This document shows, piece after piece, positions 1 to 33,104 of a stretch of DNA of 33,104 nucleotides; positions within the stretch are counted from its first letter, which is position 1; each line of letters starts with the position of its first letter. The DNA is from a virus. Its lineage: Duplodnaviria > Caudoviricetes. The position numbers and the translations under genes were made by a program. The notes beneath the pieces were generated by a model that did not search any database, was not told the origin of the DNA, and saw only the letters and a list, made by a program, of their open reading frames with translations. The stretch spans positions 1-33,104 of IMG/VR virus record IMGVR_UViG_3300005077_000102. The stretch is one strand, 5' to 3'.

Positions 1-109
1 CCGGGGGGGGCCGGAAGCGGCGGCCCCCGCCGGGGCCGGGGCCGGGGCCGGGGCGGGGGCCGGGGGGGCCGGGGCCCCGGCCGCCGGGGGGGGCGGCGGC
101 GGGGCCCGG
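1..109. repeat. G/C-only low-complexity tract at contig start
   Basis: Only two A residues (15-16) in 109 nt; GGGGCC-like units. Confidence 0.9.
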
Positions 110-124
110 TCGGAAGGGGCCAGA

Positions 125-1306
125 CTACACGGCCATCAAGCGGCCCGCTTCCGTTTCGAGTGCAACCCGCTCCTCGGCGGGCTTGGACTGCGCCAGCCAC
201 GAGAGGGCCTGAGCGAATCGCAGCTTGCTTTCGGGATTCTCGGTGCGGGGGAGCACCTCGATTCGGTTGTCACCCTTGACCATCGCAACCAGCCCCTCAA
301 GGTCGGCCCGGCGCAGTACCCCCTTGCGGATGAGCTCCTTGCCAGCAGATTCGGGGTTGACCGTTTCGGCCGCCATGCGCCGGAAACCCTCGGAGATGGC
401 TTCCCGCCTTTTCGGGGAAAAGACCGAGTGCATCGCGTCCTTCATGCCGGAGACTGCGGCCCGGGAATTGAGGGAGAGAGTCTCGGGGCTCCATTCGATC
501 AACCCGGGGGTCAGGGCCTTGAGCTGGCCGCCGCCAAGGTGAATCTTGCGGACGAGAGACTCTCCGATGGCGGTGTTGGTGCACCACATCCGGGTTGCCA
601 GCATCCGAACCTCCATCGAGCCGTCGCCGTACTCGGAGCAGGACATCTGCAACCCGAGCACGAGGGGCTCGCCCGGGATCGGCTCGAAGAGCTCCGGCAG
701 AATCGCCCGGAGCCCGTACTTGCTGTCGGTAACGAAGCTGCCCTTCGTCGGGTAGGCCCCGGTTTCCTCGCAAGTCTTCACGAAGGTTGTCACCAACTCG
801 GACTGGTCAATCGGGCAGTACGAATCTGTCAGCACCGCCCGGGCCACATCGTCAACCTCGCGCACGAGCACCCGGTCGCCCGCCCATCGGTAGTTCAGAT
901 CGTTCAGGAGGCCCCGGAGAACTTCGCGCCCCTTCGGCTCTTCGAGGAGATTCTCAAGGAAGCGATTCGGAACCCGGAGCCGGTCGGCCACCTGTAGTCT
1001 CGCGTGCTTGGTCACCTTCATCTCCTGCACCCCGGGGGCGTAGGCGAACATCGTGCCCGGCCCGGAATCGGCATCGGGATCGAGTACGCCGAATCGAAGG
1101 TCATCGGTCGGGATCAGGTAGTCGTTGCGGCGGCTCGCCTCGTTCATCAGCGATTCGACTGCGGCCGCCGCCTCCCGGCGACCGGTTTCGATCATCGCGT
1201 CCAGCTTCGTTCGGGCCGTTGCGGCGGCGGCGGCGGCGGCGGTCTCGTAGTCGCGGGCATCGTGGTGGTACATCTTCTGCCCGGGGGTGTAGTTCTGGTG
1301 ATTCAT
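125..1306 (-). CDS. DUF932/DUF945-like phage/plasmid protein
   Basis: 393 aa; RAVLTDSY..ID and GLQMSCSEYGDGS..RMWCTN..IH motifs typical of the DUF932 group; RBS AAGGAAG. Confidence 0.7.
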   Translation of the reverse strand: MNHQNYTPGQKMYHHDARDYETAAAAAAATARTKLDAMIETGRREAAAAVESLMNEASRRNDYLIPTDDLRFGVLDPDADSGPGTMFAYAPGVQEMKVTKHARLQVADRLRVPNRFLENLLEEPKGREVLRGLLNDLNYRWAGDRVLVREVDDVARAVLTDSYCPIDQSELVTTFVKTCEETGAYPTKGSFVTDSKYGLRAILPELFEPIPGEPLVLGLQMSCSEYGDGSMEVRMLATRMWCTNTAIGESLVRKIHLGGGQLKALTPGLIEWSPETLSLNSRAAVSGMKDAMHSVFSPKRREAISEGFRRMAAETVNPESAGKELIRKGVLRRADLEGLVAMVKGDNRIEVLPRTENPESKLRFAQALSWLAQSKPAEERVALETEAGRLMAV

Positions 1307-1346
1307 CGGTCTTCCTTTCTGGTAGTTTTCCCGGCCACCCGGCCGG

Positions 1347-1835
1347 TTAGAGAATCGTGCTGAGTGCGTTGTGAGCGTGGAGAAGGACGCGACTGATGTA
1401 GTCGTTGGTCAGGAACCAGCGGGCCCGAGATTCCCTTCCGTTGGGAAGCTCGACGGGGATCGCAACGGAAACGGCCAGCCCGCCAAGCCCATCCCGAACT
1501 ACATCGGCCAGCGGGCCCCCCGTGTCGGAGATCGCGGAGCGGGCGGCGTTGATTACACCGGCAACGAGGTGGGGCACGAAGTCTCCGCTTCGGAAGGTCG
1601 CCCCGGGCACGGGCAGGCTCGAACTGCACTCGGTGCGGAAGGCCCCGGCCCGTAGCACGGCCTCATGCAGTATCGCCTCCGCGTTCCCGGCGACGGAAGG
1701 GCCCGGGAGTTCAGCGAGCGCCGGGTCGCGCTCCGCGATTTCGGTCAGGATATCGAGTACGCCGCTCCCGTTCAGCCTGTCGTAGTAGCCAACGAGGGCC
1801 CGGTGGTCGCGGAGGGTGATTCTCTGGATTGCCAT
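1347..1835 (-). CDS. hypothetical protein
   Basis: 162 aa, GGAG RBS, co-oriented with neighbours. Confidence 0.7.
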   Translation of the reverse strand: MAIQRITLRDHRALVGYYDRLNGSGVLDILTEIAERDPALAELPGPSVAGNAEAILHEAVLRAGAFRTECSSSLPVPGATFRSGDFVPHLVAGVINAARSAISDTGGPLADVVRDGLGGLAVSVAIPVELPNGRESRARWFLTNDYISRVLLHAHNALSTIL

Positions 1836-1862
1836 GATGTACTCCGGTTGTCTTGGTGGTGG

Positions 1863-2108
1863 TCAACTGATCCGGTAGACTTCAAACCCTTGGGTCAGTC
1901 CGATGTGGTGAATGGAGGGATTCTCCTCCATAACCCGGGCCGCCTTGAGAACGGAAAGGAACTCCTGCCCGCCCATGTACTGCTCATTCGCGTTCGCCGG
2001 GTACTCGATGTTCCAGTCGATTGCGAGGTGCGTCCGGGAGGGCGGGAAGGTCAAGGTGAAAAGGATGAGAGTATTGCATCCGGTCGGGGTTACGGTGTAC
2101 TTGTTCAT
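1863..2108 (-). CDS. hypothetical protein (MNKYTVTP...)
   Basis: Start reassigned to ATG 2108 behind AAAGGAG RBS. Confidence 0.65.
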   Translation of the reverse strand: MNKYTVTPTGCNTLILFTLTFPPSRTHLAIDWNIEYPANANEQYMGGQEFLSVLKAARVMEENPSIHHIGLTQGFEVYRIS

Positions 2109-2139
2109 CGGTCGGCTCCTTTCAGGTGGTGGTGGTAGT

Positions 2140-2370
2140 TCAGCGGCCAAGCTCGGGATGGCGCGATGCGAAGGTCTGCGTCCAGCAGAAGAATACCTCC
2201 CGCGCTTCCCGGCGAGTCTCGCACATCCCCGCGTTCAGTAGTCTCGACGGCCCCTCCATCATGTTGCACTCTCCGCTTTCCCGTAGTTTGTCCAACCAGA
2301 CCATCACCCCTTCGTCGTACTGCTTGCCCGTGGTGGGGTCAGTTACGGTTCCGCGATTCTCGTTGCTCAT
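2140..2370 (-). CDS. small phage protein with LDxLRESGxxNM motif (DUF5049-like)
   Basis: ATG 2370 behind AAAGGAG; WLDKLRESGECNMM motif recalled from small phage proteins. Confidence 0.65.
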   Translation of the reverse strand: MSNENRGTVTDPTTGKQYDEGVMVWLDKLRESGECNMMEGPSRLLNAGMCETRREAREVFFCWTQTFASRHPELGR

Positions 2371-2431
2371 CGGTCGCTCCTTTCTCGCGTAGTCTGCACC
2401 GGGCCCCCCGGCCCGGGCCTTGCCATTTAAT

Positions 2432-2460
2432 AACATATCATTTTAGGGGCAAGGGAGCAA
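2432..2460 (-). promoter_or_regulatory. sigma70-like promoter
   Basis: TTGCTC-N17-TATGTT with extended -10 TG, in an AT island upstream of gene cluster 125-2370. Confidence 0.6.
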
Positions 2461-2478
2461 GAGCGGCGCGGGAGAGAA

Positions 2479-2842
2479 GGGCGGCCGGGGCCCGGGCCCG
2501 CCCGGGGCCGCCCGGGGCCGCCCGGGGCCGCCCGGGGCCGCCCGGGGCCGCCGGGGCCGCCCGGGGCCGCCCGGCCGGGGGCCGGAAACGGGCCGCCCCC
2601 GCCGGGCGGGGGCCGGGCGGGGGCCGGGCGGGGCCGCCCGGGGCCGCCGGGGCCGCCCGGGCCCGCCGGGGCCGCCCGGGCCCGCCGGGGCCGCCCGGGC
2701 CCGCCGGGGCCGCCCGGGGCCGCCGGGGCGGCCGGGGGCCCGCCGGGGCCGCCCGGGGCCGCCGGGGCCGCCCGGGGCCGCCCGGCCGGGGGCCGGAAAC
2801 GGGCCGCCCCCGCCGGGCGGGGGCCGGGCGGGGGCGGCGGGG
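2479..2842. repeat. G/C-only tandem repeat tract (CCCGGGGCCG-like 10-mers) with ~74-bp internal duplication
   Basis: 364 nt with only two AAA triplets (2586-2588, 2797-2799); ~2550-2623 repeated at ~2761-2834. Confidence 0.9.
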
Positions 2843-2864
2843 TTGCGAGATTCGGTTGCGGCCG

Positions 2865-3071
2865 CTACCAGCTGATGTAGAACATCCTCCCGGCGGCGAC
2901 GAGGGCCCGCTCGTACTTTTCCTGGGCCCTTCCCGCCCGGTAGAATCGCCTCAGGTATCGATCCGCGAGCGCGGTGAGCCCGTTGGACTTCGCCCGGCGG
3001 TAAGCCTCGTAGTTTTCCTCGGCGGCCTTATGGGCCTTGTGCCAGAGTCGGTCGGCGGTCTCGATGTTCAT
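2865..3071 (-). CDS. hypothetical helical protein
   Basis: 68 aa; GGAGG RBS; TGATG overlap with upstream gene. Confidence 0.65.
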   Translation of the reverse strand: MNIETADRLWHKAHKAAEENYEAYRRAKSNGLTALADRYLRRFYRAGRAQEKYERALVAAGRMFYISW

Positions 3072-3292
3072 CAGTACTCCCTCCCGAGAACTGTGCGGTC
3101 GAACTCTGCCTCGCGCCAGAGTTGCGCTTCCTTGGTATCCATGTGGAAGGTTGCCCCCGTTGCCGGGAAGTAGAGAATCTCATCGCCGGGCAGGATGGGC
3201 CTTCCGGTTTCCGCGCAAACCCCTTCCCGGCGGGCAACGAGAGTTCGGGGGTCGCGGTTGTAGTTCCTGCGGTTGTAGTTCCTGCGGCTCAT
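3071..3292 (-). CDS. hypothetical protein (DPRxxxAR..C..G..I..GD.I.Y.P motif)
   Basis: ATG 3292 behind AAGGAG; 15-bp tandem duplication encoding RRNYN twice. Confidence 0.7.
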   Translation of the reverse strand: MSRRNYNRRNYNRDPRTLVARREGVCAETGRPILPGDEILYFPATGATFHMDTKEAQLWREAEFDRTVLGREY

Positions 3293-3513
3293 CGGTTGTT
3301 CTCCTTGTTCCAAGGGTGGTGGTGGCCGAGGCAGCGTAGGCAGAGTCGGAATCCAACGGCCGTCAGGTGGCGGCAGCCGGGCTCGGTGTACTCGGCAAGG
3401 AAGGTCTGGGCCCCGATGTCGCCGAGCACCCCGCACACCGAATCGGCCGGACGGTCGGGATTCGCGATGTGTACTTTGCCATCCGGCACGAGCCTGACGA
3501 GTATGTAGTTCAT
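3289..3513 (-). CDS. hypothetical protein, possible Zn-binding (H..C..CxxC)
   Basis: ATGA overlaps on both sides. Confidence 0.55.
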   Translation of the reverse strand: MNYILVRLVPDGKVHIANPDRPADSVCGVLGDIGAQTFLAEYTEPGCRHLTAVGFRLCLRCLGHHHPWNKENNR

Positions 3514-3818
3514 CCTGCAACCTCGTCGGGGCTCAAACCGAAGAAGTTGTTGACGGTGGCCGCCGCGAGTGCAAGGCTGTTGCACATGGCCGAGTGCGTG
3601 CCGTGCATCGGGTGCGTAGAATCGTGGAGGCAATTGAAGTGCCAGCCACGCGGCGGCCGCACTTCGACCGGGGCGCATTCAATGCCGGAGGCGAGCACGG
3701 GGCAAAGCGCCCCGAAGATGTAGAGCTTGGCGATCAGGAACTCTCCACGGCCCGCGTATTCGTTTATCTCGGCCTTGGTGGGGGCAACGAGCTCGCCCGG
3801 CTTGTACTTGCTGTTCAC
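3510..3818 (-). CDS. hypothetical protein
   Basis: 102 aa, GTGA overlap with upstream gene. Confidence 0.55.
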   Translation of the reverse strand: MNSKYKPGELVAPTKAEINEYAGRGEFLIAKLYIFGALCPVLASGIECAPVEVRPPRGWHFNCLHDSTHPMHGTHSAMCNSLALAAATVNNFFGLSPDEVAG

Positions 3819-4147
3819 GCGGCACCCCCTTCCGAAGTACGAATCGTGGGCGGGAGCTTGACCAGCCGGAACCGGTAGGGCCGATCCCGTAGGTCGAGCC
3901 CCGTTACGATCAGGCCCCGGAAGTACACGCCGCCACGCTCGAAGGCGAAGTCTTCCGGCGCACCGACCACGACATCGTTATCGGCGATGACAACCGAGCA
4001 CAGGCGGCCGGTGTGGAGGAGCCACCCGAGGAGTACACCCTTGCCCTTCGCGTCCCGCCAGCGGGCAAGCTCCTTTTCGGTCGGCCGGAGGAGCACGGAG
4101 CTACGGATGCACTTTCGCGGGCTGTGGTAGATGGTTGTAGTCGGCAT
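3815..4147 (-). CDS. hypothetical protein
   Basis: 110 aa; AAAGGA RBS. Confidence 0.65.
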   Translation of the reverse strand: MPTTTIYHSPRKCIRSSVLLRPTEKELARWRDAKGKGVLLGWLLHTGRLCSVVIADNDVVVGAPEDFAFERGGVYFRGLIVTGLDLRDRPYRFRLVKLPPTIRTSEGGAA

Positions 4148-4159
4148 CGGTCTTTCCTT

Positions 4160-4687
4160 TCAGCGAATCGCTTTGCGGGTTTGGGTCAGGTCGATTCCAT
4201 TGGCAAGGGCCCGGACGCGAGCACGCCGGGCTTGGTCGGCCCGGCGGGCTTCCTCTGGAGATTCCGTGGGGCTGTCATCGGGGTAGATTCGTTGCCGGGC
4301 GATGTAGGCATCGTAGAGTTCATCGACGGCCGCCGCGAGGGCCCGGCGGTGCACTTCGAAGAGGAAGGTAATCTCTTCGCGCTGGGGCACGGTGACATCG
4401 AGCCCGAATACCGCCTGCCCCTTCCTTTTCCAATGGTGGTGGGGAAACCCGGCGGCCCCGAATACTTGGTACGCGATCTGGTTCAGCAGCTTGTATTCGA
4501 GCTTGTTCCGGTAGCTCCAGAAGTACCGCTCGGTCGGTAGTTCGGCGCTTTCAATATCGGCAACGGTCAACCCGCTTGCCGCGAGCCCCCGCTCGATTGC
4601 GGCCCAAGCGGCCGCCGCTTCCGACTTTGTAGCACCGGCATCCCGGGCGAGTGCAAGGAGCTTCAGTAGTCTCGGATGGGCGTTCAT
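4160..4687 (-). CDS. DUF2786-domain protein
   Basis: N-terminal LLKLLALARD.GA..SEAAAA...I..L...GL pattern; ATG 4687 behind GGGAG. Confidence 0.7.
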   Translation of the reverse strand: MNAHPRLLKLLALARDAGATKSEAAAAWAAIERGLAASGLTVADIESAELPTERYFWSYRNKLEYKLLNQIAYQVFGAAGFPHHHWKRKGQAVFGLDVTVPQREEITFLFEVHRRALAAAVDELYDAYIARQRIYPDDSPTESPEEARRADQARRARVRALANGIDLTQTRKAIR

Positions 4688-4923
4688 CGGACGGCTCCCC
4701 CCGCATCGGGGTACTTGGCCCGCAGAGATTCGAGGAGCGCGGCGGCCCGGTCGAGTACCTCCTCGGTTGCCGACAGGTGCATTCGCCGGAGCCAGCGAAT
4801 CGCATCCCGAGCGATGGGATCGAGCTCGCGGAAGGGTTCGAGAGAATCGGCGAGCGACCGGGCCCGACGGGCGTTGTACTTGGTCGGCCGAAACCCGGCC
4901 GGGGTTGGGTTTGCGTACTGCAT
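4684..4923 (-). CDS. hypothetical protein
   Basis: ATG 4923 behind GGGGGAG; ATGA overlap with downstream gene. Confidence 0.6.
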   Translation of the reverse strand: MQYANPTPAGFRPTKYNARRARSLADSLEPFRELDPIARDAIRWLRRMHLSATEEVLDRAAALLESLRAKYPDAGGAVR

Positions 4924-4931
4924 GGCTCCCC

Positions 4932-5153
4932 CTACGAAACGGTGGTGAAGGTGTAGTGCCCCGAGGCAACCCGAACGGGCTGGAGCCCGCACAAGCGGGC
5001 TTCGTATTCGAGTTCCTCGACGGTATCGATGATCGTTCTGCGCCCGTTCCCGAGCGATGTTGGAGAATCTCCGAACATCACGATGAAGCTCTGGAGTACG
5101 GGGCTCCAATCGGCGTGGAGAATCGGTTCGGTGGTCTTGCGATTGCGTGGCAT
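4932..5153 (-). CDS. hypothetical protein
   Basis: 73 aa; AGGAG RBS. Confidence 0.6.
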   Translation of the reverse strand: MPRNRKTTEPILHADWSPVLQSFIVMFGDSPTSLGNGRRTIIDTVEELEYEARLCGLQPVRVASGHYTFTTVS

Positions 5154-5173
5154 CGGTCTTCTCCTAATGTAGT

Positions 5174-5196
5174 CGGGGGCCCGTTGCGGGCCCCCG
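5174..5196. other. intergenic 10-bp-stem hairpin
   Basis: CGGGGGCCCG-TTG-CGGGCCCCCG; no U-tract on the - strand. Confidence 0.55.
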
Positions 5197-5213
5197 TGGC
5201 TTGTTGTAGTTGT

Positions 5214-5501
5214 TCAGGCGCGGAGCCCGGCACCGATCCGCGCAGAGCACAGGGCGAACAGGTACTCGTACTCGGCCTTCGCCGCACCGTGCGCGAGAAT
5301 CACTTCCGCGATGTAGTCCATCTGGGCCCCCTCCTCCGAGAGTCGCTGGATGTTGACCCGCTTGTAGTTCAGGAAGCGGTGGCTGGCCGTCGCGAATCGT
5401 TCGAGGAGCATCGCGGGGTGGTCGGCGATTCGGTCGATGGCCTCCCGGTCAGAATCGGTGAAGCTGGTCTTCCGGCCGCTGGTGGTGGTGGTAGTCTGCA
5501 T
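5214..5501 (-). CDS. hypothetical protein, first gene of early unit
   Basis: 95 aa; AAGGAG RBS. Confidence 0.7.
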   Translation of the reverse strand: MQTTTTTSGRKTSFTDSDREAIDRIADHPAMLLERFATASHRFLNYKRVNIQRLSEEGAQMDYIAEVILAHGAAKAEYEYLFALCSARIGAGLRA

Positions 5502-5548
5502 CGGTCTCTCCTTGGCTTGGGGGGCGGCCCCCCGGCCGCCCGTTCACT

Positions 5549-5584
5549 TATCCGCATATTATTATTTAATGTTCGGATATCCAA
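5549..5584 (-). promoter_or_regulatory. sigma70-like promoter overlapped by an inverted repeat (operator candidate)
   Basis: TTGGAT(5584-5579)-N17-TAATAT(5561-5556); arms TATCCGCATAT (5549-5559) and ATGTTCGGATA (5569-5579), 9/11 complementary. Confidence 0.7.
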
Positions 5585-5627
5585 GGGCCGGGGGGCAAAA
5601 AGGTAAAATAAGCAGGTTTCTGCATGA

Positions 5628-5941
5628 GGGCCGGGCGGCCCCGGGGGGGCCCGGGGGGCCCGGGGGCCGGGGGGCCCGGGGGCCGGGGGGCCGGGCCGGG
5701 GGCCCGGGGCCGGGGGCCCGGGGCCGGGGGCCGGGGCCGGGGGCCCGGGGCCGGGGGCCGGGGCCGGGGGCCCGGGGCCGGGGGCCCGGGGCCGGGGGCC
5801 GGGGCCGGGGGCCGGGGCCGGGGGCCGGGGGCCCGGGGCCGGGGCCGGGGGCCCGGGGCCGGGGGCCGGGGCCGGGGGCCCGGGGCCGGGGGCCGGGGCC
5901 GGGGGCCGGGGGCCCGGGGCCGGGGCCGGGGGCCCGGGGCC
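5628..5941 (+). repeat. 314-bp A/T-free (G4-5C2-3)n repeat, GGGGCC-like, G-quadruplex-prone
   Basis: No A or T between 5628 and 5941; G runs mostly of 4-5 separated by CC/CCC. Confidence 0.95.
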
Positions 5942-5949
5942 AAGACTAC

Positions 5950-5976
5950 AAAAAAAGGGGCCCCTCGCGGGGCCCC
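5950..5976 (-). terminator. Rho-independent terminator ending the late operon
   Basis: - strand GGGGCCCC-GCGA-GGGGCCCC followed by T7. Confidence 0.9.
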
Positions 5977-6055
5977 CCGACCGATGCGCGGCCGCCACCA
6001 CACGGCCGCCACACCAAGAGGCAAACTACGATTCGGCGGGGTTGTTCCCGGGCCG

Positions 6056-6361
6056 CTACATCCCTTGCAACAGGTGCTCGACTACCTTCCACACGGCAAC
6101 ACCGGCCCCGCCGCCGACTACGGCCCAGACCGCCTTGCCCCCCCATGCCGCGCCTTCCAATCTGGCCTTCCACAGCGAAAACTCGCCGACGCTGGTTGTG
6201 AGCCCTTTGATGTCACTCCGTAGTCCGTCGATGGAGTCGGCGAGCCGCTGGTGTCCGAGTCGGACATCCTTCTCGACGGCATTCACCCGCGCCTCCAAGC
6301 GTAGAATCGCTTCCCCGTGCGCCCGGCAGTCAGGGGCGCTGCCGGGGTCTTCGCTGCCCAT
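6056..6361 (-). CDS. coiled-coil protein with C-terminal TM helix (XhlA-like lysis accessory)
   Basis: Heptad region LEARVNAVEKDV..LRSDIKGL, then hydrophobic AVWAVVGGGAGVAVW; GGGAGG RBS. Confidence 0.6.
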   Translation of the reverse strand: MGSEDPGSAPDCRAHGEAILRLEARVNAVEKDVRLGHQRLADSIDGLRSDIKGLTTSVGEFSLWKARLEGAAWGGKAVWAVVGGGAGVAVWKVVEHLLQGM

Positions 6362-6380
6362 AGGGTCGGCCCTCCCTTCG

Positions 6381-6914
6381 TCAGGGGATCGCGTTGGATT
6401 CCGCGAGGCGCAGGCACTCGCTGGGGTCGAAGTTCGCCGGGCACGCCGTCGCGGCCCACGGCACACCCGCCCGCTGCCAGACGGTCAGCACCGCCTCCGA
6501 GCAATAGACCGTCCTCGTCCCGTCGTCGGGGGCACCGTCGCGCCAGACGCTCGCCACCTTGCGGATCTCGGTGTACGGGGTGCCTTCGAGGTCGTGCAGC
6601 GCGTCCCGCAGGCCGTGCTCGTAGTCGTGGAGGCCGAGCGGCACGATGAGGCAGTCCGTGCCTTCCAGCAGCCCGTCCAGCCGTCGGCGGGCAGGCAGGC
6701 GCACGAAGCCCACGCCGGCCCGCGCACCGTATAGGAACCGCTGCCCGCCGATCTCGCGGCAGGCCACCTCGACATGGTTCGGCAGGCGATCCCACCGCGG
6801 CACCGGCTGCCGGCGGAGCAGCGCGGAAAGCACGGCTCCCGTGCGGATGCCGAGGGCCACAGGCCCGCGACCAAAGTACGCTACGAGGTCGCCGGTTTCG
6901 AGCACCCGCTGCAT
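6381..6914 (-). CDS. permuted NlpC/P60 (YiiX/YaeF-like papain-like amidase)
   Basis: LETGDLV, NHV (His first), GTPY, YCSE (Cys last); ATG 6914 behind GGAGG. Confidence 0.8.
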   Translation of the reverse strand: MQRVLETGDLVAYFGRGPVALGIRTGAVLSALLRRQPVPRWDRLPNHVEVACREIGGQRFLYGARAGVGFVRLPARRRLDGLLEGTDCLIVPLGLHDYEHGLRDALHDLEGTPYTEIRKVASVWRDGAPDDGTRTVYCSEAVLTVWQRAGVPWAATACPANFDPSECLRLAESNAIP

Positions 6915-7372
6915 CACTCCTCCGGCCACAGCCTCAGCACCGCCAGCCTCTCGCGGGAACGGTGGGTGATCGGGCGGACTCTGGCGTAGGCGTTCTGCTC
7001 GGCAGCCTCCTCCACCGTGTCCGTTTCCGGCCCGCCGCCGCCCATCTCGACGAGGTGCCACTCGCTGATAGCGATTGCGATGTGCCGCGCCCGCCCCTCC
7101 GGCCAGCCGTAGACGATGATGTCACCCGCCACGGGCTGGCTCCGGGCATCCCGGTAGGCGAGGACATCCCGGTCGGCGAACCGCTGGCGAATCCCCTCCG
7201 CGCTCAGGCGCTCGCGGGTGCCGAGGTCGCCCGTAGCACGCAGGATGCGCGAGACCAGCCCGCTGCAATCGGCAGCCCCCGGATCGTCGCCGCCCCAATG
7301 GTAGCGGTCGCCGCGCTCAACGGCGGCGCGGGCCAGCCAGACGGCGATCTCCCTGTTCGCTCGATCCCGCAT
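6914..7372 (-). CDS. NlpC/P60 peptidoglycan endopeptidase (endolysin)
   Basis: YHWGG...DCSGLV, GDIIVY, HIAI motifs. Confidence 0.85.
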   Translation of the reverse strand: MRDRANREIAVWLARAAVERGDRYHWGGDDPGAADCSGLVSRILRATGDLGTRERLSAEGIRQRFADRDVLAYRDARSQPVAGDIIVYGWPEGRARHIAIAISEWHLVEMGGGGPETDTVEEAAEQNAYARVRPITHRSRERLAVLRLWPEE

Positions 7373-7378
7373 CGCCCG

Positions 7379-7558
7379 CTACTCCTTCGCCTGCTGCCTT
7401 CGCTGCGCGAAGTGCTCGCCCACATTGCCGCCGACCAGCGCCATGTAGCCGGCCACCGCGCCACCGGCCAGCACCTCGGAAAGCACGCCCGCCAGCGACG
7501 CTCCGAGGAGTGTCGCCAGCAGGGCGAAGAAGGCGATCAGCTTGCGGCGGCCGGTCAC
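7379..7558 (-). CDS. holin-like small two-TM protein
   Basis: 59 aa; GTG behind GGAGG; RRK, two hydrophobic helices, GNVGEHF, basic tail; directly before the endolysin. Confidence 0.7.
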   Translation of the reverse strand: MTGRRKLIAFFALLATLLGASLAGVLSEVLAGGAVAGYMALVGGNVGEHFAQRRQQAKE

Positions 7559-7560
7559 GG

Positions 7561-9007
7561 TCAATCCTCCGTCTCGCCTGTCTCCAGCACGCCCTTGTAC
7601 TCGTTGGCCCAGGTGCCGGTGCTGTCGGCGGGGTAGGCGGCCGTCCAGTAGATCGCCGCCGCGAGGTCGGCCATGTTGCGGACGCGGTGCGTGAGGGTGA
7701 TCCCGCTCTGCCCGATCCCGGCCAGCGTGAGGGCGGCGGCGACCGGGGTCTCGAACCCGGGCTGGCTCGAGGTGATGACGGGGTCGCTGACCGTCGCCGC
7801 CTTCTGAGCCGTCTGCACGCCGACCGGGTAGAGGCCGGCAGGCGTCGCGGTGATGGAAGGAAGCGGGCCGTAGCCGCCCCAGTTGCGGAACCACGGCAGG
7901 TCGGCGGCGTCGCCCTCGTTCGTCGTGCTCCACCACGCAGCCTCGTCGGCCTCCTCGAAGACGCCGACGCTGTCCTGCAGCGCGGCTCCGGCGTAGTAGT
8001 TGTTGGCGAACACGAGGTTCGTGTCCTGCGCCGTGTTGGCGAAGTAGATCAGGTTCTCGTAGTCGCCGAGGATCAGGTTGTTGTAGATCGAGACGTCCTT
8101 CACATCCTCGTTCGCCACGCCCTGCCGAAGCAGGTAGAACACACTGATCGAATCGTCGTCGCAGGTGAAGGTGTTGTTGTAGATGCGCGTGTTCGTCGCT
8201 CCGCGCAGCGCGATGAATGTCGGCGTCCGAACAGCGCCGTCGAGGTTGACGTACTCGAAGGTGTTGTTGTAGATGTCGGAGTACTGGCACTTCGCGGCAA
8301 GCGGGTAGACCGCAATCGGCGTCTCGTGAACCGGCAGGTTCTGGATGTAGAAGGTGTTGCCGTAGACGCGGATCGAGTCCGCAGACGTGTCGTCGCGAAT
8401 GTCGTAGCTGCCGGGTGAAGTCGCAGTAGGAGATGGTGCCGTTGCTGACGCCGCTGGTCTCGGGCCGCCAGTTGATCGACCACGAAGTGCCAGCCGCCTC
8501 CTCGGTGCGCCGGAAACTGCAAGAGTCGATCATGGCGCTGCCGCCGGCATAGACCTGGATTCCCGCGTACCGCTGGTCGGTGAAGTCGCAGTCGTCCACG
8601 GCGAAGCCCGCCGTGGTCTGCGGGGTGATCTGGACGCCGTAGCCGGCACCGTCGAAGGTGCAGCCGCGAACGGCCACCGGCTTGTTGACGCTGACCAGCA
8701 GGTAGGGCAGCAACGCGCTCTCCGTATCGTCGCCGGCGAAGTCGCAGTCCGTCACCGTCAGGCCGTCCGCGTTCGTGTTGACCCGGATGAGGCCGGCACC
8801 GACCGTCGAGCTGTCCGTGTAGCTCTCCTTCAGGTAGAGCGAGTCGGTGTTCGACAGGACGCCGACAAGGTTGGTCAGGTGCGGAACCCACGTGGGGTAG
8901 CTCGCCGAGACGCCCGTCGTGTCGCCGCCGAGGTAGACGATGGCCCCGCGCGCCCCCGCGACGAAGGCGGCGCAGAGGGCCAGCAGGAAGAGGGTGATGC
9001 GCTTCAT
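7561..9007 (-). CDS. signal-peptide-bearing right-handed beta-helix (pectin-lyase-like) protein, interrupted by a +1 frameshift at 8413-8415
   Basis: MKRITLFLLALCAAFVAGARG signal; repeats VTDCDF/VRGCTF/VDDCDF/IDSCSF/ISYCDF continue in the next frame as VYGNTF/IYNNTF/IYNNTF/IYNNLI; span 1447 nt = 3n+1. Confidence 0.75.
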
Positions 9008-9024
9008 CGCAGGGTTTCCTCCCT

Positions 9025-9765
9025 TTAAGTGTAGTCCCAATCGAGTCCACCAATCTGCGTTTCCGCGTAGCCCGCCGCAGTCTTCAGAATCGCGTAGAGC
9101 CCGCAGCCGCCCGTGGTCGTGTTCCCGTAGTACTTGAGGTAGAACTTGCCGTAGTTCCCGCTCGCGGCCGAGAGGCCGCTTGTCCGCTCCGGGAGGTCGA
9201 GTGCGCTGTCGCTGGTGATGATGGGAATCTGACCGGCCGCCGGGGCCGCACTCGCGTCCTCGACCGCCGCGCTTCCGAGCCCGAGCGCCGTTCGCATCTC
9301 GCTTGCGTTCCGGCAAGTGATTACCCCGGCGTTCAGACTCGCCCATTTTTCCACGCCGCCCTCGGCGCTCGTAATCCAGAACGGAAGGTAGCTCCCCCCC
9401 CAGACCGACAGATAGCTGGAGTACGCCTGCACTCCGAGCGCGGAGCGAGCGTCCGCTGCCGTGGTGGCCCCCGTGCCCCCCTCGCTCAGGGGCACCGGCA
9501 GAGCCGTGGGGAGGATGGCCGCGTCTACATGGCTGACGCTTTGCAGGCCGGGAACCAGCGTGCCCGCGCCCGCTCCGGTGTAGACCGAGTAGACTCCGGG
9601 CGCGAGAGTCGATGCGGTGGTGTAGGTGCCGTCCGAGTTGTCCACCAGAGACTCGTCATCCGTGGAAACTACGGTTGTGCCACCGCTGTTCTTGACCTGC
9701 ACTCGCAGCTCCGGCTGCGGGTCACCGTCCGCGTCCTCCAGCAGGAAGCTCAGCTTGCTCGCCAT
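9025..9765 (-). CDS. tail fibre-like protein
   Basis: LPVPLSEGGTGATTAADARSALG and MRTALGLGSAA fibre motifs; ATG 9765 behind AAAGGAG. Confidence 0.7.
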   Translation of the reverse strand: MASKLSFLLEDADGDPQPELRVQVKNSGGTTVVSTDDESLVDNSDGTYTTASTLAPGVYSVYTGAGAGTLVPGLQSVSHVDAAILPTALPVPLSEGGTGATTAADARSALGVQAYSSYLSVWGGSYLPFWITSAEGGVEKWASLNAGVITCRNASEMRTALGLGSAAVEDASAAPAAGQIPIITSDSALDLPERTSGLSAASGNYGKFYLKYYGNTTTGGCGLYAILKTAAGYAETQIGGLDWDYT

Positions 9766-9787
9766 CGTAGTCTCTCCTTTCGCCCGC

Positions 9788-10252
9788 TCAAACGGTAACG
9801 GGAACACCCTTCAGCGGCAGCGGCCCCGCGAGTATGTAGTTGTCGGGAATCGGGATCGCCGCCACCCTCGACACACCGGCCAGCTTCAGCGTCACCACCT
9901 CGCCGCTGGCGAGCACGGCCCCCGGGTCGAGGTCGAGGTTGACGATGCGAACGGGCACCGAGTAGGTGCCACCGTCCGAGTACGGCTTCAACACCAAGGT
10001 TTGCTGCTGGTTGTACCAGCGGATCAGATTCGTGATCTGCGTGTCCGAAAGCACGCTGCCGTCCCATCGGTACTCGGCTTCGAAGCGGAAGGCCAGCGCC
10101 CCCGGGATGTAGTCGCCGTCGAGGTTGTGCCACCCCTCCTCAAGCTCCTCGGCCCAGCGCTCGATGCGCCCGCCCTTCGCGAGGTGGGGGTAGGTAGTGC
10201 CAACACCGTCTACGGTGAACCGTGGGGCACCGGTTCCAAGCCTGCTGCTCAT
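9788..10252 (-). CDS. minor tail protein (Dit-like candidate)
   Basis: 154 aa, beta-rich; ATGA overlap with upstream tail gene; assignment from position. Confidence 0.55.
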   Translation of the reverse strand: MSSRLGTGAPRFTVDGVGTTYPHLAKGGRIERWAEELEEGWHNLDGDYIPGALAFRFEAEYRWDGSVLSDTQITNLIRWYNQQQTLVLKPYSDGGTYSVPVRIVNLDLDPGAVLASGEVVTLKLAGVSRVAAIPIPDNYILAGPLPLKGVPVTV

Positions 10253-11757
10253 GTGCCCTCCCGAATCGAGCGGTAACGCCAGAGGCGGCCATCGGTAGAC
10301 CAATCGAGCTCGACTACGAGCCCCTTCTGGCCGGGCTCCCCGTCCTCGACGGCACCCGCCAGCAGCTGCACCCCGGCCGGTTTGACCACCATCGGGTAGG
10401 TCGCCGTAGTCTCGACGGACTCGCCGGAGAAGCCGTCAACATACCAGTACTGGAGCGCGGCCAAGCGCCCCGGCCCGAACTCGATTCCCCAGCTTCCCGG
10501 ATCGTCCGGGTTCAGCGATTCGATGTTGAGCCTGCCCGGAGTTTGCCACCGGCGCTGCCGGTCGCGGTCGATTGCCTGCCCGGCCGCTGGCATCTGCACT
10601 TCGCCGGAGTCCGATGCTCTCGGCAGCAGCGTCAGCACCGATCCGTCGGCCTTCAGCCACCTCCCGCTCACCTGAGCGAACAACTTCAGCAAGTCCATCA
10701 TGCTTTCGTTCTGCCAGCGCCCGGTAATCCGCTGCACGAGCGGGTTTCCCCACCATGTCGCGTAGACTCGCAGGCCGTAGGCCACGAACAGCCAAGCACC
10801 GTCGGCGGTGTCGTAGGCGGCGAGCACGCGCATCCCCGCACCGCCACCCTCCCCGAGCCCGCTGGCCTGCTGCGCGTAGGCGATTGCCGTGGAGTCGCTG
10901 ACAAGCGAGCTCGAAGATTCGGCCAGCGGGAACGCCTCCCACTCCAAGAGCGAGTAGCCGTTGAAGTTCTCGTAGCTCGCCCCGGGGGCGTAGGCCACCG
11001 GAACCGGCGCGTCAACCGGGCCGGATGCGGGGAATCTCGCCACGCGGAAGCCGTAGTACATCGTGCCGGGCCACTCGCCGTAGGCCCCGCCGATGCGCCA
11101 CATCATGTACAGCACGCCGAGAGTCGGCAGCCCGTTCACGATGCGAACTTGCGACCACATCGTTAGCGGCACGAGGCTCGAAAGCGGCTCCCCTCCCCAA
11201 CCCTGCTGCACTTGGGGCTCGTAGTAGTTGGTTCCGGCTTCCGGCCCGGTCAGGCCGTGCGGGGCCATGATCCCGGCGGGGTCGCTCGTGTCACCAAGCA
11301 CCACGGCCGACCAGCCAACGGCGGGCATCCGAGAGTCGCGGTTCTCATCGAAGTTCTCGACAACGGCCTCGCAGGCCTCCTGCACCGTCGCCCCGTCCAA
11401 CTCGAGTTTCCAGCACTCAGACTGCGTTCTCTGGTCTACGCCGACCCGGCCCGCCCGGACTTCCTTCAGCAACACGGCCAAGGGCTGGCAAACCAGCAGG
11501 GGTACTTTCGAGAATGCGTCCTGCCCCTCGTCGATGTAGCCCGTGAACCGCTCTGTATCACCGACCAGCACCCGCACCGGCAACCCGGAAACCGGTGCCG
11601 TCGGGCAGCTTTCGTGGAGTCTGAACTCGAAACTCTTGAGCCGCCATTCAAAGAACCCCGGGCCCTTGACGGAACTCTCGATCCACTCGGGCCAGTCCTC
11701 GGTGACCACGAACTTGGTTACATCCTCGTTGTCGAGTATCACGCGGCAGTAGCTCAC
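10249..11757 (-). CDS. tail tip/baseplate hub-like protein
   Basis: 502 aa right after the tape measure gene; RFTGYID N-terminal hub-like motif. Confidence 0.6.
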   Translation of the reverse strand: MSYCRVILDNEDVTKFVVTEDWPEWIESSVKGPGFFEWRLKSFEFRLHESCPTAPVSGLPVRVLVGDTERFTGYIDEGQDAFSKVPLLVCQPLAVLLKEVRAGRVGVDQRTQSECWKLELDGATVQEACEAVVENFDENRDSRMPAVGWSAVVLGDTSDPAGIMAPHGLTGPEAGTNYYEPQVQQGWGGEPLSSLVPLTMWSQVRIVNGLPTLGVLYMMWRIGGAYGEWPGTMYYGFRVARFPASGPVDAPVPVAYAPGASYENFNGYSLLEWEAFPLAESSSSLVSDSTAIAYAQQASGLGEGGGAGMRVLAAYDTADGAWLFVAYGLRVYATWWGNPLVQRITGRWQNESMMDLLKLFAQVSGRWLKADGSVLTLLPRASDSGEVQMPAAGQAIDRDRQRRWQTPGRLNIESLNPDDPGSWGIEFGPGRLAALQYWYVDGFSGESVETTATYPMVVKPAGVQLLAGAVEDGEPGQKGLVVELDWSTDGRLWRYRSIREGT

Positions 11758-13796
11758 AGGTTGCTCCTCGCCAGCGTTCCAAGCTCGCGGCCGATGGCCT
11801 TGCCCATCTTGCTCGGGTTGAGAGTGCGCTCGATGCTCGCCAGCCGTGCTTCGACGGCCACCAGCAGACGGTCGCTCGCCGAGCCACGGCTAACCTTGGG
11901 CAGAAGTACCTCGTTGGCCCAGCGGGTGAAGGTCTTTTCGCCGGTCACGATTTCCTTGCCGGAGCGAGTCGTGGATTCTCCGAGCAGCGCGAGAGTCGGT
12001 TTGTCGATCAGGCCGCCCTCCGCGAACGAGCGGGCGATGAAGCTCTTGAGCAGCGCGAATGCGGCCTCGGCCGCGAGTATTTCCGGCAGGTTCTTGAGGT
12101 TCGAGAGCCCCCCGGTTGTGATCGACATGGCGAGTGCGGCCACCTTCGCCGCGAGCAGCTGCGCCTTGACCGCATCGAGAATCGAAAACACGGCCGCCTT
12201 GAGGGCGTTTTTCAACCCCTCCGAGTTCCCCGAGAATCCGGCCTCGAACGCCACTCCGATGGATTCCGTCACGGTTCTCACGACCGATTCGACCTGCAAG
12301 TAGTGATCGCGGAACGCCGCGAGCTCGTTCTCGAATCGCTGCGTGTTGGCCGCCGCCGCCGCCGCGTTCCCCGCCGCCACGAGCGCCTGCGCCCTCTTGA
12401 TGGCGGCGTCTTGCAGTTCAAGCTGCTTGGAGTACAGTCTGGTGTCCCGTTCGAGGGCGAACTCGGACATCCGCTTGAGGCGCTTCTTCTGGTCGGCCTC
12501 GCTTTCCTCGTCGCGCTTTTCCCGCTTCTGCGTGTACTCGTCAAGGAGGGCCTGCGCCTCGTTCAGCCCAAGCTGAAGGGTTGCGCCGTTGAACTCGAAC
12601 TCGACTACCCCACCGGCCCGGAGCGCCTCCACGATTTCGGTCAGCTGCGAAACCGCCAAGTCGAGGTCGCCGCCGACGAGCTCTCCGATCTGCTTGCCGA
12701 GGTAGACCATCGAGTCGGAGAATCCGTTCGCGGCCTCGGTGGCGCGGACGGCTTCCTCCCCGAACAGCCCGGTTAGGCGGGCCCCCTCCGAGACTTTCGG
12801 GGAGAACAGCGCGATTGCGGCGGCCGCCCCGGCGAGCCCGGCGGCGAGTGCGGTGAACGGGTTCAGCAGGAGCGCGGCGTTGAGTGCGGTTATGGCCCCG
12901 GTAACCCCGGCGATGAGCCCGGGCAGGTTGTAGACGAGCATCCCGGCGGCGAGTGCGGCGAGTGCGGCACCGAGCGACTTCAGGCCGATCACCACGGGGC
13001 CGAGGTTGTTCTTGGCCCCCGCCGCGAGGTCGGTCAGGAACCGGATGATCTCGACAAGGGCTGGGCGTAGCTCGTCGCCGAGGGCCGCCGACAGCTGCTG
13101 CGCCGAGTCTCCGAGGTTGCTGAACGCGCCGGTGAGAGTCTGCGCCATCCGGTCGGTGCTGCCCGCCACACCGGCCGCCGGGTCAACGAGTGCATCGAAC
13201 AGGGCCTCGCGGAACTCGGGCAGGGTCAGCTTGGAGATGTCCTCGATGCCCTTGAAGGACGCGACCAGCGCGAGCACGCCGCGCTCCCGCAGCATATCGG
13301 CCGCCCCGGCCCCGGCGGCGAATGCCCGGCCGAATGCTTGGGCGGCCTCGGTCGCGTTGACCCCCATGAAGGCCGCGAGGTCAGCGATGGGCTTGATAGT
13401 CTTTTCGGCATCCGCGCCGAAAGACCTGAGCGCGATTCCGGCCGCCACGATGTCATCGACGGCGAACGGGGTAGTCGCGGCGACTTCCTTGAGCCTGCCG
13501 AAGACCTCGGCCGCACGGTCGGCGCTGCCGTAGAGGGACTCAAGCCGCGCCTGAAGAGTCTCGAACTTGGCGCTTGCCGTTACTACCCCCGCGATGGGGG
13601 CGACGATGAGGTGCATGGCCTCGCGGAACCCGTTGATCGCGAGGCCGAGCTTGGCGAACTGCGCCGACACCCCGGAGAATGCGCTCTCGACGCGATTCGC
13701 CGTGGACTTCGATACCGATGCCACCTCGTTGAAGCCGCGCCGTAGGTCATCGAGCTCGGTGATCAGGCGAATGCGGATGTCGTTGTTCGAGGCCAC
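11754..13796 (-). CDS. tail tape measure protein
   Basis: 680 aa, Ala-rich helical; A.TTPF..DDIV..G..L..FG and TLTGAFSNLGD motifs; FAEGG near C-terminus. Confidence 0.92.
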   Translation of the reverse strand: MASNNDIRIRLITELDDLRRGFNEVASVSKSTANRVESAFSGVSAQFAKLGLAINGFREAMHLIVAPIAGVVTASAKFETLQARLESLYGSADRAAEVFGRLKEVAATTPFAVDDIVAAGIALRSFGADAEKTIKPIADLAAFMGVNATEAAQAFGRAFAAGAGAADMLRERGVLALVASFKGIEDISKLTLPEFREALFDALVDPAAGVAGSTDRMAQTLTGAFSNLGDSAQQLSAALGDELRPALVEIIRFLTDLAAGAKNNLGPVVIGLKSLGAALAALAAGMLVYNLPGLIAGVTGAITALNAALLLNPFTALAAGLAGAAAAIALFSPKVSEGARLTGLFGEEAVRATEAANGFSDSMVYLGKQIGELVGGDLDLAVSQLTEIVEALRAGGVVEFEFNGATLQLGLNEAQALLDEYTQKREKRDEESEADQKKRLKRMSEFALERDTRLYSKQLELQDAAIKRAQALVAAGNAAAAAANTQRFENELAAFRDHYLQVESVVRTVTESIGVAFEAGFSGNSEGLKNALKAAVFSILDAVKAQLLAAKVAALAMSITTGGLSNLKNLPEILAAEAAFALLKSFIARSFAEGGLIDKPTLALLGESTTRSGKEIVTGEKTFTRWANEVLLPKVSRGSASDRLLVAVEARLASIERTLNPSKMGKAIGRELGTLARSNL

Positions 13797-14290
13797 CTAC
13801 TCGCCCCCCATTCGGCCGAGCCACCGGATAATCTCCGGCAGCGTCCAGAGCTCGGCCACCACCGCTGCGTCCGCAAGGTTGCCCCGGGTCGCGGCGAAGA
13901 GCACCGATTCGATGGTCTCTACGAGCGACCCAGCGCGGCCGACTCCTCCTCCGGCGCTCCAATTCGGGACGGGTTCTCGCTCACCCGCAGGAGCCCAGCG
14001 GGAAGTAGTCTCTTCAACCTCCCGCCAATGCCCTTGGAGCGCTCGAAAAAATCCGCGAGTGCCTCGGCAACGATCTCAGCGTCCTGATCGGCCCACCGAA
14101 TACCGGTGTGGTCGCCTTCGAGCACGAGCGGCATGAGCTCATCGAGTACCCCCTCGCGGAGGAGTGCGGAAAGGTCAACCCCCTCGCTCGTGAACGAGGA
14201 CTGCAAGAGCCGTGCGATGCCAAGTACGGCCCCGGCGGTGATCCGGGGCCGCACCCTGAACTCGCGGTTTTCAACGGTGTAGACCTTCAT
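13797..14290 (-). CDS. tail assembly chaperone -1 frameshift product (gpGT-like, 164 aa)
   Basis: T TTT TTC at 14051-14045; -1 frame open to a TAG abutting the tape measure start. Confidence 0.75.
13919..14290 (-). CDS. tail assembly chaperone (gpG-like)
   Basis: Between tail tube and tape measure genes; carries the slippery site in A-D-F-F. Confidence 0.75.
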   Translation of the reverse strand: MKVYTVENREFRVRPRITAGAVLGIARLLQSSFTSEGVDLSALLREGVLDELMPLVLEGDHTGIRWADQDAEIVAEALADFFERSKGIGGRLKRLLPAGLLRVSENPSRIGAPEEESAALGRS

Positions 14291-14320
14291 GGTGGAAACC
14301 TCTTGGTGTGCTCCCGCCCG

Positions 14321-14791
14321 TTAGGCGTGAGCGATGGTCACGAAGTCGTGCAGGTTCTGGTCGGCGGCGGCAGAGATTCCGAACTCGCAGGTGGTCTGCC
14401 AGTAGTCGCCCGTCTGGAGGCCCGGCTTCAGCGAGTCCAGCCCGCTGATGGTGACATGGTAGTCGCTGCCCGTGCCCCGGTCGGTGAAGGTGAACTTCGC
14501 CTTGGCAATGGGCGTGCTGCCCTGCCCCGGCGCGTTGTCCTCCAGCGTGGCGAGGTCGGTCTGGTCAAGCTGGCCGAGCGCGAACTTCAGAGTGCCCGTC
14601 CAGCCCTCGGCCTGCTTCACCTCGCTGCCGTCCTCGAACTCCAGCACCGTCTGCTTCTGCTCTACGGTGAGCTCGGCCACCCCGGCCTTCAGGCCCGTCC
14701 ATCCGATCACGGAGGCGCTTGCCGTGGTCTGGAGGTCGAGCGTGGTAATCCCGTAGAACTTCTTGGTCGCGGAGAATGCCGTGGGAGCCAT
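14321..14791 (-). CDS. major tail tube protein
   Basis: 156 aa, Thr/Gly-rich beta protein; position before the chaperones. Confidence 0.7.
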   Translation of the reverse strand: MAPTAFSATKKFYGITTLDLQTTASASVIGWTGLKAGVAELTVEQKQTVLEFEDGSEVKQAEGWTGTLKFALGQLDQTDLATLEDNAPGQGSTPIAKAKFTFTDRGTGSDYHVTISGLDSLKPGLQTGDYWQTTCEFGISAAADQNLHDFVTIAHA

Positions 14792-14804
14792 GCTTCCCCC
14801 CTTT

Positions 14805-15242
14805 TTAGAGTACTCGGGCCTCGGCCTCTATGTAGGCCGCGAAGTACCTCACCCCGTTGAAAACGGAGGCTTGGTCGTAGTCAACCGAAACCCGGTCAGC
14901 CGCGCCGACTCCGGGGCCCGGATTCGTCAGGATTTCGCGCACCCTCTCCACCCCCTGAACGGTGGCGGCGCGGGCCGTGTCGTAGCCGGACTCGGTGTCC
15001 CACCTGACGAGCACGGCGAATGCGAGGAAGTAGCTCGGCTGCCCGGGAATCTCCGGGTCGTATGCACCGGCCCCCTCGCCGATCAGGTCACCGAGAATCA
15101 TCTTCGAGGGCATCTCGCCCCCCTCGGAGCCGAGCGATTGCCCGCGCACCTTGAAGTTCAGCAGCTCGATTGCGGGGTCATCGGCCATCGTTGTCACGAG
15201 TGCCGACAGCCACTCAGCGATGTTCTTTTCAGGAACCGGCAT
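14805..15242 (-). CDS. tail terminator/completion protein
   Basis: 145 aa, acidic; position between neck and tail tube genes. Confidence 0.55.
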   Translation of the reverse strand: MPVPEKNIAEWLSALVTTMADDPAIELLNFKVRGQSLGSEGGEMPSKMILGDLIGEGAGAYDPEIPGQPSYFLAFAVLVRWDTESGYDTARAATVQGVERVREILTNPGPGVGAADRVSVDYDQASVFNGVRYFAAYIEAEARVL

Positions 15243-15795
15243 CTTGCTCCAGAATCCTCTGCACTCCCGCGCCGATCTTCCGCTCGACTCGGTTTCCGAC
15301 CACCCGCCCGTCGATTCTAAATGTCAGGTCGAAGAACGGGTAGCCCTCGGTGCCCTTCTTGGCGATCTTCCGGCGAATCAAGTACACGGCCCGTCGAATC
15401 GCTTCCTTCCGCTCGTCGCGGGCCTGCTTGCTGCGGCCGCTTGCCGGAAGGTCGAATCTCCCTTGGCGGGCCCGCCGGATCACCCATGCGCGGATCACGG
15501 ATTCGGGCGGCATCCTCCCCGGCTTCCGCCCCTCGTGCGCGAAGTACGCATAGTCGGTGTGGGCACCCACCACCACCTCGGCCCCGGTGTCCGATTCGGT
15601 CAGCGTGGCCTCGATGCTGTTCCGCGTTTGCCCGGTCGAATAGGCACCGGCGATTCTGATGTACCGCTTCGCCCGGCTGGCGAGAATCTCCCCACCCTCG
15701 AGGAGAGCCCCGCCAGCCATCCGGCGAATCTCGGGGAAGGCAGCTGCGAGCTTCCGGGGCAACCGGTTCTCGACGCTCAGAATCACCTTAGCCAA
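15229..15795 (-). CDS. HK97 gp10-like neck/tail completion protein
   Basis: TGQTRNSI..VVVG...YA.FAHEG..PG.MPP..I..WV..PFF motifs. Confidence 0.75.
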   Translation of the reverse strand: MAKVILSVENRLPRKLAAAFPEIRRMAGGALLEGGEILASRAKRYIRIAGAYSTGQTRNSIEATLTESDTGAEVVVGAHTDYAYFAHEGRKPGRMPPESVIRAWVIRRARQGRFDLPASGRSKQARDERKEAIRRAVYLIRRKIAKKGTEGYPFFDLTFRIDGRVVGNRVERKIGAGVQRILEQDAGS

Positions 15796-16264
15796 GGTTC
15801 GGCCCGCTCGCGTTCATCCTGAGCGGGCCGACGCGCACTCGGCGCGAATCGCTCAGGCCCGCGCTTTCGAGTTCGGCCCGGTAGAGCCGCCGGAAGGGTT
15901 CGAGCGCGGCGAGCCCCTTGCGGAGAAGTTCATCCGCGACTCGCATCGCGGAAGGAAACGAAAGAATCGGCTGCGCCCCCTCCCGGCCGCCCCCGAATCC
16001 GTCAACCAGCCCCTGCCCGGCGGTTGCGACCGCGCTCAGCCGGGCAACTGTCGATCCGAGTATAAACTCCTCGGCCCGCGTGAGGGCCGTCTTGTCGGCG
16101 GCGGTGTAGGGCAGACTCGGGACGGAAACCGCATCGTAGATGGTGTCGCCAACGAATCCCCGGGTGATCGATTCGGCCTCCGGGAGGTGCGGAGCCCAAA
16201 CGGTGTCGGGGATGTTCAGGAGGTTGCAGACTACCTTCGCGCTCGTTGCGGTCGCGAGTCCCAT
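15788..16264 (-). CDS. head-tail adaptor candidate
   Basis: 158 aa helical protein after the capsid genes. Confidence 0.55.
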   Translation of the reverse strand: MGLATATSAKVVCNLLNIPDTVWAPHLPEAESITRGFVGDTIYDAVSVPSLPYTAADKTALTRAEEFILGSTVARLSAVATAGQGLVDGFGGGREGAQPILSFPSAMRVADELLRKGLAALEPFRRLYRAELESAGLSDSRRVRVGPLRMNASGPNLG

Positions 16265-16279
16265 CGGTTCCCCCGGAGG

Positions 16280-16603
16280 CTACTTGTTCCCGCCGGTGCT
16301 GAACTGCACCCCTCGCTTCTCCAGATTCTTGCGAATCTTCACCCAGCCGTCCGGGCCGACGAGCTTCTCCTTGAGCCGCTCCCGGAGGTTGTTGTACTCC
16401 TCGTCGGTCAGGAGCAGCGTGTCGCCCCTTTGAAGGCTGATCTTGGCCTTCATGTCCTTGGTGTGGCCCTCGTAGCTCCCGCCGGCGAAGTAGTAGAGCT
16501 TGGCCCCGGCGGGCCGGGGGGCCGAATCGGTTCCGATGTGCTCACCGGCCGTCTCGACCTCGACCTCGTTCTCGGTTTCGGGATTCTTCGGCTTGCGCGG
16601 CAT
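16280..16603 (-). CDS. hypothetical virion-associated protein
   Basis: ATG 16603 behind GAGGAGG; follows the capsid gene. Confidence 0.65.
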   Translation of the reverse strand: MPRKPKNPETENEVEVETAGEHIGTDSAPRPAGAKLYYFAGGSYEGHTKDMKAKISLQRGDTLLLTDEEYNNLRERLKEKLVGPDGWVKIRKNLEKRGVQFSTGGNK

Positions 16604-16633
16604 GGTGTTGCCTCCTCTTGGTGTGAACGGAAC

Positions 16634-16663
16634 GGGGGCCGGAACCGGCGGGCTCCGGCCCCC
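16634..16663 (-). terminator. hairpin downstream of the capsid gene (attenuating terminator or stabiliser)
   Basis: GGGGGCCGGA-N10-TCCGGCCCCC 10-bp stem, weak U tail. Confidence 0.45.
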
Positions 16664-16700
16664 TGAACTATGCGCTTGCCCCGTCTCGGGGCCGCCCCGG

Positions 16701-17615
16701 TTAGTCGGTAGTCGCGTACACCAGAGCATCGCCGTTGGCGTACTGCGGATCGAAGCGGAGCTCGACCGTGTACTCCACGATGCTCTTGCGCGGAACATTC
16801 TCCGCGATCACCCGGATGTCCTTCCACATCCCCAGCCGGAGATTCCAGCGGGGCCCGGCGATGATCTTGTCGTTGGGCCACTTGGGCGCACCGATGATCT
16901 TGAACCCCTGCCACGGGTAGGGGCCGCCGTTGGCGAGTGCCGCGTCACCGAGTGCCGTGGCGCGGGCACCGAGCTCGTCGATGAACTGGTCGGCCTCGCT
17001 GGTGCTCATGATGATGACGCAATCCTGCCGGTACTGCGTCGGGAGGGCATTCCGCACATTGGCGAGAATCCCGGTCGCACCGAGCATCGTGGTGTTGGTA
17101 ACGTTGTAGTCGTGAACATCGGTGTCCGAGTCGGCGGCGGCCAGCGCCCAGAACCCGGCGTTGATGTCCTTCCAATCGTCGGCCGTGGCACCGTCCATGT
17201 TGCCGAGTGCGTCAACGAGCTCCGCGCCGACGAGATCGGCGATGTAGTCGCGCATCACCGCATCGGCATCCCGCTCGTCGGCGTTGTCATCGATCCAGTC
17301 CCACGAGACATCGAACGCGAGAACGGCGCGAGTCGGGGTGAAAACCCGCTCCACGGGCGTGATCGTTCCGGCCGTCGCGGCCGTTCCAGGAGTGACGGCC
17401 CGCAGCTGCCGACTCGCGGCGGTCAGGTGATGAATCTCCTGCTGCGGCCGGGTGATCTTGTCGATGGTGATGTTCTGGAGGAGCACCTGCCCGGTTTCGA
17501 CCCGCTGCATGAACTCCTTGAACGCGCCGGGGGGCAGGGTGCCACCGGCCGAGCTATTGAGCACGGCCTTGCTGACGACCTCATCCCGGAACTCGCGCAT
17601 GGTCTTCGCGCCCAT
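16701..17615 (-). CDS. major capsid protein (HK97 fold, PBSX XkdG-like)
   Basis: GGTLPP..F.EF...V....LL, IDDN, NL.LG...DIR..E, Y.V..RFD motifs; follows the protease gene. Confidence 0.85.
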   Translation of the reverse strand: MGAKTMREFRDEVVSKAVLNSSAGGTLPPGAFKEFMQRVETGQVLLQNITIDKITRPQQEIHHLTAASRQLRAVTPGTAATAGTITPVERVFTPTRAVLAFDVSWDWIDDNADERDADAVMRDYIADLVGAELVDALGNMDGATADDWKDINAGFWALAAADSDTDVHDYNVTNTTMLGATGILANVRNALPTQYRQDCVIIMSTSEADQFIDELGARATALGDAALANGGPYPWQGFKIIGAPKWPNDKIIAGPRWNLRLGMWKDIRVIAENVPRKSIVEYTVELRFDPQYANGDALVYATTD

Positions 17616-17654
17616 GTCCGCTCTCCTTTGCTGTGTACTGCCGCCCTTCCGGGC

Positions 17655-18719
17655 TCAGGCGTAGTGGAACTCTTCCTCCTCGGTGCCCGCCCCCGGCCCA
17701 ACGATCACATCGGCCCGCCCGGTGCCGGGGCTGGCCTTTTCGAGCTCATCGATTCTCGCCCGGAGATCGGCCTCGGTGGCCGCGCTCTTCTCGGCGGCGG
17801 CGGCAAGCGCCTCCTGCACTTGCCGGGCGACCTCCTCCTCGTCGATCACGGTCGGCGGCTCCTCGACCGGGGGCTCGCCACCCGACTCGGCGGGGGGGTC
17901 GGTGGTGTCATCGGTGCTCTTGGCGGGGTCTGCATCAAGGAGTACATCCACGATGCGAGCGAACTTGTTCTTGCGCTCGTTGGTCTTGAAGTAGGTCAGC
18001 GCCTCCTCGATCACCTCGCGGAGGGCGGCCTTCTCCTCGCCGGAGTTCGCCGGGCTGTCCGAATACGCCTGCCAGAGCGCGCTCGCGGTTGCGTCGATCA
18101 GCGTGGGAACGCGCATTCGCTCAAGCTGCTCGGCCAGCTTGCCCTTGCGGAGGGCCTCGGAGGTGGCCTCCTTGATGGCGGCGATTCGCCGGGTTTCGAT
18201 GGCCTTCGTGACTTCGACATCGGGGATTCGCTTCGCGATCCCGCTGAAGGAGAACGCCTTGTACTTGCCGTCCTTCACGGCAGACCAGAGCTCGTCCTCC
18301 ACGATCTTGCGGCTGACAACCCACGCGCCGATGTCCTTCTCCTCCCAGCGGGGGTCGCCCTCTTCGACCTTGTAGCACTCGGTGATGTAGTCGGCGGTGG
18401 GGTGCTCGTCATGGTCGGTGTCGCAGGCGACTCCCGACGCGCTGCGGCCCTTCGCCATGAAGTCTTCCATCGCGGCATCGAGGTCGGCTTCGGTGATGAA
18501 ATCGCCCTGCGTGTCAACTTCACCCGCCGGGTAAAGTACGCCGGTCACGATCCGCTTGTCCTCGTCAACCTTGAGGATCGGTACTTCGAGGTCGATTGCG
18601 GGGGCCTCGCCTTCCCCCTTAGCGACGAACTCGCGCCGGTTGGCACCGGCGGGAACCAGACTCACGAACTTGATCGTTACCGAGGTGAGCCGGTTGGCAA
18701 TCTTCTTCTCGAACTTCAT
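17655..18719 (-). CDS. XkdF-like prohead protease with C-terminal scaffold-like region
   Basis: I.FVSLV..GAN...F, RIVTGVLY..GEVD.QGD, W..VK.G..KAFSF.G; ATG 18719; acidic coiled-coil tail. Confidence 0.8.
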   Translation of the reverse strand: MKFEKKIANRLTSVTIKFVSLVPAGANRREFVAKGEGEAPAIDLEVPILKVDEDKRIVTGVLYPAGEVDTQGDFITEADLDAAMEDFMAKGRSASGVACDTDHDEHPTADYITECYKVEEGDPRWEEKDIGAWVVSRKIVEDELWSAVKDGKYKAFSFSGIAKRIPDVEVTKAIETRRIAAIKEATSEALRKGKLAEQLERMRVPTLIDATASALWQAYSDSPANSGEEKAALREVIEEALTYFKTNERKNKFARIVDVLLDADPAKSTDDTTDPPAESGGEPPVEEPPTVIDEEEVARQVQEALAAAAEKSAATEADLRARIDELEKASPGTGRADVIVGPGAGTEEEEFHYA

Positions 18720-18756
18720 GCGCGGGCCCTCGGTTCGCTGGGGTGGGTTACGCCCC

Positions 18757-18785
18757 GATATACTTCCCCCGGCGGGGCCGGTCAA
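18757..18785 (-). promoter_or_regulatory. promoter for the protease-capsid-tail operon
   Basis: TTGACC-N17-TATATC. Confidence 0.6.
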
Positions 18786-18825
18786 GCCCCCCCGGTCGAA
18801 TCCTCTCAGATGTGGCGGCGGCCCG

Positions 18826-18854
18826 TTGCGGTACTGCGCGGGGCCCTCTACCTT
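18826..18854 (+). promoter_or_regulatory. divergent promoter for the portal operon
   Basis: TTGCGG-N17-TACCTT, 28 nt before the portal ATG. Confidence 0.55.
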
Positions 18855-18882
18855 CCCGGCATCGCCAACCGAGGAGCCCGCC

Positions 18883-20163
18883 ATGTCAAAGCCTCTAAGC
18901 GCATTCGTCATCTCCGGCAACGCCCGGGTGAGCCCCCTTCAGAAGAAGGCCGTTGTACTTGCGAAGGAAAGCAAGCGGGTTGACGCGGAGGGCCGTCAGA
19001 CTTCAAGGTGGGTGCCCCAGCCCGTCTCGTTCACGGAGCTCGCCAGACTCTGGAACCCGTGGCACACCCGTTGCGTCCGCGTGAAGGCCGACACCTCCGT
19101 GGGGCTTGGCTGGCAAACCTCGCCGGACGATTCTACCCCCGTGCAGCTGCCGGGCAACAGACTCGGCGAATCGGCGCAGTTCGTCTTGAATCAGGCGGCC
19201 ACCGATTTGGAGGACACCGGGAACGCATACCTTGAACTCGTCAGGGCGAGGGGGGGGCTTCTCGGGGAAATGTACTGGCTCCCCTCGGGCCAGATGGAGC
19301 TCTCCTCCGACCGGGAGTTCGCCCGTCAGGTCGCCCCGGGCGCGGCCAACAAGCACCCGGAATGGCCTCTGTTCCGAACCGTCTGGCCCAAGGGCGCGGA
19401 GCGTTGCGTACTCCACATCAAGCTGCCCGGCACATGGAGTACCTACTACGGTGAGCCGGACTGGCTCGGCTGCATCGAGGAGGTGATGCTGGCCGATTCG
19501 GCCGCCACATTCCAGCGCAAGATGTTCGACAACAACAACATCCCCGCGAGTATCGTACTGCTTCGCGGCATGAGCGACATCCCCTCCGACGAGGAGGATC
19601 AGGACACCGGGGGCAACGCACTCGGCGATCCGCTCGATGTAGTGCAGCGGTTCCTTACCACGAACTTCGGCGGCGTGGCGAACTCGGGCAAGAGCCTCGT
19701 GCTCGACTCGCCGAACCCGGAGTCTGGAATCACCATCGAGCGGCTTCAGGGGCACCTCGACACCGTGAAGCCGATTACCGAGCTGCTGGCCGCCACACGC
19801 GACGGCATCATCAGCGGGCACGGAGTACCGCCCCGGCTGGTGGGTGTAGTCACGGCGGGGCAGCTTGGCGGCGGCGGCGAGGCCGAATCCCAGCTGCGGA
19901 TTTTCCGCGACCTCCACATCCGGCCCCGCCAGCGGCTCTACGCCGAGGCGCTCGCCCCCGTGCTACCGCTTCTGCCCGGCTCCCCCAAGTCGATTCACTT
20001 CATCGGACTCGACATTGACGAGTACACCACCACGGCTCCAACCGCACCGCAGCCCAACCCGGGCGATTCCCCGGCGATGTCGGTCGCCGCGAGCCGGGGC
20101 GCGGCGGGCAGACTCGAAAAGGCCCTCGCAGGTCTGGAGGGGGCGCTCCGTGATTCCCGCTGA
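18883..20163 (+). CDS. portal protein (PBSX/P2-Q-like family)
   Basis: D.EDTGNAYLELVR, YYGEPDW, F.NN..P, I...HGVPP.L.G motifs; GAGGAG RBS. Confidence 0.9.
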   Translation: MSKPLSAFVISGNARVSPLQKKAVVLAKESKRVDAEGRQTSRWVPQPVSFTELARLWNPWHTRCVRVKADTSVGLGWQTSPDDSTPVQLPGNRLGESAQFVLNQAATDLEDTGNAYLELVRARGGLLGEMYWLPSGQMELSSDREFARQVAPGAANKHPEWPLFRTVWPKGAERCVLHIKLPGTWSTYYGEPDWLGCIEEVMLADSAATFQRKMFDNNNIPASIVLLRGMSDIPSDEEDQDTGGNALGDPLDVVQRFLTTNFGGVANSGKSLVLDSPNPESGITIERLQGHLDTVKPITELLAATRDGIISGHGVPPRLVGVVTAGQLGGGGEAESQLRIFRDLHIRPRQRLYAEALAPVLPLLPGSPKSIHFIGLDIDEYTTTAPTAPQPNPGDSPAMSVAASRGAAGRLEKALAGLEGALRDSR

Positions 20164-21049
20164 AAGAGTGCGCCTGCTCAACCTGCACGGTGCGGCGGGC
20201 AGAATGCTGGCGGTCTTGAAGGCGAAGCCGCGAGCCTACTACGACCGGATGGTTGACCGAATCGTGGAGTTCCTTCTCGACGAGGAGTCGACCGTGCTCG
20301 CCCCACGGGTGCGAAGGATTCTCGAACGGCTTGACGAGGGGGAGCCGACTCTTGCCCGGGAACTCGAACTCGCCATCAACTCCCTGCGCGCCGAAATGCC
20401 CCGCAGGGCGGCGAAGATGCTTGAGGACAGAATCGCGCTGACCTACATCGCCGGTGCGGTCGATGTGCAACCGGGCAACTACGCCTTCAACGAGGTTGAC
20501 GAGCGGGCCCTCGATTGGCTGGAAAGCGACTCGTTGTACTGGGTCGGGAAGCACTACGGCGAGAAGTTCGGGAAGAAGGTGATCCAAACGATGGCCCCCG
20601 CGTTCGCCGACGGGGCCCCGGTCGAGGTACTCGCCCCGATGCTGCGGGAGGCGTTCGCCGACGAGGTGACGCGGGGAGAAAGCTACTGGAAGCTATTCGC
20701 GAACTCCGTGGTGACCCGAACCCGCTCGTTCGGCATCACCGCGAATCTGGAGCGGATCGGGGCCAAGTACGGTGTGATCGAGGCCCTGATAGATGACACC
20801 ACCACCGACATCTGCCGGGGGCTTGACGGCAAGCTGGTTCTGGTGGAGAACATGGTGAATCTCCGGGGCGCGTTGATCTCGGCGAAGTCTCCCGAAGAAG
20901 TGCGCGAACTGCACCCTTGGGTGAGCAACGGCCCCGATGCCGAAGCGGTTGTGGCCTCCACGGAGGCGCTTGGATTCGTACCGAGCCAGTACTCGTTTCC
21001 TCCCTACCACGCGAATTGCCGCACCACCGTAGTCTACTTCGGAGAGTAG
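20150..21049 (+). CDS. minor head morphogenesis protein (SPP1 gp7/MuF-like)
   Basis: D..TT.IC..LDGK and PPYHANCRT motifs; GTG 20150 behind GGAGG. Confidence 0.85.
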   Translation: MIPAERVRLLNLHGAAGRMLAVLKAKPRAYYDRMVDRIVEFLLDEESTVLAPRVRRILERLDEGEPTLARELELAINSLRAEMPRRAAKMLEDRIALTYIAGAVDVQPGNYAFNEVDERALDWLESDSLYWVGKHYGEKFGKKVIQTMAPAFADGAPVEVLAPMLREAFADEVTRGESYWKLFANSVVTRTRSFGITANLERIGAKYGVIEALIDDTTTDICRGLDGKLVLVENMVNLRGALISAKSPEEVRELHPWVSNGPDAEAVVASTEALGFVPSQYSFPPYHANCRTTVVYFGE

Positions 21050-21050
21050 G

Positions 21051-22406
21051 TCAGGTCACGACGGCCGCACGGGTCGGGCGAGCCGTCGGCAGCATTCGGG
21101 CCAGAATCGCCATCGAAAGCGCATCCCCGTCATCGGGCGACCGGCCGAGCCTGCGCTTGATGTCCTTCTTGTGCTCCACCTCAACGCGCCGTTCGCTGCC
21201 GATTCGGACTCTCGGCGATGTCAGGTCTTCGGCAAGCCGGTAGTCTCCCTGAGGGAGCGCGAGGTTGCCCGACTTCAGGGCCTCGCGGAGATGCCACCAG
21301 CCCTGATCCCGGAGGTTGCGGTACTCCAGCTTCTTGCCGTCGAATACCGCCTTGCCGCCGCCCTTGAACCTGACTACCCGGCGAACCCCGCGCCCCCGGC
21401 CCCGCCGGGCTACGATGGTCGCCACGCCGCTGCCGATTCCGGTTGCGTCAACGACTACGGAGTCGCAGGAGCGGTTGAGTTCGATGAACCTCAGAATCGC
21501 CTCGGCCACCTCCTCCTCGTCGGCCCCGTGGAGTCTCGCGACCAATTCGGCCTCGGCACGCTTCCCGGCCCATCGAACCCACCAGAGCGCGGAGTTGTCA
21601 TCCCCCTCAAACGCGATGTCGGCCGCAATCCATTCGTCGGTAGTCGAGCCCGGTGGCACCGGTTCCGCACTCTCCTGCGCGTCCTTCACCCATTGGTACG
21701 GGATCAACCGGGCGGGGTCTTCGGCCGCAGTCCACATCCCCCTCAAGTACCTGTCCTGCTCGTCGGGGGTAAGAATCTCCCTCATGTCCGCGAGGTAGGC
21801 GCTGCTCAAGTGCGGGTTGTCGCCGGGAAGGGCCGGGATGAAGGCCCAGCCACGGGGGAGAGTCGAGTTCAGCCACCGGTCGTAGAAGAGCTCCTTCACC
21901 CACCCGATCTCGGGGTTGCAAGTGCAGAGAATCCCGCCCCGGGGGCGCACTCCATCGGATGTTACCCACCTGTCCTTCCGCTCCGACGCGACGGAGAGCA
22001 CCCGCCGCTGCATCTGCGTAACCTCCTCAAGCCCGATGGTGGAGACTTCGAGACTCTTGAGCTCGTCAAGCAGCGGGTCGCGGCCGGTGTCCGCGCCGAG
22101 GAACAGAATCTCCGAGCGGTTGTGGAAGGTGACCACCAGCTGCTGCTTGTTGAAGTCGGCGATGAGCTCCGGGGGGCAGAGTTTCATGAAGGTGGTGAGA
22201 GTCGTGCGGACGATTGCGGTTCGAGTCTTGCGGACGAGAGCGATTCGGTTCCCGGCGGTTTCCGCGCTGCGCTGAATCGCCTCGGCGCAGAGCCAGTAAG
22301 TCTTGCCGCCCCCCATCGCGCCACCGTAGAGCTTGATGGTAGCGGGGTGCCGGTGCGCTTCGGCTTGCTTCGTAGTCGGGATGTAGCCCCACTCAATCCT
22401 CTTCAC
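21051..22406 (-). CDS. terL: terminase large subunit
   Basis: Walker A GGAMGGGKT, Walker B IGLEE, CNP, nuclease ADIA..GDD and SPDDGDAL. Confidence 0.93.
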   Translation of the reverse strand: MKRIEWGYIPTTKQAEAHRHPATIKLYGGAMGGGKTYWLCAEAIQRSAETAGNRIALVRKTRTAIVRTTLTTFMKLCPPELIADFNKQQLVVTFHNRSEILFLGADTGRDPLLDELKSLEVSTIGLEEVTQMQRRVLSVASERKDRWVTSDGVRPRGGILCTCNPEIGWVKELFYDRWLNSTLPRGWAFIPALPGDNPHLSSAYLADMREILTPDEQDRYLRGMWTAAEDPARLIPYQWVKDAQESAEPVPPGSTTDEWIAADIAFEGDDNSALWWVRWAGKRAEAELVARLHGADEEEVAEAILRFIELNRSCDSVVVDATGIGSGVATIVARRGRGRGVRRVVRFKGGGKAVFDGKKLEYRNLRDQGWWHLREALKSGNLALPQGDYRLAEDLTSPRVRIGSERRVEVEHKKDIKRRLGRSPDDGDALSMAILARMLPTARPTRAAVVT

Positions 22407-22857
22407 CGGCCTCCTCCACGAACTCGGCCAACTCCGGCGGTTGCTGCTGCGGGATCATGGAGTACAAGTGAATCGTCGGCGGGCCGCCGTCTCCGGCCCC
22501 CTCGCGCATCCCGGCCATGTTGGCCGCGACGAACTTCAAGAGCCCCGGGTCGCCACCGGGGTAAGTACCATCGGGGCTCCGGGGGCCGAGCGCTTTTCGG
22601 AGCACGGTCGCCTTGATGATGGCCCGCAGATTCGCCCGTGCATGGGCAACCCGTCCAGAAAACTCCTCGTCCTTCTTGAGCCATTCGTAGACGGACGAGC
22701 GGGAAACCCCGGCAAGGTCGGCGGCCTCTTCGAGCGAGTGGTCGTATGCACCGATTGCGCGGATGATGGTGTCCTTGGCCTCGTCCGTCATCTTCAGCGG
22801 GCGGCCGTGCTTGCGCTTCTGCGAGGCCCTTTTCGACGGTGAGCTACGGGGTGCCAC
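22393..22857 (-). CDS. terS: terminase small subunit (HTH)
   Basis: GRP.K..., AADLAGVSRSSVYEW HTH; overlaps terL start; GTG behind GGAGG. Confidence 0.8.
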   Translation of the reverse strand: MAPRSSPSKRASQKRKHGRPLKMTDEAKDTIIRAIGAYDHSLEEAADLAGVSRSSVYEWLKKDEEFSGRVAHARANLRAIIKATVLRKALGPRSPDGTYPGGDPGLLKFVAANMAGMREGAGDGGPPTIHLYSMIPQQQPPELAEFVEEAGEED

Positions 22858-22859
22858 GA

Positions 22860-23501
22860 CTACGCGCCTCCGGCGGGGGCCGGTAGCATGAGCAGGTCGG
22901 GCCGGTGCAGGGGCGGTACTCCGAACGCGGGCTCCCATGTGGCGAGCCGCTGGCTCTGCCGGACTCCGGGCCGGGGCCCCTTCTCGGCGAACTCCAGCAG
23001 CACTCCGGAAAGCAGTTCGAGTCCGAGCGGGAGGAGCTCGCGCCTCCACAGGGTAGTCGGGTCATCGTCGGGCCGGATGAATACATGGCGCTGCGCGAGC
23101 ACGGGGCCGCAATCGACTCCGTTGGTCAGCCAGTACACCGTCCCCCCGGTGATCCGCTCCCGGTTGTGAATCGCCCAGCGAATCGCGTCCCTTCCACGGT
23201 GAATCGGAAGGAGGCTCGGGTGGTAGCCGATGGCCCCGTAGTTCGCCCGGTGCCGGGTCTTCTCGCTGATGAAGTCGTGGGAGTGCGCGGCGACGATGAG
23301 GTCTGTTCCATGTGGAACATTCCGGGCCCGTAGAGTACCGGCCGGGATCAGCGGCACCCCCTTCTGGCTCGCGTAGATTGCGAGCTTGTCCTCCCCGGCA
23401 ATCGGTGCGCTCGCGGCGACCACCGCGATTCCGGGAAGGCCGAGCATCATTTCGAGCACGGCCCTGCCGAAGTACTTTTGTCCGGCGAGCAGAACATTCA
23501 T
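22860..23501 (-). CDS. stand-alone formyltransferase (10-formyl-THF-binding core)
   Basis: YHPSLLPIHRG, GGTVYW...VDCGP motifs; 213 aa, no Fmt C-terminal domain. Confidence 0.88.
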   Translation of the reverse strand: MNVLLAGQKYFGRAVLEMMLGLPGIAVVAASAPIAGEDKLAIYASQKGVPLIPAGTLRARNVPHGTDLIVAAHSHDFISEKTRHRANYGAIGYHPSLLPIHRGRDAIRWAIHNRERITGGTVYWLTNGVDCGPVLAQRHVFIRPDDDPTTLWRRELLPLGLELLSGVLLEFAEKGPRPGVRQSQRLATWEPAFGVPPLHRPDLLMLPAPAGGA

Positions 23502-24622
23502 CGGTTTGCCGTCTCTCTTGTCATCTTGAACCCCTGCACGGCCCGGTGGTGCCCGCCGAACCCGCCCATCTTCGTGCCGAGCGAGCGGCTGAGAGTCGCC
23601 GATCCCCGGCCCTTGTGCTTCCCGGACACCGCCTGACTGACCTGAACCCACCGCTTGCTCCGGCGAAGTGCAGAGCACAGCCCGGGGTGCGAGGTGTGGA
23701 AGTAGCACCGCCAGACTCTCTCGTGGAACTGGTTAACCGGCGTGAACTGCATCGCGGCCACCGTGTCGAGGAACCGAGTTCCGACTCCGGCCCCCTGCCA
23801 CTCCGGCATCACCACCATCCGGCAGAGTCTCATGCCCCCCTGCATCAGCCAAGGGGCCGAAGCGATGTGGCAGACGAGTTCGCCCTCCACGAACCCGACG
23901 AAGTACCGTGCCGCCACCATCGCGGGGAGCTTCAGATAATGATGCGGCTCAAAGAGTTTCCAGTACGAGCTGTCCGTCTGGAGAATCTCGAGCTCAAACT
24001 TTGGCCTTCGCCAAAGAGACCCCCTCGCCAGATCACCCGTCCGGGTATCGAATACCCAGTCGGGCTCCAGCCAATCGAGCACATCGTAGTGGCATGAGAG
24101 CAGCACGGCCCTCCCGTTGCCCCGCTTCCACGCCTTGCCGAATGCGGCCGCGCCGATCTTCGCGATCTGGCGGTCTACAACGGAGGTGAACTCGTCGATG
24201 ATTACCCGGTCGCGGCCCTCCGCGATGATTCGCGCCAGCCCGGCGCGGAATCGCTCCCCGTTGGAAAGCGCATGGTAGGGCCTGAGCCACGCGGGCACCG
24301 ATCCGAGCCCGACGGCCGAGAGTGCGCCGGTAACGGTGTCGAACTCCCCGCCGGGTGCAATCGCTTCCACGATGGGCTTGTCCTCCGGCCAGCCCTCGCC
24401 GCCATCGTAGATTCCCACATCGGGCCAGATTGCGCGGCCGATGCTGGTCTTGCCGGAACCGCTTGGGCCGACCACGACTCCGAGTTTCCAGCCCCCGTCC
24501 TCGATGGGCAGCTCCGCGTCGAGGCTGAAGTTCGCGCCGGACTCGCAGTTAAACAGGCTCTTCACCCGGGCGGCCCGGTAGCCGTTGAACTCGCTGCACG
24601 AGTTCCGCACTTCGATCTTCAC
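23498..24622 (-). CDS. ABC-family ATPase fused to GNAT acyltransferase (Mom-like DNA modification candidate)
   Basis: Walker A GPSGSGKT, signature LSNGE, Walker B IIDEF, H-loop SCH; C-terminal RMVVMPEWQGAGVG acyl-CoA motif. Confidence 0.88.
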   Translation of the reverse strand: MKIEVRNSCSEFNGYRAARVKSLFNCESGANFSLDAELPIEDGGWKLGVVVGPSGSGKTSIGRAIWPDVGIYDGGEGWPEDKPIVEAIAPGGEFDTVTGALSAVGLGSVPAWLRPYHALSNGERFRAGLARIIAEGRDRVIIDEFTSVVDRQIAKIGAAAFGKAWKRGNGRAVLLSCHYDVLDWLEPDWVFDTRTGDLARGSLWRRPKFELEILQTDSSYWKLFEPHHYLKLPAMVAARYFVGFVEGELVCHIASAPWLMQGGMRLCRMVVMPEWQGAGVGTRFLDTVAAMQFTPVNQFHERVWRCYFHTSHPGLCSALRRSKRWVQVSQAVSGKHKGRGSATLSRSLGTKMGGFGGHHRAVQGFKMTRETANR

Positions 24623-24630
24623 GGGTCACC

Positions 24631-25203
24631 TCAGTTGACGAGCACCTTGACGGTGTAGCCCTGCTCAAGAAGCGCATCGTACACCTCGCTCTGGTGGGAC
24701 TCGTTCTCGCACTCCACCAGAACCGCGTAGTGCTCCTTGTAGTTGATTTCCGGTTCAGCCCCCTCGCCGTCGCCAAGCGGGCCCTTCGGCAGGTCGCCGG
24801 GCGCGAACCCGAGCAGGCCCGGATCGACCCCGGCCGCGCCGAGCTCTTCGAGCTCAAGCGACAAGAGCTCCGAATCCCACCCTGCGAGATTCGCAAGCTG
24901 GTTGTCGGCCAGCGTGTAGGCCCGCGCCTGCGTTTCGGTCAAGTGCGAAAGGTAGATGCACGGCACCTCCTCGATCCCGAGTTTCCGGGCCGCGAGCACG
25001 CGGCCGTGCCCGGCGATGATGGTGTTGTCATCGCGGAGCAGAATCGGGTTGTTGAAGCCGAACTCGCGAATGCTTGCCGCGATCTTGGCGACTTGCTCGT
25101 CCGAGTGCGTCCTCGCGTTCCGGGCGTAGGGAATCAACGAGTCCACCCGAACCCGCACGATGTGATCGGCCTCTCCCGGGGCCGCCGTCTTCTTGCCAGC
25201 CAT
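24631..25203 (-). CDS. ParB/Srx N-terminal domain protein
   Basis: LIPYARNARTH..QV..IA.SI.EFGF.NPI..IIAGHGR..AA..LG..ADN; short C-terminal YAVLVEC..E..Q..Y..L...GY domain. Confidence 0.9.
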   Translation of the reverse strand: MAGKKTAAPGEADHIVRVRVDSLIPYARNARTHSDEQVAKIAASIREFGFNNPILLRDDNTIIAGHGRVLAARKLGIEEVPCIYLSHLTETQARAYTLADNQLANLAGWDSELLSLELEELGAAGVDPGLLGFAPGDLPKGPLGDGEGAEPEINYKEHYAVLVECENESHQSEVYDALLEQGYTVKVLVN

Positions 25204-25397
25204 CATCCCTCCTTGGTGAAGCCGTCCAGCCCCTCGAAATGGCGGGGCGGTTTGGATTCGCTGGTTTCCTGAGTGCGCCATTCGGCCCCGCAGAGCAGGC
25301 ACCGGTGCTTCCTGACGCGCACTCGCCCCGTGGTGTTGAGCCAACTCCACACCACCTCGCTCCTGATGCTCATGCAATCCGGGTTTGGGCACCTCAC
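25203..25397 (-). CDS. small Zn-ribbon protein (NrdR-N/Ogr-like), possible late transcription activator
   Basis: MRCPNPDC...R.R.HRCLLCG..W.T.E. Confidence 0.65.
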   Translation of the reverse strand: MRCPNPDCMSIRSEVVWSWLNTTGRVRVRKHRCLLCGAEWRTQETSESKPPRHFEGLDGFTKEG

Positions 25398-25405
25398 AGC
25401 GCCCC

Positions 25406-25705
25406 CTACCGAGTCGCGACTCGGGCGCTCTCGACCGTCAGCCGGGCAAGTTCGCTCCGGGCCTCCTCAAGCCGTCTGGTGGCGGCCCGCTCCTCGCCCC
25501 GTGCGATTCCAATGGCCCAACCGTAGGCCTTTTCGGAAGTCTCGAAGTACCTGTGGCCCGATGTGATCTTGAGCTCGCGGGTTGTGTCGCCCCCCGGCCC
25601 CGTCACCGTCACCGTCAACTCGGTTTCGTGCACTACATCGCAGGGGAGCACGAGCACGCTGACCCCGAACTTCCCACGAATAACCTTCCACCACCGTTTC
25701 GTCAT
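25406..25705 (-). CDS. hypothetical phage protein
   Basis: ATGA overlap with upstream gene; GGAGG RBS. Confidence 0.65.
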   Translation of the reverse strand: MTKRWWKVIRGKFGVSVLVLPCDVVHETELTVTVTGPGGDTTRELKITSGHRYFETSEKAYGWAIGIARGEERAATRRLEEARSELARLTVESARVATR

Positions 25706-26652
25706 TCGAGCTCCTCCGGTAGCATCGCGGCCTCGGGGTACTCCTCGATGATCCTGCCGTCGAGGAGTCTGCCGTTGTGCCGTTTCCCCCACCCAAGCCA
25801 CCTGTTGCCCCGTGCGTCAACCGTAATCACGGGCCGCATCGCGAACTGCCGCCTTTTTTCCCCGTGGTCGGGCAGCGTAGTCTGGAACTCCGGCAGCCAC
25901 TCGCCCCATTGCTTGAAGAGTACGGGCACCCCGGCGGCCTTGCATTGCGAAACGATTCCGCGCACCCAATCGGCCTCGGTCGGCCGGGCGCACCGGCCGC
26001 TTTCACCCCCGACGATTACCCAATCGATCCCCGGGATGGTGCCGATTCCCTTCGCGGCCCTCCGCGTGAAGTGCCCCGAGAGGTCGAGCGGGCCGAGAAG
26101 CGGCTCGGCCGAAATGAACCGAGTCTCGGCATCGAACAGCTTGAGCCACCCGATCCGCTCCGCGAGCCGCTCCTGATTCTCCACGCTCACGCCGAAGAGC
26201 AGATTCGGAAGCGGCAGCTGCACGCTGTCGGCCATTGCCGCGAGTTCCGGGTTTGTGCTTGCAATCCCCGACTTGGCCGATTGCATCCGGGTCAACCAGT
26301 CCGCGAATCGAACCGCGAGGTCGGGCCGCTTGGTGAGCACGAGGAACTTGTGCTGCGGGGCCCGGGCGAAAACCGAGAAAACTTCAAGGATCGATGTGAG
26401 CTCGTGCTGCTCGTGGAACAGGTCGCTCATCGAGCAAACGAATATCCTTCGGGGCCTTTTCCAGCGAATAGGCAGGCCGATCCTGTTCGGATGAAAAGTC
26501 GGCGCGAACGGGGAGAGTGCGGGGTAACCCACCCTCCCCGCAAGCCGCACCGAATCCCGCTTCGCGTAGCAGTTCGCGCACCCCTCGCTCACCTTGCTGC
26601 AACCGGTGAAGGGATTCCACGATTCGGTTGCCCATTCGATCTTCGTCGGCAT
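25702..26652 (-). CDS. phage Gp37/Gp68 family (DUF5131) protein, radical-SAM-like
   Basis: TKIEW..WNP.TGC.KVS.GC.NCYA, IFVCSMSDLFH, LTKRP, S.EPLL, WVIVGGESG, FKQWG. Confidence 0.9.
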   Translation of the reverse strand: MPTKIEWATESWNPFTGCSKVSEGCANCYAKRDSVRLAGRVGYPALSPFAPTFHPNRIGLPIRWKRPRRIFVCSMSDLFHEQHELTSILEVFSVFARAPQHKFLVLTKRPDLAVRFADWLTRMQSAKSGIASTNPELAAMADSVQLPLPNLLFGVSVENQERLAERIGWLKLFDAETRFISAEPLLGPLDLSGHFTRRAAKGIGTIPGIDWVIVGGESGRCARPTEADWVRGIVSQCKAAGVPVLFKQWGEWLPEFQTTLPDHGEKRRQFAMRPVITVDARGNRWLGWGKRHNGRLLDGRIIEEYPEAAMLPEELE

Positions 26653-26656
26653 GGTA

Positions 26657-27676
26657 CTACTCCTTCCTTCCGGCGCAGGCCATCAGAGACTCGTACTTGG
26701 CGAGCAGGGCGGCCTTCCAGCACCATCCCGATTCGTAGAAGGCCGCCTGAAGCACATCGAGCGCCTCCACAAGGAGCCACGCCGGGGCGGCCGGGGGCTC
26801 CTCTCCTCCGCGCCGGAGAGGAGCATCCCAGCCCTCGGGGGCGGCCGGGGCGGCCCCGGGGCCGGGGGGGGCGGCCCCCGGGGCGGCCGGGCCCCCGAAC
26901 GGCCCGGAAACGGCCGGAAGCGGCCCGGGGCCGGGGGGCGGCGGGGCCCCCGGGCGGCCCCCGGCGGGGAGGCTCATCCCCGCGCCGGAGAGGCCCTCTT
27001 CCGCGCCGGGGAAAGGCGGCGGGGCGGCGGCGGCGGCGGCGGCGGCGGCCAGCGCCTCCCGCGCCTCCCGCGCCTCCCGCTCGGCGCTCCGCGCGCTTTC
27101 GTACTCGGCCCGCAGCTTGTCGAGGGTATTCCGCTTGAGAAGGTCGGCGGCGGCCTCGTACTCCTGCCAATCCGGGCCGACGCGAATCTCGGTCAGCTGG
27201 TTGATGCGCTTGGCGATGTCATCGGCCACCATCCCGTAGGTCAGAATGCCGAGGTCGCGGATCGAATCGACGCGGGCCTTGAGCCCGGCGACTCTCTTCT
27301 CCTCGCGGGCGGCCTTTTCGCGGAGGGGGGCCTCGTGCGCCTCGATCATCGGCAGCACTTCGCCGGTGAGGGCCGCAGCCTCCGCGTCAACCCGGCGACC
27401 GTACTCCAGACTCTCGGCCTTCGCCTCCTTGCGCCGGTTCTCGATGGCGGCCTTGAGCTTGCGGAGCTTGGCGATGTGGGAGCGGGCCGCCTTTTCCCCC
27501 TCCTCGCTTTCGTAGTCAAACACGGCCTGCGGATGCGCGGCCTTCGCCCGGGCCACCGAATCCCGCACATCGGCGTACTGCTGGCGGATGAAGTCGGCCG
27601 TCAGAATCTGCGGCCTCGCGGCGGCGGTCGATTCCTTCACGGGGTTGTGGCGGGCGTTCTCGATCTCGGTGCTCAT
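26657..27676 (-). CDS. coiled-coil phage protein with Pro/Gly/Ala low-complexity insert
   Basis: AR..IAKLRKLKAAIE.RRKE.K...LEYGR.VD.EA coiled coil; G/C-rich insert ~26780-27080. Confidence 0.7.
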   Translation of the reverse strand: MSTEIENARHNPVKESTAAARPQILTADFIRQQYADVRDSVARAKAAHPQAVFDYESEEGEKAARSHIAKLRKLKAAIENRRKEAKAESLEYGRRVDAEAAALTGEVLPMIEAHEAPLREKAAREEKRVAGLKARVDSIRDLGILTYGMVADDIAKRINQLTEIRVGPDWQEYEAAADLLKRNTLDKLRAEYESARSAEREAREAREALAAAAAAAAAPPPFPGAEEGLSGAGMSLPAGGRPGAPPPPGPGPLPAVSGPFGGPAAPGAAPPGPGAAPAAPEGWDAPLRRGGEEPPAAPAWLLVEALDVLQAAFYESGWCWKAALLAKYESLMACAGRKE

Positions 27677-28014
27677 CGGTCGCTGTCCTCTCTTGCCTTG
27701 CTCCTCGCGGCGAGCACGGTGAGGGCCCGCTGACGGCTCTCGTTGACCCGCACCGCCTCATCGAGGGCAGATTGCACATTGGCGAGCGCACTCATTGCAC
27801 TCGCGTAGGCGTTTTCCAGCCCGCAGATGTAGTCCGCGAGATTCACGGCCACGACCTTGTAGTCTGGAAACCCGACGGTATCGACTATCCGCTGGTGAGC
27901 GAAGCACCGCTCCCGGCCGGGAAGGGCCCCCCGGCGGCAGCCCGCGAAGGAGCAGAATCGAACGGCCGTTGCCGGCTTTTCCGAAAGGCCCTCTGACGCG
28001 ATTCTCGGCTTCAT
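27673..28014 (-). CDS. hypothetical protein with C-x4-C-x9-C-x2-H finger and coiled coil
   Basis: CSFAGC...CFAH; ATGA overlaps. Confidence 0.6.
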   Translation of the reverse strand: MKPRIASEGLSEKPATAVRFCSFAGCRRGALPGRERCFAHQRIVDTVGFPDYKVVAVNLADYICGLENAYASAMSALANVQSALDEAVRVNESRQRALTVLAARSKAREDSDR

Positions 28015-28349
28015 CGGCCTGCCCTCCGAATCTCCACCACCTCGCCCCTCCCGTCGAGCACAGCCTCAAGCGAAGAGTCGAGGTGGAAAACGAATGCGCG
28101 CCCGACGAGGGCGGCCTTGTCGCGGTTCAGGGCCTCGACGGCGGCCCGGTAGTCGGGGGCCGCCCCCTCGGCAGAGTGCAGCACCCACACGGGCGCATCG
28201 AGCGGAAGGTAGCCGATCTCGACCACCACCGGCCGCTCCGGCCACGCACCGATTGCGAAGAGCACGGCCACCAGCAGCGGCACGGAGAGCACCAGCCAGC
28301 CCATCGGCGCGGGCGGGTTCTGCCTGCACCTTCGAATCTCGCGGTTCAT
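28011..28349 (-). CDS. hypothetical membrane protein
   Basis: TM segment WLVLSVPLLVAVLFAIGAW; ATGA overlaps. Confidence 0.55.
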   Translation of the reverse strand: MNREIRRCRQNPPAPMGWLVLSVPLLVAVLFAIGAWPERPVVVEIGYLPLDAPVWVLHSAEGAAPDYRAAVEALNRDKAALVGRAFVFHLDSSLEAVLDGRGEVVEIRRAGR

Positions 28350-28702
28350 AGCTCGCCCCCCACGATCTCGCTGAGTCGCTCCAGCGTCCTGTTGTTCAGC
28401 GCGGTGTACTTCGCGAGCTCCTTCCGCGCATCGCTTGCCCGTTGCCGCCCGACCGAAAGGATGTACCGCAGCGCATCGCCCTCGTCATCGAAGTACCTCC
28501 CCCAAAAGGATTCCCGGGCGTTCCGCTGCTCGTAGTACACCGTGCCTTCGCTCTCGGTGGTGATGCTCATCAGCAGCCAAACCGACTTGTCGGTTGCTTT
28601 CGTAACCTCGACCGTTTCCAGCGTGCAGTCGTACTGTGCCTTCACCCGCCACATCGTTCTCGTGCCGGTCGGCTTCGAGTGGTGCTTTTTCAGCCCGCGC
28701 AT
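28346..28702 (-). CDS. hypothetical phage protein
   Basis: 118 aa, co-oriented; similar pattern to the 25406-25705 product. Confidence 0.65.
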   Translation of the reverse strand: MRGLKKHHSKPTGTRTMWRVKAQYDCTLETVEVTKATDKSVWLLMSITTESEGTVYYEQRNARESFWGRYFDDEGDALRYILSVGRQRASDARKELAKYTALNNRTLERLSEIVGGEL

Positions 28703-28705
28703 CGG

Positions 28706-29254
28706 TCATGCCTCCTTGGTGAATACCTCTGTCCTTCCAGATGTTGGAATCGTGTAGCACCGGCAGCTGATCCCGCCGGTGGCTCGCAGGCCCATCCGGC
28801 GCACGGTGGCGACCAGCAGCGCGGATTCGGCGGCCCCGGCCCGCTCCTTCCCGAAGAAGTCTCGGGGCCAGCCCCTCTGCGTGATTCGCTTGTTGCTGTG
28901 GCTGTAGTCGAGAATCCCCCAACCGTCCGGCACTTCGTGATCCTCGATCATCCCGGCCGGGGCGAGGTAGTACCGCTTGCGGCCGAGCGCGGGAACCCCC
29001 CGCTTGCGCCACGGCTTCGTGCCGTCCGCGAGGAAGTCCGCACGGGAGACTTTCACCTCGATGAGAATCGTGGTCTCCCCGTCCTGCCCCCACCCGAATA
29101 TGTCCGGTTCCTCGTGGTGGCGGCCGGTCGCCCGGGCCTCGGTTGTGACGAGTACGCAGTCCATGCGGCTCAACAGGTACTTCACACCGGCCCGCGTCAG
29201 GGCCCCCGTCGATAACCCGAGCGGTGCGGCCCGCTTGGACGGGGCGGGGCTCAT
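28706..29254 (-). CDS. MmcB-like PD-(D/E)XK nuclease-fold protein
   Basis: E.PD..G....IEVKVSRADF.AD..K....RYY..P......P.GWG.L. Confidence 0.75.
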   Translation of the reverse strand: MSPAPSKRAAPLGLSTGALTRAGVKYLLSRMDCVLVTTEARATGRHHEEPDIFGWGQDGETTILIEVKVSRADFLADGTKPWRKRGVPALGRKRYYLAPAGMIEDHEVPDGWGILDYSHSNKRITQRGWPRDFFGKERAGAAESALLVATVRRMGLRATGGISCRCYTIPTSGRTEVFTKEA

Positions 29255-29637
29255 TGCCAGCCCCCACGGGGGGCGGCGGCGATTCGCCGGAGCCTGCCCG
29301 CCGCTCCCTTCACCGACGAGAGAGCACCGATGAACCGAATCACCTCGTCCGTCCTTATGCGACTACCGGCGGCCCGTGCAACCCGCTGGGCGTGCACTCC
29401 GAGCTCGAACGATTCGGCCCGGAGGTTCAGCGCATCGTCCAGCATCGGTCGGTGCTCGTGGTAGTACCTGAGGAGGGTTGCCGAATCGCTCACCTCCAGC
29501 TTGGCGGCCCTCGCCAGCTCGGTTGCGAGCCGGTTGCGGGCCGCGTTTGAAAGCGGCCGCCCCGTCTGCGTGTAGACCACGGCCGCGCCACCGAGCAGCA
29601 CGGCCACGGCGGCCAAGAGTACGATTGCGATGTTCAT
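29251..29637 (-). CDS. hypothetical protein with N-terminal TM anchor
   Basis: MNIAIVLLAAVAVLLGGAAVVY; ATGA overlaps on both sides. Confidence 0.6.
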   Translation of the reverse strand: MNIAIVLLAAVAVLLGGAAVVYTQTGRPLSNAARNRLATELARAAKLEVSDSATLLRYYHEHRPMLDDALNLRAESFELGVHAQRVARAAGSRIRTDEVIRFIGALSSVKGAAGRLRRIAAAPRGGWQ

Positions 29638-30548
29638 CCCTGTTCTCCCAGCTTGATGGGTTGGTGGTAGGACGGTGGCGCACCGGCGCGGCCGTCTGCG
29701 GGGAAGGCCCCGGAGAGCAGCTTCCTCGCGTTGTCCGGCCGGGTTGCCCAGAAGAAGCTCATCCAAGGGGCCTCGTCGCGCAGGTACTTGCTGGCCCGAA
29801 CGGCAGCGGCGATTCGGCCGATGCTGGCGGCCACCTCCTCTTCGATGCGGAGGAGAGCCGCCTGCTGGAGTTGGGCACCGGAGAGGGCAAGTCTGGTGCC
29901 GGGGAGAGCGCGGTTCCATGCGGCGGCGGCGGCCGCGCTCCCGGGTTGGGGGGCGGCGGCCCAATCGGGGCCCCTCGGGGGGCCGCCCCCCCCGGGCCCC
30001 CCCGTAACGGATTCGCTTACGCTTACGCTTACGGGCCCTATCGGTAGGGGTATCGGTAGGGGTATCGGTGGGGACTCCGGTGGGGGCCCCGGTAGGGGCC
30101 CGCTCTCTCCCGCAACCGAGAGCCCTCGGGCCGCAAGGAGCCCGGCCCAACGGGCGGCGGCGGCGGGGGGCACCAGCCCCCCGACGAACCGAACGGCCCG
30201 GGCCCGTAGGTCGCAGAGCGGCGCGGCCGAGAGATTCGCCGCAAGCCCGGCAAGCTGCTTGTCGTTCAGCCGGGCGGCATCGGTTGCCGTTGCGCCGACG
30301 AGCCAAGCGAGCTCGGTATCAAAATCGTACTCCATCGCGGCCGGTGGCATCGACCTGAGCCCGTCCTCGACCTCGGCCGCCGGGAGCCCCGTGTAGTGGG
30401 ACAGCCGCCTGACGGAGAGGGAGAAGAGCCCGCCGAATCGGCGGTCAGGGATGCACCAGCAGGAGAGCACAAGGAACCGGCAACGGGGGCAAGCGTCGAG
30501 GAACCCCGGCGAGTTCATAACCGTATGTGGAACAAGAGAGTAACCCAT
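29634..30548 (-). CDS. replication initiator / replisome organizer (wHTH)
   Basis: N-terminal wHTH-like F..L..R...L..W...G.F.LS...LS..TGL; low-complexity repeat linker; C-terminal W.SF.W....N..KLL.G.F motif. Confidence 0.7.
   Translation of the reverse strand: MGYSLVPHTVMNSPGFLDACPRCRFLVLSCWCIPDRRFGGLFSLSVRRLSHYTGLPAAEVEDGLRSMPPAAMEYDFDTELAWLVGATATDAARLNDKQLAGLAANLSAAPLCDLRARAVRFVGGLVPPAAAARWAGLLAARGLSVAGESGPLPGPPPESPPIPLPIPLPIGPVSVSVSESVTGGPGGGGPPRGPDWAAAPQPGSAAAAAAWNRALPGTRLALSGAQLQQAALLRIEEEVAASIGRIAAAVRASKYLRDEAPWMSFFWATRPDNARKLLSGAFPADGRAGAPPSYHQPIKLGEQG
30015..30098. repeat. iteron-like repeats inside the initiator gene (candidate origin)
   Basis: GCTTAC x3 (30015-30032), then five tandem 12-mers related to TATCGGTAGGGG (30039-30098). 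Confidence 0.65.
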
Positions 30549-30600
30549 TCCCGTCCTCGGTGGTGGTGGTCGGGGAGGGGCCCGGGGGCCCCGGTAGGTT

Positions 30601-30630
30601 CAAGTTAATTAAATCCGGGCCCGTTCGGAA
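30601..30630 (-). promoter_or_regulatory. promoter candidate for the replication gene
   Basis: TTCCGA-N17-TAACTT with TTAATTAA palindrome; AT island in a GC-rich intergenic region. Confidence 0.45.
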
Positions 30631-30720
30631 GGGGGCCCCGGTCGCCTCGGCCGCCGGTCGCTCTCCGGCGCGGGAGAGAGGGGGCGGGCGGGGCCCCCCT
30701 CTCCGGCGCGGAGGAGAGGA

Positions 30721-31155
30721 TCAGAACGGAAGCTCCTCGTCGGTATCGGTGCCGTAGTACCCGTTCTCGGGGGGCGGCGGCCCCGGCGCTGCGCGGCGGC
30801 CCCCGCCATCCTCGCCACGGTGCCCGCTGCTCTCGCCCCTCCGGCCACCGTCGAGCACGAGCACCCGCAGGGCAGAGAGTCGGAGCGCCCGCTGCTTCTT
30901 GCCGTCCTTGTCCTCGTAGTTGTCCCACTCCATCCTGCACTTGGCAATGATGCCGTCGCCCTTCTTGAGCTCGGTGATGTAGTCGTGGGGCTTCCAGACG
31001 GTGACGCTCCACCAATCGGTTACCTTCCGACCATCGGAATCCTTGTGATCGGTGGCGACGGAGAGCTTCGCGAATCGCACTCCGTTGCGGGTTGAGAGCA
31101 TCTCGGGGTCTTTTCCAAGCCGCCCGATGATGTCGCTGCTTGCCTCGGTCATCAT
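30721..31155 (-). CDS. ssb: single-stranded DNA-binding protein
   Basis: IIGRLGKDPE, LSVAT, TDW..V.VW, LKKGD, YEDKDG; acidic tail DEELPF. Confidence 0.92.
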   Translation of the reverse strand: MMTEASSDIIGRLGKDPEMLSTRNGVRFAKLSVATDHKDSDGRKVTDWWSVTVWKPHDYITELKKGDGIIAKCRMEWDNYEDKDGKKQRALRLSALRVLVLDGGRRGESSGHRGEDGGGRRAAPGPPPPENGYYGTDTDEELPF

Positions 31156-31187
31156 GGTCTGCCTCCGGTGTGGTGGCGGGGGCCGGG

Positions 31188-32105
31188 CTACTTGCCCGGC
31201 TCCGCGTTTTTCGGTTCGGTCGGGTCAACGACTTCAACGGCCCGAGACGCGATGAGATTCTTGATGCACTCGACCGCGTAGGTGTGCGCCAATTCGCTCT
31301 CCCTGCGAAGACGGGCGAGCTCGTTGCCGAACATGGAGTTGGCCCGGTCGCGGATGGCTTCCAGAGTACCGAGCCGTTCGAGACTCTTGACGAGCGCATC
31401 GGCCTTGGCCTTGCCCCGCGCATCGGCCACCGATTGACGCTCGGCCTGCGCGGCGGCCGCTTCCTCCTCGAATCGCCGGTCATCCCGCTGGTGTACTTCG
31501 GTGCCCTGCTCGTCGGGCCGGGGGATCATCAGAAGGTCGCGCACGAAGTAGGAGAAGGTGATCGTTTCCGCGCCGAGAATCGCCTTGTCCATCGGCTTGC
31601 CCTTGCCGACTTCGGCGACCATCGGGATGTCCGGGTAGATTCGGAGGGTGCCGCTTTCCGGGTGCTCAAGGTGGAATGTGCTCTCCACCAGCACCTCCTT
31701 GCTGGAGATTTCCCCCCTCACCTTGCAGACGGGTCGGCTGAGAACGAGCCCGGCATCGTGCAGGGCCTTGCGCCCGGCGGCCAGAATCGCCTCGCTGGAT
31801 GTGTAGTCGAAGTTCGCGTAGTCGTTGCGGGCATCGTGCGCGACCGATTGGAGAGCACGCTGCGCGGCCAGCAGCGCGGTTCCGATGGGGCTCCTTCCGA
31901 CCGGAAGGTCAAGCCCGGGCCCGGCCAGCGCGGGTAGGACGGGCTCCGGGGGGGAAACCTTGCCGGTAACCCGTGGCGGTGGCGAATCCTTGACGGGGGC
32001 GGGATTCGGCGCTTCCGGTTGCGCCGTTTCCCCGGCGGGCTGGCCGAGAGGCAGGGATTCGGCGTTCGGCCGTTCGGCGGCCTTGCTGGTGGTGGCTCTT
32101 GGCAT
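31188..32105 (-). CDS. ERF-family single-strand annealing protein
   Basis: AL..AQ.....V..DA.N....F.Y.S.E.I......AL..AGL; H.ESG; DKA..GA.T....Y...LL.IP. Confidence 0.75.
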   Translation of the reverse strand: MPRATTSKAAERPNAESLPLGQPAGETAQPEAPNPAPVKDSPPPRVTGKVSPPEPVLPALAGPGLDLPVGRSPIGTALLAAQRALQSVAHDARNDYANFDYTSSEAILAAGRKALHDAGLVLSRPVCKVRGEISSKEVLVESTFHLEHPESGTLRIYPDIPMVAEVGKGKPMDKAILGAETITFSYFVRDLLMIPRPDEQGTEVHQRDDRRFEEEAAAAQAERQSVADARGKAKADALVKSLERLGTLEAIRDRANSMFGNELARLRRESELAHTYAVECIKNLIASRAVEVVDPTEPKNAEPGK

Positions 32106-32115
32106 CGGTCGCTCC

Positions 32116-32760
32116 TCAGTACTTCAGGGTGTGCTTGGTGGTGACTGTCACGAGCTTCACGATCCCGGGGTACTCCCCGGATTCGAGCGCCTTCTTGATG
32201 TCAGCCTTGTTCGGTTGCGGCTTGGGGTAGCGCACGAGATCGGGCGCAACGAGTTCAAGCGCCTCGATGTTGGGCACATCGATGCTGGTGCTCGCACGGG
32301 TTGCGAACTTCACGCCGCTGATTTCAAGGGCCGCGTTCCCGCTCTTGTTGACTACACCGTTGGACAGCACGAACTCGATGATCCCGTTCTCGAACGCCGC
32401 GAGGGATTCCTTGAGCCGGTTGGCCCGGTTCTCGGCTTCGAGCACGCGCTCCTCGTAGACCTTCCCGGCGGCAACGGCGGCGGCCGCTTCCGCACGAACA
32501 TCATCGAGGAGCCTGCGTAGGTCAAGGTCGCGGGCCGCGAACTCTGCGGTGATGGCGGGAACGAGCCCCGCGTAGGCCATGCGCGACCTCCATGAAAGCC
32601 CGTTGTCCTCTTCGTGGGGCCGCGAGAGCACGGCGACGAGCCGGTAAAGGTCTTCGTCGCTGCAATCTTGCAGCCATGCAACGGCCGCCCCGCGCTCCTC
32701 GTCGGTGATGGCGAAGGTTTCCCCGTTGCTGGTGGGGGCCGGTGTGGTGGAGTCTGTCAT
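32116..32760 (-). CDS. siphovirus Gp157-like protein
   Basis: Coiled coil then R.S.S..V......P.......PNK..IKKAL..G..PG..L. Confidence 0.7.
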   Translation of the reverse strand: MTDSTTPAPTSNGETFAITDEERGAAVAWLQDCSDEDLYRLVAVLSRPHEEDNGLSWRSRMAYAGLVPAITAEFAARDLDLRRLLDDVRAEAAAAVAAGKVYEERVLEAENRANRLKESLAAFENGIIEFVLSNGVVNKSGNAALEISGVKFATRASTSIDVPNIEALELVAPDLVRYPKPQPNKADIKKALESGEYPGIVKLVTVTTKHTLKY

Positions 32761-32772
32761 CGGTCGAGCCTT

Positions 32773-32958
32773 TCACTTGGTGATCGTTGCGAGAACGCAG
32801 CGGCGGCAGTACGCGCCAACGCTGACCCCGGCGGCAACCGCCGCTTTCTCAATCAGCCGCTTGGTGGCCGAATCGGTCAGGAAGGCGACCGTTTCGGTCA
32901 TCCGGGCCCCGCGAATCGGCGGGCGGCCGAGCGGTGCCCTCAACGGTCGGTTGTTCAT
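32773..32958 (-). CDS. ribbon-helix-helix DNA-binding protein
   Basis: GRPP, beta strand TVAF, helices K..IEKAA..AG.SV..Y.R; first gene after the promoter. Confidence 0.7.
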   Translation of the reverse strand: MNNRPLRAPLGRPPIRGARMTETVAFLTDSATKRLIEKAAVAAGVSVGAYCRRCVLATITK

Positions 32959-32990
32959 CGGTGGCTCCTTTCGCTTTGAGACTACTTCGG

Positions 32991-33020
32991 CAAGTTAATA
33001 AACAATTTCCTTAAAGGGTA
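32991..33020 (-). promoter_or_regulatory. AT-rich promoter region for the regulator/recombination operon
   Basis: - strand TTTAAGGAAATTGTTTATTAACTTG; -10-like TAACTT/TATTAA, poor -35. Confidence 0.55.
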
Positions 33021-33104
33021 GACCGGGGGGCCGGTAGGTGCTCTGCCGGGCGGGAGAGAGCACCGGCGCGGCGGCCCTCTCCGGCGCGGGGAAAAGGGGG
33101 GCCG

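Follow-up and report, generated by a model that had tools for sequence, protein, structure and literature searches.

A phage late-operon cassette of an ABC ATPase-GNAT fusion and an LctF-like formyltransferase: a candidate system for formylation of DNA bases

In the window analyzed here, a 33,104-nucleotide stretch of DNA from a virus of the Caudoviricetes (IMG/VR record IMGVR_UViG_3300005077_000102), a ParB-domain gene and a candidate DNA modifier lie directly upstream of terS and terL. We asked what a modifier consisting of an ABC ATPase-GNAT acyltransferase fusion and a formyltransferase might act on, and with which acyl donor. The preliminary description had proposed that the ParB protein recruits both enzymes to build a hypermodified base during packaging. 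The answer we favor, with slightly better than even confidence, is that this late-operon cassette formylates bases of the phage's own DNA via formyl-CoA.

Anatomy of the locus and its fusion protein

All five genes (ParB-X, ABC-GNAT, formyltransferase, terS and terL) are carried by the minus strand (Table 1). Their coordinates bear out the initial account of co-oriented genes with overlaps or gaps of at most 8 nt, including the ATGA at 23498-23501, in which the ABC-GNAT TGA overlaps the formyltransferase ATG, and the narrow gap to terS; terS and terL overlap by 14 nt. GC3 is 0.80-0.85 for all five genes, similar to that of the structural genes, and Shine-Dalgarno-like words were found upstream of ParB, ABC-GNAT, terS and terL. 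The arrangement is beyond chance, as identical gene order was found again in unrelated phages. The stop codon of a sixth co-oriented gene, encoding a zinc ribbon, overlaps the ParB start; this gene belongs to the same operon, a position that does not establish membership in the cassette, and it is not Com.

Table 1. Features of the cassette and its operon neighbors in the window
Feature	Coordinates	Strand	Details
Zinc ribbon	25203-25397	-	64 aa; Pfam Zn_ribbon_NrdR E 0.0015, below cut-off; GC3 0.82
ParB/Srx-like domain + X fusion, optional	24631-25203	-	ParB residues ~13-140; Pfam ParB_N E 1.5e-7; 8-nt gap to ABC-GNAT
Domain X, C-terminal part of ParB protein	24634-24771	-	~45 aa; phrog_28816 E 4.5e-6
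ABC-GNAT, core enzyme	23498-24622	-	GTG start; ABC-type ATPase residues 1-205 fused to GNAT acyltransferase residues 209-370
Formyltransferase, LctF/FDH-hydrolase type by sequence, accessory	22860-23501	-	213 aa; Formyl_trans_N E 2.8e-18; 2-nt gap to terS
terS, terminase small subunit, neighbor in same operon	22393-22857	-	GTG start; PHROG terS E 3e-9
terL, terminase large subunit, neighbor in same operon	21051-22406	-	PHROG terL E 2e-31

The ABC-GNAT protein matched Pfam ABC_tran (E 2.6e-5) and GNAT (E 8.5e-4), and over its whole length phrog_11143 (E 1e-138), to which PHROG assigns no function. The earlier view that the catalytic motifs are intact held across the family: the ABC motifs (Walker A K58, signature LSNGE, Walker B D143-E144, D-loop D150, H-loop C177-H178) and the GNAT motif A residues (R268, P273, Q276, G277, G281) are invariant in 74/74 aligned relatives, except for the variable N/E of the signature, so that acyl-CoA-binding motif A is intact. 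The AlphaFold model (pLDDT 90.5) has two domains, with VIA-align Z-scores of 14.8 for the ABC and 15.7 for the GNAT part. The latter is a generic small GNAT in this model, whose best fold matches have small molecules or protein N-termini as substrates (IAA acetyltransferase Z 15.7, RimI 14.5, Naa10 13.8). The fold gives no clue to the substrate; Z-scores among GNATs lie within about 2 units of each other. As first described, no permease accompanies the ABC domain: none was found among 32 window ORFs (the record being 42% complete) or among 108 neighbor ORFs of 72 loci, and a transporter annotation was ruled out by this absence in the scanned ORFs.

Kinship with Mu Mom, suggested at the outset, was not found by HMM comparison beyond the common GNAT fold. 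The Mom profile PF25680 detects Mu Mom itself at 253 bits and did not match ABC-GNAT; 44 Mom loci retrieved with a view to a deeper profile proved 85-100% identical to Mu and were left aside. Mom was not among the 8 Pfam families of the window protein (E <= 0.1), nor among the 25 matches listed of 38 Pfam families for 74 ABC-GNAT members, and hhalign of ABC-GNAT to Mu Mom, with a single-sequence template, gave a probability of 0.1. The top 50 of a viral fold search comprised one family member and generic ABC or GNAT matches, with no named Mom. Membership of ABC-GNAT in the Mom family was thus rejected by sequence.

Constant and optional partners of ABC-GNAT

The constant partner of ABC-GNAT is X, encoded directly upstream in 130/143 loci, rather than ParB (59/126) or the formyltransferase (96/134). 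X is likely an obligate partner. A Gln is conserved in 86/86 and a Cys in 82/86 X sequences, and in loci lacking ParB, X is a stand-alone gene, usually overlapping the ABC-GNAT start. PDB comparison yielded no informative match for the fold or family of X. We considered its Cys as a formyl-thioester carrier but set this idea aside: 26/26 formyltransferase-less loci retain the residue, and some loci with the formyltransferase lack it.

The ParB protein of the window matched ParB-like PHROG entries (E 1e-50) and phrog_498 (E 3e-48), a DNA-methyltransferase family whose ParB part it matches; its domain thus resembles those fused to phage DNA methyltransferases. ParB lies directly before the terminase genes in ParB-Tls loci (PMC4738411), as in the window, and ParB-terminase loci carry predicted DNA modifiers; the ParB-Tls cargo is a methylase, whereas the window cargo is an acyltransferase with which ParB is dispensable. 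ParB was missing within 2.5 kb upstream of ABC-GNAT in 67/126 loci, which does not agree with an essential recruiter. Nor did the trio prove to be conserved as a unit, since ParB-X, ABC-GNAT and formyltransferase occur together in only 31/114 loci.

A terminase or portal gene was identified in 31/52 downstream ORFs tested. Elsewhere the cassette follows tail genes or com, and some copies lie inside head or tail operons; the obligate link to packaging that had been supposed was therefore not borne out, and both ParB and terminase were ruled out as defining partners by the locus counts. The cassette is present in thousands of sequence clusters. Cultured carriers include phages that infect Gordonia (cluster DR phages such as BiggityBass), Pseudomonas (phage Komp_PAO1_1), Burkholderia thailandensis and Porphyromonas. 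A published comparison of the Gordonia DR phages contains no passage on the cassette genes. The window locus itself is not unusual, being one copy of a widespread and already predicted system.

The formyltransferase groups with LctF

The formyltransferase is dispensable, occurring in 0/14 members of one clade and missing in 9/54 scorable members of the other; inspection by eye of 29 loci without it found no substitute donor enzyme, the next genes being terS or unrelated ORFs. The query retrieved 2,362 proteins at E <= 1e-10, cellular relatives included, and 49 of its best 80 genome matches had no ABC-GNAT upstream. Identity as Fmt was rejected (52.8 bits against an equivalog cut-off of 201.5; 213 aa against a model of 315 that includes a C-terminal domain), as was identity as PurN (TIGR00639, 46.9 against 150.1 bits). 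The best PDB match of a profile of 52 cassette sequences was the N-terminal domain of FDH (146 bits), followed by Fmt (104), ArnA (80), PurN (69) and HypX (52 bits).

FDH (ALDH1L1) formylates a phosphopantetheine thiol via a His-Ser-Asp triad, and HypX, proposed to make formyl-CoA, shares the triad and the transfer to a pantetheine thiol in its N-terminal domain (PMC6802093). The cassette enzymes resemble both in the triad (H94, S96 and D130, kept in 52/52 aligned) and differ as stand-alone proteins without a carrier or a downstream oxidising or decarbonylating domain. As in FDH, the second residue ahead of the His (position 92) is never Asn; 50/52 have Gly there. The corresponding residue is Asn in 10/14 host paralogs (the other 4 had no motif match) and Gly in 14/14 LctF orthologs. 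By analogy with FDH and LctF, the lack of Asn may be linked to thiol acceptors.

LctF, from the lactacystin cluster, forms formyl-CoA from 10-formyl-THF and CoA in vitro, and supplies a polyketide synthase AT domain (PMC11730586), whereas the cassette formyltransferase has a GNAT as its neighbor, within the late operon of a phage. LctF orthologs were recognized by KS-P450-MbtH context (13/25 loci examined) and by the lctF primer published in the same paper: among 278 loci, 2 contained it exactly and 19 with at most 3 mismatches. One ortholog, compared in place of the assayed LctF sequence, was 43% identical to the window formyltransferase over 221 columns, and orthologs reached 65% identity to an Actinokineospora cassette enzyme. 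Besides this 43-65% identity, they have in common the GYHPSLLP motif and the length, and in the tree they are nested within the cassette formyltransferases (100/97; p-AU 0.023 in a one-clade test). By these sequence criteria the formyltransferase can be placed in an LctF subfamily, apart from Fmt and PurN. The nesting suggests that LctF was recruited from a phage formyltransferase family; its function may have shifted afterwards. The same nesting argues that the cassette formyltransferase is likely to donate formyl-CoA to the GNAT and not to be a DNA modifier itself, and we regard formation of formyl-CoA by the window's own enzyme as quite probable.

This bears on a two-step route implied by the earlier suggestion, in which the GNAT would add an aminoacyl or other amine-bearing group to the base and the formyltransferase would then formylate it on the DNA. 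Such a finishing enzyme would be expected to be optional, as the formyltransferase is, and the evidence for DNA as target applies equally. There is also a phage precedent in DpdN, a PF00551 enzyme tied to a formylated DNA nucleoside as proposed dPreQ1 formyltransferase (10.1101/2023.04.13.536721). However, DpdN requires a deazaguanine pathway and an amine acceptor, and no deazaguanine pathway family was found in the 32 window ORFs scanned of this 42% complete record; other phage formyltransferase groups were set apart as unrelated to fdPreQ1 in the same work. Since the cassette enzyme lacks the Asn of amine-formylating host paralogs and groups with CoA-formylating LctF, synthesis of formyl-CoA as GNAT donor is the more likely role by kinship, and two-step hypermodification is improbable.

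DNA as the probable acceptor

An order-wide sample provided 21 com genes from 16/301 genomes. The gene after com was a DNA methyltransferase in 16 cases, the cassette in 3 (one being the seed genome) and an IS110 element in 2. That the cassette shares the com slot with DNA methyltransferases suggests DNA as the target; com-gated genes at the mom position, Mu Mom and non-specific adenine methyltransferases among them, modify DNA (PMC3299994), and cassette relatives hold the same com-gated, right-end, late position. A Com-type finger was found upstream in 13/31 ParB-less loci (5/5 tested were confirmed), in contrast to 0/35 ParB-bearing loci; the window copy, with ParB and without com, likewise differs from the Mu Mom locus. 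Mom lacks an ABC ATPase, X and a formyltransferase and does not match ABC-GNAT in sequence, and it co-occurred with the cassette in 1/31 records, a raw count with no background rate. Together with the prior prediction discussed below, we consider DNA the likely acceptor of the GNAT.

Acylation of RNA or tRNA would offer another use of an ATPase coupled to a GNAT. TmcA/NAT10 follows this logic, with N4-acetylcytidine as product, and a similar cassette enzyme could tune translation late in infection; com gating indicates no more than toxicity and late timing. On the other side, the cassette ATPase is ABC-type and not helicase-like, and the com-slot partners are DNA enzymes. TmcA/NAT10 was not among the top 50 fold matches of ABC-GNAT, which leaves room for likeness at the GNAT level. 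We judge an RNA acceptor very unlikely.

The right-end slot is not specific to mom: in BcepMu and three relatives it holds an acyltransferase on the reverse strand, which in BcepMu belongs to Acyl_transf_3. This occupant of the slot in sister phages would suit acylation of a small molecule or surface glycan (a nucleotide precursor, defence signal or receptor sugar), as would the small-molecule enzymes among the top GNAT fold matches and the fold that sugar N-formyltransferases share with the formyltransferase. However, sugar formyltransferases scored ~60 bits below FDH in the profile match, no partner of membrane or sugar-nucleotide type was observed, and the cassette shares its orientation with late genes and is present in lytic Gordonia phages; such an acceptor seems just as improbable as RNA.

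The analysis establishes the layout of the genes, their intact motifs, the two-domain fold, the co-occurrence, the slot in common with DNA methyltransferases and the formyltransferase-LctF kinship. With DNA as the favored acceptor, we propose the following mechanism in addition. The formyltransferase would charge coenzyme A with the formyl group of 10-formyl-tetrahydrofolate. From the resulting formyl-CoA, the fused GNAT would pass that group to an exocyclic amine of a base, while opening or engaging the DNA would fall to the ABC ATPase. Adenine N6 would be the most likely acceptor, because adenine-directed enzymes occupy the same com slot, with cytosine N4 as alternative. X would be a needed partner and ParB an optional module for targeting or loading, and cassettes without the formyltransferase could draw on a host acyl-CoA such as acetyl-CoA. 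N6-formyl-adenine is hydrolytically labile.

Tentatively, and at somewhat less than even confidence, we put forward the full picture: the ATP-driven GNAT of a very common phage system would use formyl-CoA to place N6-formyl-adenine or N4-formyl-cytosine in virion DNA; the mark may have been overlooked as labile, acetyl versions would be expected in cassettes that have lost the formyltransferase, and Streptomyces would have acquired its donor enzyme for lactacystin from phages. If true, this would add a natural DNA base and a GNAT using formyl-CoA on DNA, and give a natural-product enzyme a phage origin. The LctF link narrows "acyl modification" to a predicted formyl-CoA donor and a predicted +28 Da nucleoside. 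The acylation prediction reportedly goes back to an earlier paper, presumably Iyer et al. NAR 2013. A later article (Iyer et al. 2021, PMC7824862) predicts DNA-base acylation by a phage GNAT + ABC ATPase system with the same domain pair and target, and names phage pT24, which carries a homolog 33% identical to the window ABC-GNAT; it also proposes that Mu Mom, like the cassette GNAT, has this fold and uses acyl-CoA. The passage on the system mentions neither a formyltransferase nor X, and neither donor nor product, whereas the donor is here taken to be formyl-CoA. The opening claim that similar loci had been predicted computationally with no determined product therefore stands, as the literature searched (subscription journals and bioRxiv supplements lying outside it) contained neither a measured product of the cassette nor a report of the trio.

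As a benefit of the cassette, partial protection against restriction may be inferred. Observed/expected 6-mer palindromes in the window genome were 0.49, compared with 0.92 for shuffled sequence, and CTAG was counted 0 times; the median over 31 cassette loci was 0.75. Such strong avoidance is evidence against blanket protection. Its persistence would also fit a GNAT with a protein substrate, of the phage or the host, whose N-terminus or lysine would be formylated or acetylated late in infection, serving takeover of the host or maturation of the virion; formyl-CoA from the formyltransferase would again be the donor. The fold neighbors RimI, Ard1/Naa10 and Naa50, the cassette copies within head or tail operons, and phage GNATs such as Rac, which acetylates RNA polymerase (PMC7824862), are consistent with this alternative. 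It leaves com gating, interchange with DNA methyltransferases and the ParB fusion unexplained, and the closely spaced GNAT Z-scores give no indication of the substrate; we regard a protein acceptor as unlikely. Also weighing against the DNA-formylation proposal, HindIII profiles verified the assemblies of two phages of Oenococcus that carry a distantly related, split homolog (PMC7838156).

Gene content and composition of the cassette

The five genes from ParB-X to terL are co-oriented and closely spaced (successively a gap of 8 nt, an ATGA overlap, a gap of 2 nt and an overlap of 14 nt), as the preliminary description claimed, and their codon-position GC equals that of the structural genes. 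The window spans an entire virus record of 33,104 bases, 42% complete, with gene content that includes tail, head and recombination functions. The catalytic motifs, described earlier as intact, proved invariant: ABC residues K58, D143-E144, D150 and C177-H178 together with GNAT motif A in an alignment of 74 relatives, and H94/S96/D130, the triad of the formyltransferase, in an alignment of 52 sequences. The AlphaFold model of ABC-GNAT (pLDDT 90.5) predicts a compact ABC domain (residues 1-205, Z 14.8) followed by a canonical small GNAT (residues 209-370, Z 15.7).

Features of the window at and around the cassette
Feature	Position	Strand	Assignment or remark
Portal and head-morphogenesis genes	18883-21049	+	
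terL	22406-21051	-	large terminase family
terS	22857-22393	-	small terminase family
Formyltransferase	23501-22860	-	Formyl_trans_N
ABC-GNAT	24622-23498	-	ABC_tran + GNAT
ParB-X	25203-24631	-	ParB_N
64-aa zinc-ribbon gene	25203-25397	-	weakly NrdR-like; coupled to the start of ParB; may act as a late regulator
DUF5131 gene	25702-26652	-	Pfam E 7.5e-78; CxxxCxxC motif; two genes upstream, co-oriented

The portal and head-morphogenesis genes run opposite to terL and every other late gene; the second of them stops 1 base from the terL stop. No inverted repeat is shared by the two borders of this segment.

Cassette composition was scored in 80 viral loci (the best 80 of 164), 64 genomic loci and four annotated phages, after removal of one sampled locus that had no ABC-GNAT match; redundancy was kept, and only loci with sufficient flank were scored. 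X lay directly upstream of ABC-GNAT in 130/143 loci, as detected with a profile made from the same loci, and the stand-alone X gene often overlapped the ABC-GNAT start. ParB was found within 2.5 kb upstream of ABC-GNAT in 59/126 loci, and the formyltransferase came after ABC-GNAT in 96/134. The proposal that ParB, ABC-GNAT and formyltransferase are conserved as a unit did not hold, the trio being complete in only 31/114 loci; another 49/114 carried X, ABC-GNAT and formyltransferase but lacked ParB. When 74 ABC-GNATs were placed in a tree, those accompanied by a formyltransferase all fell in one clade (45 members, against 9 lacking it); in the other clade 0/14 scorable members had one. From these counts and this clade distribution we conclude that X and ABC-GNAT are the core, and ParB and the formyltransferase are accessory.

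The formyltransferase and the acyl donor

Among solved structures, the cassette formyltransferase matches 10-formyl-THF dehydrogenase (FDH) best, in its N-terminal domain, 42 bits ahead of Fmt. That FDH domain transfers the formyl group to a pantetheine thiol, and HypX has been proposed to produce formyl-CoA by the same route (PMC6802093). LctF of the lactacystin cluster makes formyl-CoA from 10-formyl-THF and CoA in vitro (PMC11730586). When the formyltransferase profile was used in a reverse search, ABC-GNAT was upstream in 31 and absent in 49 of the best 80 of at least 597 matches. Among 25 of the 49 that were inspected, 13 lay behind a P450 with ketosynthase or MbtH genes, which is the lctC-D-E-F order. 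The published lctF forward primer matched 19/278 loci with up to 3 mismatches (2 exactly) and the reverse primer 3 of 278 with up to 2 (PMC11730586). The comparison was made via orthologs, through which alone the tested LctF protein was identified; an ortholog has 43% identity to the window enzyme and 65% to an Actinokineospora cassette enzyme.

LctF orthologs were nested among cassette formyltransferases in maximum-likelihood trees of 106 and 36 rows. The 36-row tree, built from selected rows with long branches and context-less matches left out, gave support of 100/97 and rejected monophyly of the cassette enzymes (p-AU 0.023). Gly-Tyr-His-Pro-Ser is common to cassette enzymes and LctF orthologs; at that site 10/14 host paralogs carry Asn-x-His. 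Because a GNAT requires an acyl-CoA and the formyltransferase is LctF- and FDH-like, the simplest reading is that the formyltransferase would make formyl-CoA, which would serve the GNAT as donor.

The system itself, including base acylation by the ABC-GNAT pair, was already predicted in print (PMC7824862); what is new is a specific, testable mechanism for it. We lean, by a modest measure, towards the predicted formyl-CoA-based marking of DNA. Our literature searches, in which most matches were judged from listings, returned neither a measured product of the cassette nor a link to LctF. DpdN is a proposed phage DNA formyltransferase, but of the deazaguanine pathway (10.1101/2023.04.13.536721).

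Genomic position and the case for DNA as target

Downstream of the cassette, 52 ORFs from 72 non-redundant loci were tested, giving 23 large terminases (four PHROG families) and 8 portals; tail or baseplate genes lay upstream in 9 loci (manual count). Adjacency to terminase, on which the preliminary description built, is seen in the window and in Gordonia phage BiggityBass, whose genes 1-4 (ParB, ABC-GNAT, formyltransferase, terminase) keep the same order, but it is not general: in phiE255, Komp_PAO1_1 and a Porphyromonas phage a ParB-less cassette follows tail-fibre genes, at the site that com-mom occupies in phage Mu. The feature common to these positions is late expression, not terminase. 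A Com-type zinc finger was upstream in 13/31 ParB-less versus 0/35 ParB-bearing loci, and 5/5 fingers tested matched PF10122.

Right-end position alone is not mom-specific, because BcepMu and three relatives place a reverse-strand acyltransferase in the same slot. A stronger argument for a DNA target comes from a search for com, with the cassette disregarded, in 301 genomes of one bacterial order (the seed genome carries the cassette). The 21 com genes found, in 16 genomes, were followed by a D12 adenine methyltransferase (14), another DNA methyltransferase (2), the cassette (3, one being the seed genome) or an IS110 transposase (2). The known com-gated genes at such a position are Mom or non-specific adenine methyltransferases, and Mom modifies only ~15% of adenines (PMC3299994).

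Kinship of the GNAT to Mom was checked, and ABC-GNAT is not a Mom-family member. The modelled GNAT fold is generic, with protein- and small-molecule-acting enzymes as top matches; TmcA offers an analogy for an ATPase and GNAT acting on RNA. Mom occurred in 1/31 cassette-bearing records, a figure that stands without a background rate; one phage record (L322, the record of L024) holds the cassette and a Mom-family gene together. The roles of the ABC ATPase and of X, like the identity of the modified base, are matters that we infer.

Six-mer palindromes in the window had an O/E of 0.49 (0.92 when shuffled), at about half the expected number in every third of the genome, with CTAG at 0, ACGT at 5 and AATT at 8 sites; the median O/E over 31 cassette loci was 0.75. 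Given such strong avoidance, any restriction protection by the cassette is probably partial. N6-formyl-adenine is labile. A point against the DNA-marking reading is that HindIII profiles verified the assemblies of two Oenococcus phages with a distant split homolog (PMC7838156).

Relatives and variants of the cassette proteins

One contig (L033) carries a tandem pair of divergent cassettes (1141-2301 and 3630-4703), each with its own X. ABC and GNAT are apparently separate adjacent genes in L146 and in Streptococcus, Lactococcus and Oenococcus phages. The stand-alone X of Porphyromonas phages (L003:4876-5004) is annotated 'acr candidate', a label that we doubt because X is constantly coupled to ABC-GNAT, which suggests something other than an acr. 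A mostly chlorophyte ESM Atlas cluster of 731 aa (hit 23), at 0.97 by features to ABC-GNAT, is a lead to a possible eukaryotic relative.

Lactacystin-type clusters in many actinomycetes (L214-L276; Streptomyces, Kitasatospora, Embleya) terminate in a formyltransferase that nests in the phage cassette family, sister to an Actinokineospora cassette enzyme, and was likely recruited from a phage. Orphan members of the family in cellular contexts (L204, L211, L212, L216, L221, L226, L242, L249, L251), beside SDR, enoyl-CoA hydratase, malate/lactate dehydrogenase or esterase genes, seem to have left the cassette on several independent occasions.
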